The position numbers were made by a program, and so were the translations under genes. The notes below the pieces were generated by a model. It saw nothing but the letters and a program-made list of their open reading frames with translations, had not been told where the DNA came from and did no database searches. From a virus: 64,000 bases of DNA. The stretch is from positions 1 to 64,000 of IMG/VR virus record IMGVR_UViG_3300037487_001316. One strand, written 5' to 3'. Below, piece after piece: positions 1 to 64,000 of this stretch (position 1 is its first letter; every line of letters begins with the position of its first letter).

Positions 1-373
1 CGACGATATATTTAATCATACACTAAGTTGGGCTCTTTCTCAACGACTCGCATCGTGGGTAAACAATAATCATCAGAAAAATATGATTTCTATATCAGAG
101 AATAGTCCGATTACTGTTGATCATATAGCATTCCGCGGGCTATTAAGAGAATTGTTACATTTTAATAAGAAATTTAATGATGGCAGGCCTGTTATTAGAT
201 TCGAAGATGTAATTGCACTAGATAACGCCAGGGATTTCTGTACTTTATTTAACTTAGATTTTGTAGATTTTGAATTTGTAAAAATAGGAGAAGAATTTGG
301 AAACCATAAATTGCAGATGATAGCCAATATAAATGAGCTTCACGATATTTACACCGAAGAAATAGAAGAATGA
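1..373 (+). CDS. hypothetical protein, 5'-partial (runs off left edge)
   Basis: Frame of ORF 83..373 is open back to position 2 (DDIFNHTLSWALSQ...); stop overlaps next ATG (ATGA). Confidence 0.7.
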   Translation, partial: DDIFNHTLSWALSQRLASWVNNNHQKNMISISENSPITVDHIAFRGLLRELLHFNKKFNDGRPVIRFEDVIALDNARDFCTLFNLDFVDFEFVKIGEEFGNHKLQMIANINELHDIYTEEIEE

Positions 374-1107
374 GTAATCATATTCATCAATATTATCCTG
401 TATTCACATATTTTGCAAATCAGTTAGATCAATCGTCAGAGTGGTGGACTGATAAAAAAGTATTAGATTTTGGTGGAAATTGTGGTAACATCTTAAGAGA
501 TCCGAATTGCACTATTAAGCACGAAAATTATTATTGTTTAGATATATCGTCGGCCGCTATAGAAAAAGGAAGAGAAGATTTTCCAGAAGCACACTGGCAT
601 CATTATAATCGATTTAATATCGCATATAATTTCGATGGTAATAAAGATGAACCGTTTCCTGTGTTTTCTGAAAAATTTGATGTGATTCTAATTTATTCAG
701 TTTTTACATCTACTTCTAGGTCCGAAATGATAAGATGTATAAACTTAGAATTATTACCGTTATTAAATCACGCCGGGATGCTTATCAATACATACCTAAG
801 TTTAAATAATTATGGAGTATTAAAAGGATTCTTAAATAAACGACAAACAAAAAAGGAAGACCAAATTAATATATTAAATGAAATTTATGGAAAAGAATAT
901 TTTTATTTAATAGGGGAAGATATAGTTAGCACAGAGGAAGATTTTATAAATTATAATAATCAAGGATGGGCATTGTCTTTTTATAAAGATGAGGAAATTT
1001 GCAGAATATTTCCTAATTGTGAAATTAAATCGTTTAAATTAAGTACTGACGGCCAAAGAACTAAATTAGTACATCATAGTATGCTAATTTGTGCCCGGGT
1101 CGATTAA
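370..1107 (+). CDS. class I SAM-dependent methyltransferase
   Basis: KKVLDFGGNCG motif I, YYCLDIS motif II, KFDVILIYSVFT motif IV. Confidence 0.8.
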   Translation: MSNHIHQYYPVFTYFANQLDQSSEWWTDKKVLDFGGNCGNILRDPNCTIKHENYYCLDISSAAIEKGREDFPEAHWHHYNRFNIAYNFDGNKDEPFPVFSEKFDVILIYSVFTSTSRSEMIRCINLELLPLLNHAGMLINTYLSLNNYGVLKGFLNKRQTKKEDQINILNEIYGKEYFYLIGEDIVSTEEDFINYNNQGWALSFYKDEEICRIFPNCEIKSFKLSTDGQRTKLVHHSMLICARVD

Positions 1108-1680
1108 ATTCAATTTTGAAAATGCCCATGCTCGTTCCTTACAGAAGAAGCATTCGTTGCATCGCCCAGCTACTTTCATGCAACATGAATGTGTAAGTTT
1201 AAGCATTTCTTCTATCTTGTATTGATAGTATAAAGAGATAACAAATGCCTTATCATAATTAAAGAATGGATGTTGACGTATATCTGTTCGAATAGTATTT
1301 TCTCTGGCCGGGTATGTAAAGGTTGTCTCTAATTGTATATCTGGGTTCTTAGTTGTGCCTGTAAGAAGAATATCGGCCTTATATTTAAGCAAAGCATCTA
1401 TCATCCCGGATCCGACAAATTTACTATGATGCACGTCTGCATCACCTACATAAATTACGTCTGGCAATTCTGTATTGAAATAACTTTTTAAATAATTTAA
1501 AACATTAGTTGTATGAGCGATAGTCCCGGTTCGTCAAGATACGGAGTAAGGTACAATTTTACAGTTTTTATTTTCTTCTATATTTTGTTTATGTATTAAA
1601 TAAAGGAGTATAGAACTATCTGCACCACCGGAAAACATTACACCCAGATGTTTATCATGATAGGAATCTATTATATTCAT
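1084..1680 (-). pseudogene. QueC-like PP-loop ATPase with an in-frame TGA (codon 49, 1536..1534); nonsense allele or readthrough gene
   Basis: Reading from ATG 1680 gives MNIIDSYHDKHLGVMFSGGADSS...PYSVS*RTGT... in frame with ORF 1084..1467, whose end THSCC..RCNECFFCKERAWAF is the QueC Zn motif; collinear with intact paralog 19143..19751. Confidence 0.75.
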
Positions 1681-1728
1681 ATTCTTATTTATATAATAAC
1701 TATTGTCACCATGATAAATACTTGTATA

Positions 1729-2178
1729 ATGAATAATATTGAAGAAATTAATTTTAAAACTATATTACATATATGGAAAAACGAATTATGGCCCGGCAGA
1801 ATATCACCTATAGAAACGCATAGTGCTATGTTATATCTTCATAATCATGATATGAATAATTTTTCATTACCGAATTGGTACCATGGATGTTATATAGATA
1901 ACAAACTAATAGGAGTCAATAGTGGACATCTCTGTGTTAATAACAATGTAAGATCAAGAGGCCTATGGGTTTGCCCAGAATATCGTAAAAAAGGCTACGG
2001 AAAACAGTTATTATTGGCGACTGTAGACAAGGCAAAAACACTTAATGCGTCTTTTGTTTGGAGTTACCCACGGAAGTCATCCTGGGTGACATACAAATCT
2101 GTCGGATTCAAATTAACTACCGAATGGCAGAAAAGCGAGACAAGTGATGCGAATTGTTACTGTATACTAGATCTATGA
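1729..2178 (+). CDS. GNAT-family acetyltransferase
   Basis: LWVCPEYRKKGYGKQLL acetyl-CoA motif A, YKSVGF motif B; start chosen downstream of GATAAATA. Confidence 0.8.
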   Translation: MNNIEEINFKTILHIWKNELWPGRISPIETHSAMLYLHNHDMNNFSLPNWYHGCYIDNKLIGVNSGHLCVNNNVRSRGLWVCPEYRKKGYGKQLLLATVDKAKTLNASFVWSYPRKSSWVTYKSVGFKLTTEWQKSETSDANCYCILDL

Positions 2179-3110
2179 ATATTTACACATCCGAAGATAA
2201 TTGGTATAAATGGCGCTATAGTAATGGTCCACTTTTTGGCAGAAGAGAAAGAAATTTTAATTCATTGTTCGAGACGGAATATACCAAATATTACGGTCAG
2301 GTAGGCACCTTTAAAGAAGAATTACAGAAGGCAGCAAGAAGCACGCTAGATCATTTTCCTGGATTACGACCTTCTATATTATTCAGCGGAGGTATGGATA
2401 GCGAGGTTCTTTTAAGATCCTTTATTGATATTGGAGCAAATCCTGCTGTGTATGTTTTTAGATATGAAGATAATATAAATTATGAAGATGTGTTAATGGC
2501 AGAAACTGTATGTAGAAACTTGAAAATAAATTATAATATTATTGATTTTAAATTACAGAAATTCTTAGAGAATGAAGTAGAGAAGATATCAGAAGAGGCC
2601 GAAATAGATTATCCTACAGCCTTGACACATATGAAATTTTTTGAATTAGTTGATGGTTTGCCAATATTAGGTGGCGGCGACCAACGTTGGATAAGGAATA
2701 ATACCGATTACACTACAAGGGGTATATGGTCTGGGGTGTGCGACGAATTTGAGATAGGCTGGTCGAAATATATTCGACTACACAATTTACAGGCAGTAGC
2801 AGAATGGTATAAATGGAGTCCTGGATTAATAATATCATATTTAAGATTAAAATGGTTTAACGATTTAATCGATGATAAAATTTATGGTAAACTAAGTGTA
2901 AAATCAACCAAATATATCGGATATCAAACTGTGTATCCTGATATTATTGTAAGAAAGAAATTAACCGGATTTGAAACAATCCAGGATTTAGTTATAGAGA
3001 TTGAGGCAACACTTAAGGATAAATATTCCACCTTACCTTATCGAAATACATATAATAGAACTATAAATCAGGTATGTGAAGAACTGATAGGAGAACAAAA
3101 TGACAGTTGA
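2175..3110 (+). CDS. PP-loop (adenine nucleotide alpha hydrolase / asparagine synthetase C-domain-like) protein
   Basis: ILFSGGMDSE; YKWSP; RKKLTGFE. Confidence 0.7.
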   Translation: MNIYTSEDNWYKWRYSNGPLFGRRERNFNSLFETEYTKYYGQVGTFKEELQKAARSTLDHFPGLRPSILFSGGMDSEVLLRSFIDIGANPAVYVFRYEDNINYEDVLMAETVCRNLKINYNIIDFKLQKFLENEVEKISEEAEIDYPTALTHMKFFELVDGLPILGGGDQRWIRNNTDYTTRGIWSGVCDEFEIGWSKYIRLHNLQAVAEWYKWSPGLIISYLRLKWFNDLIDDKIYGKLSVKSTKYIGYQTVYPDIIVRKKLTGFETIQDLVIEIEATLKDKYSTLPYRNTYNRTINQVCEELIGEQNDS

Positions 3111-4653
3111 TATTTTATTATTTACAGATAATACACAAATACTATTTGTGAGATCTGCCGGTGCATACGCAGTTGCCACAACATTACGAGCTGCCGGTTA
3201 TAGCGTTCAGGTAGTAGATCATTTTTTATTACTGGGCGTGGAAAAAACACTGGCAATAATAGATAAATTTGTAGGGCCAAATACTTTATTTGTTGGATTC
3301 GGTACCACATTTATGAATCCAACATACAGACACCTTAAAGAGACCGAAGTTAATAATCAAATATTTACTTACGATGGCTATTGGACTACAACTTCAAATA
3401 GGAATATTTATGTTGACACCATAGCCTATAGAGTACCAATAAGCGATCCAGAGATGGATGCCATTAAAAATAGAATTACATCTATAAATTCGAAGACAAA
3501 ATTAGTAATCGGCGGATCTAAAGCAAATGACTTAAGACAGTCGCAAATGGATGTGTTTATTATCGGTTATGCTGAGCAGAGTGTTGTAGATTTCGCAAAG
3601 TATCTTCAGGGAAAAAATCCGTTTTTTCATTACAGAACTACACAAGCTGGTCAGATGATTGTTGATCACGATATTGATGCAAAAAATTATAATTTTTCAG
3701 AATCGGGTATAAGGTTTTCTTCAACAGACTTAATTGACAGTACAGAACTCTTACCGTTGGAGGTTGCTCGCGGTTGCATATTTAAGTGTAAATTTTGTTC
3801 GTTTCGACTCATCGGGAAGAAAAAGAATGATTACACAAAAACATTTGAGGCATTATATAGTGAGTTAATGTATAATTATGATAATTTTGGAGTAACAAGA
3901 TACACATTTGTTGACGATACATTAAATGAATCTATTTACAAACTTGACCATATATTAGGGGTGGTAAAAAAGTTACCATTTAAACTAGAAATTGCATCAT
4001 ACATAAGACACGATTTAATACATACCTATCCCGAGATGGCCGATATGTTATCTGAAATTGGATTAAAAGCGGCATGCTTTGGTATTGAATCTTTAAATCA
4101 TGAGACAGGAAAGCTTATTGGTAAGGGGTTGCATCCAGAAAAAACCAAAGAATTATTAACTTGGTTACGTAATGAAAAAAAATGGAAGAATAATATTCTT
4201 ATGTATTCGGGTTTTATAATAGGTTTACCTAAGGATACAGTAAATACGGTTACAACCTGGACAGAAGAAATATCGGACCCTAGTTATCCGCTAGATTCTG
4301 TCTATCTTATTCCATTAATGATGATTAGTGATTCTACTCGTTTAAAAAAATCAGAATTTGAGCTTAATTATGAGAAATATGGATACACGTACGAGACAGG
4401 TTCGACTGTTAGGTGGAAAAATAAAGACTGGACTTATGATAGTGCAACTGCCTTTGCAAAGAAATATACGCTCCGCAATTGGGAATCGAAACGAAATACT
4501 GTTACCTCATTTGCTTCTGTGGCATTAAGAAGTTATGGATATTCCTGGGAACAAATTTTTGCCATGCGTGAAAAGGATTATAATTGGCACAATATATTTC
4601 AGACGAACATTATTCGAACAAATACATATTATGATAACTTAATAGGAAATTAG
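3100..4653 (+). CDS. radical SAM enzyme with N-terminal B12-binding-like domain
   Basis: EVARGCIFKCKFC CxxxCxxC; FVDDTLN; FGIESLN; FIIGLP. Confidence 0.8.
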   Translation: MTVDILLFTDNTQILFVRSAGAYAVATTLRAAGYSVQVVDHFLLLGVEKTLAIIDKFVGPNTLFVGFGTTFMNPTYRHLKETEVNNQIFTYDGYWTTTSNRNIYVDTIAYRVPISDPEMDAIKNRITSINSKTKLVIGGSKANDLRQSQMDVFIIGYAEQSVVDFAKYLQGKNPFFHYRTTQAGQMIVDHDIDAKNYNFSESGIRFSSTDLIDSTELLPLEVARGCIFKCKFCSFRLIGKKKNDYTKTFEALYSELMYNYDNFGVTRYTFVDDTLNESIYKLDHILGVVKKLPFKLEIASYIRHDLIHTYPEMADMLSEIGLKAACFGIESLNHETGKLIGKGLHPEKTKELLTWLRNEKKWKNNILMYSGFIIGLPKDTVNTVTTWTEEISDPSYPLDSVYLIPLMMISDSTRLKKSEFELNYEKYGYTYETGSTVRWKNKDWTYDSATAFAKKYTLRNWESKRNTVTSFASVALRSYGYSWEQIFAMREKDYNWHNIFQTNIIRTNTYYDNLIGN

Positions 4654-4654
4654 A

Positions 4655-5491
4655 ATGGGCCTGTTAGTAACATTTGACCCGTTTAGGGTGATATACCCCG
4701 AGATTACTTCTGCTATTAAGGATTTTAAATCTGAGTGTATTTTAGCAGTCAACAAGATCGCAGATAAGAATACAGATAAATTACCCTACGCCATAATGGT
4801 TAGTGGTGGAATAGATAGCGAATTAGTTGCAGAATCATTTTTATTAGCAGGTGAACATTTTATTTGTGCCATAGGTAGATTAATGACCTCAATTAACAGC
4901 CATCGAATTGAGTTTAACCAGGATGATTATCGATATGCTGTAGATTGGTGTATTCGAAATAATGTTGAGATAATATTTATAGATATTGATATATTTAAAT
5001 ATAATGATTTAATATGTAAGTATACATTAGATTCTGCGGGATTTTCCCCGCAGTATGGCTGTCATATGTTTGTTATGAAACAATTAAGTGATATGGGTTA
5101 TTTTTTTGTTGCTGGGAACGGTGAAATGGATTTTGTATTAAGAAATAACAAATATTTTATGCTCGATGAACAACGAGAATTTACATTGTTAAATTTTTGT
5201 AAGAATAATAATTTATGCGGTGAATTTCAATTCTGGAAGCAAGATAGCAGATTAAGTGCTTCTTTTCTACAATTGCCTACAGTAAAAAAGTTAATGGAAC
5301 AGAAAGTTACGAATATACTAGATTTCAAACACGTTTGTTTCGCTGATGTCTTTAAATCTGTTGCCAGAATAAAACAGACTGGATTTGAATTAATTCAGCA
5401 ATGGGACTATATACATAGAAATTATTTAAAGACAATAAACGGGCAGTTTGATGAGAAATTTTATACACCGGCGGAGAAATTTATACTATGA
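4655..5491 (+). CDS. PP-loop protein
   Basis: IMVSGGIDSE; RIKQTGFE. Confidence 0.7.
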   Translation: MGLLVTFDPFRVIYPEITSAIKDFKSECILAVNKIADKNTDKLPYAIMVSGGIDSELVAESFLLAGEHFICAIGRLMTSINSHRIEFNQDDYRYAVDWCIRNNVEIIFIDIDIFKYNDLICKYTLDSAGFSPQYGCHMFVMKQLSDMGYFFVAGNGEMDFVLRNNKYFMLDEQREFTLLNFCKNNNLCGEFQFWKQDSRLSASFLQLPTVKKLMEQKVTNILDFKHVCFADVFKSVARIKQTGFELIQQWDYIHRNYLKTINGQFDEKFYTPAEKFIL

Positions 5492-6381
5492 GACTGTTAA
5501 GTATTTTGATAATAGTATTAGCTTCGACGGTTGCTAACGCAGGCACAATAAATGCCGAACTAGCAAAATTACCTAGAGAATTTAATGTCTATTCGTCGCA
5601 GTCTTCGGGCACTAAAGATACTGTTTGCAGGTCAATTCTGGACCTATATTCCAAAAAATTTAATGCAGTTCCGGTATTTGTTGTTAAAAAGGGGGCTGGT
5701 GGGACAATTGCAATGGAAGAAATGCTGAAGGATAAGAAATTCTCAGTTTTATGTTCTGGGCCATCAGAGAGTATATACAATATAACAGTATTTTCGGGGC
5801 ACGAAAAAGAATATAAAATGTTAACCATGGTAATAATATTGGCTATCGGGCCAACAACAATTTACACAAAGACTGATGGTAAGTTTAATTCAATCAATGA
5901 TCTCCAGAAAAAGTCGTTTATAACCGTAGGGTTTAATGCTCAGGGGCCGAGATCGATAGCAGAAATAATATTTCAGAATAAAGATGTTGTCTGGGTACCA
6001 TTTATAAACTCGGTTGATTCGTTATCGTCGTTAATGGATGGTTCTTTAGATGTGTATATTGATAGTGGTAGCTTAGAAGAAATAGCAAGAGCCAACAAGA
6101 TTAAAAGTTTAGGACATTTTGGTGGGACACCCGACCTATTAGGGCGCGATCTGGGATTTGATTTCCCGCAAGCAGCAAAGTTGCCAGCATTCGTTGCCTT
6201 GACTACATCTATAAATAATTCTTTAGATGATATAGAGCAACTAAATGTTGAATTAAGAAGCATTATTAATTCAGCAGAATATGCAATAGCTATTGCGAAA
6301 ATAGGATGGGTACCGGTAAGTTTCACAGTTAAGAACTCTAACGAATTGGTAGAACAATTCAAATCTTTGTTAAAAAAATAA
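5488..6381 (+). CDS. Bug/TctC-like periplasmic substrate-binding protein
   Basis: Signal peptide; VVKKGAGGTIA; WVPF..S..SLMDGSLDVY; paralog of 9998..10885. Confidence 0.65.
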   Translation: MRLLSILIIVLASTVANAGTINAELAKLPREFNVYSSQSSGTKDTVCRSILDLYSKKFNAVPVFVVKKGAGGTIAMEEMLKDKKFSVLCSGPSESIYNITVFSGHEKEYKMLTMVIILAIGPTTIYTKTDGKFNSINDLQKKSFITVGFNAQGPRSIAEIIFQNKDVVWVPFINSVDSLSSLMDGSLDVYIDSGSLEEIARANKIKSLGHFGGTPDLLGRDLGFDFPQAAKLPAFVALTTSINNSLDDIEQLNVELRSIINSAEYAIAIAKIGWVPVSFTVKNSNELVEQFKSLLKK

Positions 6382-6382
6382 A

Positions 6383-7555
6383 ATGCAGCATCACTATAAA
6401 CTCGGATTCTACAACGTCGGGGATAAAACTTTTCTAAATAAGGCCGATGCGTTAATAGAAGCAACCCGTCTTAATACTTCTGTATATTGGAATTTTAATG
6501 ATTCTGTATTCTCCTCTATAGACTGGAGTATACCGATAACAACCGGATTAAATGAACTCTATAGGAAAAGGGCATTGCAACTTAGGGAAAAATATGATTT
6601 TATTTCTCTATATTATAGTGGCGGAGTAGATAGCACAAATGTATTACACTCTTTTATTAATAATGGAATATTATTAGATGAAGTAGTAATGTATCGCCCC
6701 AGAATTTTAGAATCAGAATCTAATTCACTTGATAGAACAAATAAGAATATATTTTCGGAAATAGAATTTGCAGCAATACCTTACCTACAAAAAGTGCTAA
6801 AGGATAGTCGCACTAAGATTAGAATTATTTATATTGATGAATCTATAAACGATTATCTTTCAGATGATAAATTGGTAGACGAGTTTCAAACTATTAATTT
6901 GTTTATGCCTACCGGGGTCGGCCGATTATCAATGAATCTAACAGACTCGACATGGAATAATTTATTATCTAATGGCAAGAAGCTATGTCATTTACACGGG
7001 ATAGATAAACCTATACCCAAATTAGTAAATGGAAGATATACATTTCAATTTCATGATACTGCTGTAACTCCTGCAGTTAATATTCCTAAATATAATTCGG
7101 CACGTTCGGAAATGATGGACCATCAATATCATGAGTTATTCTATTGGACCCCAGACCTACCACAAATAGTAATTAAGCAGTGTCAGGTAGTTAAAGATAT
7201 TAACACAGACGGATCTTTAAATTCGCTGTTCGAAAACTCAGATAGATGGAAACAAGATAAATTTACCTTCATACATAAATTTATCTATCCGGTACAGGTT
7301 AATGCTGTTCGAGATCTATTTGTCACTGAAAAACCGGGACCCGATATTTATTCGGGACAAGGTTTTTGGTTCTACGATAAAATGAATGAATATTCAAAGG
7401 GAGTGTTTAGCGATATTATTAAGAACATGCAAGATAATATAGATACTAGATTCTTTCGTGGTTTTAATAATACCAATTATTATCTGGAAGACCCCGATAT
7501 AGGTAGCCCAAAAACGGGATTAAGAGCTATTAAAAGTAAGGCACATATACTATGA
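6383..7555 (+). CDS. PP-loop protein (long type)
   Basis: YRKRALQLREKYDFISLYYSGGVDSTN; HGIDKP; FYWTPDLP. Confidence 0.7.
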   Translation: MQHHYKLGFYNVGDKTFLNKADALIEATRLNTSVYWNFNDSVFSSIDWSIPITTGLNELYRKRALQLREKYDFISLYYSGGVDSTNVLHSFINNGILLDEVVMYRPRILESESNSLDRTNKNIFSEIEFAAIPYLQKVLKDSRTKIRIIYIDESINDYLSDDKLVDEFQTINLFMPTGVGRLSMNLTDSTWNNLLSNGKKLCHLHGIDKPIPKLVNGRYTFQFHDTAVTPAVNIPKYNSARSEMMDHQYHELFYWTPDLPQIVIKQCQVVKDINTDGSLNSLFENSDRWKQDKFTFIHKFIYPVQVNAVRDLFVTEKPGPDIYSGQGFWFYDKMNEYSKGVFSDIIKNMQDNIDTRFFRGFNNTNYYLEDPDIGSPKTGLRAIKSKAHIL

Positions 7556-8505
7556 AAATTGATTATACTCACAATAATTTCTTTAGGTGTGGTTGGGGGG
7601 ATAAAAACACATTTAATTTTAAAAATAAAAAAGATTTAGACTATTGGGTCACGTATGATTGTGCCAAACAGATGCCGGGTACCTTTAGGGAAGAGTGTGT
7701 ACGTGCTGCAAAACTAATAGGCGAACAATCGAAAAAACCGATATTAATATTCTTTTCAGGCGGGATCGATTCCGAGATAACAGTAAGATCATTTATGGAT
7801 GCAAATGTAGATTTTACAGTTTGCATTGTCAATTTGTATTATGATAATATCTTATCTAATACACACGATACTAATTTTGCTTTTTCTTTTGTTAAGCAGC
7901 ATAATCTGTCTGTGAAAGAGATTGATTATAATTTCAGCAATTTCATGAATGAAAGATATATCGATGGTGTATATACATACCAGACGTGGTTACCTGGATC
8001 GATAATGCATGCCGAATTAGTTAGTATGTTGTGCAAAGATTATCTATGCGTGTTCGGCCTCGGCGATATCCTGCTAAAACGGGCAAGACATAACGGGTAT
8101 CCCGATGTGGATGGTATCTCTGTTATATCGGACCCTAAATCAGTTACTGCTATTCATGCGGGAGCTCTGATGGCTGAGCCGGTAATTGCTGAATTTCTTG
8201 CTTATACACCTGAACAGATGTTGTCGTGGATGTTACATCCCGATATTCAAACTTTTATTAAGTATGAGAGAGCATTTCCTATATTAGACATATATAACTT
8301 AAAACCATTTATCTATTTTAAGATGTGGCCGGATATGGCAGTAAGGCCGAAATATTCCGGATTAGAAGGCATACATCGTCTTTCAAAAAAAGAAATCTGG
8401 ATGAATGACCCTGTTTTTAAAGAAGGTATGAATATAACTTCACAAATGAATGTGAAAGTTCACATCTCGAGCTCAGAATTAATTTCGATGCTATTGCCGA
8501 GGTAG
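7552..8505 (+). CDS. PP-loop protein
   Basis: IFFSGGIDSE; AYTPE; RPKYSGLE. Confidence 0.7.
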   Translation: MKIDYTHNNFFRCGWGDKNTFNFKNKKDLDYWVTYDCAKQMPGTFREECVRAAKLIGEQSKKPILIFFSGGIDSEITVRSFMDANVDFTVCIVNLYYDNILSNTHDTNFAFSFVKQHNLSVKEIDYNFSNFMNERYIDGVYTYQTWLPGSIMHAELVSMLCKDYLCVFGLGDILLKRARHNGYPDVDGISVISDPKSVTAIHAGALMAEPVIAEFLAYTPEQMLSWMLHPDIQTFIKYERAFPILDIYNLKPFIYFKMWPDMAVRPKYSGLEGIHRLSKKEIWMNDPVFKEGMNITSQMNVKVHISSSELISMLLPR

Positions 8506-8508
8506 ATC

Positions 8509-9453
8509 ATGTCTGTATATAATGATTATTTTCAGTGTTACTATAATAAAGATCCCACGCAGATTCTTAGAAAGAGTGTCGACGATAAATGGGGATTACA
8601 TCTTAACATTACAGGAAATTGTAAAATAAAGTCGTTTAAAGAAGAGGTATTGAATTCTTGTGAACTGATGTATGACGCATTCAAAATATATACACCTAAA
8701 TTGAATTTATTTTTTAGTGGTGGTATGGACTCTGAATGTATACTTAGATGCTTCACTGAACTCGAGATACCGGTAAATCCTGTTATTATCATTCACTATG
8801 GAGAAGAATCGGCACCTGAAGCGCAGCAGGCATTACGTATCTGTGAGGAATTATCATTGGTACCGACAATTATAAATATTGACCTATCCAAGCTTTTCGG
8901 TGCCGGGGTATGCCACGATATTGGAGAAAAATATAGAACTAAAGAGCTGGCAATGGTTGAATTACTATATGTAATGGAAAAATTACAAGAGCCTTCGATA
9001 CTATGTGATGATATTCAACTCTCTTATCATAGTTCTTCTAAGAATAAACTTTCTAAGAGCGAAACCAATTATCAACAATGGTTTTATTCTATAAGAGAAG
9101 ATCATGACGGTGTGTTTGATCGGTTCGAATATATTACGGGTATTCCTGTATTTTCTGATACATATAAGTTTACCAAGGAGTCATGGGCTGCGATGCTTAT
9201 GACCCCTGTTATTCGAGATATAGTCTCGAATAAAAGAGGAAAAGCAAGTGGAAGATCATCTAAGAATAAAATGATGTCAGCAGAATTCGGTGCGGAATGG
9301 AGAGAAAAGACTGCGGTATTTTCATCTGGAAATATTCTTCGCATCACGCGGGCATTACATAAAGATTTGGGAGAATTGATACCAGTCAGTGATACCCATA
9401 CTATTGAGTATTTCAAATTATTATCTTTATTGGGAGCATATGAGTCAATATAA
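8509..9453 (+). CDS. PP-loop protein
   Basis: LFFSGGMDSE. Confidence 0.7.
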   Translation: MSVYNDYFQCYYNKDPTQILRKSVDDKWGLHLNITGNCKIKSFKEEVLNSCELMYDAFKIYTPKLNLFFSGGMDSECILRCFTELEIPVNPVIIIHYGEESAPEAQQALRICEELSLVPTIINIDLSKLFGAGVCHDIGEKYRTKELAMVELLYVMEKLQEPSILCDDIQLSYHSSSKNKLSKSETNYQQWFYSIREDHDGVFDRFEYITGIPVFSDTYKFTKESWAAMLMTPVIRDIVSNKRGKASGRSSKNKMMSAEFGAEWREKTAVFSSGNILRITRALHKDLGELIPVSDTHTIEYFKLLSLLGAYESI

Positions 9454-9988
9454 ACTATTGTCACAAGAAGACAGGCCGGCATTTAATGAGTTAATGAAAA
9501 TTGAGAGATCATCCAAGCATCTGATTTATAAAATACCCAATAATCTTCAATTAGAAAATTATTATTTCGATGATACAGAAGATTCTCATAAGATATTTGC
9601 CGCTATAACCGATGGTAATTTATGTTCTTGTGTATTTTCTGTATTTTCGATGCAATTGAGAACATGGCAAATAAGACATGTAGTGGGCGATTCCTTAAAC
9701 AGTCTTTTAAGCACTGTTAATTTCGTAATATCTTTCGCTGAATCGATAAACTATTATAGATGGAATGCTGCTTATTTTGGAAGACAAGATTTAGTGTGTG
9801 AGCGAATAATGAGATATAAAGTACCACTGTTCAGAAGGTATAATGTTGGAGTTGAAGAAATAATTCCTGCTTTTAGAAAATCGTCATTCGTAAACTATTG
9901 GAGCAGCTTTCAAGATTTTGAAATTACTTCGTCATCAAAGATAATTAAGGAGTATTCTTTAATTGATTGTTATAGAGATTTCGACTAG
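9440..9988 (+). CDS. hypothetical protein (possibly GNAT-like fold)
   Basis: ORF in operon, GGAG upstream of ATG 9440; no clear motif. Confidence 0.5.
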   Translation: MSQYKLLSQEDRPAFNELMKIERSSKHLIYKIPNNLQLENYYFDDTEDSHKIFAAITDGNLCSCVFSVFSMQLRTWQIRHVVGDSLNSLLSTVNFVISFAESINYYRWNAAYFGRQDLVCERIMRYKVPLFRRYNVGVEEIIPAFRKSSFVNYWSSFQDFEITSSSKIIKEYSLIDCYRDFD

Positions 9989-9997
9989 GAGAATTTA

Positions 9998-10885
9998 ATG
10001 ATTTTAAGAAATATATTGTTATGTGTGTTGGTATTGTTTGCCCCGTATTGCTGGGCATCCTTACCGAACGAATTTTTTGTTTATACGCCACATGCTGGTG
10101 GTAAAGATGCTGTGTGCAGGGTAATATTTAAGTTATATGCTGAAAAATATTTAGCAAATCCTGTATTTATAACTAAACAAGGTGCATCTGGATTAATTGC
10201 AATGGAAGAAATGCTGAAGGATAAGAAATTTTCTGTTCTTTGTTCAGGAAACTCGGAGAGTATGTTCAATAATGAACAATATCCGGGGCACGAGGAATCA
10301 CACAAATTATTAATGTTGGTATCAACTACAGCTCAGGTAACAACTGGTTTTTACACGGGGGTTAATAATCCTGCAAACGATATAAGAGAGTTATTAAAAA
10401 CATCGAAGCTAATAAAGGTGGGGTATCATACAAATGGTACTAAGTTCATAGCCCAGGTAGCATTTAAGGATTATCCGATAATGTGGGTACCCTATAAGAC
10501 ACCCGGGGACTCTCTGCCATCGTTAATAGACGGCTCGCTCGATTTATATACCGACGGTGGTTCTTTGGATATATTAGTTAAAGGGGGGAAAATAAAAAGT
10601 ATAGGACATATAAATGGTGCCGATAGTACATCCGGTCCTGATGTGACTAAAGATTTCCCCGACGCGGCAAAAATTAAGAGTATTCTTGCAATTTCGACTT
10701 CTTTATTAAACAACATGAAAGACATTGAGGAATTGAATCAACGGCTCAAGCCCTTAATCTATCATCCCGACGTTGTGAAGATCTTATCTGATTATGCTGG
10801 TATACCTTATTGGCTATCTGTGAAAGATTCGAATGATCTTATTATCTATATGAGAAGCAAATATAAATTGCTTGGTAACAGATGA
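9998..10885 (+). CDS. Bug/TctC-like periplasmic substrate-binding protein
   Basis: Signal peptide; PHAGGKDAVCR; KQGASGLIA; WVPYKTPGDSLPSLIDGSLD. Confidence 0.7.
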   Translation: MILRNILLCVLVLFAPYCWASLPNEFFVYTPHAGGKDAVCRVIFKLYAEKYLANPVFITKQGASGLIAMEEMLKDKKFSVLCSGNSESMFNNEQYPGHEESHKLLMLVSTTAQVTTGFYTGVNNPANDIRELLKTSKLIKVGYHTNGTKFIAQVAFKDYPIMWVPYKTPGDSLPSLIDGSLDLYTDGGSLDILVKGGKIKSIGHINGADSTSGPDVTKDFPDAAKIKSILAISTSLLNNMKDIEELNQRLKPLIYHPDVVKILSDYAGIPYWLSVKDSNDLIIYMRSKYKLLGNR

Positions 10886-12096
10886 CAATATTATCTTTAA
10901 CAAAACACAAGAGATTGGGGCATTATAGGGCGGGCAGCAAAATATTTTTTAATAAAATTGATGCAGTATATTATGCCACTGAACAACTGAAGGAAGGGAA
11001 CGATCATTCCGTCTACTGGGAATTTAATAAGGATATCTTTTCTAAATTTGACTGGAAAGATCCGATTAAACAATCGTTGTCCGAGTTATATTACTGCCGA
11101 GCAAAACAATTACGTGACAAATATGATTATTTGTCCCTATTTTATAGTGGCGGCGTAGATAGTACGAATATACTTCGTGCATTTGTTGATAATGGTATTT
11201 TTTTAGATGAAATTGTAATGTATAGGCCCGTGGTTTTAGAACCTTCATTTAATAAGGAAAGCACAAAGACAGATAATGTTTATTCAGAAATTAAGTTTGC
11301 TGCGATACCGTATGCTGAAAAATATGCTGATAAGAGAACAAGTATTAGGGTATTAGATATGTGTGACCCGGTTGAAAAATTTCTAACTAACGAGGAATTA
11401 ATAAAGCAATATTGGGGAATTAATAAATGGTTCTCACCAAATTCTATAGCAAAGACAGCAATAGGTATTTTTGATCCTCACTGGTATTCTTTATATGAAT
11501 CTGGAAAAACAGTGGGACATATTCATGGTGCAGAAAAACCTAATATGGAAATAACGGATAATGACGAATATTATTTTCACTTCTATGATTGGCTCTCTCA
11601 TGTGGTTTCCCCGTCATTTGATACAGATAGATCATTAATAATAGAAAATCATCAATTTATTGAACCATTTTATTGGACACCGGATGTGCCCGAATTAGTT
11701 ATCAAGCAGTGTCAAACAATTAAAGAAGCGTGCCAAGATCCGGCAGTTAAACAGGTATTTAAAACACACCAAAAGTTAGATGCCGGTGCCAATCGCCGCA
11801 AATTTACAAATTCGGCCCTATATTCGCCAGATATATTAGCAGTAAGAGAAATGTTCAATGCTGAAAAGCACGGTCTCGGGTTACATGCACCACAAATGGA
11901 CTGGTTCTATAAGTACATGTCTAAACCAGTTCTTGATAGATTTTGGGGTATTGTCACTGACATACGAAGAGAGGTTGACGGAAGATTTTTCATGACAACC
12001 CTGCCATCGGGGCCCGTATTAGTAATGAACACGGGCGACGCCCCGACAAAAAAATGGATGTTTCGACATGCTACGTCAGACCCTTATTTTCTGTAG
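10882..12096 (+). CDS. PP-loop protein (long type), paralog of 6383..7555
   Basis: RAKQLRDKYDYLSLFYSGGVDSTN; HGAEKP; FYWTPDVP. Confidence 0.7.
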   Translation: MTILSLTKHKRLGHYRAGSKIFFNKIDAVYYATEQLKEGNDHSVYWEFNKDIFSKFDWKDPIKQSLSELYYCRAKQLRDKYDYLSLFYSGGVDSTNILRAFVDNGIFLDEIVMYRPVVLEPSFNKESTKTDNVYSEIKFAAIPYAEKYADKRTSIRVLDMCDPVEKFLTNEELIKQYWGINKWFSPNSIAKTAIGIFDPHWYSLYESGKTVGHIHGAEKPNMEITDNDEYYFHFYDWLSHVVSPSFDTDRSLIIENHQFIEPFYWTPDVPELVIKQCQTIKEACQDPAVKQVFKTHQKLDAGANRRKFTNSALYSPDILAVREMFNAEKHGLGLHAPQMDWFYKYMSKPVLDRFWGIVTDIRREVDGRFFMTTLPSGPVLVMNTGDAPTKKWMFRHATSDPYFL

Positions 12097-12161
12097 GTGA
12101 ATTTGGAAAATAAAATATCGATCAAGATAAATATTATTATAATTTAACATATGGGAATATT

Positions 12162-12566
12162 ATGGGTGTTGTGGCAATATTGTTAAAAAATAAAAGTTTG
12201 GTTATGATGGGTATTCTGTTATTAGCACTCGCCGGATCAAGTATCAGAATTAAGATACTGAAAAGTGATGTGGCAACTGTAACAGCAAAAGCCGAGGTAT
12301 TAGCTGGGGAATTGGAAGTTTCTCAAGCATCGGTAAGGAGTCTGCAACAGGCTATAAAAGATCAGAATTCGGCAATTGATAAATTGAAGGAGGATAGCGA
12401 CAAGCGTTTCGCCAAGCATCAAGCAGAAGTGAACAAGGCAAAGGCTGTTGCTGCATCCTATAAGAAACAAGCAGAACAAATAATGATTAGCAAAGTTCCA
12501 CCCGACCAGTCTAATTGTGACGCAGCAAATAATCTCTTTAATGGAGAACTGCAAAATGCAAAATAA
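12162..12566 (+). CDS. i-spanin (Rz-like)
   Basis: N-terminal TM segment then coiled coil with C-terminal Cys; overlaps a lipoprotein gene. Confidence 0.65.
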   Translation: MGVVAILLKNKSLVMMGILLLALAGSSIRIKILKSDVATVTAKAEVLAGELEVSQASVRSLQQAIKDQNSAIDKLKEDSDKRFAKHQAEVNKAKAVAASYKKQAEQIMISKVPPDQSNCDAANNLFNGELQNAK

Positions 12567-12825
12567 TATCATAATAGTTTCGGTTATTTTGTTAGCAGGC
12601 TGTGCTACTACCGAGCCAGTTATTAATACTGTTATACAACGTGTAGAAGTTCCGATTGCCGTACCATGTAAAGCAGTAGTTCCTGTGAAACCAGATTTTA
12701 ATTTTGATAAATTAAAAGCAGAACAGACGGTATTTGATAAGACAAAAGCATTGTTGGCAGATAGAAAATTACACTTAGGTTATGAAGGCGAATTATTAGC
12801 CGCATTAACTTCTTGTATAAAGTAA
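12556..12825 (+). CDS. o-spanin lipoprotein (Rz1-like)
   Basis: Lipobox LAGC, Pro-rich VEVPIAVPC segment. Confidence 0.7.
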   Translation: MQNNIIIVSVILLAGCATTEPVINTVIQRVEVPIAVPCKAVVPVKPDFNFDKLKAEQTVFDKTKALLADRKLHLGYEGELLAALTSCIK

Positions 12826-12837
12826 CTAAATATAAGA

Positions 12838-12949
12838 GTTACCGTATAGAATATATCATAAATTAGCTACCATAAAGAAATGGATGAACGGTCCCAGGCA
12901 CCAAATGGTTGCCCTTTTTAATTTATGGAACTATACTCTATAGGGTAAC
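12838..12949 (+). ncRNA. long stem-closed RNA structure directly upstream of the release factor RBS
   Basis: GTTACCGTATAGAATATATCATAAATTA pairs (about 26 bp, few mismatches) with TAATTTATGG...TATACTCTATAGGGTAAC. Confidence 0.5.
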
Positions 12950-12966
12950 AACTTTTGGAGAAAGTA

Positions 12967-13638
12967 ATGAAAAGAGTAATAGAAATTCGAGCCGCAGAGG
13001 GCGGCGAAGATAGCAAGCTATTTACGATAGATTTGGCGCAGGCCTATATCCGCATGGCCACTCGTGTTGGGTGAACTAACCGCCTGATAAATGAATGCTC
13101 GGGACAGATAGAGATAGAAGTTCAGGGTGTTGATTTATCTGATTTGGATAATGAATCTGGTGGTCTGAGGCTGCAACGATGTCCCCCGACCGAGCGGAAA
13201 GGTCGGGTACACACTTCTACAGTCACGGTGGCGATTATAGATCCGTCTATTCGTATACCTGTTGTTCAAGATGAAGACTTGAAAGTAGAATGGTACTCGG
13301 GCACCGGCGCCGGTGGTCAACATAAAAATAAAAAACAGTGCTCTTGTCGAATAACTCATATCTCCACAGGTGCAATTGCTACCGCACAAACCAGAGAAAG
13401 AACCAATAGTTATAAGTTAGCAAGAGCCGATATCGAAAAGCGTATTATCGAGCAGCAGGTAGCAATAGCAAATAAACATATATCCGTTGATCGAAAACAG
13501 CAGGTCGGTTCTGGTATGCGAGGCGATAAAGTAAGGACAATACGATTCCAAGATAATAGTGTGGTTGATCATATTACTGGGAAACGGACTACGGCTGAGA
13601 AGTTCATGAAGGGCAATATGGATCTACTTTGGCCATAA
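12967..13638 (+). CDS. RF1-like class I peptide chain release factor lacking domain 1, with in-frame TGA at codon 36 (13072..13074)
   Basis: GGAG RBS then MKRVIEIRAAEGGEDSKLF..YIRMATRVG*TN..ESGGLRLQRCPPTERKGRVHTS..GAGGQHKNK..GSGMRGDKVRT; PxT and GGQ motifs; TGA aligns to the Trp of RF1 YAEARRW. Confidence 0.85.
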
Positions 13639-13676
13639 TAGTAGCAAGCCATAAAATACAGTGAATACCGCTTGAT

Positions 13677-13829
13677 TTGATAAACTATGAAATAAAAAGT
13701 TCTTATACATGGAATAGAATTGGCAAAGACTTAAATCTGGAAGAAATCAACAAGGCTAAGCTACGATTTGCTAAAAACCAGGGGTATGACGTGATTCTTG
13801 TATTAGATCACATTGAAATTATACAATAG
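13677..13829 (+). pseudogene. C-terminal remnant of a PD-(D/E)xK-type (homing) endonuclease
   Basis: YEIKSSYTW...NKAKLRFAKNQGYDVILV without an N-terminal part. Confidence 0.5.
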
Positions 13830-13904
13830 TTAATGTTTAGTGATATTACACCAGAGTATAGTATGAATTCGTTGATCTTATGTGGTAAGTATAGTATTAT
13901 AGAA

Positions 13905-14038
13905 ACATACATATTGCAGTAGCTACACTGGAACACCGAAAGACTAATGCTTTAACCACTTTAACGTTGGTACAAGAGTTACTTAGGACCGGCCAGGAAG
14001 AGTAGGGCTACCGTGGATTCGAGCGCCACAATGTGTGT
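13905..14038 (+). ncRNA. unnamed structured RNA upstream of tmRNA
   Basis: Closing stem ACATACATATTG / CAATGTGTGT; inner hairpins CAGT-ACTG and GTGG-ATTCGAGCG-CCAC. Confidence 0.45.
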
Positions 14039-14045
14039 AAAAGAA

Positions 14046-14400
14046 TTGTTGTAATCCCTTCGAAATGAAGGCAAGCAAGACGGGGATTCGAATTCCCCCA
14101 GGTCCACCATAAAGTATATTAGAAGCATAGGTCAAGCCCTGTCAAGTTGTAGTTTAGTGAAGAACGCTGGTATATTTTATAATGGGCCTGCTCTGGTAAT
14201 CGATTGCGTGAGATAGTAGAGACGGCAACACGGTAGATGACGACCGTAAATCGCATAAAAATCGTAAATGCAAACGCATATACAACTGAGTCTTTTGTAG
14301 CTCTTGACCTTTCGGCTCTTGCTGATAGCGATATGGCTATGGAAATGGCTGCCTAAGAAACACCAACTCCGAGGTAGAAAGACCTTGTAACCAAACCAAT
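14046..14400 (+). ncRNA. ssrA: circularly permuted (two-piece) tmRNA: acceptor piece about 14046..14109, intervening segment 14110..14183, coding piece from 14184
   Basis: T-arm and CAGGTCC-ACCA (ends 14109) precede the 5' strand GGGCCTG (14184); G3.U70; tag frame 14270..14356 ANAYTTESFVALDLSALADSDMAMEMAA*. Confidence 0.9.
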
Positions 14401-14401
14401 C

Positions 14402-14427
14402 AAAATAGGGATTTCGGTCCCTATTTT
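14402..14427 (+). terminator. intrinsic terminator
   Basis: AAAATAGGGAT-TTCG-GTCCCTATTTT. Confidence 0.75.
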
Positions 14428-14441
14428 AATGATTATCAAAC

Positions 14442-14470
14442 TTGACAAACCAAAAATATCATTATATACT
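14442..14470 (+). promoter_or_regulatory. sigma70-type promoter
   Basis: TTGACA-N17-TATACT upstream of porin gene. Confidence 0.65.
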
Positions 14471-14529
14471 TAAGAGGGTAGGTAAATAATTACTCGCTCA
14501 AAAGCGTACACAAAAAGGAAATATATACA

Positions 14530-15417
14530 ATGAAAAAATTAGTATTAGCGGCATTCTTAGCCGTGGCATCACTCGCAGCAACGGCTCAGGTCTCTGTTTA
14601 CGGGTTGGTTCGTGAATATGTTGACAACACTAAGGTAGGTAACACTACTGTTACTAGTATGGTTGATGACACAAGCCGTATTGGTTTCAAGGCAAACGAA
14701 GCACTCGGTAATGGTTTATCTGCTCGTGTAGTTGTTGAAACTGATTTTAGCGGCAATGATCCAGCATTAGGTGCAGACACTAAACTAGGAAATCGTCAAA
14801 GTACAGTTGGTTTAGCTTCAAAGAACGGCTCATTAGACTTAGGTCGTAAATTAAATAGTCACTTTTTAGCAATTACAAACAATGATGTATTTGATACAGA
14901 TTATGGTTCTATTGCAAGCGACATTCATAATGTTCGTACTGTCCGCAGCGGCAACGCAGTGTTCCTTAACTACAATTTAGGCCCAGCTTCGATTGCGTTT
15001 GATCGTACAGTAACTGGTGGCAATGAAGCAACTAGTTATAGCGGAACAGGTAAATTAGGTCCTGTTATTGCTACAGTAGCTCGCTTCGAACAAGGTGCAG
15101 CAAAGAGCACAGTATTAGCAGCACAAACAGCATATGCTGGTAATAAGTTATTCCTTAGCGCAAGTCAGGATGCCGATGTACTTGGTACAACACGCGGTAC
15201 CTTAGCAGGAATTGCTCTACCAGTATCGGGATTACCTTTAACTCTTAAAGGTTCGTATGGTGTAAAGACTAGCGATTTTGCTGCTAAGGTTAGCGCATAC
15301 GCAGTTGGTGCAGAATATGACTTATCTAAGCGTACTTCTGTAAATGTTGCTTTACGCAATGTTAGTGATACAGTTGATACACGCCAGTTCGGCCTAGGAC
15401 TATCACATAGTTTCTAA
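14530..15417 (+). CDS. Gram-negative general porin (Betaproteobacteria type)
   Basis: Signal peptide; VSVYG; SRIGFKANEALGNGLSA; RQSTVGL; AVGAEYDLSKRT; C-terminal GLSHSF. Confidence 0.9.
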   Translation: MKKLVLAAFLAVASLAATAQVSVYGLVREYVDNTKVGNTTVTSMVDDTSRIGFKANEALGNGLSARVVVETDFSGNDPALGADTKLGNRQSTVGLASKNGSLDLGRKLNSHFLAITNNDVFDTDYGSIASDIHNVRTVRSGNAVFLNYNLGPASIAFDRTVTGGNEATSYSGTGKLGPVIATVARFEQGAAKSTVLAAQTAYAGNKLFLSASQDADVLGTTRGTLAGIALPVSGLPLTLKGSYGVKTSDFAAKVSAYAVGAEYDLSKRTSVNVALRNVSDTVDTRQFGLGLSHSF

Positions 15418-15432
15418 ACAAAACTAAATAAT

Positions 15433-15454
15433 AAAAGGGACTTCGGTCCCTTTT
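15433..15454 (+). terminator. intrinsic terminator
   Basis: AAAAGGGAC-TTCG-GTCCCTTTT. Confidence 0.75.
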
Positions 15455-15561
15455 CTGCTGAGTACTAACCGATAAAAAGGTAAATAACTTTGCTACACAG
15501 GGTAGCACCTAACAGACTTTAACAATTGATCGCTTAGTCTGTGCGATGTATAAAGGAAAAC

Positions 15562-16446
15562 ATGAACATGTATCAAGATCGCTTCGCCGTGGCAATAAAA
15601 CATAACGGCAAAATCCTCCGTGAAAACAAAGACTTAGTCCACTTACCCTATGGTAGTGAATTCAGCGTATTAGTTAAAAACCTAAACTCAAGACGAGCAA
15701 AATTTACCTTACACATCGATGGCACAGATGTGCTCGATGGTGAAGAAATTATTGTTAAAGGTAATTCTGAAATAGAAATGAAACGTTTCATTCGCAACGG
15801 AAATATGACCGAAGGTAATGCCTTTAAGTTCATAGAAAGAACAAAATCTATTGAAGACGGCCCACGCGGTATTAAGGTTGACGATGGTGTTGTCCGTGTT
15901 GAATTTTGGTTCGAACAAGAACAAGCCGAAATTAAAGTTAAAGATATTTATTGGGAAAAACACCATTATAGAGATTATTATCCACAACCGACTTACTGGA
16001 ATACAACTGGTTTAAGTGGATCTAGTGGCGTAAGTGGATCATTGGGTGATTCACAGTATATGAATACATCGTGTGCATCAGCATTAAGAAATGTAGTAAA
16101 TCAAGTATCAGCGCAATCTGCTACGTTTAGTGCAACAAGTGCATCTGCTACTGCTGATCCGCATATGGGCTCTATATGTGCCGATAAAGGTGAAATCCCA
16201 GTGGGTGATATAGGTATTACTGTACCGGGATCTAAGGTAGAACAAAAGTTTACACCTGTATTTGGTTTTAGATCAGAACTCAATTCACATGTTATTATTC
16301 TAAGAATAGTAGGTATGATTGGGGCAGTTGAGGTAGTGGCACCAATTACTGTGAAAGCCAAGCCTAAGTGCTCTACTTGTGGAAAGATGAATAAAGCAAC
16401 ATCAGCATTTTGTTCCGGTTGTGGAACCAGTCTGACTCTGTTATAG
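15562..16446 (+). CDS. hypothetical protein with C-terminal zinc ribbon
   Basis: AAGGA RBS; CSTCGK...FCSGCG. Confidence 0.65.
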   Translation: MNMYQDRFAVAIKHNGKILRENKDLVHLPYGSEFSVLVKNLNSRRAKFTLHIDGTDVLDGEEIIVKGNSEIEMKRFIRNGNMTEGNAFKFIERTKSIEDGPRGIKVDDGVVRVEFWFEQEQAEIKVKDIYWEKHHYRDYYPQPTYWNTTGLSGSSGVSGSLGDSQYMNTSCASALRNVVNQVSAQSATFSATSASATADPHMGSICADKGEIPVGDIGITVPGSKVEQKFTPVFGFRSELNSHVIILRIVGMIGAVEVVAPITVKAKPKCSTCGKMNKATSAFCSGCGTSLTLL

Positions 16447-16466
16447 TTGCTTAACTGAGACACACA

Positions 16467-16707
16467 AATAAACATATACCAAAGTAGCATAAAGAATGCG
16501 CTGTGAAAACAGAGAGCCTGGCAAGAGCGTTACCGGTAAGGCAATCTATGTTTATTTGTATCATCAGTATTTTTATCTATCAAGTATAGAGGTGTGTTAC
16601 ATACTGAGTACGAGGACGCTTGGAAATGAGTGGCTACTTGATAGATAAAGATTGAGTATAAGAGTGTTTAAGCATATCCGGATTTGAGCCGGAAGGATTT
16701 ACTCAAT
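16467..16707 (+). ncRNA. three tandem stem-closed RNA modules (about 16467..16557, 16572..16649, 16651..16707)
   Basis: AAATAAACATA/TATGTTTATTT; perfect 15-bp TTTATCTATCAAGTA/TACTTGATAGATAAA; ATTGAGTA/TACTCAAT. Confidence 0.55.
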
Positions 16708-16708
16708 A

Positions 16709-16716
16709 TATAAATA
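16709..16716 (+). promoter_or_regulatory. T4-type late promoter
   Basis: TATAAATA upstream of the leader ORF. Confidence 0.55.
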
Positions 16717-16742
16717 CAGTTACAACTTAATAGGAGTACAAC

Positions 16743-16781
16743 ATGACAGAGCAATAGGTGTTGAATAATGGTCCGCCATAA
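16743..16781 (+). CDS. leader peptide MTEQ-(UAG)-VLNNGPP with internal amber codon
   Basis: AGGAG at 16732..16736, 6 nt before ATG; ATG ACA GAG CAA TAG GTG TTG AAT AAT GGT CCG CCA TAA. Confidence 0.55.
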
Positions 16782-16843
16782 AACTAATCAAATGTTAGTA
16801 AGTTAGAAAACAAATTTGATTACATTTTATAAGGACAATAATC

Positions 16844-17215
16844 ATGAATTTCATCATCAATAAAGAAGAGTACCTATGCACAAAGGCTGCATGGAACAAA
16901 ATTGCAAACCGTAACGCTACGGATCACATTTTTTACAACGCTCTTCGCGGACACGACCTTAAACGCGGTTTTAGTCCGGTTCAATCAGAAAACAAAATAG
17001 CAGCAGGTATAAGGCCGTGGCAATCTTTTGACGCAGCAAAGCATGACGCATGGTGGAAAATCCGCGACAATGCATCAATGTGGTCGCATGATACACCAGA
17101 ACGCAGAGCAAGACGCGAAGCGGAAGAAAAAGAACGAATCGATTCCTTAGGTAAAAAGTACGGCGCGACTTTTACACCGGAACTTATTACAACATTAAGG
17201 GAATTACTTAAATGA
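16844..17215 (+). CDS. hypothetical protein
   Basis: AAGGA RBS; coupled (ATGA) to the Pth2-like gene. Confidence 0.7.
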   Translation: MNFIINKEEYLCTKAAWNKIANRNATDHIFYNALRGHDLKRGFSPVQSENKIAAGIRPWQSFDAAKHDAWWKIRDNASMWSHDTPERRARREAEEKERIDSLGKKYGATFTPELITTLRELLK

Positions 17216-17538
17216 ACTCATATATCTATACTTTTATCCGGGAGGATATTTCTCCTACTCAAAAGATTGTGCAGCTCGGCCACGCATGCCATGAAGCAGG
17301 TAAACTATTACATCATCAAGAACACAAACACGTATCGAGTTTGATTCTTCTATCTGCCAAGGATGAGGGTGATTTATTAGATATCGCGGCAAGAATTGAT
17401 TGTGCAGGTATTCAGTTCTACATATTTCATGAGCCCGATAATGACATGGGCTATAGTGCAATCTGTACAAGACCTGTAAGTAGTGCAAAGGAACGAGCAT
17501 TCTTTCAGAAGTGGGATCTATATAGACCCGCCGATTGA
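17212..17538 (+). CDS. Pth2-like peptidyl-tRNA hydrolase domain protein
   Basis: YTFIREDIS..QKIVQLGHAC..LILLSAKDE..FHEPD...SAICTRP matches the PTH2 superfamily pattern. Confidence 0.7.
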   Translation: MNSYIYTFIREDISPTQKIVQLGHACHEAGKLLHHQEHKHVSSLILLSAKDEGDLLDIAARIDCAGIQFYIFHEPDNDMGYSAICTRPVSSAKERAFFQKWDLYRPAD

Positions 17539-17563
17539 CAATAAATAAATGTGCCCTTATAAT
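17535..17563 (+). promoter_or_regulatory. perfect sigma70 consensus promoter for the amber tRNA; -10 box flanked by an 8-bp inverted repeat
   Basis: TTGACA-N17-TATAAT; ATGTGCCC-TTATAAT-GGGCACAT. Confidence 0.75.
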
Positions 17564-17575
17564 GGGCACATACTT

Positions 17576-17650
17576 GCCTTGTTAGCTTAGTGGAAAAGTA
17601 CAGGCCTCTAAAACCGTGGGTCATCGGTTCGATTCCGATACAAGGCACCA
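17576..17650 (+). tRNA. tRNA-Sup(CTA), amber suppressor with irregular anticodon stem
   Basis: GCCTTGT/ACAAGGC-ACCA acceptor, GCTT/AAGT D arm, loop CT-CTA-AA, ATCGG-TTCGATT-CCGAT T arm. Confidence 0.8.
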
Positions 17651-17662
17651 ATTTAGGATATT

Positions 17663-17845
17663 ATGAGAACACCACAAAATTTTGCTGATGAACGTGAAAA
17701 GTTAAATAAACTTATCGATGATACAAATGCCCCTATTATGGATCGTATTTTATCTTTATGTCACCTTTATCATTGGTATCAGGGCGATGTTCATATGCAG
17801 GCAAGAACTGTAACGCGGATAGAAGATCTCATTAGGTCACTATGA
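17663..17845 (+). CDS. hypothetical protein
   Basis: AGGA RBS; ATGA overlap with next gene. Confidence 0.55.
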   Translation: MRTPQNFADEREKLNKLIDDTNAPIMDRILSLCHLYHWYQGDVHMQARTVTRIEDLIRSL

Positions 17846-18231
17846 AAATAGGATTTACAGGTACTCGTCAAGGTATGAGCCAAAATCAAAAAGAGCAATT
17901 TGTTCTTAAGTTGTTTGAACTCGGCATCACAGAATTTCATCACGGTGACTGCATCGGTGCGGATGCCGATGCACATGATATTGTTAGAGAATTCTTCCCC
18001 GAAGTAAAGATTATAATTCATCCACCCGAGAGAACATATACACGGGCATTTAAGAAAGGTGATTTTAGTTATCCTCTAAAGCCTTATATTGAAAGAGATA
18101 GAGACATTGTAGATGACAGTGAACACCTAATAGGTTCGCCATTAGATGTAGAAGTAATTCGTAGCGGAACATGGACGACCATTCGCTACGCAAGAAAGAT
18201 AGGTCGCATACATACAGTATTGGAGAGATAA
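17842..18231 (+). CDS. SLOG superfamily (DprA/YspA-like) nucleotide-binding protein
   Basis: IGFTGTR; HHGDCIGAD; RDRDIVD; SGTWTTIRYA. Confidence 0.7.
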   Translation: MKIGFTGTRQGMSQNQKEQFVLKLFELGITEFHHGDCIGADADAHDIVREFFPEVKIIIHPPERTYTRAFKKGDFSYPLKPYIERDRDIVDDSEHLIGSPLDVEVIRSGTWTTIRYARKIGRIHTVLER

Positions 18232-18416
18232 TGAATAAAGCTTGGACAGTTACAGTCGAAGAAGATGAAGATGGCAATGCCATTCTACCATTACCAAAAG
18301 AGATGATTGATGAACTTGGCTGGTTAAATGGTGATATTCTTGATATGGATATTGAGGGAGATACAGTTATTGTTAAAAATATCACCTGCGATGAACGTAA
18401 AGGTAAGGTTGTATAA
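18231..18416 (+). CDS. AbrB/MazE-like swapped-hairpin DNA-binding protein
   Basis: ILPLPKEMIDELGWLNGDILDMDIEGDTVIVK. Confidence 0.7.
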   Translation: MNKAWTVTVEEDEDGNAILPLPKEMIDELGWLNGDILDMDIEGDTVIVKNITCDERKGKVV

Positions 18417-18449
18417 ATAATTGATCTAAGCTATAATAGCTTAAGATTT

Positions 18450-18534
18450 GCCCCTTTGGCGGAATTGGTAGACGCACTGGATTTAGGTTCCAGCACCGAA
18501 AGGCGTGGGAGTTCGAGTCTCCCAGGGGGCACCA
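18450..18534 (+). tRNA. tRNA-Leu(TAG)
   Basis: Cloverleaf with long V arm, loop TT-TAG-GT, CCA end. Confidence 0.9.
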
Positions 18535-18538
18535 AGTT

Positions 18539-18794
18539 TAGAGTGACCAGTACGGCCTGACCGATACTAAGAACGTTTTGAAATTTTCGACCCTAACTAA
18601 TATCGGTTATCGACCGAGGTAGATATTTCGAAGTGCCCTATTGTGTTTGTTCGAATCCTGTACAAAAGGGCGAATGGTAGGAGAGAGGGAATAATTGGCC
18701 CTCCGGTTGCAGGTAGGTGTTGAGCGTACATCTTAAGATCCTAAGAATCCTGCTGCAATGTCAATTTAGTGAAAAAGCGGTTTAAGTCATTCTA
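18539..18794 (+). ncRNA. unnamed multi-helix structured RNA (about 255 nt)
   Basis: Closing stem TAGAGTGAC/GTCATTCTA and at least four inner helices; no ORF. Confidence 0.55.
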
Positions 18795-18833
18795 ATTTAA
18801 TTTTGTTGTAATAGATGGTGATAAATATAGATT

Positions 18834-18907
18834 CAGAGTGTGGTGAAATGGTATCATGCGACGTTTGGGACGTCGTGGCCAAGGTTCGATTCCTTGTACT
18901 CTGACCA
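18834..18907 (+). tRNA. tRNA-Pro(TGG)
   Basis: CGACG-TT TGG GA-CGTCG; CCA end. Confidence 0.9.
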
Positions 18908-19105
18908 ATCTTGAGGATGGTACACCCAAAAGGTACCTCAATACCTGGCTAGGGGATAATAGCTGATGGTCACTCTCATTGATGTGGCGGTACCGGAAAC
19001 CAGAAATCCGGCGGTCACGCTTTTGACCGGTAGTCTTAGATTTGTCCAATCACGGGTACCCGGGGGTTGGTTGTTGTGAAACATCGGCGTAAATACTTCT
19101 AAGAT
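18908..19105 (+). ncRNA. unnamed GC-rich structured RNA after tRNA-Pro
   Basis: ATCTTGAGG/CTTCTAAGAT closure; CCGGA..TCCGG and CGGTCA-CGCTTT-TGACCG hairpins. Confidence 0.45.
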
Positions 19106-19142
19106 ATGGATTTACCATCCGTAGCACTAATTTATAAACTGT

Positions 19143-19751
19143 ATGCATGATAAAATTATTTCGGATTTAGAGTCGGTATTATCGCAGTATAAAACTATAG
19201 GTCTTCTTGTTTCCGGGGGATTTGATAGTACACTACTCGCGTATCTTGTGCATGAATTACGCGAAAAGAATCAAACTAATAACACATTTGAATTCTTTAC
19301 TGTGCCGAGATATGATGATTCATTAGTTCATGCTAAACGAATTATCGATTATATTGATATTAAATTTAATAAGATGCCTACAGTATGGCATATGGTAGGC
19401 AATCCAGATCTACATTTTACTCAACAGGTTAGTAGCGGCATAGGCGAAGCATTAAGAAATTTTAAGTTTGATATATTGCTAACCGGCGATAATATAGTTC
19501 CTCCTATAGATGAAGTGCCCGGCGGACCTCCACGTAAGAGAGGCGATTATCCTAGACTGTATAAGCCTTTCTTTGACTATACAAAAGATGTTATGTTACA
19601 ATTATGTATAGATCGTGGACTAACCGATATTATGGAAATAACACATACTTGCACAGAATCGAAAACATTAAGGTGCAATGTATGCTGGCAATGTAGAGAA
19701 CGTGATTGGGCATTTAAGAAATGTGGATATATCGATCCAGGCACAATGTAA
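19143..19751 (+). CDS. QueC-like (7-cyano-7-deazaguanine synthase-like) PP-loop ATPase
   Basis: LVSGGFDST; THTCTE...RCNVCWQCRERDWAF. Confidence 0.7.
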   Translation: MHDKIISDLESVLSQYKTIGLLVSGGFDSTLLAYLVHELREKNQTNNTFEFFTVPRYDDSLVHAKRIIDYIDIKFNKMPTVWHMVGNPDLHFTQQVSSGIGEALRNFKFDILLTGDNIVPPIDEVPGGPPRKRGDYPRLYKPFFDYTKDVMLQLCIDRGLTDIMEITHTCTESKTLRCNVCWQCRERDWAFKKCGYIDPGTM

Positions 19752-19757
19752 AAGATA

Positions 19758-19952
19758 TTAGGTAAAGGGCTCGTAGAAAGAGATATGCCGGTGGATATGC
19801 AGCAGCAGGTTGATAAACTGTCAGGGCCGCTTTCCTGTCTTAAGGTATCTCCTCCCGGGTGTCGGGAAAATGCGTCACAATGAGACTTAGGATTGGCAAT
19901 CTGTTGAAGTCCGATAGTAGCTAGATTACCGGTTAGCAAGACACTCACCTAA
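19758..19952 (+). ncRNA. unnamed structured RNA (about 195 nt)
   Basis: TTAGGT/ACCTAA closure; GAGATAT/GTATCTC, TCCCG/CGGGA and GCTAG/TTAGC helices; GC-rich, no credible ORF. Confidence 0.45.
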
Positions 19953-19959
19953 ATTTATT

Positions 19960-20664
19960 ATGAAACAATCGATTGTAAAATACTGTGTTGGTACACCATT
20001 CTATATAGAATGTTTTACTATAGAGAATCAGCCCGGCGAATGGAATTCAACTAAGGTTGCTATCTTTAGAGACGAAATACTCATTGGTGAATATATCCGC
20101 AACTATGCGAATTATGCTACGACAACATTTTCTCCGTTCTCAATCGGTGAAGATTGGTATGCACTTTATAGTGCTGATTATACTGCTACTCGTGTGATGA
20201 AATTACATAAAGATAGCATAGAAGATTGGTGCGGAGAAGAAAGATCATCTGTCGGATTCTGTCCTGTTGAAATATATGTTCCTCGATATAGGATGGTAAA
20301 AGGTTCTTTTGAATCAGACGGTAAGACACACGAGTTTGAAACATACGCCGTAGATTGTGATTATAAAACAGAAGGCGAATTCTTAAAAGATATGCCCGAA
20401 TTTGATTTTGAACATCATACTGATTTTGGATTTCTATGTGGATGCGTGTGGGGAGATGATTCCAACTGGAAATTATTATATATCGACCTATCAAATATTC
20501 AGAATAAAGAACTTAAAATATCTGACAAATTTGGTTATTGGGAATTACCTGTAAATACGAAATTAAAAGAATGTATTAATATGTCTAATTGGGAACCTAA
20601 TCATGCATGGGTAGAACTGACACGTATAGAACATATTAATCTTAAGACAGGCGAACGCTGCTAA
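19960..20664 (+). CDS. hypothetical protein
   Basis: 234-aa ORF; GCVWGDD motif. Confidence 0.65.
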   Translation: MKQSIVKYCVGTPFYIECFTIENQPGEWNSTKVAIFRDEILIGEYIRNYANYATTTFSPFSIGEDWYALYSADYTATRVMKLHKDSIEDWCGEERSSVGFCPVEIYVPRYRMVKGSFESDGKTHEFETYAVDCDYKTEGEFLKDMPEFDFEHHTDFGFLCGCVWGDDSNWKLLYIDLSNIQNKELKISDKFGYWELPVNTKLKECINMSNWEPNHAWVELTRIEHINLKTGERC

Positions 20665-20671
20665 ATACGAT

Positions 20672-21037
20672 ATGAAAATACAATATCAAGATGAATACGG
20701 TGAATCATTACATATAGCTGATGCATATGTAATTCCGTCAGTAGGCCATTCTGTAATATTTGCTGATGAAGATTATAGAGTTAAAAGTGTGACATGGGTA
20801 ATCGAACACGGTTATATTATTGTCGAAATAACACAGAACGCAGTAAAATCTGTACAGAAAGAATCCGACAATTCTGGTAGACTTAACGAGATGCATAATG
20901 CTATACTTGCTGTTAATAAACGACAAGATGCCAGCGAGAAAAAAGGTAGGGCTATTACCGAGAAAGTAAGTTCTATCAGGAAACATATTAATACACGTAT
21001 TAAACAAGAAAAGAAAGATACAAATGACACCAGATAA
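20672..21037 (+). CDS. hypothetical protein
   Basis: ORF in operon. Confidence 0.6.
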   Translation: MKIQYQDEYGESLHIADAYVIPSVGHSVIFADEDYRVKSVTWVIEHGYIIVEITQNAVKSVQKESDNSGRLNEMHNAILAVNKRQDASEKKGRAITEKVSSIRKHINTRIKQEKKDTNDTR

Positions 21038-21233
21038 AAATTTCAGAATCAAGAAATCAATCAAAACTATGGTTGCCCTATTTAAGGGTACAGCCGAATC
21101 CCGCAATGGATTTAGACATGCTATGATTGATGCACAACTTTGCGAAGAAGCGGCTAGACGTGCAGCATTGAAGTCAAAGGATAATAAAGACAACAATCGC
21201 GGTCGTGGTGCGGTAGCACCGGCATCAGAATAA
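21024..21233 (+). CDS. hypothetical protein
   Basis: ORF in operon. Confidence 0.55.
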   Translation: MTPDKNFRIKKSIKTMVALFKGTAESRNGFRHAMIDAQLCEEAARRAALKSKDNKDNNRGRGAVAPASE

Positions 21234-21329
21234 TTAATAAGGTATGCTAGGCAAACTCGAGTAGTCTGGCCCGTATATAATACAAACTAAAATCCTATAT
21301 TCTACCTTATTTGTTATAAATACATTATT

Positions 21330-21372
21330 GCCCCCATAAGCTAGTGGCAAAACTGCTATTATATTGTAATGA
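21330..21372 (+). pseudogene. 5'-half tRNA remnant upstream of HNH gene
   Basis: GCCCCCA-TA-AGCTAGTGGCAAAACT resembles an acceptor 5' strand plus D arm; no T arm or CCA follows. Confidence 0.4.
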
Positions 21373-21405
21373 ACTTATAGTATAAATAAAAGCAGAGGAA
21401 CTATT

Positions 21406-22008
21406 ATGCGAAAACTATCAAGGGTAGAGTCAGGTAAATTAGGTGCAGCTAAAAGCAAAATTATATTGGCCGCAGCTAAACAAACACGAATAGACGAGTA
21501 CAACCTAAATCCAAAACACTGCAAGCATTGTGGTGCGGCACTGAGCTACCAGGATAATGTACTGAAGAAAATATTTTGTAATCACCATTGTTCGGCAACA
21601 TACAACAATCTAAAAAAGGCACAAGAAGTCAAGTGGGAATGTCTATCGTGTGGAAAAGAACATAACTCATTACCGCACAAAGTGGGATCATACTGTGGTA
21701 TATCCTGTTTCAATGAAGCAAGAATGGAAAAAACATTCACTAAATTGTTATCAGGAGAACTCACTGATCGCGGAATGATGCGAAGCGCAATAATTCGCAA
21801 GTACGGTTCGGTCTGTGCTGATTGCGGATTGTCCGAGTGGAGAGGCGAGGAGCTTCCACTTGAACTTCATCATAAAGATGGAGACGCTGGAAATAATGAA
21901 TATAGTAACATTAGTCTGTTATGCCCCAATTGTCATGCAATAACTGATACTTGGAAAGGCAAAAACAGAGGTAATGGCCGAGCAGCAAGAGGGCTGCCGT
22001 TAAATTAA
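21406..22008 (+). CDS. HNH homing endonuclease with N-terminal Zn-binding repeats
   Basis: CADCG...LELHHKDGDAGNN...LLCPNCHA. Confidence 0.85.
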   Translation: MRKLSRVESGKLGAAKSKIILAAAKQTRIDEYNLNPKHCKHCGAALSYQDNVLKKIFCNHHCSATYNNLKKAQEVKWECLSCGKEHNSLPHKVGSYCGISCFNEARMEKTFTKLLSGELTDRGMMRSAIIRKYGSVCADCGLSEWRGEELPLELHHKDGDAGNNEYSNISLLCPNCHAITDTWKGKNRGNGRAARGLPLN

Positions 22009-22082
22009 GCTCGCATAGTAAAAAAGCATTACACGACTTTGGTAAAGTCGAGTCCAAGGGGCGGTACCTTGTGTGAGCACCA
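22009..22082 (+). tRNA. tRNA-Thr(GGT), atypical D and T loops
   Basis: GCTCGCA/TGTGAGC-ACCA; CGACT-TT GGT AA-AGTCG; T loop GGCGGTA. Confidence 0.75.
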
Positions 22083-22088
22083 AGTTAT

Positions 22089-22224
22089 GTGGTAAGTTAG
22101 GTTGACAAGTTTGTGCCTGTATGTGAGTAGGAACTGATCACCTGAGGGGCATACAGCGGCAGTGAGTAATTACTCTGTTGTAAAATGACAAACCAGTTGG
22201 GTTCGAATCCCAATTACTACACCA
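22089..22224 (+). ncRNA. tRNA-like / mini-tmRNA-like RNA with G3.U70 and expanded anticodon domain
   Basis: GTGGTAA/TTACTAC-ACCA acceptor, TTGGG-TTCGAAT-CCCAA T arm, stemless D region, GTTTGT/ACAAAC helix closing about 75 nt. Confidence 0.65.
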
Positions 22225-22269
22225 GATTCGTAGGTATTAAATAGCACCGAAAATATAGATAAGTATGCT

Positions 22270-22689
22270 ATGCCTAAACAACTTTTTTACTGGAAAACTT
22301 TAGCTCTGAATATGCTTTTTGCATTTCAGGGACTATTTATTATTTCAACTGCTGTTGATTTTTTCTTAACAGTTCTTTCCAATTCTGCCAGATCTCAGGT
22401 ATTGACAGAGTTATCACCACTGGCTTCTATGATTATTATACTTCCGTGGATAGCCGGTATATTTATTTTAGCACTGATGCTAATTATATTTATAGCAAAT
22501 ACAAGTAATAAACCCTGGATACCCGGTGTAGATATTGAATATAGTGGCATGTTATTACTCTACCTGGCATTATTTTTTATTGCTATATTTAATCCTCTGG
22601 TTATTTGGCCTGTTGTGGTAAATTATCTGGCACATATTATATGGGTTTGTGCTATTATGTATTTTAGAATTGCTGTAAATACGGCATAA
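22270..22689 (+). CDS. membrane protein
   Basis: About four hydrophobic segments. Confidence 0.6.
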   Translation: MPKQLFYWKTLALNMLFAFQGLFIISTAVDFFLTVLSNSARSQVLTELSPLASMIIILPWIAGIFILALMLIIFIANTSNKPWIPGVDIEYSGMLLLYLALFFIAIFNPLVIWPVVVNYLAHIIWVCAIMYFRIAVNTA

Positions 22690-22695
22690 GTATTC

Positions 22696-22772
22696 GCGGA
22701 TGTGATGAAATTGGTAAACATAGCGGTCTAAGAAGCCGTCAGCTGGGGGTTCGAGTCCCTTCATCCGCACCA
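22696..22772 (+). tRNA. tRNA-Leu(AAG), short variable loop
   Basis: GCGGATG/CATCCGC-ACCA; GCGGT-CT AAG AA-GCCGT. Confidence 0.8.
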
Positions 22773-22861
22773 AAGATAAAACCCTATATGGTAAATATGC
22801 CCTTCTTTGGTAAATATTGATTAGAGAGAAACTCATTCTTTCAATATTCGGGGAAAAAGGA

Positions 22862-23530
22862 ATGCCAAGTCTTAATTACAGTATAGAGGATGTCCGTAAA
22901 TTTCTAAGTGTACTGACTTGGAAGAAAATAATTCAATTAATAGTATTTCTATTTATTATGGGTCTAACATGGGCTACATACGAAAATAGAGGAGCTATAT
23001 ACGGTTTCGCAAGTCAGAAAAGAATCGACCCAACTTCCCCTCATGTAAGGGAGTTATCAAAAGGGCCGCAAAAAGAAATTGGTACGGTCGTAGAGAAATC
23101 AGCAAGTATTGTGGCAATGCAGGTTGTTCTAGCAGATTTTCAAAAGAATGAACGTGTTATTATTTACACATACATTGAGGACGAAGCAGTTGAATTAAAG
23201 AATATCTGGTTAAAATATTCAAGTAATGCTGTAGGAAACATGGCATTATTTACAAATAATGTTGCAGATAATAAGGTTGTTGTTGATCTTATTAATGGTG
23301 AATTTAACTGTAGACCGTATATTGAAACAGTAAATATTAGACTTGCACCGGAATCAGGAAAATACATTAAATATACATGCTCAAATGGTATTCCAGCATC
23401 ATTCGGTAGATTTACCGGTATAATAGTGGTATACTTAAAACATCAATTAACTCCAGAAGAATATGATCAGATTAAATCAATCTCTAGATCATTAGCAACA
23501 AATATATTTGAAAAAGATTTAAATAAATAA
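22862..23530 (+). CDS. possible T4 gp t-like holin (single N-terminal TM plus periplasmic domain)
   Basis: One TM near N-terminus, about 170-aa soluble domain with two Cys; size and topology like T4 holin. Confidence 0.4.
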   Translation: MPSLNYSIEDVRKFLSVLTWKKIIQLIVFLFIMGLTWATYENRGAIYGFASQKRIDPTSPHVRELSKGPQKEIGTVVEKSASIVAMQVVLADFQKNERVIIYTYIEDEAVELKNIWLKYSSNAVGNMALFTNNVADNKVVVDLINGEFNCRPYIETVNIRLAPESGKYIKYTCSNGIPASFGRFTGIIVVYLKHQLTPEEYDQIKSISRSLATNIFEKDLNK

Positions 23531-23534
23531 CGGT

Positions 23535-23783
23535 ATGATTAAAACAAGTTTAGATTGGTCAAAGTATGAGGCTAATCTTTTACGCAAAACGTTGAAACTC
23601 GAACATGGTAGAGAAGTTCGAAGAATGATTCAAAATATTCGTAGTGAGGTAACTGCACTATCAAAAGCAGAAGTTGAATTACGCCGTGGCAACAAACATG
23701 CCACAGAAGAAATATTAATTAGAATTAATCAAGATATAGAGATGGTTGAAGAATACCTATTGGTGGCCGCACTAATAGGTTAA
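23535..23783 (+). CDS. hypothetical protein
   Basis: 82-aa helical ORF. Confidence 0.55.
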   Translation: MIKTSLDWSKYEANLLRKTLKLEHGREVRRMIQNIRSEVTALSKAEVELRRGNKHATEEILIRINQDIEMVEEYLLVAALIG

Positions 23784-23785
23784 GG

Positions 23786-23814
23786 TTGACATTAGTATAG
23801 CGTTCGCATATACT
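23786..23814 (+). promoter_or_regulatory. sigma70-type promoter
   Basis: TTGACA-N17-TATACT upstream of tRNA-Ser. Confidence 0.65.
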
Positions 23815-23822
23815 ATCAAAAC

Positions 23823-23915
23823 GGAAAGTAAAGTAGCCAGGGTGCTGCCGCTCATTGGAAATGAGATGGATTTATCGCAAGATAGGTTTGATTTCGAGTA
23901 TCATGCTTTCCTCCA
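23823..23915 (+). tRNA. tRNA-Ser(GGA) with 8/4 cloverleaf
   Basis: 8-bp acceptor GGAAAGTA/TGCTTTCC, 4-bp T stem TGAT/ATCA, loop TT-GGA-AA, long V arm, TCCA end. Confidence 0.8.
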
Positions 23916-23926
23916 CAGGATTATCA

Positions 23927-24319
23927 ATGCCAGCCAAACAAGTATTAGTGATGAAAAAGTTCCCTAAAGATAGGAACATGCGAATCGGGAAATATGTGGC
24001 CCAAGGTGCTCATGCGAGTTTAGGAGCATTACTATCATTAGGCAGTTTAATAGATAATGACTTTGTAATACCGATGAATAATCCTTTTGTGAGAGAATGG
24101 ATTGTTGGTAGATTTACAAAGATTGCGTTATATGTAGAAACCGATGAAGAATTAGTTGCTATATACAATGCGGCACAAAAGGCAGGTATAGCATCAGCTA
24201 TAATACAAGATGCCGGCCTTACCGAATTTAACGGTATTCCTACGCTTACAGCAGTTGGGATCGGTCCGGATGATGAAGAAGCCATTAACAAGATTACAGG
24301 TCATTTAAAACTATTTTGA
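23927..24319 (+). CDS. pth2: peptidyl-tRNA hydrolase Pth2
   Basis: KQVLVM..MRIGKYVAQGAHAS..KIAL..IQDAGLTEF..TAVGIGP. Confidence 0.9.
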   Translation: MPAKQVLVMKKFPKDRNMRIGKYVAQGAHASLGALLSLGSLIDNDFVIPMNNPFVREWIVGRFTKIALYVETDEELVAIYNAAQKAGIASAIIQDAGLTEFNGIPTLTAVGIGPDDEEAINKITGHLKLF

Positions 24320-24384
24320 TTTCGGTTGTTTTTAAATAAAGATAACAGTATAGTAGAGCTTGTCTAACACAGAAAGGACACATA

Positions 24385-25143
24385 ATGGATATTGAAGCAC
24401 AAAGAGCTAAAGTGAAGAAGTGGGCATCAGCAGTAGGACTAGGGGCCGCATTATTGATTACGGGCACATTCTACCTGTTTATTATGCAGGCAATAGCAGC
24501 AATGTTGGCACTAGCATTGGCAGCAGGAGTTGGACTTACATTAGTATGGTCTGTACCTATTATTGCAATGAAGTTTGCGAATTGGAAAGTTAAGTCAATT
24601 ATGGCTGAAGCCACTGCGAATCCAATCGAAACCATGATTAACTTACTAGCAGCAAAGAAAGCAGCATTTCAAACATTTAAGTTAAATGTAGAAAATTCTG
24701 CCGCAGCGAGAGATACATTCAAACAGAAGTGTGAGAAGTTTGCTGCTAAGTATCCTGCTAGAGCAGCAGAATTTCAAGCTCAACTAGAACGTATGATTGA
24801 TCTAGTGCAACGTAAGAAAGTAGCATTACGTGATGCACAAAAATCTTTAGAGGATGGCGAAAATAAACTTGAAGAAATGCAGGCTTATTGGGAAATGTCT
24901 AAAGACGCAATTGAACTTAATAAAGCAGCCGGCATGGATACAGGTGACGCATTTGAAAAGCTAAAGGCAGATACTGCCTGCGATGCGGTATTCGAATCTA
25001 TGAACCGTGCATTCGCCCAGCTTGAAGTTGCGGATGCGCTAGAAGTGGATGACAAGCCGGCGTCAACTGTTGTACAATTGGCTCGTAGCGAACCTAATGT
25101 GCTTGATGTGCAAGTTCGTGAAACACAGAAAGTGAGTCGTTAA
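24385..25143 (+). CDS. membrane-anchored coiled-coil protein (PspA/IM30-like)
   Basis: Two N-terminal TM segments, long coiled coil. Confidence 0.5.
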   Translation: MDIEAQRAKVKKWASAVGLGAALLITGTFYLFIMQAIAAMLALALAAGVGLTLVWSVPIIAMKFANWKVKSIMAEATANPIETMINLLAAKKAAFQTFKLNVENSAAARDTFKQKCEKFAAKYPARAAEFQAQLERMIDLVQRKKVALRDAQKSLEDGENKLEEMQAYWEMSKDAIELNKAAGMDTGDAFEKLKADTACDAVFESMNRAFAQLEVADALEVDDKPASTVVQLARSEPNVLDVQVRETQKVSR

Positions 25144-25307
25144 TGAAAACTAGAATCTTTGGATCACTCCTGGTCCTAGCAATCTTAGTAGCACTGTTTG
25201 TTTTAACGGGTGGAGATCATCAAAACCCCTCAAGTTCTACAGTGCAGAGTCAGCCAGCCCCGCCAAGTTCGGCTGACAATGATCTTAAGAACCTGAAAAT
25301 TAACTAA
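25143..25307 (+). CDS. small membrane/secreted protein (54 aa)
   Basis: MKTRIFGSLLVLAILVALFVLTGG...; TAATG overlap with previous gene. Confidence 0.55.
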   Translation: MKTRIFGSLLVLAILVALFVLTGGDHQNPSSSTVQSQPAPPSSADNDLKNLKIN

Positions 25308-25330
25308 CCTTTAACACAGAAAGATATAAA

Positions 25331-26275
25331 ATGAAAACATTTTCGAAGATTGCCTTAATTGGCGCAATGCTTGCAGTATCTGTAGGTGCAATGGCACAGA
25401 CGCAGCTCAAGGTAGCAACTGGTGGAGCCACTGGCACATATCACCGTATGTTTACGGAGTTCCAACAAGCCTGCAAAGATCAAATTATGCAAATTGAGGT
25501 CCCATCTAAGGGATCTGTTGATAATATGGACAAGTTGCTCGGTAATGAAGTAAATGCTGCAATCGTTCAAACCGATGTGCTATTCTTCCGTGCTCGTAAT
25601 GAAGATTTGGGCGGAGTTAAAACTTTGTTTGCTTTATATCCAGAAGAAGTGCATGTGATTACAGCAACCGTTAGTCCAATCCTTGAAGGTGGTACAATCG
25701 GCTTTGGTAAGAAACCTGCTGTTTTTAACACAGTAAATGATCTCCAGGGTCGTGCTGTTGCAGCATGGGGAGGTAGTATTGTCACTGCTCAAGTGATTCG
25801 CTTGCAAAGTGAAATTAGCTTCAATGTAACCGAAGTGGCAGACTTCAAAGCGGCAAAGGCAGCATTGGATGCAGGCCAGGTTGCAGCAATTGTTATGGTT
25901 GGTGGCCAGCCAATGGATGATGTTAAGGCAATGAATAACGCATATAAATTGCTCTCCTTCCCAGAAGCTACAATGGGTAAATTGAAGAGCGTATATGTTC
26001 CTGCAAAGCTGAACTATTCAGGTATGGGTCAAGGTGGATCTGGTGTGCAATCAATTGCAACTGAGTCCTTGTTTGTAACTCGTGCGTATAAGACTGAAAA
26101 GTATGTTCAATCGCTGGGCGCACTCCGCGGCTGCTTTAAGGCCAATGTTGCTGAATTGCAAGAAACCACAGGTATGCATAAAAAGTGGAATGCAGTGAAT
26201 CCTGATAATACAGGCAAGTGGTCATATTACGATTTGCCGGTAACTAAGGTTGCGGTCCCGGCTAAAAAGAAGTAA
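25331..26275 (+). CDS. TAXI-family TRAP solute receptor
   Basis: VATGGATGTY; SKGSVDN; AIVQTDV; LYPEEVHVI. Confidence 0.85.
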   Translation: MKTFSKIALIGAMLAVSVGAMAQTQLKVATGGATGTYHRMFTEFQQACKDQIMQIEVPSKGSVDNMDKLLGNEVNAAIVQTDVLFFRARNEDLGGVKTLFALYPEEVHVITATVSPILEGGTIGFGKKPAVFNTVNDLQGRAVAAWGGSIVTAQVIRLQSEISFNVTEVADFKAAKAALDAGQVAAIVMVGGQPMDDVKAMNNAYKLLSFPEATMGKLKSVYVPAKLNYSGMGQGGSGVQSIATESLFVTRAYKTEKYVQSLGALRGCFKANVAELQETTGMHKKWNAVNPDNTGKWSYYDLPVTKVAVPAKKK

Positions 26276-26290
26276 GATTCTTTAACCTAA

Positions 26291-26317
26291 CAAAACCGCT
26301 TGCGATAAGCGGTTTTG
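26291..26317 (+). terminator. intrinsic terminator
   Basis: CAAAACCGCTT-GCGAT-AAGCGGTTTTG. Confidence 0.65.
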
Positions 26318-26334
26318 TCATTTATACTACACAA

Positions 26335-26787
26335 ATGGGCAGATTAGTTACACTTAATACTTTAGGCTTGGATGCTACCTGGTTTTTTGATGATGCGTAT
26401 TGGGTAAGTTCTGGCCCCGGAAGTTATAAATTTGATTGGCCTAGTAAGAATTTTCCGCATCAATTTTGTATGCATAAAGACAATTTCCAACACATCAAAC
26501 GTAAATCAGAGATTCGTAAATGGATAGAAAATACAATATCCGATACCGTTATATTTGATAGTGTCGATATGGATTATAAGAAATTTTACGGTAAGAGTTA
26601 TGAATGGGAAAAGAAGTATGATATACGTAATACGTGGTATCGTTTTAGTTTCGAAAACGAGCATAGTGCGTCAATGTTTAGACTTGCGTTCTCAGACTGG
26701 ATTCAGCCAATGTCAAAATGGCATCCAGACCGCCCACAAGATGAAGAGTATTTAAATAGACCATTAGAAGAGAGGTACATAAAATGA
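26335..26787 (+). CDS. hypothetical protein
   Basis: ORF; ATGA overlap with RNA ligase. Confidence 0.6.
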   Translation: MGRLVTLNTLGLDATWFFDDAYWVSSGPGSYKFDWPSKNFPHQFCMHKDNFQHIKRKSEIRKWIENTISDTVIFDSVDMDYKKFYGKSYEWEKKYDIRNTWYRFSFENEHSASMFRLAFSDWIQPMSKWHPDRPQDEEYLNRPLEERYIK

Positions 26788-27839
26788 CAGAAAGAAAAAT
26801 GGCTACAATTAGGAAAATTGCTGAAATAAAAGCAATACCCGAAGCAGATCTAATCTGTGCTTACCGAGTTGATGGTTGGTGGGTAGTCGATACGGTCGGA
26901 AAATACAAGGTTGATGATCTTGTGGTATATGCTGAACCCGACAGCTGGATCCCCCATGAGTTAGCACCTTTCTTGTCTAAAGGTCACGAGCCAAGAACAT
27001 TCAATAGTATAGCAGGTGAAAAGTTAAAGACTGTTCGTTTGCGTGGTCAATTATCTCAGGGTTTATTAATGCCACTCGAACCCACTTGTGCCAATATAGA
27101 ATCTATGTTGTTCGAAGGACTTGATGTTTCTTTCCCTCTTAATATTCAGAGATGGGAAGCTGTTATTCCTGCTGAACTTGCAGGGCAGGCCGCTGGCAAT
27201 TTTCCAAAGTTTATTAAGAAAACCGATCAAGAAAGATGTCAGAATTTATATAGAGAAATCTTTATAGATAATGCCGATGCTAGATATGAAGTGACTATGA
27301 AGTTAGATGGCACTTCTATGACTACATTTTATGTAGATAAAGAAGAAGGTGTTTGTAGCCGTAATTGGGAATTGAAGCTAGATGGACCAAACGAAGGCAA
27401 TACTATGGTTCGTTTGTATGTAGACAGCGGACTACAGGCAGCATTGCGTCAAATTCGGCGAAATTTAGCCATACAAGGCGAACTTATGGGCCCTGGCATA
27501 CAGGGGAATCGCGAAGGTTTAAAGCTGCCTACTTTATTTGTATTTGATATATATGATATAGATGGCAGTGGACAACTTAGCCCCTCTGACCGTAAAAATG
27601 TTATGGATGAATTATATAATGCAGGTGTAAAACCAGACCGGCTTAAACATGTACCTATCCTACACGAAAATGTAAGTCTGAATGATTTAGGTATTCTTAG
27701 TATTAGTGATTTACTAGAAGATGCTGAAGGCCCTAGCCTAGTTCATCCAATCCGTGAAGGTAAAGTGTATAAACGGATTGATGGTCAGTTCTCCTTTAAG
27801 GCTATCTCAAATAGATTCCTTTTAAAAGCGAAAGATTAG
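26784..27839 (+). CDS. ATP-dependent RNA ligase (DRB0094/Rnl2-like family)
   Basis: MKLDGTS motif I; QGELMGPGIQGN; FDI; EGKVYK; FKAISNRFLL; N-terminal RLRGQLSQGL. Confidence 0.9.
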   Translation: MTERKMATIRKIAEIKAIPEADLICAYRVDGWWVVDTVGKYKVDDLVVYAEPDSWIPHELAPFLSKGHEPRTFNSIAGEKLKTVRLRGQLSQGLLMPLEPTCANIESMLFEGLDVSFPLNIQRWEAVIPAELAGQAAGNFPKFIKKTDQERCQNLYREIFIDNADARYEVTMKLDGTSMTTFYVDKEEGVCSRNWELKLDGPNEGNTMVRLYVDSGLQAALRQIRRNLAIQGELMGPGIQGNREGLKLPTLFVFDIYDIDGSGQLSPSDRKNVMDELYNAGVKPDRLKHVPILHENVSLNDLGILSISDLLEDAEGPSLVHPIREGKVYKRIDGQFSFKAISNRFLLKAKD

Positions 27840-27869
27840 GATAAATAGCGTATCGAAGGATACGCTATG
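27840..27869 (+). promoter_or_regulatory. late promoter overlapping an RBS-sequestering hairpin
   Basis: GATAAATA then ATAGCGTATC-GAAG-GATACGCTAT covering AAGGA and the start codon. Confidence 0.6.
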
Positions 27870-28634
27870 AGATTGCAAGAGTTATTTGAGACTACAGAAG
27901 AAGACAGGGCATTAATTTCTCTGTCTTCCGCCATTTATGCGCGATTACAACAGTATATTAATATTGATCAAGATTATACCGACGAAGATGAAGAAGTAGT
28001 TGCCCTAGGTAAGATTGGTGATTTATTTGATACCCCTATAGGCGTATTAAACAATGTTGGCATCGAATTACAGGGCGGCGAACCTTTTGTAAGAAGAGCC
28101 AAGAGTATAGATGCAGCTGATGCCGTAAAAATTTCAGATAAGATTATTCTAGCAATATGGGACGATACCACTAAATCTGTTGTGTTCAATATAGACTATT
28201 TGGACTCTGATCGGATGAGGACAACAATTACCCATGAACTAAGACATGCATTGGATGAATACAAGTCTGGATCATATCCCCCGAGTCCTAAAAATAAGAC
28301 TCCAGAATTAACAAACAGATATTTTACACCAAAGAAAAAAGAACACCGTAAAGATGATCCTTATAGCACAGCACAATATCGCGCTCAACCTGCAGAAATA
28401 AATGCAAGATTTACCGAAGTATTAGATACATTGGCAACAAGAATCATTCCTAGGGCTAATAAATTATCATCCGATCAAGCCCGACCAAAAATTATGCATG
28501 ATCTTAATCATCTTCTTATAAAGTACGGGATAGCAGATTTATTTCCAGAAAGAACACAGTCAAGAGATTATAAAAGACTCATAAAACGTGCTGTAGACTT
28601 CATAGATAAAGAATTAGCACATCTAAACAGTTAA
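27867..28634 (+). CDS. HExxH zinc-metalloprotein, possible head-internal protein
   Basis: ITHELRHALD and PAEINAR; N-terminus MRLQELFE. Confidence 0.55.
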   Translation: MRLQELFETTEEDRALISLSSAIYARLQQYINIDQDYTDEDEEVVALGKIGDLFDTPIGVLNNVGIELQGGEPFVRRAKSIDAADAVKISDKIILAIWDDTTKSVVFNIDYLDSDRMRTTITHELRHALDEYKSGSYPPSPKNKTPELTNRYFTPKKKEHRKDDPYSTAQYRAQPAEINARFTEVLDTLATRIIPRANKLSSDQARPKIMHDLNHLLIKYGIADLFPERTQSRDYKRLIKRAVDFIDKELAHLNS

Positions 28635-28720
28635 ATAGTCTGTTTTTGGCCTATATTCGCAATGAATTTAGGTTGACTGTATAACTAAAACACTATACAA
28701 TACAACTTGTATAATTACAA

Positions 28721-28988
28721 AGAGTGGATACAGCAAACCAAATTATGCCGAAAGGCAACTACTGGCGATTGCTTAAAATATACATAACGGAGGGAGATGC
28801 GTAAGCACCAACCGTTGAAGTTGTGTATTAACAAACTTAATGGAGCCAACCAAATGGGAAGCTGTGAAGTTAGGTAAGTGTGCAATCAAACCACACGGGC
28901 AGTGGTAAACAATCCCAAAACGGTGGTAAGGCTTCGTTAGTAATATATGGTTCTTCGGAACAGCAATATTATCCCTTACACCACTCTG
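28721..28988 (+). ncRNA. CAGCA-stem element 1 (Y-RNA-like family)
   Basis: AGAGTGG-ATA-CAGCAA ... CCACTCT-G; sigma70-like promoter about 28674..28701. Confidence 0.55.
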
Positions 28989-29060
28989 TTTTCAATTAAG
29001 TTCTGGTTTATTTGACAAAGATAATTTGTTCAAGTAAACTAGCACACTTGTAGACATTAA

Positions 29061-29184
29061 AGGGTAGGTTCAGCAGTAATAAAATACTAAGAACGTTACT
29101 ACTATGCGGACATCAAACTCCGCATAATTTTAACAAGGTGAGGTCTATCTCTCACTTGAATAAAAAGATATAAAAACTATCCTG
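29061..29184 (+). ncRNA. CAGCA-stem element 2
   Basis: AGGGTAG-GTT-CAGCAG ... CTATCCT-G; TTGACA-N17-TAAACT upstream. Confidence 0.55.
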
Positions 29185-29199
29185 TTTTTATAATTTTAA

Positions 29200-29303
29200 A
29201 AGATCGTTTCAGCAATAAAATCTTAAAGCAAAACCGCGTGATGGGGTTCGACTCCCTACTAGTAGTGTATCGGTAGCACAGTGGTAAAAGAAATGCGATC
29301 TTG
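29200..29303 (+). ncRNA. CAGCA-stem element 3 with permuted tRNA-like domain (YrlA-like)
   Basis: AAGATCG-TTT-CAGCAA ... T arm GGGG-TTCGACT-CCCT before D-like GTGTATCGGTAGCAC ... CGATCTT-G. Confidence 0.65.
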
Positions 29304-29309
29304 ATTTAA

Positions 29310-29346
29310 AGAATTTGAACAGCAATCACGTAAATTAACAATTCTG
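29310..29346 (+). ncRNA. CAGCA-stem element 4, minimal, abutting the RBS of the Ro-like gene
   Basis: AGAATT-TGAA-CAGCAA ... AATTCT-G directly before AAGGAG. Confidence 0.55.
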
Positions 29347-29360
29347 AAGGAGAAAGTAAA

Positions 29361-30794
29361 ATGACAACATTATTTGAAGCAGTAAACGCAACAGCAGTAA
29401 CAGCCAATGGCGCCGTTACAAACGCATCCTCGTTGAACAAGAACGTGGACCTATTTTTCTTGGCCGGTGCAAGCCGTGGCAAGGATATTATCCCTACTTT
29501 CGCTGGTGCGATGGTGGAAGACTCTGAAGTGGCAGTTCGTGTTCTTGAATGGGCTCGTGATGCACGTGGCGGAGCAGGTGAACGCGAAACCTTCCGTAAG
29601 TTGTTTGGTTATTTGCTCAAGACTGAACCAGCAATGGCTTCGCGTCTTATGGTGAATATTCCTGAACTTGGTCGTTGGGATGACTTGTTCATTGCCTTCG
29701 GTACCACACTGGAACGCGAAGCATTGCGTATGATTTCCTTTGCGTTGAATGACGTTAAGGACGGATTGTGCGCTAAGTGGATGCCGCGTCAAGGTGCGGA
29801 AGCCAACAAGGTTCGCGCATACATGCGTCTAACACCAAAGCAGTATCGTAAGTTATTGGTTGGTCTGTCCAACACTGTTGAACAGAAGATGTGTGCTCAG
29901 GCCTGGTCTGGAATTGTGTATCCGCACGTTCCGTCAGTTGCTGCTGGCCGCTACCAAAAGGCTTTCTTGAAGCACGACCCGAAGGGTTATGCTGATTACA
30001 AGGCTAAGTTGGTTACAGGCGAAGCTAAGATCAACGCAAGCGTTTCGTATCCGTACGATGTTATCCGCTCGTTGACAAAGGGTGATCGTGAAGTCGCAAT
30101 CGCACAGTGGAAGGCTCTGCCGAACTACTTAGAAGGTTCCGATGAAAACATCATGCCAGTTGTTGACGTGTCGGGATCGATGGGTTCTGTTGCATCTGGT
30201 AGCGTAACTGCGCTAGATGTTGCAATCTCGTTGGGATTGTATGTGTCTGAACGCATGGGCGGTGTATTTAAGGACCAGTTCATTACTTTCTCTGGTGCAC
30301 CAGAAATGTTGCATTTGAAGGGTGACTTAGGTCAGCGTTATGACCAGATGGCTCGTTCCGACTGGGGTATGAACACTGACTTAGGTGCAGTATTCAAGTT
30401 AATCTTGAAGGCAGCAGTAAAGAGCAATGTAGACCAGAAGGATATGCCGACAAAGATCTTGATCTTGTCTGACATGGAATTCGACTCCTGTGTAACAACA
30501 GGTGGAAGTGGTGTACGTCGTAGCTACAATTCGACAGGTGGATCTGCAGTGAGCGTAAGCGCAATGGAGTTCATCGAAGCAGAATATGCGGCAGCTGGTT
30601 ACAAGGTTCCGCAGGTTGTGTTCTGGAACTTGAATGGCCGTGCTGGTAACAGCCCGGTAACATACAACAAGGCTGGAGCAGCATTGGTTTCTGGATTCTC
30701 GCCAAGCATCGTTAAGTCGGTGTTGGGTGGTGAAGAGATGACACCGATTAGCATCATGCTTAAGACTGTAATGGTACAGCGTTACGATTTCTAA
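29361..30794 (+). CDS. TROVE/Ro60-like helical protein with C-terminal vWA domain (DUF2828-like)
   Basis: WARDARGGAGER; GRWDDL; AKWMPR; MIDAS VVDVSGSM; ILSDMEFD; VFWNL; SGFS. Confidence 0.75.
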   Translation: MTTLFEAVNATAVTANGAVTNASSLNKNVDLFFLAGASRGKDIIPTFAGAMVEDSEVAVRVLEWARDARGGAGERETFRKLFGYLLKTEPAMASRLMVNIPELGRWDDLFIAFGTTLEREALRMISFALNDVKDGLCAKWMPRQGAEANKVRAYMRLTPKQYRKLLVGLSNTVEQKMCAQAWSGIVYPHVPSVAAGRYQKAFLKHDPKGYADYKAKLVTGEAKINASVSYPYDVIRSLTKGDREVAIAQWKALPNYLEGSDENIMPVVDVSGSMGSVASGSVTALDVAISLGLYVSERMGGVFKDQFITFSGAPEMLHLKGDLGQRYDQMARSDWGMNTDLGAVFKLILKAAVKSNVDQKDMPTKILILSDMEFDSCVTTGGSGVRRSYNSTGGSAVSVSAMEFIEAEYAAAGYKVPQVVFWNLNGRAGNSPVTYNKAGAALVSGFSPSIVKSVLGGEEMTPISIMLKTVMVQRYDF

Positions 30795-30807
30795 AAAAAT
30801 TGTAGAT

Positions 30808-30838
30808 AGAAGGAAGGGGCCACAGCCCCTTCCTTCTT
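30808..30838 (+). terminator. intrinsic terminator
   Basis: AGAAGGAAGGGGC-CACA-GCCCCTTCCTTCT. Confidence 0.65.
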
Positions 30839-30895
30839 GATCTTAGTTCCAAAAAGATAAATATACTGCATTAGTAAATATTACAGGAGGTTACT

Positions 30896-31078
30896 ATGAA
30901 GAAAAGTTTATTAGCTATGGTGGTTGTTGCATTTGCATTAGGTGCTTGTAGCAAATTTCAAGATTCGCCAGAACAAGTACAGTTTCGCGCATTCTTAGAA
31001 CATTGCAAGGCTGCGCCAACGACAGCAGAGTGCAAGGCATACGCAGATTTAAAGAAAGATGCCGGCGGACCTAATTAA
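30896..31078 (+). CDS. small lipoprotein
   Basis: GGAGG RBS; lipobox LGAC. Confidence 0.7.
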   Translation: MKKSLLAMVVVAFALGACSKFQDSPEQVQFRAFLEHCKAAPTTAECKAYADLKKDAGGPN

Positions 31079-31093
31079 TATCAGTTATTAATA

Positions 31094-31123
31094 TAAAATA
31101 GGGATCAATGATCCCTATTTTTA
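31094..31123 (+). terminator. intrinsic terminator
   Basis: AAAATAGGGATCA-A-TGATCCCTATTTT. Confidence 0.6.
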
Positions 31124-31157
31124 TGACTATGTTATACCATGTGATAAATAAAACATT

Positions 31158-31233
31158 GCGGGGTTAGCTCAGTTGGTAGAGCGTAACTTTGCCAAAGTTA
31201 AGGTCGACGGTTCGAACCCGTTACCCCGCTCCA
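31158..31233 (+). tRNA. tRNA-Gly(GCC)
   Basis: Canonical cloverleaf, TT-GCC-AA, TCCA end. Confidence 0.92.
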
Positions 31234-31238
31234 GTTTA

Positions 31239-31320
31239 AGAATGGTTACTGCCTTCACTTAGATCAGACTCTTTGAAAAATAAATAATCGTGCATTGCAG
31301 TCCCTTTGCACACCATTCTG
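31239..31320 (+). ncRNA. variant CAGCA-stem element (CTGCC)
   Basis: AGAATGG-TTA-CTGCC ... CCATTCT-G, same architecture as 28721..28988. Confidence 0.4.
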
Positions 31321-31343
31321 TTTTGAATTTATGAGAGAATAAT

Positions 31344-31763
31344 ATGAAAAAATTGTGTGCTGTGTTACTATTGAGTTTAATTTCTATGTCATCCTTTGCT
31401 ACAGATATAACCTTGCCAATTACCAAGGTTGTTGATGGCGATACAATTAGTACACGGCTTGCTTTACCGTGTCCTCTGTGTGCTGTATCTATAAGAATTC
31501 GGGGAATCGATACACCAGAATCTACCTATCTAGCAGAGTGCCCTGCTGAAAAGGAAAAAGGACTCGCAGCGAAGAAATATTTAACTAATTTTGTCACAGG
31601 CCAACTCTCTATGATTGCTCGTGATATTAAATGGGATAAGTATGGTGGTCGAATAGATGCCGTTGTAGAAATAAATGGTGTAAATATTGGTGATGAAATG
31701 CTTAAACAAGGTCATGCTAAACCGTATACTGGTTCGGGTCCGAAACCCGATTGGTGTGCTTGA
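31344..31763 (+). CDS. secreted thermonuclease (SNase family)
   Basis: VVDGDT; IRIRGIDTPE; DKYGGR; signal peptide. Confidence 0.9.
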   Translation: MKKLCAVLLLSLISMSSFATDITLPITKVVDGDTISTRLALPCPLCAVSIRIRGIDTPESTYLAECPAEKEKGLAAKKYLTNFVTGQLSMIARDIKWDKYGGRIDAVVEINGVNIGDEMLKQGHAKPYTGSGPKPDWCA

Positions 31764-31807
31764 TCAAAGACATAACTAGTGTTATAATAACTTATAAATA
31801 AGATTAC

Positions 31808-31882
31808 GCCCGATTGGCTCAGGGGTAGAGCAACCGCCTTGTAAGCGGTAGGTCGTCTGTTCGAATCAGACATTGGGCACCA
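31808..31882 (+). tRNA. tRNA-Thr(TGT)
   Basis: ACCGC-CT TGT AA-GCGGT; CCA end. Confidence 0.92.
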
Positions 31883-31893
31883 GGTTATAATAA

Positions 31894-31967
31894 GCGGGAT
31901 TGGCATATTGGTTGTGTCCTAGCCTTCCAAGCTAGTTAAAGGAGTTCGATTCTCCTATCCCGCTCCA
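31894..31967 (+). tRNA. tRNA-Gly(TCC)
   Basis: CTAGC-CT TCC AA-GCTAG; TCCA end. Confidence 0.9.
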
Positions 31968-32003
31968 GTAGAGGATAAATAATGTTTTGGCCTTGGAGGC
32001 ATT

Positions 32004-32114
32004 ATGATTAATTTAGTAATTGGTATTGCAATTGGTGCGGCATTTGCACCGTTCTGGATGATGGTGTGGGGCCAGATTAAGGCATGGTGGGCAGCGTTCA
32101 ACGCTAAGAGGTAG
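32004..32114 (+). CDS. 36-aa membrane peptide
   Basis: GGAGG RBS; MINLVIGIAIGAAFAPFWMMVWAQIKAWWAAFNAKR. Confidence 0.6.
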   Translation: MINLVIGIAIGAAFAPFWMMVWGQIKAWWAAFNAKR

Positions 32115-32121
32115 AGAATTT

Positions 32122-32195
32122 GTCGGCGTAATTCAATGGTAGAATAGGCTCCTTATAAGGGCTCAAATCAGGTCCGATTCCTGACGTCGATACCA
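32122..32195 (+). tRNA. tRNA-Ile(TAT)
   Basis: GGCTC-CT TAT AA-GGGCT; acceptor GTCGGCG/CGTCGAT-ACCA. Confidence 0.8.
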
Positions 32196-32203
32196 ACTTT
32201 TAA

Positions 32204-32315
32204 AGTATAGTTTCAGCAAAATAAAATCTTATCATAAAAGACCGGACGTGGTTCGATTCCACGGTTCTTCGAAAGAGGAATTATTGTAATGGTAGCATGT
32301 TAAAAAACTATACTG
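32204..32315 (+). ncRNA. CAGCA-stem element with permuted tRNA-like domain (YrlA-like)
   Basis: AGTATAG-TTT-CAGCAA ... CGTGG-TTCGATT-CCACG, GTTCTTC-GAAA-GAGGAAT, D-like TGTAATGGTAGCA ... CTATACT-G. Confidence 0.7.
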
Positions 32316-32385
32316 AATATATAATCGTGATTTAATACAAAATATTTTAAACTAGATAAATAGTTTAGATATAAGGTGCTAAATT

Positions 32386-32805
32386 ATGGGTAAGAAAGGC
32401 GTATATAGTGATCCTCTGTGCAAAACATGTGGAGACACTGATCCTTCACATTTCTTCAGAAGAATGAAATCGATGTGTGGAAAGTGCCATTCGAAGGACA
32501 TAGGAAGAAGGTTAATAAATTCGAGAGAAAAGGCAATAGAATATAAAGGTGGAAAATGCGAAAGTTGTGGGTATGATAGGTACCGTGGAGCATTAGAATT
32601 TCATCATAAGGACCCTGCTGAAAAGGATCCTTTAGGATTAAGAGCGTATAAACTTGAGAGACTGTATGCTGAGGTTGATAAGTGTATTTTACTTTGTGCA
32701 AACTGCCATAGAGAGGAACACGGGAGACTCCGGCTAGAAGAAAAGGAAGATAGGCTGCATGGCGCGGAAACGGTCTTGAAAACCGTCCCATTTAGTAATA
32801 GGTGA
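32386..32805 (+). CDS. HNH homing endonuclease
   Basis: GGKCESCGY..ALEFHHKDP..KCILLCANCHREEH; 3' end overlaps tRNA-Ser. Confidence 0.85.
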   Translation: MGKKGVYSDPLCKTCGDTDPSHFFRRMKSMCGKCHSKDIGRRLINSREKAIEYKGGKCESCGYDRYRGALEFHHKDPAEKDPLGLRAYKLERLYAEVDKCILLCANCHREEHGRLRLEEKEDRLHGAETVLKTVPFSNR

Positions 32806-32831
32806 CAGTTCGATTCTGTTATCTTCCTCCA
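32745..32831 (+). tRNA. tRNA-Ser(TGA) with 8/4 cloverleaf
   Basis: GGAAGATA/TATCTTCC-TCCA; ACAG/CTGT T stem; ACGGT-CT TGA AA-ACCGT. Confidence 0.85.
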
Positions 32832-32864
32832 CATTTTCCTCCATCTGTTATGATAAATATGCTA

Positions 32865-33095
32865 ATGAAAGCATCAGAAATATTATGTGAGAAGCCAGTT
32901 GAATCAAGTTGGATTACTGACTTGGTATATAACAGGCCGAATAAGACTCTCACTATGAGATTATCAAATGGTATGTCTTACTCGATCCCGGGTATTACAA
33001 GGACAACATTTGAGAGATGGGTTAAATCACCATCAAAGGGTAGATATTTCCAAGAGAAGATTAGAGATACCTATCAAGTAAGTAGATTAAAATAG
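32865..33095 (+). CDS. KTSC domain protein
   Basis: VESSWITDLVYN..LTMRL..YSIPG...SPSKGRYF..IRDTY. Confidence 0.8.
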   Translation: MKASEILCEKPVESSWITDLVYNRPNKTLTMRLSNGMSYSIPGITRTTFERWVKSPSKGRYFQEKIRDTYQVSRLK

Positions 33096-33169
33096 CATCT
33101 GTAACTCAATGGTAGAGTCCTACATTGACATTGTAGTGGTAGAAGGTCCGATTCCTTCCAGATGCACCA
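33095..33169 (+). tRNA. tRNA-Val(GAC)
   Basis: CTACA-TT GAC AT-TGTAG; CCA end. Confidence 0.88.
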
Positions 33170-33174
33170 AATAA

Positions 33175-33249
33175 CTGGCGTTCGTATAGTGGAGAATACA
33201 AGAGTCTTCTAAGCTCTTAACAGTGGTTCGATTCCACTACGCCGGACCA
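33175..33249 (+). tRNA. tRNA-Arg(TCT)
   Basis: AGAGT-CT TCT AA-GCTCT; CCA end. Confidence 0.88.
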
Positions 33250-33269
33250 GTTTTAAATGAAAGAAATAA

Positions 33270-33749
33270 ATGACACACAATTTTACATTTTTTTGGCAAA
33301 ATAGATCACCGTTCTCTAATTGGTATCCTAGTATTTTTACGCATAACGGTATTACCTTTTCACGAGGCGAACAATACATGATGTATCAAAAAGCTATTAT
33401 GTTTGGCGATATTAATACTGCTCATGCCATTTTATTAACAGGTAATCCTAAAGAACAAAAAGATTTAGGCAGAATGGTATCTAATTACAATGATGCTGTC
33501 TGGTCAGCGAAAAGAGTTGAAATAATGGTAGAAGGTTTATTTGAAAAATTTAACCAAAATCCTTTATTGAAAGAAGCATTGTTAAATACAGGCGATACAA
33601 TAATTGTAGAAGCAAGCCCTGTTGATAAGATCTGGGGAATTGGTCTAGCCGAAGATGATCCACGTGCATTAGATCAATCAAAATGGTTAGGCCAGAATCT
33701 ATTAGGCATTACCTTAATGCAGGTTAGAGATGCAATCAGAAAACTTTAA
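33270..33749 (+). CDS. NADAR (YbiA-like) N-glycosidase
   Basis: FSNWY; EQYMMYQKA; KFNQN; VEASPVDKIWGIG; GQNLLG. Confidence 0.9.
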   Translation: MTHNFTFFWQNRSPFSNWYPSIFTHNGITFSRGEQYMMYQKAIMFGDINTAHAILLTGNPKEQKDLGRMVSNYNDAVWSAKRVEIMVEGLFEKFNQNPLLKEALLNTGDTIIVEASPVDKIWGIGLAEDDPRALDQSKWLGQNLLGITLMQVRDAIRKL

Positions 33750-34203
33750 AGAAAAATTAGATATGGGGATAGACGCAGAAAATCTCGTCTATCCTTACTT
33801 AGTGGCACATAATAGTTATGTAGAAGACTTGCGCCAACAGAAACATGGCGAGTTTGCCGGTCCACGTTTATGTGGCACAGAAGGTAAAGTAGTTCTTCCT
33901 GATTTCCTAGTTTACAATAAAAATCCTTCTAAAGGTACCTTTGCTGTAGATGTTAAATCTAAAAATTCTATCTATACAATAAACGGTAAGAAATGTTTTA
34001 CAGTAGATGACAAATACGAAGATTATAAAAAAGCAGCACAAATCAAACGATTAGATTATCTAGCAATTATCTTTGTCTATGAAGACAGGATGTATATGTA
34101 TAAAGAATCTGATTGCAAAGGCATGCATCAATATACACCTGGCGCATATGGAAATGGCCGTGTATATTATTTCGAATTTGATAAATCCACGATGGTGTAT
34201 TAA
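33730..34203 (+). CDS. PD-(D/E)xK nuclease-like protein
   Basis: LPDF....AVDVKSK. Confidence 0.55.
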   Translation: MQSENFKEKLDMGIDAENLVYPYLVAHNSYVEDLRQQKHGEFAGPRLCGTEGKVVLPDFLVYNKNPSKGTFAVDVKSKNSIYTINGKKCFTVDDKYEDYKKAAQIKRLDYLAIIFVYEDRMYMYKESDCKGMHQYTPGAYGNGRVYYFEFDKSTMVY

Positions 34204-34204
34204 C

Positions 34205-34471
34205 ATGGAAGGGAGTTATGCGCCTGGCCCCAGAAGCAACAGAGATTCATTCTTTAATAAGATGAAGAAGAAAACAGATGTTCAGGCTGTGCTTGATAAT
34301 CTAGATGGTTATACTGTTGAACAACTTACTAATTTAGAAGGATCTCATTTCCCACAATGGATAAGAGATGCACTAGTAAGAAAGAAAGAAGGTATGACTA
34401 AGGCTGATATACAGGCTCGTGTAGAAGAAATTGCCGCAAGAATGATAGCGGCAAGTAATAAGGATAATTAA
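34205..34471 (+). CDS. hypothetical protein
   Basis: ORF from ATG 34205. Confidence 0.5.
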   Translation: MEGSYAPGPRSNRDSFFNKMKKKTDVQAVLDNLDGYTVEQLTNLEGSHFPQWIRDALVRKKEGMTKADIQARVEEIAARMIAASNKDN

Positions 34472-34472
34472 G

Positions 34473-34685
34473 ATGGCATCGTTTTTTAAGGAGGGCGATA
34501 AATTGTCCTTCGAGGGTTTTAAAGGTAATATAATTAAGATAACAGAAACATATCGGAAGAATGTTATTGTATTAAAGGTTACAGAATTATCTAGACATAA
34601 ATCGTTTATTGGTAAGAAAATTGAGACAATTGGTTTATTTGAATACCCTGATGGTACATTAGAATTTATGTCTATCATAGATTGA
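34473..34685 (+). CDS. hypothetical protein
   Basis: AAGGA RBS. Confidence 0.55.
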   Translation: MASFFKEGDKLSFEGFKGNIIKITETYRKNVIVLKVTELSRHKSFIGKKIETIGLFEYPDGTLEFMSIID

Positions 34686-34755
34686 CTTTTATAAACAATA
34701 TCTATATAATTATAGTACGGAACAAGATAAGTAATACCGTATAAAGGGATATTAA

Positions 34756-34989
34756 ATGAAGGTAGAAATTTACGGTAAAGATTTATGCACCTATTGCGAT
34801 CAAGCAGTTGCATTATGCGAAAGTAAAGAGATAGAATATAATTATATAGATGTTGCTGTCGGAGAAAATCTAAAATTCTTGACAGAAAGAATGGGTACCA
34901 GGCCACGTACTGTTCCACAGATATTTTTAGACGGAATGTATTTGCCCGGTGGTTTTAGTGGACTTAAACAGGAACTAGCTAAAAGCTAA
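34756..34989 (+). CDS. glutaredoxin
   Basis: CTYC active site; RTVPQIF; GGF. Confidence 0.9.
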   Translation: MKVEIYGKDLCTYCDQAVALCESKEIEYNYIDVAVGENLKFLTERMGTRPRTVPQIFLDGMYLPGGFSGLKQELAKS

Positions 34990-34998
34990 GAAACAGAT

Positions 34999-35172
34999 AT
35001 GCCGAAAAGATCACCGTACGAGGACGATTACGAATACGATGATAACGACGAATACGATGAAAAACATCGTACTCACCGTTATAAGAAAGAAGATAGAGAA
35101 CCCGAAAAGAAAAAGAGATGGGATCGGGAAAATAATTATGATCATGGTAATAATCACAATGATCGTAGGTAA
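34999..35172 (+). CDS. small highly charged protein (57 aa)
   Basis: MPKRSPYEDDYEYDDNDEYDEKHRTHRYKKEDRE... Confidence 0.45.
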   Translation: MPKRSPYEDDYEYDDNDEYDEKHRTHRYKKEDREPEKKKRWDRENNYDHGNNHNDRR

Positions 35173-35182
35173 ATAGTTTATA

Positions 35183-35271
35183 GGAAGATAGATTGCTTGG
35201 AGCATAAACAGCCTCGAAAACTGCTCCACTTTGAAATATAGGTGATGGTTCGATTCCATTATCTTCCGCCA
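35183..35271 (+). tRNA. tRNA-Ser(CGA) with 8/4 cloverleaf
   Basis: GGAAGATA/TATCTTCC-GCCA; ATGG/CCAT T stem; loop CT-CGA-AA; weak anticodon stem. Confidence 0.75.
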
Positions 35272-35276
35272 AATAA

Positions 35277-35351
35277 CTCGCTATAGTTCAATGGATAGAA
35301 TAGGAGTTTCCTAAACTTTAGATGTAGGTTCGATTCCTACTAGCGGGACCA
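35277..35351 (+). tRNA. tRNA-Arg(CCT)
   Basis: GGAGT-TT CCT AA-ACTTT; CCA end. Confidence 0.88.
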
Positions 35352-35357
35352 CACATT

Positions 35358-35675
35358 ATGGATACAGTTCTACAAAAAGAAGTTACTATCCCTGCACAGC
35401 AAGTAAATTTTCTTGAGAGGCAGTTGGTTATCAACGGCTTTAAGAATTTCTCAGTATGTGTTTCAAATAATGGAACTACAGCGGTAATATCTTTCGAAGA
35501 TGAAGCGGAATATACAGTTTTCATCCTAAAAGATATACTTAGGAAAGCTAAAGAAGAATCCGGATACTATTTAATAGGTCCGGATTTTGATTTTATGATT
35601 CGTTTAGAAAAGAAATTAAAATCCTATAGTAAATTTGATGAATTCTTTATTAGAAAGAAAACAATAGATTTATAG
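35358..35675 (+). CDS. hypothetical protein
   Basis: 105-aa ORF. Confidence 0.55.
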   Translation: MDTVLQKEVTIPAQQVNFLERQLVINGFKNFSVCVSNNGTTAVISFEDEAEYTVFILKDILRKAKEESGYYLIGPDFDFMIRLEKKLKSYSKFDEFFIRKKTIDL

Positions 35676-35679
35676 ATCA

Positions 35680-35709
35680 TAAAAAAGCCCACATAAAGTG
35701 GGCTTTTTG
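35680..35709. terminator. bidirectional intrinsic terminator between convergent genes
   Basis: AAAAAAGCCCAC-ATAAA-GTGGGCTTTTT. Confidence 0.75.
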
Positions 35710-35725
35710 TTGAGCAAAATTTCTG

Positions 35726-36838
35726 TTAGACAGAGAATGTTGCACTTAGAGTAGCTTGAACAGGTGCCACATCAGGATCGGGGACAGTTACACTAGGTGC
35801 TACAAAATAACCAGTTCCGGCCACACCACCTATTGATGTAACTCTGTTACCGGTAAGCACTGTACTACCAGCGCCGGCTACAGGTGCAGGTGGTGCGTCA
35901 ATAGTAAAGGCAACCGGGGTAGTATATCCTGTACCCGGGGCATCTATCACTATAGATGTAACTCTATTGGCAGTAAGAACAGCGTGTGCAGTAGCATCGC
36001 TATTTCCACCCACTACAGCTACATTAGGTGCAACAGGATAAAAACCATTTGCAGCAGGATTTCCTACTACGACTGCTGCGTCAACAGCACCGGCGGTCGC
36101 GGTACCGGTGGCGGTAGCAGTTACGGCAGCAGGTGGTGGAGTAATTATAAGCGCCGCAGTGCCGGCATAAAAGCCGTTTGTAGCAGCATTGGTAACTGTT
36201 AAACCCAATACACCGTTTGTTAATGTTCTTGCGACAGTGACAGTGACGGGTGCCGGCGGGGCAGTAAGCGACACGCCCGAATACCCCATACCTGCTGAAT
36301 CGATAACAGCAGTAGCCACCGAACCACCTGCAATGGTAGTATGTGCAGCACCACCACCACCACCGCCAGTAAGTGTTACCGCAGGAGCAGTAAAATATCC
36401 TGCACCGGGGTCATTAACAGCAAGTGTTAACAATGCCCCGACAGAACCGGTACCTGTAATTAAATCAGCTTCGCCTAACGCAGCAGCAGGAATTGTCGAC
36501 CAGCTATAACTAGCGACTGAACCATCTGCCTCAAATAGATCTAATCTATACTGTGCAATTTTTGCACACGGACGAGCCGAACCGCCAAATGGTGTAGCAA
36601 GAATGAAACATTCGCCCGGATTTAATGCGCCAACACCGGTTGCATTAACCATAAACACAATCTCTGGTTCGTGTGTTAAAGCAGAGTCTTGAACAACATA
36701 TGCATTAGAACCTGTTTGTTTAATGATAAAATCGCCTGTTGCTGTAGTTCCATCAGCAAATTTAACTCCGCTAACTACAATTTGTGTACCTGGTGTTGTG
36801 GCAGGTCCAAACCACTTTTTCTGTATAGGTCTTCCCAT
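35726..36838 (-). CDS. Gly/Ala/Thr/Val-rich virion structural protein with G-x-G-Y repeats
   Basis: Repeats GAGYFTAPAVT, GMGY, GTGYTTP, GTGYFVAPSVT; AAGGA RBS. Confidence 0.65.
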   Translation of the reverse strand: MGRPIQKKWFGPATTPGTQIVVSGVKFADGTTATGDFIIKQTGSNAYVVQDSALTHEPEIVFMVNATGVGALNPGECFILATPFGGSARPCAKIAQYRLDLFEADGSVASYSWSTIPAAALGEADLITGTGSVGALLTLAVNDPGAGYFTAPAVTLTGGGGGGAAHTTIAGGSVATAVIDSAGMGYSGVSLTAPPAPVTVTVARTLTNGVLGLTVTNAATNGFYAGTAALIITPPPAAVTATATGTATAGAVDAAVVVGNPAANGFYPVAPNVAVVGGNSDATAHAVLTANRVTSIVIDAPGTGYTTPVAFTIDAPPAPVAGAGSTVLTGNRVTSIGGVAGTGYFVAPSVTVPDPDVAPVQATLSATFSV

Positions 36839-36926
36839 AATATTTTCCTTGAATAGGTCCCCTTAAATAAGGATCTCCATTATTCAGTGTGGAACTATTT
36901 CCACAATGTAAACTATTTATCACCAC

Positions 36927-36955
36927 TTGACACAAAATGCGTTTTGTGGCATAAT
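36927..36955 (+). promoter_or_regulatory. sigma70-type promoter for rIIA
   Basis: TTGACA-N17-CATAAT. Confidence 0.6.
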
Positions 36956-36989
36956 ACAAAGACGTTGTTAAATACAGAAAGAACACACA

Positions 36990-39134
36990 ATGAAGTTAGA
37001 CGTAGCAGTTAACGAAGTAGTCCTATCAAATGTCGGCACTACAGGCGAATTTAGAATCCGTAATTCAGCTAAAGCATTTGCTATTCTGTCAAGCGGGTTA
37101 TACAGCAATAAAATCAAAGCAATTATTCGTGAACTTAGCTGCAACGCGGTTGATAGTCACGTAGGTGCAGGAAAAGCAGAGGTGCCTTTTGAAGTGCATC
37201 TTCCTACATTCCTAGAACCTTGGTTCTCAGTTAAAGATTTTGGACTTGGTTTAGATGGTGACCAGGTTGTAAATATCTATACCACATATTTTGAATCTAC
37301 AAAGACTGATTCTAATGCATTTATTGGTGCATTAGGCCTTGGTTCAAAATCCCCATTCAGCTACACAGAAAACTTTACTGTAACAGCAATCAAGAACGGC
37401 ATTAGACGCATCTATAGTGCGTTTATTAACGAAGTGGGTGTGCCATCTATTGCTGAAATGAGTGAAGAACTTACAGATGAAGGTAATGGAGTTGAAGTAA
37501 AATTTAGTGTTACTGATCGTTATGACTATAATAGTTTCCGTAACGAAGCGCATAATGTGTTCTATTGGTTTGAACATAAGCCAACTATTACAGGTGATAA
37601 TGCTTTCGAACATCGCGGTGTAAAGTATAAAGAACAGAATGTTGTTCCTGGAGTACACGTTCGCAGTGATTCCGAAAGAGAATGCATTGCAATCATGGGT
37701 AATATCGCTTATCCATTAAATAATGTTCCAGAAGCAGAAAAGCACTTTGGTGAATTATCGTCTCTTTTAGATTGCGGACTGGTACTTGAATTTGGAATTG
37801 GTGATCTTGATTTTGCAGCATCTCGTGAACAACTTAGTTATATTCCGCTTACTATCAATAGTATTCGTACCAAACTTGAACAATTAAATGCTAATTTAGC
37901 TGCTCACTTGGCAACCAAAGCTGATGCAATAGTAGATGAATGGGATCGTGCAGAATTTCTGTATACCGAACATCGCACAAGATTGTATGCTTCTGCTGTG
38001 AAGAAGTATGTAATTGATACTAAATTTCCGTTATTTGACCCAGCATCATATCATGGCAAGAAAGATTTTACATTTCAGCTACCGGATCTGGAATCAAGAA
38101 AATTAGATATGAAAGCATTTCATGTGCGTGGTGATCGATCTAGTAAAATAGGTGAAAGTAGTACCTATATTAATAATACCCATGTTAGAACAATGCTTAT
38201 TCCGGTGGATAAGAATGTCGTTATTGTATTAAATGATTTGAAAACAGGGTGCGTAGCCCGTGCCCGATATCACTTTTCAAGTGATAGCAGATATTACGAT
38301 AAAATGGTATATTGTGTATCTCATACAGATACAGATTTAGCAGTTCGTCAGGCAGAATACAATAAGATTATTCAAGAATTGCATAAACCGCCTGTTGTGT
38401 TAAAGGCAAGCGAATTATCGATAAAGGAACGGACAAAACCATTATCTACAAATGGTATCGCAATCGCCGATCTTAAATCAAATGGCCGGCGTGGCTATGC
38501 AGATTCATATACTTGGTCGCCTTATTCGCAGGAGATTGATGAAAACGAAACATATTATTATGTATGTTTATGTAATCACGAATCTATTGACGTTAATGGT
38601 AAACCATTTAATATATTTAAGATTAAATCATTAATGGATGAATGTGGTGTCAAAGAAATTGAAAATATTAAGATCTTTGGTGTTCGTAAGAATCGTATTA
38701 AAGAAATTCAGAAGTTAGATAACTGGATTTGGATTGAAGATATTCTTAAGGAAGAAACAGCAAAAGTAGCTGATTCGCACATTGCATCATTGGTTGCATC
38801 AGAGATGCTTGACGCTTACTACAATAGAGTTTATACTAATACAACTGTCGCAAAACAAGTTGGACCAGACTCGGCCTATGCTAAGTATGTCAAAGAAGTA
38901 GGTAGTATTAAACGTGCATCAGGGAATGTAACTCAACTTGTTCAACTATGCGATATGTATGGTAAGAAGGTTCAGGTTGAAGCAGTTAAGAAAAGAATTC
39001 AAGACGCAAAAGATGAGATGTATACGAAGTATCCTTTAATGAAATATTTCAAAGATGCGTCTGATAAGGCAACCGAAAAAGATGCGATAGAGTATATTAA
39101 AATGGTAGATAAACAGGAGAAAACAAATGAGTAA
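36990..39134 (+). CDS. rIIA: rIIA protein
   Basis: GHKL ATPase motifs (LYSNKIKAIIRELSCNAVDSH, DFGLGL, GALGLGSKSPF); followed by rIIB. Confidence 0.9.
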   Translation: MKLDVAVNEVVLSNVGTTGEFRIRNSAKAFAILSSGLYSNKIKAIIRELSCNAVDSHVGAGKAEVPFEVHLPTFLEPWFSVKDFGLGLDGDQVVNIYTTYFESTKTDSNAFIGALGLGSKSPFSYTENFTVTAIKNGIRRIYSAFINEVGVPSIAEMSEELTDEGNGVEVKFSVTDRYDYNSFRNEAHNVFYWFEHKPTITGDNAFEHRGVKYKEQNVVPGVHVRSDSERECIAIMGNIAYPLNNVPEAEKHFGELSSLLDCGLVLEFGIGDLDFAASREQLSYIPLTINSIRTKLEQLNANLAAHLATKADAIVDEWDRAEFLYTEHRTRLYASAVKKYVIDTKFPLFDPASYHGKKDFTFQLPDLESRKLDMKAFHVRGDRSSKIGESSTYINNTHVRTMLIPVDKNVVIVLNDLKTGCVARARYHFSSDSRYYDKMVYCVSHTDTDLAVRQAEYNKIIQELHKPPVVLKASELSIKERTKPLSTNGIAIADLKSNGRRGYADSYTWSPYSQEIDENETYYYVCLCNHESIDVNGKPFNIFKIKSLMDECGVKEIENIKIFGVRKNRIKEIQKLDNWIWIEDILKEETAKVADSHIASLVASEMLDAYYNRVYTNTTVAKQVGPDSAYAKYVKEVGSIKRASGNVTQLVQLCDMYGKKVQVEAVKKRIQDAKDEMYTKYPLMKYFKDASDKATEKDAIEYIKMVDKQEKTNE

Positions 39135-40161
39135 CGCAGTTCCGTATCTAATTCAGGGTAAGAATATTATCCTTGTTATCGATGGCAAAAGCCACACAAT
39201 CAGCAAAGACACACACATTGCCTATGGCAAGATTGTTGATGCGTTAAAAGCCCAAGACTGGGACGCATTGCGCGAACATGTCGAGCCCGCAAAAGCAATT
39301 GTTAACTTTGGCAGAGGTTATGTAGCAATTAATGGTGGTAATGTATCTTGGAAAGGTCAGCCATTCCATAACGCACTTGCAACACGCATGATCGAAATGT
39401 ATCAAGATGGTTTCCCAATTGACCCAATGGTTCGGTTCATGGAAAACCTTATGCAGAATCCATCTAAGCGTTCTGTGGATCAAGTGTATGGCTTCCTGGA
39501 AAAGAATAGTCTCCCGATTACAGAAGACGGTTATTTCCTTGCTTATAAGAAAGTCCGTACAGATTATCTCGATATTTACACAGGCACTGTTGATAACAGC
39601 ATCGGCCAAGTAGTTCAGATGGATCGTAATTTAGTCGATGATAATCCTGAATCGCACTGTTCCACCGGTCTGCATTTCTGTAGTGAAAGCTACCTTAATG
39701 GTTTCGGTGGCGGCGGTGATCCAGTGATGATTCTAAAGATTAACCCGGCTGATGTAGTTAGTATTCCAACCGATTATAATGGTGCTAAAGGTCGCTGTAT
39801 GCGATATGAAGTAGTTGCACAAGTCAATGGTGATCCGAAAGATGCATTCGCTTCAGTAGTAAATGGTGAATATAAATCTACCACTAAGTTAAGTCCTATG
39901 TCATCCTGGCCTTTCCCAACAGACGAAGCCAGAGAAACATGGCCACCAGCAGGTAGTTGTCCAGGTACCTGTACAGATTGTACCTGTGACGAAGAATTCG
40001 AAGATGATGAAGAACTTTATGACTTAGTTCGTGTCTACGGTGGCTGGGTAGAATGTTCTGATTTAACATTAGAAGAAGCACGTAATAAAGTTGCCAGAAA
40101 TATGGCACAGAAGAAAGCAATGTTGAAGATCGTTAAGGCCGGAACCGACGAAGAGATTTAA
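39127..40161 (+). CDS. rIIB: rIIB protein
   Basis: LPITEDGYFLAYKKV; CSTGLHFCS; VVSIPTDYNGAKGRC. Confidence 0.9.
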   Translation: MSNAVPYLIQGKNIILVIDGKSHTISKDTHIAYGKIVDALKAQDWDALREHVEPAKAIVNFGRGYVAINGGNVSWKGQPFHNALATRMIEMYQDGFPIDPMVRFMENLMQNPSKRSVDQVYGFLEKNSLPITEDGYFLAYKKVRTDYLDIYTGTVDNSIGQVVQMDRNLVDDNPESHCSTGLHFCSESYLNGFGGGGDPVMILKINPADVVSIPTDYNGAKGRCMRYEVVAQVNGDPKDAFASVVNGEYKSTTKLSPMSSWPFPTDEARETWPPAGSCPGTCTDCTCDEEFEDDEELYDLVRVYGGWVECSDLTLEEARNKVARNMAQKKAMLKIVKAGTDEEI

Positions 40162-40193
40162 GGAAGAAGGGCATTATGCCCTTCCCTTGTATA

Positions 40194-40583
40194 ATGAGAA
40201 GAATAATATTTTTTCTTCTATTAATTAGTTCTATAAATCTATTTGCTAAAGGTAACGATATATTACCCGAGTCGGTAACACCGTTGCAAATAAGTCAGCT
40301 ATTTGTAGAACAGAATAAGATAGATATCAAGAATCTTATTGATTTAGTAGATAAAGAAGAAAAGATTGTGTTTTGTATCAACGAATATATACAGAAACAA
40401 TCTAAATCGTATTCGAAAATTGTGCAGAATAACCTATATGATTTGATACATAACTTTGATCGTATAGCTTCGAGAATTTATGGTAAGAAGCAACCGGTAG
40501 ATGAAATACCATATGAGGATAAGATAGAAGCCTTGGCAAGAGTACAATGCGAAGCGTATTATGCGTTAAAGGTGTTAAAGTAG
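40194..40583 (+). CDS. hypothetical secreted protein
   Basis: Signal peptide-like N-terminus. Confidence 0.55.
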   Translation: MRRIIFFLLLISSINLFAKGNDILPESVTPLQISQLFVEQNKIDIKNLIDLVDKEEKIVFCINEYIQKQSKSYSKIVQNNLYDLIHNFDRIASRIYGKKQPVDEIPYEDKIEALARVQCEAYYALKVLK

Positions 40584-40586
40584 TTT

Positions 40587-40776
40587 AAGTATGTGGCTTT
40601 GTAGAGCCGGTCGAGTACCTGCAATCAACAAGTAGCGCCAATGTGAAAAATGCTGTGCATAGCATACATGTGTCTATTAAGGATGGTGCGGCACTTTCTT
40701 CTACAGAAGGAATGTAACCGCGGAGGTTCCGCAATGTAGGACGGGGAACTTAGGTGGGGTGCCTAAGTACATACTT
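40587..40776 (+). ncRNA. unnamed structured RNA (about 190 nt) upstream of UDP-glucose dehydrogenase
   Basis: AAGTATGT/ACATACTT closure; ATGCT/AGCAT, GCGGA/TCCGC and ACTTAGGT/GCCTAAGT helices. Confidence 0.6.
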
Positions 40777-40778
40777 TG

Positions 40779-40813
40779 ATACGGTGGCAGGGCAACTTGC
40801 CACCGTATTTTTT
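40779..40813 (+). terminator. intrinsic terminator
   Basis: ATACGGTGGCAGG-GCAA-CTTGCCACCGTAT-TTTTTT. Confidence 0.75.
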
Positions 40814-40824
40814 TGGAGTAAGAA

Positions 40825-41685
40825 ATGTTAAAAAATATTGCGTTTATAGGTTATGGTTTTGTCGGAAAAGCTTGTCATAAAGCATTTGAACATAATACCG
40901 AAGCTATTATAATTGACCCGAAATATTCAACCACAACAATAAGTGATTTACAGATAAGTAATCCACCGCTTGTTTTTGTATCGATTAATGCTCCAACTTT
41001 AGATGATAGGTCAGTGGATGCATCGGTAATTTACAATATATTTCAACAGTTAGCAGATATAGAATATGCAGGGTTGGTTGTTTTAAAGAGTACTTTGCCG
41101 CCAGCAATAGTAGAAGACTTATACATTAAATTTGGTAAAGATTCGATAATGAATAAGGAAGGCGCCTTGCGGTATATTTATTCACCAGAATTTTTAAGAG
41201 AAAAAGAATGGGAAAAAGATGCTTTAGAACCGGATCAAATAATTATGGCTGGAAATTATCATGATTGTATAGCGTTAGAGATAATATATAGAAATCATTC
41301 TAATATTAATTGTATTGATGTTATATTTAATAAAGTAGATTATAGGGCAGCAGCATTGGCTAAATATGCTATAAATTCCTATCTTGCAAGCAAGGTTGTA
41401 TTTATGAATCAGCTTCAGCAGTTGTATAGAGACACATATGACGAGTATAATCATTTACCGTCAATGGATTGGGCAGAATTTATTAATATGATCGCCTCTG
41501 ATCCAAGGATAGGTGATTCTCATTTAGATGTGCCTGGTCCCGATGGAAACTTTGGTTATGGTGGCACTTGTTTTCCTAAGGATGTAAAAGCAATGATTGG
41601 GTTTGATAAAGAGAATAGATTAACAGTATTAAGAGAAGCTGAATTAGCTAATACAAAGATTAGATTGGTTGGAAATAGTAAATGA
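40825..41685 (+). CDS. UDP-glucose/GDP-mannose dehydrogenase family protein (short form)
   Basis: GYGFVG; KST; SPEFLRE; KYAINSYLASK; GYGGTCFPKD. Confidence 0.85.
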   Translation: MLKNIAFIGYGFVGKACHKAFEHNTEAIIIDPKYSTTTISDLQISNPPLVFVSINAPTLDDRSVDASVIYNIFQQLADIEYAGLVVLKSTLPPAIVEDLYIKFGKDSIMNKEGALRYIYSPEFLREKEWEKDALEPDQIIMAGNYHDCIALEIIYRNHSNINCIDVIFNKVDYRAAALAKYAINSYLASKVVFMNQLQQLYRDTYDEYNHLPSMDWAEFINMIASDPRIGDSHLDVPGPDGNFGYGGTCFPKDVKAMIGFDKENRLTVLREAELANTKIRLVGNSK

Positions 41686-42050
41686 AATATTTATTTTTAG
41701 ATGACGAAAGAATGCCGAAAGATGTTAAATGGATACTTATCGGTGGTGTCGGTTCTTGGGGAGCAGACTGGCAAATTGTCAGATCTTACGACGAAGCAAT
41801 TAAATGGGTAAAAGACAATGGATTTCCAGATGTCATCTCATTCGACCATGATTTGGGTTTGATGCATTATGCTAATGATTACTCTGATGGAAAGACGGGT
41901 TATGATTTTGCCAAATGGTTGGTCGAATATGATATGGATACAAATAGCATGCCAGAAACTTTTTCATTCACAGTGCATAGTAAGAACCCACAAGGAACAA
42001 TAAATATAGAGTCACTATTAAATAATTACATAAGATATAAGAGGAAATAA
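41682..42050 (+). CDS. cyclic-phosphate-processing receiver-domain protein
   Basis: LFLDDERMP; ISFDHDLG; TGYDFAKWL; VHSKNPQG. Confidence 0.75.
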   Translation: MKYLFLDDERMPKDVKWILIGGVGSWGADWQIVRSYDEAIKWVKDNGFPDVISFDHDLGLMHYANDYSDGKTGYDFAKWLVEYDMDTNSMPETFSFTVHSKNPQGTINIESLLNNYIRYKRK

Positions 42051-42051
42051 A

Positions 42052-42216
42052 ATGAGCGCTGGAATAATGAGAAATTGGCAAGTATCTAAACTATTAAAGT
42101 CTAAGAATCCTATCGAATATTTTTTTGCGATGCAAGAATATATGGTATATGAACTTAGTGTTATTAGATTTAATACGAGCGAAAAATTTAAAGAGTTTTT
42201 CGATAAATATAATTAA
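42052..42216 (+). CDS. hypothetical protein (54 aa)
   Basis: GAGGA RBS, ATG 42052. Confidence 0.45.
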   Translation: MSAGIMRNWQVSKLLKSKNPIEYFFAMQEYMVYELSVIRFNTSEKFKEFFDKYN

Positions 42217-42220
42217 CAAC

Positions 42221-42299
42221 TACCTTTAGGACCGTTGTGGCTACTGCCGAAATGCAGGCGTCAGGGGCAAATAATTCGCTACTATTTGCCCCTAATTTT
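42221..42299 (+). ncRNA. structured leader or small RNA
   Basis: CTTTAGGACCG..GGCTAC motif shared with 13981..14010; 11-bp hairpin AGGGGCAAATA/TATTTGCCCCT. Confidence 0.4.
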
Positions 42300-42313
42300 A
42301 CATCGGATACATT

Positions 42314-42475
42314 ATGAGACTATTTGAATTATTTGAAGCAAAGCCTGCCAAGAAGCCTGTTGTACCATCTACGACACCACGAAACTTTGTTGCCAAGAAT
42401 GCTCCTACATCTGGTGCAGGTCCTCATACAGCCAAAAAATTTACCCGCAAAGAAAAACATAAGAATAAAGTTTAA
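42314..42475 (+). CDS. 53-aa basic protein with ArfA-like RKxKH tail
   Basis: MRLFELFEAKPAKK...RNFVAKNAPTSGAGPHTAKKFTRKEKHKNKV. Confidence 0.55.
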   Translation: MRLFELFEAKPAKKPVVPSTTPRNFVAKNAPTSGAGPHTAKKFTRKEKHKNKV

Positions 42476-42597
42476 TACTGTTAATTCTTAGAGTTTTTAT
42501 CCTTTCTCACTAAATACCCTCTTAGTAACAACCAAGATTAGTTGCTATTCTGTTTTAGTCTCAGCTAAAATAGTCACATATCACGAGGATAACATTT

Positions 42598-43761
42598 ATG
42601 GCAGTTAATAAGCAGACAGGAAACTTTGAAATGTGGTCTAGACCTACCTTTTCAATCATAACAAAATCTGATAAAAATTTCAAATCAAACTTTCATGGAG
42701 CAATGATGTATGCTCATTATGAGCTATCTGCCGCCCAGTTAAAACAGGAAGTTGTTAAGTATATAAAACACATAGATCCGAAACATCGGTTATTGGCTCG
42801 CATTACAGATATGCATGAAAATAGATTTGTCACGGTCGGTAAGTATATGTATGTATTAAACCATGGTGCTGATATACCAGATGATGTTATGGCTAAATTA
42901 ATGCCGGCACTTGAGAAGGTAATAAATGAGGAAAACGCGAAAATCGCTGAGATCAATAAGGAGGCAAAGTATCTCGCCTCTAAAGAAGACGGCACTAAGA
43001 ACATTAACCCAGTTCCTAAAGTGGTTATCTCTATCCAAGATAGACTCCGCGAAAAGGCACGAGAGGTTTCGGGGGAAGTGGAAGGGTGGATAGATGACTT
43101 CTGTATGGATAAGAAACTTCCAGTGAAGACTGTAGATGATTTTGTAAATCTATTCAAAACATATGATTTGAAGGCACAACATATGCGGCACATAAAGGAA
43201 ATATTTACTCGTCGTAAAAATGAGATTTCTGAAGCTGTAGAAGGTAAAGATAAGGATCTAACAGAAGCATATTCGAATTATACAAAGGCAGAACTTAAGA
43301 AGAGCGATCTGTTTAATAAGAATTTATTTAAAGCCTGTGATATGCTTCAAGAAGTCGCCAAGGTAGAACGAGCACCACGCAAGAAGAAACCTGTTTCTCA
43401 TGATAAAGTTATTTCTAAGCTTAAATTTAAGAAAGATGATTCTTCATTGGGTATTGTGAGTCTTAATCCTGTACATATTATTGGAGCAAAGGAAGTATGG
43501 ACCTATAATGTTAAAACACGCAAATTGTCTCAGTATAAAGCGGTCGAAGGCGTTGGACTAAGTGTTAAAGGGGCTAGTTTGTTGAATTATTCTGCAGATT
43601 CTGTAGAAAAAACACTACGTAAGCCTGTAGAGATGCTCGCAGACTTTAAGAAGGCTAGTAAGGTTAAACTTCGCACTTTTTTAAAGGATCTAAGCACATT
43701 AGATATTCCATGTAGCGGCAAACTAAACGAGCACCATGTTATTCTAAGGATTGACAAATGA
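42598..43761 (+). CDS. hypothetical phage protein
   Basis: 387-aa ORF, GAGGA RBS. Confidence 0.7.
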   Translation: MAVNKQTGNFEMWSRPTFSIITKSDKNFKSNFHGAMMYAHYELSAAQLKQEVVKYIKHIDPKHRLLARITDMHENRFVTVGKYMYVLNHGADIPDDVMAKLMPALEKVINEENAKIAEINKEAKYLASKEDGTKNINPVPKVVISIQDRLREKAREVSGEVEGWIDDFCMDKKLPVKTVDDFVNLFKTYDLKAQHMRHIKEIFTRRKNEISEAVEGKDKDLTEAYSNYTKAELKKSDLFNKNLFKACDMLQEVAKVERAPRKKKPVSHDKVISKLKFKKDDSSLGIVSLNPVHIIGAKEVWTYNVKTRKLSQYKAVEGVGLSVKGASLLNYSADSVEKTLRKPVEMLADFKKASKVKLRTFLKDLSTLDIPCSGKLNEHHVILRIDK

Positions 43762-44231
43762 TATTATTTCTTGACACAGAGTTTACAGATCTTGTTCCAG
43801 GTAACAAACTTATCAGCATTGCATTAGTTAATGAGTTTGAAGACTTCTTCTATGCCGAATTAACCGATACATATGAGTTGAAAGATTGTTCGGAGTTTGT
43901 CAAGAGTTTTGTATTGCCGTTCCTAAAAGGCGGCGAATATCGTATGTCATCCTATGATTGTGCTTTAAAATTGGGTGCGTGGATAGAGAATCAATCGGGT
44001 CAGTGTATATTAGGATGCGATAATCCTGGGTGGGATACACCACATTTACATCGTTTGCTTGATCCGTTGTGGCCTGCTAATCTACACAGAAATCAATACC
44101 TGCCTGTATGTGTTCCGGCACACATTGAAGAAGATCTTGTGCTAGAAAACAACTATGATATTCATAATGCCCTAGATGATGCTATGGTAATGAAGAAGGC
44201 CACGGACTTGCAGAAGAAGCTCAAGTATTGA
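43758..44231 (+). CDS. DEDDh 3'-5' exonuclease
   Basis: FLDTEFT; WD; HNALDDA. Confidence 0.85.
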   Translation: MILFLDTEFTDLVPGNKLISIALVNEFEDFFYAELTDTYELKDCSEFVKSFVLPFLKGGEYRMSSYDCALKLGAWIENQSGQCILGCDNPGWDTPHLHRLLDPLWPANLHRNQYLPVCVPAHIEEDLVLENNYDIHNALDDAMVMKKATDLQKKLKY

Positions 44232-44265
44232 TAAATAGTGTATCACTGGAGTTGATACACATATG
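44230..44265 (+). promoter_or_regulatory. late promoter plus RBS-enclosing hairpin
   Basis: GATAAATA-GTGTATCA-CTGGAGT-TGATACAC-ATATG. Confidence 0.6.
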
Positions 44266-45015
44266 TCCTCACAAATTACGCCGAGAGTTTTGTTAATGAA
44301 GCAAATCGAGCTACAGCTCGGTTCGCAAATGGTTGATGTTGAATTAGATGTCGAGCACTTAAATCTTGCAATTACAATTGGTATCCAGAAATTGCGTCAG
44401 CAATCAGATGGGGCTAATCTTGAGAAGGATATTTTTCTACACATTACACGGGACATAACGGAGTATACTCTTCCAGATGAGGTGCAAGAAGTTAGGCGTC
44501 TATACCGCCGTGGTGTTGGTGCATACACTAATGGTGGGGTAAATTTTGACCCGGTTGATGCTGCATTTTACAATATCTATTTGTTACAACCAAATAGATC
44601 AGGTGGATTAGCAACCTGGGATATGTATAATCAGTTCCTAGAAACCACAGAAAGATTATTTGCAAGTCAATTAAACTTTACATGGGATGTCAATTCACAT
44701 AACCTAACAATTATTCGTCGTCCAACAGCCGATGAAGAAGTTGTAGTTCGTGTGTATGCTAGTAAATCCGAAGATGACATATTGAATGACCCTTATACAG
44801 GTCCTTGGTTGCGTTCCTATTCTACAGCATATTCTAAATATATGCTAGGTGAGGCAAGAGATAAATTTCCGGGAGGATTTCCTGGACCAAACGGTAATGT
44901 TACGTTGAACGGTGCATCTCTTAAACAAGAAGCACAGACAGAGATGGATAAACTTGAATTACAACTTCAGAATCTAGTAACTTCATCGGATGGATATTCA
45001 TTCGTGATAGGTTAA
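44263..45015 (+). CDS. gp13: neck protein (T4 gp13-like)
   Basis: LQLGSQMVDVEL; WLRSYSTA..K..LGEARDKF..PGPNG.VTLNG..LKQEA. Confidence 0.8.
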   Translation: MSSQITPRVLLMKQIELQLGSQMVDVELDVEHLNLAITIGIQKLRQQSDGANLEKDIFLHITRDITEYTLPDEVQEVRRLYRRGVGAYTNGGVNFDPVDAAFYNIYLLQPNRSGGLATWDMYNQFLETTERLFASQLNFTWDVNSHNLTIIRRPTADEEVVVRVYASKSEDDILNDPYTGPWLRSYSTAYSKYMLGEARDKFPGGFPGPNGNVTLNGASLKQEAQTEMDKLELQLQNLVTSSDGYSFVIG

Positions 45016-45047
45016 ATCCTATCACAAACTATTTGTAATTGGTTAAC

Positions 45048-45206
45048 ATGAAAAATAAAGAGTATCCTACAGATTTAAGGCATTTGCCTATTGAGGAACA
45101 GCGCAGAATTGCTCACGAAATGTTTGATAATATAAAGAGAAAATACGACCAACTTTTGGAAGATTTTCCCGAAATACAAGAAATATTGAGTAAAGAGAAA
45201 CATTAA
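45048..45206 (+). CDS. hypothetical protein (52 aa)
   Basis: MKNKEYPTDLRHLPIEEQRR... Confidence 0.4.
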   Translation: MKNKEYPTDLRHLPIEEQRRIAHEMFDNIKRKYDQLLEDFPEIQEILSKEKH

Positions 45207-45281
45207 AATTCCCTAACAAAATCATTTAACCCCTAAGCTGTCTCTGTATAACTACATAGACTTTAACTTAGGGGTTTTCTT

Positions 45282-45914
45282 ATGATTCTTGGCCTACTTG
45301 GATTTATTAATAGCGGAAAAGGCACGGTTGCATCGCAACTAGTTAGTGGATATAATTTCAGACAAGATAGTTTTGCAGCAGGTTTAAAAGATGCCTGTGC
45401 AGTAATGTTTGATTGGCCACGACATATGCTTGAAGGCGACACAAAAGAATCCCGAGAATGGCGAGAAATCGTTGACCCATGGTGGTCTGAACAATTAGGT
45501 ATGCCCAATTTCAGCCCAAGGCTTGCCTTACAGGTGATCGGGACAGATGTTATGCGTAATAATTTCCATCAAGATATGTGGTTCTTAACACTTCGTAATA
45601 GAATCCGTAAAAATCCTAATCAAAATGTAGTTATTAGCGATGTCAGATTTCCAAATGAAATAAAATTTATACAAGAACAAGGCGGCACTTTGATTAAAGT
45701 AAATCGTGGCCCTGCACCTGTTTGGTATGAAACGGCCATATTAGCGAATAAGGGAAATTCTATTGCTAAGGATGTAATGACTCAGACTTATTCAAATGCC
45801 CATCTTAGTGAATGGGCATGGGTGGGTTCTAAAATAGACTACGAGATAAATAACGACAGTAGTCTAGATTCCCTTGAAGGTCAGGTTCGGGAAGTGTTAT
45901 CCAATATATTGTAA
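45282..45914 (+). CDS. deoxynucleoside monophosphate kinase (T4 gp1-like)
   Basis: GFINSGKGT P-loop; SPRLALQVIGTD; VISDVRFPNE; HLSE. Confidence 0.9.
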   Translation: MILGLLGFINSGKGTVASQLVSGYNFRQDSFAAGLKDACAVMFDWPRHMLEGDTKESREWREIVDPWWSEQLGMPNFSPRLALQVIGTDVMRNNFHQDMWFLTLRNRIRKNPNQNVVISDVRFPNEIKFIQEQGGTLIKVNRGPAPVWYETAILANKGNSIAKDVMTQTYSNAHLSEWAWVGSKIDYEINNDSSLDSLEGQVREVLSNIL

Positions 45915-46000
45915 TATTGGTTTTTGTTTGTCGTATATTTAATGGCCTTCTAGATAAATACTAGCAACAAGAAGTAATATCTTCATAGGAGTTAAATTAT

Positions 46001-48763
46001 ATGGCAGTTTTAGTATCCCCAGGCGTAAGCGTATCAGTTATCGATCAGAGCATTAATGTTGGTGCCGGTCCAGGAACAGTTCCGCTAATTTTTATCGCCA
46101 CACAAGAGAATAAATCTACCCCAGACGGATCTGCAGTTGCCGTAGGTACAACCAAGGCAAATGCTGGTGTAGTTTGGTCTATCACTTCTCAGAGAGATTT
46201 GGTACAGACATTCGGCGATCCAACTTTCTATTCAGTAAGTGGCACATCGTTAAATGGTTATCCGTTGAACGAATATGGTCTACTTGCAGCTTATTCATAT
46301 TTAGGTATTTCTAATCTATGTAGAGTTGTTAGAGCAGATGTTAATACAGCACAATTAGAACCAACACCTATTGAGCCAACAAGCCCTGCAGCAACAGGTA
46401 CATATTGGCTCGATGAATCCTCGAGTGGTTCTTCATATGGCTTGTTTGTTCGTTCTGGTATATTCCCTAATGAAATATGGACTACCATAACACCGACATT
46501 TGTATTATCAAGCGCGCCGACAGCAGGTACAGGTGTTGTGGGTGATTATGCAGTAGTATTTCTAACAGCAACCGGCGCATTATCGTATTGGGTAAAGGTT
46601 TCGAGTACGGTATGGGCACAGCTAGGTGATAATACTTATACGTCTGTAGCAGGCGCAATTTCTTCAGGCACCACTGTGACAGTAAGTACAACTGCTGGAT
46701 TAAAAGTAGGTATGGTTCCGGAAGTTACTGCAGGTACAGGCATATTTGCTGCAGGTACAACTATCACAAATGTTTCTTTAGATGGTATGACATTTACTGT
46801 ATCGGCAACACCTTCTGTTGCTTTATCGGGCGGTGGATCAATAATTAAAGCAGGATTTGGGGTTGCTATTCAATCTGTATGGCCTGATTTAACAAGTGCT
46901 TCATTAACTGAAGAGTTTTGGGTTAAAACAACATCAGCAGCACAAGGTGCAAATCTTGTATTAAGAAAGATGAGCGCATCAACTGAATCGTTTATTCAAG
47001 TTGAAGCACCGATTTTAGCGGATGATGCAGCGGCTAATACATATTACGGTGCGAATGCAGCTGGTTCAGCAGGTCAGATTTATATCGAACCTGTGTCAAC
47101 AGGTGCTGATCCGATATCACTAACTGACTCATTAAGATTTAACTTAGGTGCGACTGCAACTACCTGGGCACCATTAGAAACTATCATAGATTCGGCTTCT
47201 GTTCCAACTCAAGGTCCTGATAACGGTCAACTATGGTTTAATGCCTTACTAGGTTTAAATGATAATGCTGAATCTACTATAGATATTTTAATTGCAGACG
47301 GTATCGGTGCTTGGCAGAATATTAATCTTCCTGGATTTACTTATACAGTATTACCGGGATCGCCTACATTGTATCCACAACCAGCTGATCCACAAGATAA
47401 CGTTCCTGCCCCTTCATTGGCAACGGGCGATATCTGGGTAAACACTGACGCTGCTCCATATCCGGTTATTAGCCGTTGGAATGGCGCTGTTTGGGTTCTG
47501 GTAGATAATACAGATGAAACAACACCAAACGGTATTGTATTCCAGGATGCTCGTCCAAACCCAATGTACCATGATGGTACATATTCCGGTGAAAATAACG
47601 AAGGTGGATCAAATCCTGACTTAGATCCTGATGCTCCACAGGCTGCATTGTATCCTAAGGGATTCTTATTGTGGAATACACGTTACTCAACTAACAATGT
47701 TAAGGTATGGGAAGCACCGTATGTATTTGATGGTGTAACTGCAGAACCAGATGATACAAACAATGGTTCAACAGGCCGTTGGTCATCAACATCTGGTAAT
47801 AATCCAGGCGGCGTACCTTACATGGGCGCAGCAGCACAACAAATTGTTATCGTGAAAGGTATTCAATCTGCTATTATTTCTAATGAAGATATTCGCGCAG
47901 AAGACTTGTATTTTAACTTAATTGCTGCTCCAGGTTTTGTTGAAGCAATTGACGAAATGCTTGTACTAAACGACGATCGTAAGGATACAGCGTTTGTGGT
48001 CGGTGATACACCGTTTACATTGAGTTCCACTGGAACATCATTACAGAATTGGGCAACAAATCATAGCTCTGCATTCGGTAATGGTGCTGACGGCCTTACA
48101 TCAGCAAGTAAGTATTTTAGTGCTTGGTATCCAAGTGGTTTAAGTACTAACGTTGATGGAACTGACGTAGTTGTTCCACCATCACATATGGCATTACGCA
48201 CTATCGCTTATAATGATCAAGTTGCTTATCCTTGGTTCGCTCCAGCAGGTTTACAACGTGGTGTTGTTAATAATGCGGCAGCAGTTGGATATGTTAACGC
48301 ATCTGGACAGTTTGTTTCAGTTAAATTGAATGAAGGCCAGCGCGATATCTTATATCAAAACGGTATTAATCCGATTCGCGTTATGCCACAAGGCGGTATT
48401 GTAGTGTTTGGACAAAAGACACGTCAGCCTTACGCAAGCGCAACAGATCGTATCAATGTAGTTCGTTTAGAAAACTATCTACGTTATATGTTAAACAACT
48501 TAGCACAACCGTTCTTGTTTGAGCCTAATGATACAACAACACGTAAATCAGTGAAAGACGCATTTGATAGAGCTCTATCGGAACTTATCACATTACGCGG
48601 TTTATATGACTTCTTGGTTGTTTGCGATTTAAGCAACAATACACCGGCTCGTATCGACAGAAACGAACTATGGATTGATGTAGCAATTCAACCAGTTAAG
48701 GCAATCGAATTCATCTATATTCCAATCAGAATTAAGAATACAGGTGCAAGTTTATCAGCTTAA
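46001..48763 (+). CDS. gp18: contractile tail sheath protein with large inserted domains
   Basis: LVSPGVSVSVID; PWFAPAGLQRG; GINPI; GQKT; DRINVVRL; FEPND; IQPVKAIEFIYI. Confidence 0.95.
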   Translation: MAVLVSPGVSVSVIDQSINVGAGPGTVPLIFIATQENKSTPDGSAVAVGTTKANAGVVWSITSQRDLVQTFGDPTFYSVSGTSLNGYPLNEYGLLAAYSYLGISNLCRVVRADVNTAQLEPTPIEPTSPAATGTYWLDESSSGSSYGLFVRSGIFPNEIWTTITPTFVLSSAPTAGTGVVGDYAVVFLTATGALSYWVKVSSTVWAQLGDNTYTSVAGAISSGTTVTVSTTAGLKVGMVPEVTAGTGIFAAGTTITNVSLDGMTFTVSATPSVALSGGGSIIKAGFGVAIQSVWPDLTSASLTEEFWVKTTSAAQGANLVLRKMSASTESFIQVEAPILADDAAANTYYGANAAGSAGQIYIEPVSTGADPISLTDSLRFNLGATATTWAPLETIIDSASVPTQGPDNGQLWFNALLGLNDNAESTIDILIADGIGAWQNINLPGFTYTVLPGSPTLYPQPADPQDNVPAPSLATGDIWVNTDAAPYPVISRWNGAVWVLVDNTDETTPNGIVFQDARPNPMYHDGTYSGENNEGGSNPDLDPDAPQAALYPKGFLLWNTRYSTNNVKVWEAPYVFDGVTAEPDDTNNGSTGRWSSTSGNNPGGVPYMGAAAQQIVIVKGIQSAIISNEDIRAEDLYFNLIAAPGFVEAIDEMLVLNDDRKDTAFVVGDTPFTLSSTGTSLQNWATNHSSAFGNGADGLTSASKYFSAWYPSGLSTNVDGTDVVVPPSHMALRTIAYNDQVAYPWFAPAGLQRGVVNNAAAVGYVNASGQFVSVKLNEGQRDILYQNGINPIRVMPQGGIVVFGQKTRQPYASATDRINVVRLENYLRYMLNNLAQPFLFEPNDTTTRKSVKDAFDRALSELITLRGLYDFLVVCDLSNNTPARIDRNELWIDVAIQPVKAIEFIYIPIRIKNTGASLSA

Positions 48764-48780
48764 TAACAGCTTAATAGAAG

Positions 48781-48809
48781 ATACCGGGTTAATTGCCCGG
48801 TATTTTTTT
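48781..48809 (+). terminator. intrinsic terminator
   Basis: ATACCGGGT-TAATT-GCCCGGTAT-TTTTTT. Confidence 0.7.
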
Positions 48810-48826
48810 GGCGATAAATATCCCAT

Positions 48827-49498
48827 ATGACTATATTACCATCTGCCGTCTCATTAAGAAAATACATAGATTATGTTCAACCTCAAGAAAATGTAGGATG
48901 CTGTACATCATGTGCTGTCTTATTAGCCGCAGAAATTATATCAGCAATAGCAGGTCATAAGATAAATTTTTCCAGATTATACCTATATTATATGACTCGA
49001 AAAGCGCAGAATAGATTAGGTCAGCATGGTGCAGAATTAAAAGAGACATTAAATGCATTGGTAGAGAACGGAGTACCGTTAGATAAATCCTGGCCGTTTA
49101 CTTTGCATAGAGTCGATATAAGGCCGTCTCGAGCAGCCATGGAAGAGGCGATTTCGTATAGACAATTTTCCTATCAGATATTAACACCTGGTGATTATAA
49201 AAATTATCTGAATCTAGGTATTCCCATAATAATCGGGTTAAAGACAGGTAAACTTTTCTGGGAATTAAGTGGTGAACTTAGCGAGCAAGCATATAAACCG
49301 ATAAATAATAAAGATAACAGGGAATCTAATGGTCATGCTGTGACTATTATAGGGTATGATGATACTCTGAATGGCGGATCTTGGATTATAGCAAATTCTT
49401 TAGGATTAAGATGGGGTAGTCAAGGTTTCGGGGCTATACCTTATATATGCAACAATGATATATGTGAATCTTATGCTATTACCTATTTGCCAAAATAA
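48827..49498 (+). CDS. papain-like (C1) cysteine peptidase
   Basis: QENVGCCTS (Q, C); GHAVTIIGYDD (H); WIIANSLG..WG (N). Confidence 0.85.
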   Translation: MTILPSAVSLRKYIDYVQPQENVGCCTSCAVLLAAEIISAIAGHKINFSRLYLYYMTRKAQNRLGQHGAELKETLNALVENGVPLDKSWPFTLHRVDIRPSRAAMEEAISYRQFSYQILTPGDYKNYLNLGIPIIIGLKTGKLFWELSGELSEQAYKPINNKDNRESNGHAVTIIGYDDTLNGGSWIIANSLGLRWGSQGFGAIPYICNNDICESYAITYLPK

Positions 49499-49561
49499 CC
49501 GCCGATAAAAAATTTCGGAAATTTGATAAATAGTATTAGCTTTTATAGCAGGAGAAAAAAG

Positions 49562-50179
49562 ATGGCAAATGCACAACCAACAATAGCCAAATTCGGTATA
49601 CCGTTAAATGGTAACAAACTTGGTATTTTACAACCTAAACAGAAATATCGTTTTAGAGTGATTTGGACAAATTTCGGTGAAAATAGAGACCCTAACCAAA
49701 TGACAGCCAGTGTAATGACTTGTACCCGTCCTAAAATTACATATGACGAAGTTAAATTAGATTCATATAATTCTGTAGCATGGATTCAGGGTAAACACAG
49801 TTTTGAAACAATTGAAATTAAATTACGTGACGATATTACAAACTCAGTAGTTTCCTCGGTCGGTGCTCAAGTTCAGAAACAAATGAATCACTTTGAACAG
49901 ACAAGCGCATCAGCAGGTATTAATTACAAGTTTAGTATGGAAATTCATTCGTTGGATGGTACAAATAACGAAGAACTAGAATCATGGTTCCTAGAAGGTT
50001 GCTGGATTAATTCGGCAGCATACAGCGATGGTGATTACGCTAGTGGAGATCCTCAAGAAGTTACATTAACAATTCGTTATGATAATGCAACAAATATTGC
50101 AGGTACTGATCAAGCATACGGTGGTACTGATCCATACCCAAGTACACCAAGCCCAACTGGTGGTACTACTTTCGCTTAA
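49562..50179 (+). CDS. gp19: tail tube protein
   Basis: QPKQKYRFRV; LESWFLEGCW; VTLTIRYDNA; AGGAG RBS; follows sheath. Confidence 0.85.
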   Translation: MANAQPTIAKFGIPLNGNKLGILQPKQKYRFRVIWTNFGENRDPNQMTASVMTCTRPKITYDEVKLDSYNSVAWIQGKHSFETIEIKLRDDITNSVVSSVGAQVQKQMNHFEQTSASAGINYKFSMEIHSLDGTNNEELESWFLEGCWINSAAYSDGDYASGDPQEVTLTIRYDNATNIAGTDQAYGGTDPYPSTPSPTGGTTFA

Positions 50180-50202
50180 TTTCGAAAGTTTGGAGGTGGC
50201 TT

Positions 50203-51432
50203 ATGGCTAACTCGAGCGCAAATAATGGCGGGAAATTCTATTATGAAAAGAGTTCCCGCCATGCTTCTTATAATTTCAATCAATCAGGGCAATCTTTATT
50301 TGTAAATCAGCCTCGGTTTCCGTTTGAGTATTATATCAATATTAATTTGAATAATGTTACAACAGCAACTACGTTTATTTCTGAATTTTTTCTTCCTGAT
50401 GATCTAAAACAAATCATGCCACTTGTTAAGACTGTCGACATGCCAGCCTTTAAGATTGAAACTACGCCATTAAATCAGTATAACAGAAAACGATTGAGTC
50501 AGACAAAGATAGCATTTGAACCAGTTAAAATGGTATTTCATGATGTTGCCGATGGTAAGACCTTAAAATTCTGGGATATGTATTATAGATACTATTTTGC
50601 CGATGGTATTGAACCGGGTATGAATTACGATAAGCCGATTCCGCAAATTGGTGGAACTTACTATACAGAACCAACGGGTGCGGCCGGCGGCCAGAGTACA
50701 GCAGATTTTGCTGCTACAGACCCTAGAAGATTAGATCTAGCAAGTGGATCAGCGACAAATACAAACGGTGATAAGAAAGCACTTCAAAATATTGTATCAG
50801 ATACACTGGATAATCATAATTTTGGTTTTAATTTACCCACTGTGCAGAATGTAAGAAATTTAATTCAATCCATAGACATATATCAGGTACATGGCGGCCG
50901 TTTCAACCAAGTTACATTAGTAAATCCCAGAATCTCAGCATTCACACATGATGTATTAAATTATGCATCAAGTGATAAGACTCTTGAAATGACATTTGTG
51001 TTTGAATATGAATATGCATTTTATACAATACAAAATATGGAATTAGGTAATCCGGGTAATCAGTCAAATAACAATTCGACTATAGAGCAATTTGAGCATG
51101 GTAATTTTTTAGAATTACCCACACTTTCGTTTAAAAGATTTGATCCGGCTTATGTTGAATCAAAAAATCCTTCCCCAGCTTTTACTGCTAATTCTGGTTC
51201 ACAAAACATAGGAAATAATACGCAAGCTTCATTAAGTTCGGTGAAGAGTCAGTATGTAGATACAAATGTGCCAGTAAGAACAAGTTCTAGTTCGTTAGGT
51301 GGGATGGTAGATGTAACACCTGGCCCGGCTAACATACCGTTTACTCCTAATATACAGACTAGACCATTTAACTCTGAAGCAACACCTAATACAACAATGT
51401 ACCCCGATATGAATCGTATAGGCGGTGTATAA
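50203..51432 (+). CDS. tube-like baseplate/tail-tube initiator (gp48/gp54-like)
   Basis: LVKTVDMP..LNQYNRKR..VKMVFHD..FWDMYYRYYFAD. Confidence 0.6.
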   Translation: MANSSANNGGKFYYEKSSRHASYNFNQSGQSLFVNQPRFPFEYYININLNNVTTATTFISEFFLPDDLKQIMPLVKTVDMPAFKIETTPLNQYNRKRLSQTKIAFEPVKMVFHDVADGKTLKFWDMYYRYYFADGIEPGMNYDKPIPQIGGTYYTEPTGAAGGQSTADFAATDPRRLDLASGSATNTNGDKKALQNIVSDTLDNHNFGFNLPTVQNVRNLIQSIDIYQVHGGRFNQVTLVNPRISAFTHDVLNYASSDKTLEMTFVFEYEYAFYTIQNMELGNPGNQSNNNSTIEQFEHGNFLELPTLSFKRFDPAYVESKNPSPAFTANSGSQNIGNNTQASLSSVKSQYVDTNVPVRTSSSSLGGMVDVTPGPANIPFTPNIQTRPFNSEATPNTTMYPDMNRIGGV

Positions 51433-51902
51433 TGGCTAATTCACTTTCGTCAATTGGCCGATTTAGTTCTCAGATGCTTACCTATCTGGGTACGCAAAGA
51501 ACTGTTAAGATAGTACCGGGCAGTATAGATAATACATTTAAGTATGCTACAGGAACCACTGTATTTCCTAACCCGGGTTCCATATCTCAAGCAGCATTAG
51601 GTGCAGGCGTTGTTGGCAATTATTCAGCGGCAACATATAATTCAACCAAGTGCTATTTTTTATCACGTGGTGCGACGCAGGTATATGCTGATACAATGAC
51701 CGGCTTAACAATAGATATAGCAAACATGTTGGGTATATCTACAGCAAATTTATTAGTACAATCCGAAGTTAATGGTGTAACGACATTGACACCCGATGCA
51801 TACAGATCTTTTAACATGCTCAGAGATACCGGTAATCAGGTAGGCACAGCTACTAGTGTTAATAATAGATACAGTCTCCAGTCTAGGCAAATAAGGTCTT
51901 AA
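51432..51902 (+). CDS. hypothetical virion protein
   Basis: In structural operon. Confidence 0.55.
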   Translation: MANSLSSIGRFSSQMLTYLGTQRTVKIVPGSIDNTFKYATGTTVFPNPGSISQAALGAGVVGNYSAATYNSTKCYFLSRGATQVYADTMTGLTIDIANMLGISTANLLVQSEVNGVTTLTPDAYRSFNMLRDTGNQVGTATSVNNRYSLQSRQIRS

Positions 51903-52340
51903 ATGAGATCCTATGTACAAGGCCAGTATAAACCTATAAATCCTAACAAATATGTAGGGACTTATCCTATAATCTTTCGTTCTTCGTGGGAACATAAAGT
52001 TATGGTAATGTTTGATACAAACCCAAATATATCGAGTTGGGCAAGTGAATCCTTAAAAATCCCCTATCAAAATCCATTCACTGGTAAGTATACTGTGTAT
52101 GTGCCTGATTTTGTAGTTACTTATGTGGATGCTAAAGGTAATCAAAAAGCAGAGATTATTGAAGTAAAGCCAGCCAAGGAGACTTTCTTAGAACAAGCAA
52201 AGTCCCAACAGGCTAAGGCAGCGGTCGCATTGAATACTTTCAAGTGGGCAGCAGCACAAGCATTTGCGAAGCATCAGGGCATGACGTTCAGGGTTATGAA
52301 CGAAGGTAATATTTTTAATAACCCGAAAGGTAGAGCCTGA
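51903..52340 (+). CDS. gp4: head completion nuclease (T4 gp4-like)
   Basis: YKPINPNKYVG; RSSWE; WASE; YVPDF; IEVKP; KWAAA. Confidence 0.9.
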   Translation: MRSYVQGQYKPINPNKYVGTYPIIFRSSWEHKVMVMFDTNPNISSWASESLKIPYQNPFTGKYTVYVPDFVVTYVDAKGNQKAEIIEVKPAKETFLEQAKSQQAKAAVALNTFKWAAAQAFAKHQGMTFRVMNEGNIFNNPKGRA

Positions 52341-52846
52341 TGACTAAGAAAATGGAAGATTTTTTCAACTTACCTCCCACTGAAAAGCCGGCGGTGGAAG
52401 AAGAGTTGCCTACAAAATCTAGAGAGCAACTAATGATCGAAGCTACTGAAATTAATAACGCACTTACTACTGCAGAAAAGATAGATTTCGCATTACCCGT
52501 GGTTGTCGGCCTCGAATCGCACGATAACGAGATGGATGAAGTTGCTAAACGTGCGATGGCAAAATTTGAGGATCTTTGCGATTTAGGCGGTAATGTACCT
52601 GACATGCACGCTGGGAAGATCTTTGAAGTAGCGGCACAATTTCTTAAGATAGCAGCAGATTCTAAGATATCTAAAGCAGATAAGAAATTAAAGATGATTG
52701 ATCTTCAACTCAAGAAAGTTCGTTCAGAACAAATAGATTTAGAACAGGGCAACGGTGATAAACGTCAACTAGGTGGCGGAGAATTCGATAGAAACGAACT
52801 TCTAAAATATATAGTGTCCAGTAAATCAGAAAACTCTGATAAATAG
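52340..52846 (+). CDS. hypothetical protein (possible small terminase)
   Basis: Helical 168-aa protein, FEVAAQFLK and RNELLK segments. Confidence 0.4.
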   Translation: MTKKMEDFFNLPPTEKPAVEEELPTKSREQLMIEATEINNALTTAEKIDFALPVVVGLESHDNEMDEVAKRAMAKFEDLCDLGGNVPDMHAGKIFEVAAQFLKIAADSKISKADKKLKMIDLQLKKVRSEQIDLEQGNGDKRQLGGGEFDRNELLKYIVSSKSENSDK

Positions 52847-52867
52847 TCGTAACACTGGAGTCACTAT

Positions 52868-53533
52868 ATGGCAGAAAAGAAATCATTTACCTCATATGTT
52901 GCAGATGCAAAGACAGACTATAATTATGTCTTGAAATTTGCAGTGCATGAAATGACCGACGACATGATTGATATGCTCGAATCGTGCTTAAAGAAATACG
53001 ATCTAAAATCAGCATCCTCGTTTAGAAAAACACCTATACAAGAAAGTCCGCTAGATTTTCCTAATATAAAAAATACAGCCGTATTTATTTGTGATTTAAA
53101 GCTTGGCTATCCCGGCTCACTAGATTTCCTTAGAACTTATATCTGTAATAATTTGGGAATTTCCCCACAGCAATTAGCTGTATATTCTGAAAACGATCCA
53201 CGTCAAATTGAGACAGATTTATACCTAGATAGAAATTCTCCAGAATACAAGAAGAAATATAAAACACGCCTTGGCAGCGATCCAGATGATACTGAAACAG
53301 TACCATATGGTGCAGCATATAACACTGATTTCCTAAAGGCTCTTGATAAAGTTAGCAAGGAACGTCAGTCCACAATAGTAATAAATCCGTTAAGTCCAGC
53401 AGAGACAATCGATCATACTACCTTAACAAAGGGGTATGATAGTTTCAATGATCCTAAGAATTTAAAGAAAGACGATTTAGGACTGTTCGGCCGTGTTAAA
53501 AAGCCTAGTCTAACTAGAGCAGGAGTCCTATAA
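52868..53533 (+). CDS. hypothetical virion protein
   Basis: GATAAATA and GGAG upstream; TPIQESPLDFP. Confidence 0.6.
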   Translation: MAEKKSFTSYVADAKTDYNYVLKFAVHEMTDDMIDMLESCLKKYDLKSASSFRKTPIQESPLDFPNIKNTAVFICDLKLGYPGSLDFLRTYICNNLGISPQQLAVYSENDPRQIETDLYLDRNSPEYKKKYKTRLGSDPDDTETVPYGAAYNTDFLKALDKVSKERQSTIVINPLSPAETIDHTTLTKGYDSFNDPKNLKKDDLGLFGRVKKPSLTRAGVL

Positions 53534-55107
53534 TGAATTTACAAAGAATGAAACAATTAGCCGGTATTAAGCTTAACGAAGGTGTTGTAGCTATTCCCGG
53601 CGTCGGTCAAGGCAGTGAGTCTAACATGCAAACCGCTGGGACAGTGGGGCGCAATCAAGCTTATGCAGCATACGATGCATCACAGCAACTTGATGAGCTA
53701 GTACGAGTAGGCTCAAATATAGATCCGAAGTCCGGTCGAGTTGCCCCCGACAATGCTGAAGGAAATCCTGATCTGTATAGAAAAAGTAAAGGAACTCAAG
53801 ACTCCAGGACTTGGCGCGATTCTACAGCAAGTGCTATGCGGGCCGCCCGAAAAAATCCTGCAAATAAAGGGGTAAAAGCAGATCAAGAAGGCTATACTTC
53901 TATGAAGTCGGGACAGGATGCTCTAGGAAATTCAAGGAAATTTTCTGACCGGCCTGAAGTACAACTGTCGGTACATCGACGCCCGAGTATGGAGAGTAAA
54001 ACACTAGATGAAAAATCTACCTCTGAAAAACAAGCAAGATTTATGGCTGCCGCAGCACATAATCCTGCATTTGCTAAAAGAGCAGGAATAGATGCAGGCG
54101 TAGCAAAAGAATTCAACAAGGCCGATACTGGCACCTCACAACTTAGTAATGCTATGAAACATAAGACAGAAGAGGGTCTAGGACAGTGGGTTAAAGATAA
54201 GGCTCGTGAAGTATTTAATACTCCTGATAAAAATGGAAATGTAAATTGGTCTAACGGTATGGGTAAGACTACTAAAGCACCTGGAGTAACTCAAGATAAA
54301 TTATCAAAGAATCCTATTAGTCCTGATAGAATGAGCGAAGAAGTAAAGAAGAGCGAGATTCCTGCAGTTCAGCGAAAGGCTGCACAACCGCAGGGGAATT
54401 GGAATATGTCGACTGCTGATTTGAAGCAAGAAAATCCATCAAATAAAGAATGGATGGATCAACGTGCTCAGCAAGTTGGTATTAAACCACGTACTCAAGC
54501 AGATGAGGGTGAAATGTTTCACCCAGATCATGATGCTGTGCATGGTGCAATGTCTGATTCGGATTATAATCAACATCAAGAAATGCAGCAGGATGCACGT
54601 GATGCATTTAACGACTATGTAAGAGGATATCTAACACAGCATTATTCAGCTGATTCTAGATTTTCCGATGACGAAGTTAGCGAGGTGGCCGCTGCTATGG
54701 GTTGTGATGAAGGCGAAGTATGGCAGGCTATGGAAGATATGGGCTTATTAGATGGCAGTGATAGCGAACCCGGTGAAGGCGGCCCTGACAATTATATGGA
54801 TGATGCCGAAGCCTTAGCAAGTGCTGGTCATGGATCTGATGAAGATTACGGCGATTACGGCAATGATGAATTTGAAGAAGCATTAGATTTAAATAATGGC
54901 TACGGTGGCACTAAAGCTGATGGTGAAGATTTCTTCCCTGATGGTGCAGATAGTCCTGTTGTAGATAATGTTGGACCGTCAGGTTCCCGTCAGGGCGATA
55001 ATCCAGAGCAGAAGAAGATGCAGGTTGCAGAAGTTCATAAAGAATTAGTCTATGGTTACAGAAATTATCTAAAAGAATCGGCCTTAACAGCCAAAAAAAA
55101 AAGTTAA
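53533..55107 (+). CDS. acidic low-complexity head/prohead core-like protein; ends at an A10 run
   Basis: Repeated L-x-E sites (KLNE, QLDE, TLDE, YLKE); KSTSEKQARFMAAAAH module. Confidence 0.6.
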   Translation: MNLQRMKQLAGIKLNEGVVAIPGVGQGSESNMQTAGTVGRNQAYAAYDASQQLDELVRVGSNIDPKSGRVAPDNAEGNPDLYRKSKGTQDSRTWRDSTASAMRAARKNPANKGVKADQEGYTSMKSGQDALGNSRKFSDRPEVQLSVHRRPSMESKTLDEKSTSEKQARFMAAAAHNPAFAKRAGIDAGVAKEFNKADTGTSQLSNAMKHKTEEGLGQWVKDKAREVFNTPDKNGNVNWSNGMGKTTKAPGVTQDKLSKNPISPDRMSEEVKKSEIPAVQRKAAQPQGNWNMSTADLKQENPSNKEWMDQRAQQVGIKPRTQADEGEMFHPDHDAVHGAMSDSDYNQHQEMQQDARDAFNDYVRGYLTQHYSADSRFSDDEVSEVAAAMGCDEGEVWQAMEDMGLLDGSDSEPGEGGPDNYMDDAEALASAGHGSDEDYGDYGNDEFEEALDLNNGYGGTKADGEDFFPDGADSPVVDNVGPSGSRQGDNPEQKKMQVAEVHKELVYGYRNYLKESALTAKKKS

Positions 55108-55604
55108 ATGAAAATCAACAGGTCTCTGATATATCTATAAACGATTATTACGGAGACTTTAATGTTTCTACTGACAGTATTGACTACGATAGTACTATTA
55201 GCGTGGCAGGAAAAGCATTAGATAGGGAAGGTAATGTTGCAGAGATCGGGTTTGATCTTGATATTGTAGCATCAGCAGGTTGGGAATGGGAACAAGACGA
55301 AAGTCCTACAGGATGGAATTATAAGTCCGATTCTCCAACATATACCACTACTACTTTTGCGTCAGTTAATACACCTGTGGTAAGTTCAGTATCATTCTCC
55401 CCAGAACAAGATTTCACTATAAACGGCGAATCTCATTCTATTCGCAATGCACAGAAGTATATAGATCCTACTGTTCTTAAACAATTACTAAATCCTGTAT
55501 TATATGCGAAGCTAATGGGTTCTGCATTTGAAAAAGAAGCCGAGAATATGGAACAGCCGGAACCAGATTTTGATGAGCCGGATTATAGTAGGGATGAATA
55601 TTAA
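55101..55604 (+). CDS. -1 frame extension of the preceding gene (no good start of its own)
   Basis: Frame of ORF 55203..55604 is open back through the A10 run (KLNENQQVSD...). Confidence 0.55.
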   Translation, partial: KLNENQQVSDISINDYYGDFNVSTDSIDYDSTISVAGKALDREGNVAEIGFDLDIVASAGWEWEQDESPTGWNYKSDSPTYTTTTFASVNTPVVSSVSFSPEQDFTINGESHSIRNAQKYIDPTVLKQLLNPVLYAKLMGSAFEKEAENMEQPEPDFDEPDYSRDEY

Positions 55605-55606
55605 TC

Positions 55607-57181
55607 ATGGCAATATATCAAGATGATACGCTTGTAAAGCGTGCTCATAAGAAACTTCATTATACAAAAGAACAAACAGATGAATTAAGACGTTGTCTTG
55701 ATCCTATCTCTGGACCCGAATATTTCATAACAAATTTTATGTATATTCAGCATCCGACACAAGGTAGACAAAAATTAGCATTATATCCGTTCCAGATAGA
55801 ACTGATTCATACATACCATACATATAGAAAATCTGTAAACATGGTTAGTCGTCAGATGGGTAAAACCACTGTAGCTGCAGGATATCTTCTATGGTTTGCT
55901 ATGTTTAATGAAGATTCGACTATCCTTATCGCATCTAACAAATATGATGGTGCCCAAGAAATTATGCACAGAGTTCGTTATGCGTATGAATCTATACCAG
56001 ACCATATTCGTGCAGGTGTAAAGACTTATAATAAACGCTCTATTGACTTTGACAATAATTCTCGTATTGTAGCAACGACTACCACAGAAAATACAGGTCG
56101 AGGCATGTCCTTATCGCTTGTTTATCTAGATGAGTTTGCATTCGTTGAACCAAATATAGCGAAAGAATTCTGGACTTCTTTATCTCCTACATTATCAACA
56201 GGTGGTAAATGTATTATCACATCAACACCTAACACTGACGAAGATCAGTTTGCTGATATATGGTTTGGGGCGAATAAGCTAGTTGATGCAAATGGAAACG
56301 AAACAATAATCGGTGTGAACGGTTTTAGACCGTACATGTCAACATGGGAAGCTCACCCAGATCGTGATCAAGCATGGGCAGATTCAGAATTTGCAGCACT
56401 AGGCGAAGATAGATTCCTACGAGAACATAAGTGTCAATTCATTACATTTGAAGAAACCCTTATTAATCCTGTTAAACTTGCTCAACTTGAACCATCTCAA
56501 CCTATAAGAAAATCGGGTCAAGTTCGTTGGTATTCTGATATTCGCCCTCATATGACCTATGTTGTTTCTTTAGATCCTTCTATGGGTACCGGCGGCGATA
56601 ACTCTGCAATTCAGGTATTGGAATTACCTTCATTGGTACAGGTAGCCGAATGGAGCAGTAATAAGACTCCTATTGAAGAACAAGTAAGAACAATGAAGCG
56701 TATCTTAGAAGAATTATATGAAGCAGGTAAACCCGAAATATACTGGTCTGTTGAAAGTAATTCTTTAGGTGAAGCCGCCCTGGTTGTTATTCGAGATACA
56801 GGTGAAGAAAACTTCCCCGGTACTATGTTGCACGATCCTAAGAATAGATTGCAAGGTAGAACAGGTCGTAGAGCAGGGTTTGTTACAACAAATAAATCAA
56901 AATTAGAAGCATGTGCTAAATTAAAATTCCTTATAGAATCTAACAAAATGAAAATAAATTCGAGAGGGTTACTATCAGAACTTAAGGTATTTGTTTCTAG
57001 GGGAAACACCTTTGAGGCTAGAATTGGCCAGACAGATGATTTAATTATGGCAATGATATTAGCGATAAGAATGACAGATTATATTTCGACCTGGGATGAT
57101 AAATCGCAGGCAGCAATTAATAGTAATGTTGGTTCGAATAATGATTCTAGTTTCTTATCACCCATGCCGATATGCATCTAA
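55607..57181 (+). CDS. gp17: terminase large subunit
   Basis: SRQMGKTT Walker A; VYLDEFAFV Walker B; ITSTPN; LDPSMG; DDLIMA. Confidence 0.95.
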   Translation: MAIYQDDTLVKRAHKKLHYTKEQTDELRRCLDPISGPEYFITNFMYIQHPTQGRQKLALYPFQIELIHTYHTYRKSVNMVSRQMGKTTVAAGYLLWFAMFNEDSTILIASNKYDGAQEIMHRVRYAYESIPDHIRAGVKTYNKRSIDFDNNSRIVATTTTENTGRGMSLSLVYLDEFAFVEPNIAKEFWTSLSPTLSTGGKCIITSTPNTDEDQFADIWFGANKLVDANGNETIIGVNGFRPYMSTWEAHPDRDQAWADSEFAALGEDRFLREHKCQFITFEETLINPVKLAQLEPSQPIRKSGQVRWYSDIRPHMTYVVSLDPSMGTGGDNSAIQVLELPSLVQVAEWSSNKTPIEEQVRTMKRILEELYEAGKPEIYWSVESNSLGEAALVVIRDTGEENFPGTMLHDPKNRLQGRTGRRAGFVTTNKSKLEACAKLKFLIESNKMKINSRGLLSELKVFVSRGNTFEARIGQTDDLIMAMILAIRMTDYISTWDDKSQAAINSNVGSNNDSSFLSPMPICI

Positions 57182-57220
57182 CGGACAGATAAGATAAATA
57201 AGAGAAACAAGGATTTGTAT

Positions 57221-58510
57221 ATGGTAGAGATGGATGATATGGCAGGGAAGATATTTGCATTGCTAAAAGGTAATAATTTTCAAATTAAAATCTTTGATGG
57301 CGAAGGTGCAGAAACTACAGACCCAAAAACTGGTCGTCGATTCTTTGTGGTCGATCCCAACATAATGGTAACCATTAACGAACCATCAGACGAGAACAGC
57401 GGTAATATAGAGTTCAGCAAAGGGTCTTCTGTGGATGATTCTGTGGATTCATTACAAGATAATATTCGTAAGATAGCAGACGAATTCCAATTAAATGCAA
57501 ATATTAAAGTCTTTGGTAAAACTATTCAACCAAGAGATTATGCCTATCAGGCGAAGATGAAAAAGGAAACTAACATGAATACACTGGCCGAAAGTTTAAG
57601 CAGGATGTTTGGCTCTGCAAGAACATCACAACAGACTCTTGAGAATGTTAGAATTCTGGTGAAGCATAAAACAGCAGTTGACGAAAATGTTCGCGGATCT
57701 CGTTCACGCCATATAAGCGCAATTTTCCTAGAATGCAATGGTGAACGTATTCGTTTCCCACATAACTATCTACCCGGCGCAAGAGCAGGGGCACAACATA
57801 TGGCACACGGTGGATCCATGAGCGATAAAGTTGGTGCATATATAATTGAAAGCACAGGTCAACTTCTAACACTTCAGTCGTTTAATCGTTATGTGACTAC
57901 AAACAAACTTATTAACGAAGATAGTTCGAGTATTGTTGATACAGTTAAAGAAAATATCGAAACACTTCGTACTGAATTAAAGAAACTCACAGGTTCGAAG
58001 ACCTATGAAACAGTTAAGGCACGCTTAGAAACATTTGAGCGTGAACCACTTGCTGAAGATGATACAAGTCAATTAAAGGAACTTTTTACTATTCGTCGCT
58101 TCGATGAAAAGTTTGAAGGAGTATTACCTATCATTAAACAACTTGTTCAAGAGAAAGATACCTTCCATAAACGCATTGAAGAAGCTGCCGGGAATATTAT
58201 CTTGCTTCGTCGTGAGGCACTAAGTACAACACCGATGTTTGAGTTCGCGAGCGATAATGCTCGTATTGGATTTAAACTAAATGAATTTGCATTGCGTATT
58301 ATAGAAAATGATGAGCTATCTAGTTTTGTTAATAAGATTGGTACAAAATTATGTAAAGAGGGTATGGTAAACGATTTCGAACGTGCTGTACTTAAACAAG
58401 TTTTAGAAAATGCTAAGATAGTGGAAAAGGCTGTCGAAGCTAGGAAAGATATCAAAGAAACAACCGACCTGACTGCTTACTTTGATAAATATGATTACAA
58501 CTTCTTTTAA
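57221..58510 (+). CDS. hypothetical protein
   Basis: About 430-aa ORF; GATAAATA upstream. Confidence 0.65.
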   Translation: MVEMDDMAGKIFALLKGNNFQIKIFDGEGAETTDPKTGRRFFVVDPNIMVTINEPSDENSGNIEFSKGSSVDDSVDSLQDNIRKIADEFQLNANIKVFGKTIQPRDYAYQAKMKKETNMNTLAESLSRMFGSARTSQQTLENVRILVKHKTAVDENVRGSRSRHISAIFLECNGERIRFPHNYLPGARAGAQHMAHGGSMSDKVGAYIIESTGQLLTLQSFNRYVTTNKLINEDSSSIVDTVKENIETLRTELKKLTGSKTYETVKARLETFEREPLAEDDTSQLKELFTIRRFDEKFEGVLPIIKQLVQEKDTFHKRIEEAAGNIILLRREALSTTPMFEFASDNARIGFKLNEFALRIIENDELSSFVNKIGTKLCKEGMVNDFERAVLKQVLENAKIVEKAVEARKDIKETTDLTAYFDKYDYNFF

Positions 58511-58517
58511 GAAGTTC

Positions 58518-58546
58518 TTGACAAACACACAAGGTTTTCGTACACT
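58518..58546 (+). promoter_or_regulatory. sigma70-type promoter for gp32
   Basis: TTGACA-N17-TACACT. Confidence 0.55.
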
Positions 58547-58661
58547 AACTACATACGAAGACCTTAGCAGGTAAGATGCGAAAGGGCCTAACGTGACCCG
58601 AGTAGATCGTAGTTCAAATAAAAGCGTTTAAATTTTAACCAAAGCATAGGAAATAAAAATC

Positions 58662-59714
58662 ATGTCAAAAACACTCGAAGAAATCCGTAAGAAATTACAA
58701 GCATTAGATACACGCAAGAGCGGTGGTGGCCAAGGTGGTGGCGATAAGGCAACTTACGCACACTGGAATATCCCAGAAGGCACATCCGCAACACTTAGAT
58801 TCCTCCCTGACGCAAATGAAGATAATACATTCTTCTGGGTTGAACGTCAACTTATTAAACTCCCATTCCCGGGTATCAAAGGACAAGACGAAAACAAGCC
58901 TGTTGTAGTTCAAGTTCCTTGTATCGAAATGTGGGATGGTAAGATGACTTGCCCGATCTTGAATGAAGTCCGCCCGTGGTGGAAAGATAAGACATTAGAA
59001 GACACAGCACGTAAATACTGGTGCAAGCGCACATATTACATGCAAGGTTTTGTTAAGCAAGATCCGTTGAACGAAACCGACTCTCCAGAAAATCCAATCC
59101 GCAAGTTTATTATTGGACCACAAATTTTTGCAATCATTAAGGCTGCATTAATGGATCCCGATATGGCATATAGTCCTGTTGATTTTATCAACGGTACTGA
59201 CTTTATTACTTCTAAGACAAGTAAGGGTGGTTATGCAGATTATGGTACTTCTAAGTGGGCTAGAAAAGAATCTAGTCTTACAGAAGACCAACAGGCAGCA
59301 ATTGCTCAGTTTGGTACTGTTGATCTAGCAACATATTTGCCAAAGCGTCCAACACCAGAACAATTAGCAATTATGTTCGAAATGTTCCAGGAATCATTAG
59401 ATGGCGAATTATATGATCCAGCACGTTGGAGCCAGCATTACAAGCCGTTTGGTTTCGAATCAGCAGCACCGACCGATGATGCCGAAGGTGGCGAAGGTAA
59501 GAAAGTTACACGCACTACTTTCACTCAACGCCCAGCAGCACCGGCTGTGACACCAAAGGCAGCGCCCATCGTTGTGCCCGAAGACAACGAAGAAGACTTT
59601 GAAGCAGATCCTCCAAAGGCCGAAGTCAAAGAAACCGTTTCTGCTACAGCGGCACCTACAGCCGGCAAATCTCCTCAAGAAATCTTAGCAATGCTAAGAA
59701 ATCGCAACAAGTAA
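58662..59714 (+). CDS. gp32: single-stranded DNA-binding protein
   Basis: LRFLPD; CPI; GGYADYGTSKW; acidic tail; precedes uvsX. Confidence 0.85.
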   Translation: MSKTLEEIRKKLQALDTRKSGGGQGGGDKATYAHWNIPEGTSATLRFLPDANEDNTFFWVERQLIKLPFPGIKGQDENKPVVVQVPCIEMWDGKMTCPILNEVRPWWKDKTLEDTARKYWCKRTYYMQGFVKQDPLNETDSPENPIRKFIIGPQIFAIIKAALMDPDMAYSPVDFINGTDFITSKTSKGGYADYGTSKWARKESSLTEDQQAAIAQFGTVDLATYLPKRPTPEQLAIMFEMFQESLDGELYDPARWSQHYKPFGFESAAPTDDAEGGEGKKVTRTTFTQRPAAPAVTPKAAPIVVPEDNEEDFEADPPKAEVKETVSATAAPTAGKSPQEILAMLRNRNK

Positions 59715-59775
59715 TATAACACGGCCCGGACCTCTACAGTTTTCTGTACGTTCGGGTTATCTTTAAGGAGAAGCC

Positions 59776-60867
59776 ATGACTCGGCCATTCGATATATCAA
59801 AGTTTCGTAAAAACTTAACAAAAAACATTACAGGTATTTCTACAGGATTCAATGATCCAGACACATGGATCAGCACAGGATCTTATGGATTAAATTATCT
59901 TATTAGTGGAGATTTCTATAAAGGAGTCCCGATGGGTAAGGTAACGGTATTTGCAGGTGAATCAGGTGCAGGTAAATCTTATGTTGTTTCCGGGAATATT
60001 GCTAAAGCAGCACAGGAACAAGGTATTTTTGTTGTTATGATTGACACAGAAAATGCACTAGATGAGAAGTGGTTGTTACCGCTAGGTGTAGATACAAGTG
60101 AAGAAAAGATGTTGCGTATCAGCGCATCTATGATTGACGAAGTTGCAAAGATTGTACATGATTTTGTAACTGATTACAAGGCAAATCATTTAGATTTGCC
60201 AAAAGATCAACGTCCCAAGATTCTGTTTATTATTGACTCTATCGGTATGTTATTAACACCTACTGAAGTAAATCAATTCCAGGCAGGCGATATGAAGGGC
60301 GATATGGGTCGCAAGGCTAAACAACTTAAAGCATTCGTATCTAACTGCGTGAATATGTTCGGTGATTTAAATATAGGTATGGTTGTTACAAATCACACCT
60401 ATGCAAGTCAGGATATGTTTGATCCCGATGATAAAATTTCCGGTGGTTCAGGTTTTATGTTTGCTTCGAGCATTATTGTTGCTATGAAGAAATATAAGTT
60501 AAAGGAAGACGAAGAAGGCAACAAAGTTGCTGAAGTTACTGGAATTCGTGCAACCTGCAAGGTTGTAAAGACTCGATACTCTAAACCGTTTGAATCAATT
60601 AAACTTAACATTCCTTGGGAGACAGGCATGAATCCAGTATCAGGATTGTTTGATCTGTTTGAAAAATCGGGAGTATTAATAAAAGAGGGTAATCGTTATA
60701 AATACGTTTCCAAGAAAACAGGTGAAGAAATGAAGTATTTCCGCAAGGATTGGAATGACTTCAGCAAGATGAAAGTTATTATGGATGAATTCACCCAGGA
60801 TGATTTAAAAGTTGTTATAGCAGATTCACCAGACGAAAAAATTATATTAGAGGTACAAAATGGTTAA
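59776..60867 (+). CDS. uvsX: RecA-like recombinase
   Basis: AGESGAGKS; IDTENALD; IIDSIG; TNHTY; SGGSG. Confidence 0.95.
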   Translation: MTRPFDISKFRKNLTKNITGISTGFNDPDTWISTGSYGLNYLISGDFYKGVPMGKVTVFAGESGAGKSYVVSGNIAKAAQEQGIFVVMIDTENALDEKWLLPLGVDTSEEKMLRISASMIDEVAKIVHDFVTDYKANHLDLPKDQRPKILFIIDSIGMLLTPTEVNQFQAGDMKGDMGRKAKQLKAFVSNCVNMFGDLNIGMVVTNHTYASQDMFDPDDKISGGSGFMFASSIIVAMKKYKLKEDEEGNKVAEVTGIRATCKVVKTRYSKPFESIKLNIPWETGMNPVSGLFDLFEKSGVLIKEGNRYKYVSKKTGEEMKYFRKDWNDFSKMKVIMDEFTQDDLKVVIADSPDEKIILEVQNG

Positions 60868-61096
60868 CGAAAATCATGAATTGTTAATGGAACTATGGGC
60901 ACGTATAAAATCCCATATTCAACCTAAAGAACGATTAGAAGTGGCAGATATTCTTGTTGTGGTCTTTGATGAGTTTAGTCTAGTAGATGAAGAACTACTG
61001 GATGAAGATCTTGATAAAGAACTTAGGGCTGCTGCAAGGAGTCATCTATCAGAACTAATAGAAGACGAAGACGAAGAAGGATATGATGACGAATAA
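60860..61096 (+). CDS. small acidic protein
   Basis: GAGG RBS; in operon. Confidence 0.6.
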   Translation: MVNENHELLMELWARIKSHIQPKERLEVADILVVVFDEFSLVDEELLDEDLDKELRAAARSHLSELIEDEDEEGYDDE

Positions 61097-61400
61097 ACAA
61101 TCTGCTGCCGAATTCGGCGAAGCATTAATTCTAACAATCAATAGCAAGGATGCATTGAAATCCATGACGCAAGTCCAGCAGTTCAAAGAAAATATGAAAG
61201 ATGTGACTGTGGGTGCCGACTACGTAATTTGGATTTCAGAGCCAGCAAATCTGACTAGGGTACATAAGGCCCTGGCGGATGACCTAGACGTCCCTCCGCG
61301 AGCTATGGCGATTAAAAGAATATTAATGTCTAGAACCCAGCGGGCAGTATTGTTAATACAGGCAATGGAAATTGCAATTAGGCGGGTACATCAATTGTGA
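61083..61400 (+). CDS. hypothetical protein
   Basis: In operon. Confidence 0.55.
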   Translation: MMTNKQSAAEFGEALILTINSKDALKSMTQVQQFKENMKDVTVGADYVIWISEPANLTRVHKALADDLDVPPRAMAIKRILMSRTQRAVLLIQAMEIAIRRVHQL

Positions 61401-61858
61401 GCAGTTGGTATTATAAGGTTACTGCTGATCTATCTAACGTGGGTGGCTTCTTAGATCATTTTGAACTAGAATTAGAAAAAGCTAGATTAGAATTATCTTT
61501 GAAGGGTAAATCACTGGAACGACATGCCGCGGAATTACCCGGTCTAGTCGAACAAAGATTTGCCCAACTACAAGAGATAGAAGCAGTCCTTGAATACCTT
61601 AATATCAAACTTAGACAGGAACGATCGGCAGAATTTAAGAAGTTTCTGGAAGCATATAATAAAACTCTGAGTTCTAGAGATGCAGAAAAGTATGTCGATG
61701 GTGTACAGAGCATTGTAGATACTACCTTACTCGTTAATGAAATTGCATTACTTAGGAATAAGTTCTTAGGAATTAGCAAAGGATTTGAAGCAAAGAACTT
61801 CATGACTGGGCATATTATAAAATTACGAGTCGCAGGACTTGATGACGCGAGTGTTTAA
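61397..61858 (+). CDS. uvsY: recombination mediator
   Basis: LSSRDAEKYVDG; between uvsX and uvsW. Confidence 0.75.
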   Translation: MSSWYYKVTADLSNVGGFLDHFELELEKARLELSLKGKSLERHAAELPGLVEQRFAQLQEIEAVLEYLNIKLRQERSAEFKKFLEAYNKTLSSRDAEKYVDGVQSIVDTTLLVNEIALLRNKFLGISKGFEAKNFMTGHIIKLRVAGLDDASV

Positions 61859-63318
61859 TGGCAACAACAACCTTACAGATATTAGATGAAGTAAACATTC
61901 GATTTACGGACTTAGATGTTGTTTGTCGTCGCAAGATGGTACAGGCATTAGAGTTTATACTGCCTTATGCTCGTCATACACCTGCATACAAACTAGGCCG
62001 GTGGGATGGCAAGATGTCATTTTGTGATATAGGTGGAAGATCCTATGTTAATCTATTAGATAAACTATTACCTATTGTTCAACAATATGGTTATGAAGTT
62101 GAAATAGATGACCAACGTATATCCGGTGAGAATTTTGAATTTGAATTGGTTGAAGAAGATAGCTATAGTCATATATGTTGGCCTAAAGGGCATCCATATG
62201 CAGGTGATCCCATCTTAATCAAGGAACATCAACTAGAAGTAATAAACTCCTATCTTGAGAACATAACAGGTATCAATATTGCCCCAACAGGCTCAGGAAA
62301 GACCCTAATTACGGCGATTCTTAGCCACAAAGTTCAACCTTATGGTCGCAGCATAGTGATTGTACCCACTAAGGATTTAGTTACACAAACCGAAGATGAT
62401 TATATTAATATGGGATTAGATGTGGGTGTATTCTTCGGCGACAGGAAAGAGTATAGAAAAACTCACACAATATGCACATGGCAAAGCTTAGAAAGCCTAG
62501 CAAAGAAATCAAAAGAACACGATTTAGAGATCGATATAAATGCTTTCTTCGAGGGAGTGGTCTGCGTTATCGTGGACGAGGTACACAAAGCAAAGGCAGA
62601 TGTATTGAGACGGCTATTATCGACTTATTTGTGCAACGCACCAATTAGATGGGGTCTAACTGGAACAATGCCCGAAGAAGAGGCAGATAAAGTTGGTGTA
62701 GTTGCCTGTATAGGTCCGTTATTGGGCAAAATTAATACAAAAGAATTGCAAGACCTAGGTATACTTGCACAGCTACATGTAAACATCTGGCAGATGCAGG
62801 ATTTAGGTGAAGCAGCATTTACAAATTACCAGGCAGAACTAAAATGGTTAACAACTAGCCAAGCTAGATTAAAATTTCTTGCCAAAGAGATTATTACTAT
62901 GTCTGACAGTGGTAACACACTTATATTGGTTGATCGTGTTCAGACTGGAGAAATGTTACAATCACTTATACCAGATTCGATATTCGTTTCCGGTAAGATG
63001 AAGTCAAAGGCTCGTAAAGAAGAATATAAAGAAGTTCAGGAAGTCGACGGGAAGGTTATTATAGCTACATATGGTGTGGCGTCTACAGGCATTAACATTG
63101 TCCGTATTTTTAATCTTGTCTTATTTGAAGCAGGCAAAAGTTTTGTTCGTGTAATTCAAAGTATCGGTAGAGGTATTAGAGTTGCACCAGATAAAGATTT
63201 TGTTAATGTATATGATGTATGTTCCAACTGTAAATTCTCTAAACGACATTTGACAAAAAGAAAGAAGTTTTATACTGAGGCAGAATACCCGTTTAGCGTT
63301 AAGAAGGTGAACTATTAA
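61858..63318 (+). CDS. uvsW: SF2 DNA helicase
   Basis: WDGK; PTGSGKT; DEVH; GLTGT; QSIGRGIR. Confidence 0.92.
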   Translation: MATTTLQILDEVNIRFTDLDVVCRRKMVQALEFILPYARHTPAYKLGRWDGKMSFCDIGGRSYVNLLDKLLPIVQQYGYEVEIDDQRISGENFEFELVEEDSYSHICWPKGHPYAGDPILIKEHQLEVINSYLENITGINIAPTGSGKTLITAILSHKVQPYGRSIVIVPTKDLVTQTEDDYINMGLDVGVFFGDRKEYRKTHTICTWQSLESLAKKSKEHDLEIDINAFFEGVVCVIVDEVHKAKADVLRRLLSTYLCNAPIRWGLTGTMPEEEADKVGVVACIGPLLGKINTKELQDLGILAQLHVNIWQMQDLGEAAFTNYQAELKWLTTSQARLKFLAKEIITMSDSGNTLILVDRVQTGEMLQSLIPDSIFVSGKMKSKARKEEYKEVQEVDGKVIIATYGVASTGINIVRIFNLVLFEAGKSFVRVIQSIGRGIRVAPDKDFVNVYDVCSNCKFSKRHLTKRKKFYTEAEYPFSVKKVNY

Positions 63319-63686
63319 TGATAATCAATACACAACTAGATATAGCACATATTGAATTAATAAAGATTTTTATTAAGGCAAATGATTTAGTAGGTATAGT
63401 ACTTAGAGAATACCCTATAGAAGTTAGGGGAAGATTTCATATGTGTTTACAGTTGGAATCAACATTCGAAGATACATCTATTGCTCTTACTTTTATGGGT
63501 GTTATACATTGTGGTGTACTGAATATGCTAGATGACTATCTTATGAAATGCGGAGTAACACCTGACTCATTAAAACCTAAATCTATTCATAGACAATTAC
63601 AAGAAGAACGCGAAGCTAAATTCAATGAAGAATTTATGACACACTTATTGGAGATTAAAGAACAACATGAACATTCTAACAAATGA
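63318..63686 (+). CDS. hypothetical protein
   Basis: TAATG overlap with uvsW. Confidence 0.55.
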   Translation: MIINTQLDIAHIELIKIFIKANDLVGIVLREYPIEVRGRFHMCLQLESTFEDTSIALTFMGVIHCGVLNMLDDYLMKCGVTPDSLKPKSIHRQLQEEREAKFNEEFMTHLLEIKEQHEHSNK

Positions 63687-64000
63687 TAATCGGGCATATA
63701 ATCTCGACAAGATTCCTAACGAAATAGAGGATATTAGATATTGTGTATTAGATTATTCAGATCCGAAAAATCCTGATTACTTTTTTATACCACTTATCTT
63801 TTTAGAAAGCTTTTATGCTCCGGCGGTGGTATTGCGTATCGGGGAATTTACAGTACAAATGCCGCTTGATTGGTCTATACTGGTATGTGATTCGGATTAT
63901 AGTGACCTAGAGTTGATGCCGTTAACAAGTTTAAATGATCGTGGGTTTCACACAATGGTATATAATCCATTAAGGCATATGGTACCGAGACCACAAGAAG
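63667..64000 (+). CDS. hypothetical protein, 3'-partial
   Basis: MNILTNDNRAYNLDKIP..FIPLIFLESF..LTSLNDRGF open to window end. Confidence 0.7.
   Translation, partial: MNILTNDNRAYNLDKIPNEIEDIRYCVLDYSDPKNPDYFFIPLIFLESFYAPAVVLRIGEFTVQMPLDWSILVCDSDYSDLELMPLTSLNDRGFHTMVYNPLRHMVPRPQE

What the first reader, a model, noticed from the sequence alone, without database searches (positions are those of the whole stretch)
16709..17650. Candidate amber-sensing module: UAG-containing leader peptide ending GPP-stop, Pth2-like gene and amber suppressor tRNA
Seen: TATAAATA, a strong AGGAG RBS and a 12-codon ORF MTEQ-UAG-VLNNGPP-UAA (16743..16781); then a hairpin (TAATCAAAT/ATTTGATTA, about 16785..16822), a 123-aa unknown gene coupled to a Pth2-like gene, and directly after it a tRNA with anticodon CUA. 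TAG is a normal stop for several other genes here, so the tRNA is not serving genome-wide recoding in this window. Known: XPP motifs and Pro-stop slow elongation and termination, and Pth enzymes recycle dropped peptidyl-tRNA. Inference: only ribosomes that read through UAG reach the GPP-stop pause, which would remodel the hairpin and tune the downstream genes. That is an attenuator measuring the suppressor tRNA to RF1 balance. I know of no described system like it.
Basis: partly seen in the sequence, partly recalled or inferred. Interest (0 to 1): 0.88.

Follow-up and report, generated by a model that had tools for sequence, protein, structure and literature searches.

The report
Stop-codon-gated leader sensing suppressor tRNA
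A large freshwater phage that uses the normal genetic code puts a UAG stop early in a tiny leader gene, so that two downstream genes, one with the fold of a peptidyl-tRNA hydrolase, are probably translated only when the phage's own UAG-reading tRNA overrides that stop.

Summary
The window is the start of a 134-kb standard-code phage contig.

**Layout at 16732-17650**
- SD, then a leader reading MTEQ-UAG-VLNNGPP-UAA.
- A stem that pairs the last leader codons with the SD of the next gene.
- ORF123 (unknown helical fold), coupled to ORF108 (Pth2 fold).
- A CUA tRNA with its own perfect sigma-70 promoter.

**Comparative evidence**
- All 19 IMG/VR contigs with an ORF108 homolog carry an early in-frame stop. 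In 15 it sits in such a leader. In 4 it is codon 3 of the hydrolase-like gene itself.
- Nine of the 14 GenBank phage records I read also carry it as codon 3-4, among them CBB, GAP32, ME3, RsoM2USA and Arash.
- The stop matches the phage's suppressor tRNA: TAG with CUA, TGA with UCA, TAA with UUA.
- Post-stop codons vary like coding sequence.
- The leader-to-SD pairing appears in the minimum-energy fold of 27 of 28 sequences.

**Limits**
- PP-stop is frequent (12 of 28) but not universal.
- The tRNA is not under the leader's control.
- What the hydrolase-like protein does is unknown.

Eight literature searches found no description. This scan's own earlier notes report the same layout in at least 54 other genomes.

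The parts
16709..16716 (+). TATAAATA, a possible -10-like element upstream of the leader. Its role is uncertain.
   Evidence: Present. It occurs 9 times forward and 8 times reverse in the contig, so there is no strand bias. The sigma-70 scan did not call a promoter here. Relatives keep CATAAATACAGTT at this place.
16732..16736 (+). Shine-Dalgarno AGGAG of the leader, 6 nt before its ATG.
   Evidence: An SD-like motif precedes the leader ATG in the related loci found by the pattern scans, which required such a motif.
16743..16781 (+). Leader ORF MTEQ-UAG-VLNNGPP-UAA. The gating stop TAG is at 16755-16757 and the final stop TAA at 16779-16781.
   Evidence: Homologous leaders occur in 28 non-identical sequences. 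Post-stop codon entropy is pos3 > pos1 > pos2, the +4 base is a purine in 28 of 28, and the second stop is never the same as the first in 28 of 28.
16771..16783 (+). Anti-SD arm: GUCC (from the Gly-Pro codons) plus AUAAAA (last base of the last Pro codon, the stop and two more bases).
   Evidence: MFE and centroid structures. RNAalifold consensus of 7 GPP-type leaders. Pairing with the SD region in 27 of 28 MFE folds.
16785..16822 (+).
   Evidence: One search prints the matching stretch of 7 relatives, and the folds show an inner hairpin there in most of them.
16825..16836 (+). 3' arm UUUUAU..GGAC, which contains the SD (AAGGA, 16831-16835) of ORF123.
   Evidence: Duplex energy with the leader's 3' end is -6.6 kcal/mol against a local control mean of -2.5; 3.1% of controls are as good.
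16844..17215 (+). ORF123, an all-helical protein of unknown function. It is the first gene behind the gate.
   Evidence: No Pfam hit; PHROG 22448, function unknown. AF2 pLDDT 92.1; no PDB match (best Z 3.3). One library protein, P0112, fuses an ORF123-like domain to an ORF108-like domain.
17212..17538 (+). ORF108, a Pth2-fold protein, translationally coupled to ORF123 by an ATGA overlap.
   Evidence: AF2 pLDDT 93.6. The top 12 Foldseek matches are all Pth2/Bit1 family, TM 0.69-0.77, E 1e-5 to 3e-4. The family profile hits a PDB peptidyl-tRNA hydrolase at E 6.5e-4. 15 of 27 members hit Pfam PTH2 at E <= 0.01.
17535..17563 (+). Perfect sigma-70 consensus promoter (TTGACA, 17 nt, TATAAT) for the tRNA. 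The -35 element overlaps the ORF108 stop codon.
   Evidence: 12 of 12 consensus positions match. An equivalent promoter lies after the ORF108 homolog in 12 of 13 relatives printed; in 10 of them the tRNA follows within about 15 nt, and in L003 and L120 it lies more than 100 nt further on.
17549..17571 (.). 8-bp GC-rich inverted repeat with the -10 element in its loop.
   Evidence: Relatives keep an inverted repeat here with different arm sequences.
17576..17650 (+). tRNA with anticodon CUA (amber suppressor type) and a weak anticodon stem.
   Evidence: The same sequence oddity is in L112 and L113.

Best explanation
This is a read-through-gated translational switch. The CUA tRNA is made from its own strong host-type promoter. 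Ribosomes start on the leader. At UAG (codon 5 here, codon 3 in most relatives) release factor 1 competes with the suppressor tRNA.

- If the ribosome terminates there, the SD of ORF123 stays paired with the last leader codons, and ORF123 and the coupled ORF108 stay silent.
- If UAG is read through, the ribosome runs seven more codons to UAA. It then sits on the anti-SD arm and frees the SD, and ORF123 and ORF108 are translated. A slow Pro-Pro-stop termination may lengthen that window.

Output therefore follows the efficiency of amber suppression in the cell. In other phages the same logic is wired directly: the stop is codon 3-4 of the hydrolase-like gene.

Shown by sequence comparison: the conservation, the match between stop and anticodon, the coding signature after the stop, the predicted pairing, and the Pth2 fold. 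Inferred: that read-through happens, that it unmasks the SD, and everything about the role of the product.

My preferred role is that the Pth2-fold enzyme acts on the suppressor tRNA or on by-products of read-through, which would close a feedback or compensation loop.
For: 1. Conservation.
- An early in-frame stop gates the ORF108 family in 19 of 19 IMG/VR contigs: 15 by a leader and 4 inside the gene.
- It is present in 22 of the 22 metagenome loci with enough upstream DNA.
- It is present in 9 of the 14 GenBank phage records I read, out of 37 hits.
- In a distant subfamily of 18 loci, 8 have it in the gene and 3 have leader candidates.

2. Key and lock.
- TAG goes with tRNA-CUA in most loci.
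- The one TGA leader (L019) lies in a contig with two tRNA-UCA.
- The TAA leader L023 lies about 600 nt after a tRNA-UUA, while its homolog L136 has TAG and tRNA-CUA.
- A matching suppressor was found in the same contig for 15 of the 19 IMG/VR contigs.

3. The post-stop frame is translated.
- Codon-position entropy is 1.03 / 0.71 / 0.38 (pos 3, 1, 2) in the 6-codon type and 1.42 / 0.80 / 0.49 in the 7-codon type.
- The base after the stop is a purine in 28 of 28.
- The second stop differs from the first in 28 of 28.

4. Further in-frame TAGs lie inside ORF108 homologs, with conservation continuing beyond them: L127, L131, L132 and L133 at codon 47, L128 at codon 36, L024 at codon 54.

5. SD masking.
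- In 27 of 28 sequences the MFE fold pairs 5-12 nt of the leader's 3' end with the SD region.
- The median rank of the duplex energy against local controls is 0.013.
- The leader type co-varies with the SD type: UCUUC with GGAAGA, GUCC with GGAC, CCUC with GAGG.

6. ORF108 has the Pth2 fold.

7. The tRNA has an independent, conserved consensus promoter.
Against: - No experiment was done; all evidence is comparative.
- The window's own fold is not more stable than shuffles (z = -0.94).
- RNAalifold gave no consensus on the mixed set of 23 sequences or on the 14 Ser-Ser-type sequences. On the 7 GPP-type sequences it found no compensatory pair.
- L022 and L135 show poor leader-to-SD pairing.
- The window's tRNA has only 2 Watson-Crick pairs in its anticodon stem, so it may be a poor suppressor.
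- One complete 56-kb phage (G006) has the TAG-gated gene but no tRNA at all.
- Suppressors were not found for L018 (a 34-kb fragment), L020 or L024. For the last two only about 3.3 kb was read.
- 5 of the 14 GenBank records and 5 of the 18 distant loci show no gate.
- The bacterial locus L138 has a tRNA-UUA but no recognisable leader.
- The related sequences are not independent, so the counts overstate the number of independent events.
Confidence: 0.72

Rival explanations
1. Transcription attenuation. The hairpin plus the U-rich tract after the leader acts as an intrinsic terminator, and a read-through ribosome prevents it from forming, as in trp- or pheL-type attenuators.
For: A hairpin followed by UUUUAU or AAUUUUU lies between the leader and ORF123 in the window and its relatives.
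Against: The stem is AT-rich and has a 20-nt loop. The terminator scan found no + strand terminator in 16300-17900. The U-tract is itself paired with the leader's stop region in the predicted fold. The class with the stop inside the gene reaches the same end with no hairpin at all.
Confidence: 0.07
2. A bar-like minigene. The very short ORF (ATG, one codon, stop in most relatives) makes peptidyl-tRNA drop off the ribosome, as recalled for phage lambda bar. The Pth2-like gene is there to cope with or exploit that. The suppressor tRNA plays no part.
For: 21 of 28 leaders have a single codon between ATG and the stop, behind a strong SD. A peptidyl-tRNA-hydrolase fold is encoded next to it.
Against: The frame after the stop shows a coding signature and ends at a second, different stop. 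The pre-stop length varies from 1 to 6 codons. The stop identity follows the anticodon of the linked tRNA. Stops also lie inside the hydrolase-like gene itself.
Confidence: 0.07
3. An evolutionary intermediate rather than a regulator. These are the first TAG codons of phages drifting towards TAG reassignment (code 15), tolerated because a suppressor tRNA is present, with no sensing role.
For: Standard-code phages that carry suppressor tRNAs are discussed as possible precursors of recoding in 10.1101/2021.08.26.457843 (passages read). LR756501 has further in-frame stops and may be recoded.
Against: The stops always sit at the same place, codon 3-8 of one gene family or of its leader, across very distant phages. 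No other gated gene was found in this 134-kb contig. The leader-to-SD architecture serves no purpose under this reading.
Confidence: 0.08
4. The leader is an ordinary upstream ORF that ends at the first stop. The conserved stretch behind it is conserved only as RNA structure, and the downstream genes are simply kept at a low constitutive level.
For: The last two or three post-stop codons are explained by pairing with the SD.
Against: The first four post-stop codons are unpaired in the predicted folds yet stay in frame, with third-position variation. The second stop is always in frame and of another kind. The stop matches the anticodon.
Confidence: 0.05

Closest known systems
Leader-peptide translational attenuation of the ermC / cat type (recalled, not from a call)
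   Same: A short SD-driven leader ORF sits ahead of the regulated gene. The SD of that gene is sequestered in a stem involving the leader region. The position of a ribosome on the leader decides whether the SD is free.
   Different: The signal there is a drug-stalled ribosome. Here it would be whether a stop codon is read through by a suppressor tRNA. No arrest is needed: reaching the distal stop is enough.
prfB (release factor 2) autoregulation through an early in-frame UGA (recalled)
   Same: An early in-frame stop is used as a sensor of termination efficiency at that stop. The competition is between a release factor and an alternative decoding event.
   Different: prfB bypasses the stop by a +1 frameshift, and its product is the factor that reads the stop. 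Here the frame is unchanged, the competitor is a dedicated tRNA, and the product is a Pth2-fold protein.
Stop-codon-recoded phages with suppressor tRNAs and 'code change modules' (10.1101/2021.08.26.457843, passages read)
   Same: A phage-encoded suppressor tRNA allows translation of phage genes that hold in-frame stops, which is proposed there as a timing device.
   Different: Those phages have in-frame stops in many late genes. This phage reads as code 11 throughout, and the only gated unit found is this one. That paper does not mention a hydrolase (0 occurrences).
Orphan suppressor tRNAs of standard-code jumbo phages (XacN1, PMC5852040; Atu_ph07, PMC6102473; passages read)
   Same: Standard-code large phages carry CUA or UCA tRNAs together with Pth genes.
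   Different: [quoted passage not shown] The gated Pth2-fold family is such a target in related phages. XacN1's own homolog is an ungated N-terminal fusion.
RAPP / RGPP arrest peptides (PMC10951233, PMC12992588, PMC7897499; search listing and start of abstracts only)
   Same: Short regulatory leader peptides ending in Gly/Ala-Pro-Pro control a downstream gene.
   Different: The window's leader ends N-G-P-P followed directly by a stop, and it lacks the Arg. 16 of 28 leaders have no PP.
Phage lambda bar minigenes and Pth (recalled)
   Same: A two-codon ORF behind a strong SD, with a link to peptidyl-tRNA hydrolase.
   Different: See the second rival explanation: the frame beyond the stop is conserved, and the stop follows the tRNA.
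Synthetic amber-gated circuits (PMC7969014, search listing and start of abstract only)
   Same: A suppressor tRNA gates the translation of a gene that holds an in-frame stop.
   Different: That circuit is engineered. This one is natural and is linked to a Pth2-fold gene.

Membership tests
Pth2 peptidyl-tRNA hydrolase (Pfam PF01981), for ORF108 | Sequence score above Pfam's gathering threshold | tested here: not met
   17 bits, E 0.007, against a cut-off of 23. 15 of 27 family members hit at E <= 0.01, best 1.2e-4.
Pth2 peptidyl-tRNA hydrolase (Pfam PF01981), for ORF108 | Pth2 / Bit1 alpha-beta fold | tested here: met
   AF2 model pLDDT 93.6. The 12 Foldseek hits with E <= 0.001 are all Pth2 family (1q7s, 3erj, 2zv3, 1rlk, 1wn2, 1xty), TM 0.69-0.77.
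Pth2 peptidyl-tRNA hydrolase (Pfam PF01981), for ORF108 | Conserved active-site residues | tested here: inconclusive
   Invariant in 27 sequences: Y6, R10, D12, V20, Q21, H24, L55, E74, P75, D76, G80, T86, L103. The R-D-L and Q..HA motifs align to a PDB peptidyl-tRNA hydrolase, 24bt_A. The C-terminal motif was not aligned. Which residues are catalytic in Pth2 I know only from recall.
Pth2 peptidyl-tRNA hydrolase (Pfam PF01981), for ORF108 | Hydrolysis of peptidyl-tRNA | not testable with these tools
   Needs an enzyme assay.
Amber suppressor tRNA | tRNA cloverleaf with CUA anticodon, U33 and a purine at position 37 | tested here: met
   Rfam tRNA 53 bits, loop CUCUAAA. CUA is invariant in the 8 aligned homologs.
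Amber suppressor tRNA | Regular 5-bp anticodon stem with a 7-nt loop | tested here: not met
   3 of 5 pairs are non-canonical in the window, and ARAGORN calls an 8-nt loop. Relatives such as L005 have 5 pairs, by my reading.
Amber suppressor tRNA | Aminoacylation and decoding of UAG | not testable with these tools
   Similarity to 200-odd phage tRNAs gave no consistent isotype.
erm / cat-type leader-peptide translational attenuator | Short SD-driven leader ORF directly upstream of the regulated gene | tested here: met
erm / cat-type leader-peptide translational attenuator | SD of the regulated gene sequestered by pairing with leader-proximal RNA | tested here: met
   Predicted in 27 of 28 sequences and in the RNAalifold consensus of 7. 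This is prediction only, and the window's z-score is -0.94.
erm / cat-type leader-peptide translational attenuator | Ligand-dependent ribosome arrest on the leader | not tested
   No arrest motif is required by the data. The trigger proposed here is read-through.
prfB-type autoregulatory recoding | Bypass of the in-frame stop by a +1 frameshift | tested here: not met
   The conserved continuation is in the zero frame.
RAPP / RGPP arrest peptide | Arg-(Ala/Gly)-Pro-Pro motif | tested here: not met
   The window has N-G-P-P. None of the 28 leaders has R-[AG]-P-P, and L019 has Q-R-P-P.
TAG-recoded (code 15) phage | In-frame TAG in many genes and low coding density under code 11 | tested here: not met
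   87.5% coverage under code 11. Reading TAG as sense adds little (36,612 to 39,623 aa in + strand ORFs of at least 100 aa). The in-frame TAG-joined ORF pairs at 7552/8509 and 9389/9998 are separate genes.

The most novel reading that the evidence does not exclude
The module is a natural homeostat, and in some phages a weapon, for stop-codon suppression. On this reading the Pth2-fold enzyme specifically strips the suppressor tRNA, either as aminoacyl- or as peptidyl-tRNA(CUA). Because the enzyme is made only in proportion to read-through, this gives negative feedback that holds suppression at a set level in a phage that still ends about a tenth of its genes in TAG.

Phages that carry the gated gene but no tRNA would use the same device differently. 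The complete 56-kb G006 is the example. They would use it to detect and disarm the suppressor tRNAs of competing, possibly recoded, phages.
Probability: 0.25. Interest if true: 0.95.

Novelty: new variant of a known kind. Interest (0 to 1): 0.85.

Why it matters
Large standard-code phages often carry suppressor tRNAs with no known purpose. The XacN1 authors wrote that they could not identify potential target genes (PMC5852040). This finding gives those tRNAs a conserved, dedicated target: a Pth2-fold gene family that is locked by the very stop codon the tRNA reads. The lock is either direct or works through a leader that masks the SD.

If it works as proposed, three things follow.

- It would be a natural sensor of the balance between release factor and suppressor tRNA, a kind of signal not known to be read by a bacterial or phage leader.
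- It bears on how genetic-code change starts and is controlled in phages.
- It offers a compact natural part for amber-gated circuits.

It is directly testable, because cultured phages carry it: CBB, GAP32, XbC2, ME3, RsoM2USA and Arash. It also shows that the gene is mis-annotated or missing in several GenBank records. In RsoM2USA nothing is annotated there. In CBB, GAP32 and Arash only a C-terminal piece is annotated. In Arash the CUA tRNA is labelled tRNA-Phe.

Tried and rejected
- **Genome-wide recoding.** Rejected. The TAG-joined in-frame ORF pairs at 7552/8509 and 9389/9998 are tandem separate genes, each with its own start and motif.
- **Other TAG-gated genes in this contig.** None credible was found.
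- **RNAalifold.** It gave no consensus structure on all 23 leaders or on the 14 Ser-Ser-type leaders. I put this down to a MAFFT alignment that is not in structural register. I therefore relied on per-sequence folds and duplex controls.
- **Amino-acid identity of the suppressor.** Global similarity to 200-odd phage tRNAs gave no consistent isotype. The discriminator base varies between A and G. The internal TAG positions fall at variable columns.
- **ORF123 function.** No Pfam hit and PHROG function unknown. Foldseek on PDB gave nothing at E <= 0.001. VIA-align wide gave a best Z of 3.3. The ESM Atlas gave no usable hit.
- **Complex prediction of ORF108 with ORF123.** No verdict (score 0.00). 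This is not evidence either way.
- **PDB sequence search with the first small profile.** It found nothing related.
- **tRNA pattern search.** A pattern for CUA tRNAs in four records found nothing because it was too strict. I replaced it by fetching the records and running ARAGORN.
- **T4-like late promoter reading of TATAAATA.** There is no strand bias (9 forward, 8 reverse).
- **RNA evidence.** Contigs from four RNA-library runs match parts of 14000-19000 exactly. One 151-nt contig lies over the leader (16646-16796). They are assembled contigs and may derive from DNA, so they show nothing about transcription or read-through.
- **Megablast of 14000-20000 against phage records.** It hit only a tRNA-Leu.
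- **The search for related loci with P0046 and P0020.** No loci were found.
- **Literature.** Eight searches found no paper describing a stop-gated leader or a stop-gated Pth2 gene linked to a phage suppressor tRNA. Only open-access papers and bioRxiv are searched, and supplements were closed. The tRNA and gene tables of the XacN1, Atu_ph07 and Borges papers could bear on this.
Full report
**What the window is.** The window is the first 64 kb of a single 134,154-bp virus record. GC is about 38% and nearly all genes are on the + strand. Under the standard code, 145 + strand ORFs of at least 100 aa hold 36,612 codons. A greedy set of 186 ORFs covers 87.5% of the contig and ends in TAA 122, TGA 44 and TAG 20 times. 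Reading TAG as sense adds little. The two long in-frame ORF pairs joined by TAG are tandem separate genes. So this is a code-11 phage in which TAG is a working stop.

The neighbourhood is rich in translation parts:
- an RF-like gene, with PCRF and RF-1 domains when its in-frame TGA is read through;
- a two-piece tmRNA at 14000-14428;
- twelve tRNAs.

Near-identical DNA occurs in freshwater and lake metagenomes of several studies.

**The observation.** There are two caveats. The tRNA's anticodon stem has three non-canonical pairs of five in the Rfam register. Pfam PTH2 is sub-threshold for ORF108. Taken alone the leader is not remarkable. The contig holds 65 SD-preceded mini-ORFs ending in TAG, and the local fold is no more stable than shuffles (z = -0.94).

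**Conservation.** Searching IMG/VR with ORF108 and ORF123 gave eight loci. Seven have a CUA tRNA right after the ORF108 homolog. All seven also have an SD and a tiny ORF, mostly M-M-stop. It continues in frame for six or seven codons to a second stop.

A profile search gave 19 contigs.
- Fifteen have such a leader.
- Four have no leader. Instead TAG is codon 3 of the ORF108 homolog itself.

- The 22 with enough upstream DNA are all gated.
- The other four are cut upstream.
- Several of these loci duplicate IMG/VR contigs. Two are the window's own phage from other samples, with the same odd tRNA.

In GenBank phages, tblastn found 37 records and I read 14.
- Nine have TAG as codon 3 or 4 of the gene: CBB, GAP32, XbC2, Kaldavass, ME3, RsoM2USA, Arash, LR756511 and LR756501.
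- Five have no gate: XacN1, CM1, Xoo-sp13 and Hallingskeid, which are N-terminal fusions, and RaK2.

A profile search of 1.84 billion representatives found 3,066 family members at E <= 0.001. A distant branch sampled through one of them gave 18 loci:
- 8 have an early in-frame TAG in the gene;
- 1 is an ambiguous TGA case next to a tRNA-UCA;
- 3 have leader candidates ending PP-stop;
- 1 has only an internal TAG;
- 5 have no gate that I could see.

Fifteen of those 18 have a suppressor tRNA within 1.5 kb.

**Lock and key.** The gating stop follows the tRNA.
- TAG goes with CUA in most loci.
- The only TGA leader (L019) lies in a contig that carries two tRNA-UCA.
- The TAA leader of L023 lies about 600 nt behind a tRNA-UUA. 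Its clear homolog L136 has TAG and a tRNA-CUA at the same place.
- CBB and RsoM2USA each carry one tRNA-CUA elsewhere in the genome. Arash has one 1 kb downstream.

The exceptions are these.
- L018 has a TAA leader but no UUA tRNA among the 26 tRNAs of a 34-kb fragment rated 9% complete.
- For L020 and L024 only about 3.3 kb was read.
- G006 is a complete 56-kb phage with the gated gene and no tRNA at all.

**Is the part behind the stop translated?** Across 28 non-identical leaders:
- The post-stop codons vary most at the third position and least at the second (1.03 / 0.71 / 0.38 for positions 3, 1, 2, and 1.42 / 0.80 / 0.49).
- They include Ser codon switches between TCT and AGT.
- The base after the stop is always a purine. 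As I recall the classic context studies, that favours suppression.
- The second stop is never of the same kind as the first.

Five ORF108 homologs (L127, L131, L132, L133 and L128) and L024 hold a further in-frame TAG, with conservation continuing beyond it. Reinitiation at the codon after the stop is unlikely, because that codon is GTN, ATH, AAT or AAC.

**The RNA switch.** Folding from the first stop to the next ATG shows the same design in 27 of 28 sequences. The last leader codons and the second stop pair with the U-rich tract and SD of the next gene, around an inner AT-rich hairpin.
- The duplex is better than all but a median 1.3% of local control windows.
- The two leader types go with two SD types: UCUUC with GGAAGA and GUCC with GGAC. 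Odd leaders pair through other words, such as CCUC with GAGG.
- RNAalifold recovers the structure for the seven GPP-type leaders, but without compensatory changes inside that close group. It fails on the mixed alignments.

In the window, GUCC (16771-16774) pairs with GGAC (16833-16836) and AUAAAA with UUUUAU. By the usual ribosome footprint (recalled), a ribosome with UAG in its A site reaches to about 16765, short of the anti-SD arm. One with UAA in its A site covers the whole arm. No + strand terminator is predicted here.

So the likely mechanism is translational unmasking. ORF108 then follows ORF123 through the ATGA overlap.

PP-stop occurs in 12 of 28 leaders, in at least seven different peptide contexts. 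That suggests selection. But the Pro codons are also the complement of a GGAGG-type SD, so a pause is possible and not demonstrated. The RAPP/RGPP arrest motif is absent, since no Arg is present.

**The tRNA is an input, not an output.** A perfect TTGACA-17-TATAAT promoter lies at 17535-17563, its -35 overlapping the ORF108 stop. An inverted repeat surrounds the -10. An equivalent promoter lies after the ORF108 homolog in 12 of 13 relatives printed. In 10 of them the tRNA follows within about 15 nt. The repeat is kept with different arm sequences.

**The products.**
- ORF108 folds with high confidence (pLDDT 93.6). All its significant Foldseek matches are Pth2/Bit1-family hydrolases, TM up to 0.77. 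The family profile finds a PDB peptidyl-tRNA hydrolase at E 6.5e-4. Thirteen residues are invariant in 27 sequences.
- ORF123 is a confident helical model with no match.
- One library protein fuses the two domains, which argues that they work together.
- ORF123 is absent from the class with the stop inside the gene and from L022 and L135.

What the enzyme does is not known. The tight physical link to the suppressor tRNA and the gate suggest two options. It may act on that tRNA, giving feedback. Or it may clear by-products of read-through, alongside the phage's tmRNA and RF-like gene. A positive-feedback role fits poorly with G006, which has no tRNA to amplify.

**Comparison and novelty.** The device works like an erm/cat leader attenuator and, in concept, like the prfB in-frame stop. 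It differs in its signal, which is suppression by a dedicated tRNA, and in its output. Known recoded phages use suppressors to read many late genes, whereas here a single conserved family is locked. Eight literature searches found no description (see Tried and rejected). The XacN1 paper states that no targets of its suppressors could be identified.

After my analysis I looked at this scan's own notes. 64 notes in at least 54 other genomes hold the same words, and several follow-up agents reached similar readings. These are unchecked AI notes, not independent evidence. One of them gave me the RAPP/RGPP lead, which I checked.

I rate the finding a new variant of a known kind, of high interest. 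Regulation by read-through I hold at about 0.7, and the feedback role of the enzyme at about 0.25.

Noticed in passing
window 12967-13638: A short release-factor-like gene. With its single in-frame TGA read through, it has the PCRF (C-terminal part) and RF-1 domains. A 60%-identical copy lies in the tRNA cluster of G001, and a partial copy lies upstream of the tmRNA in L002. If it recognises UAG it would compete with the suppressor tRNA.
   Followed up: partly
window 14000-14428: A two-piece (permuted) tmRNA of betaproteobacterial type with a long tag. Relatives L001 and L002 keep a tmRNA at the same place, and L067 and RsoM2USA also carry one.
   Followed up: no
window 14530-15417: A Gram-negative porin gene (Pfam Porin_4, E 2e-23) inside a phage contig.
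   Followed up: no
window 16467-16707: Conserved stem-closed RNA modules lie between the zinc-ribbon gene and the leader. Relatives keep the closing stems and a CCTGGCAAG..GCG..TACC core, and have a TTGACA-17-TAAAGT/TACAAT promoter just upstream (by eye). There is no Rfam hit. They may form the 5' part of the leader transcript.
   Followed up: partly
L023 690-860 and L138 745-920: tRNA-like genes (acceptor and T arm present) with a long insertion of about 100 nt lie just upstream of the leader region in two distant loci. ARAGORN did not call them.
   Followed up: no
L016 1852-1998 (also L130): A tRNA-CUA is directly followed by a tRNA-UUA, so both an amber and an ochre suppressor sit behind one gated operon.
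   Followed up: no
L027 2007-2081: A CUA tRNA whose anticodon loop reads as 8 nt (CCUCUAGU) follows a gated ORF108 homolog.
   Followed up: no
G006 (contig of L007), whole 56,031 bp: A complete phage with direct terminal repeats has the TAG-at-codon-3 hydrolase-like gene but no tRNA gene at all.
   Followed up: partly
P0112 (224 aa): A natural fusion of an ORF123-like and an ORF108-like domain in one protein.
   Followed up: no
GenBank records OQ632216 (L071), MG752970 (L070), KU574722 (L068), JN882285 (L142): The gated gene is unannotated (RsoM2USA) or annotated only from an internal start (CBB, GAP32, Arash). In Arash the CUA tRNA is labelled tRNA-Phe.
   Followed up: partly
L138 (Novimethylophilus kurashikiensis contig), 275-1836: A bacterial genome, presumably at a prophage, carries a tRNA-UUA plus ORF123 and ORF108 homologs. 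I could not recognise a gating leader there.
   Followed up: partly
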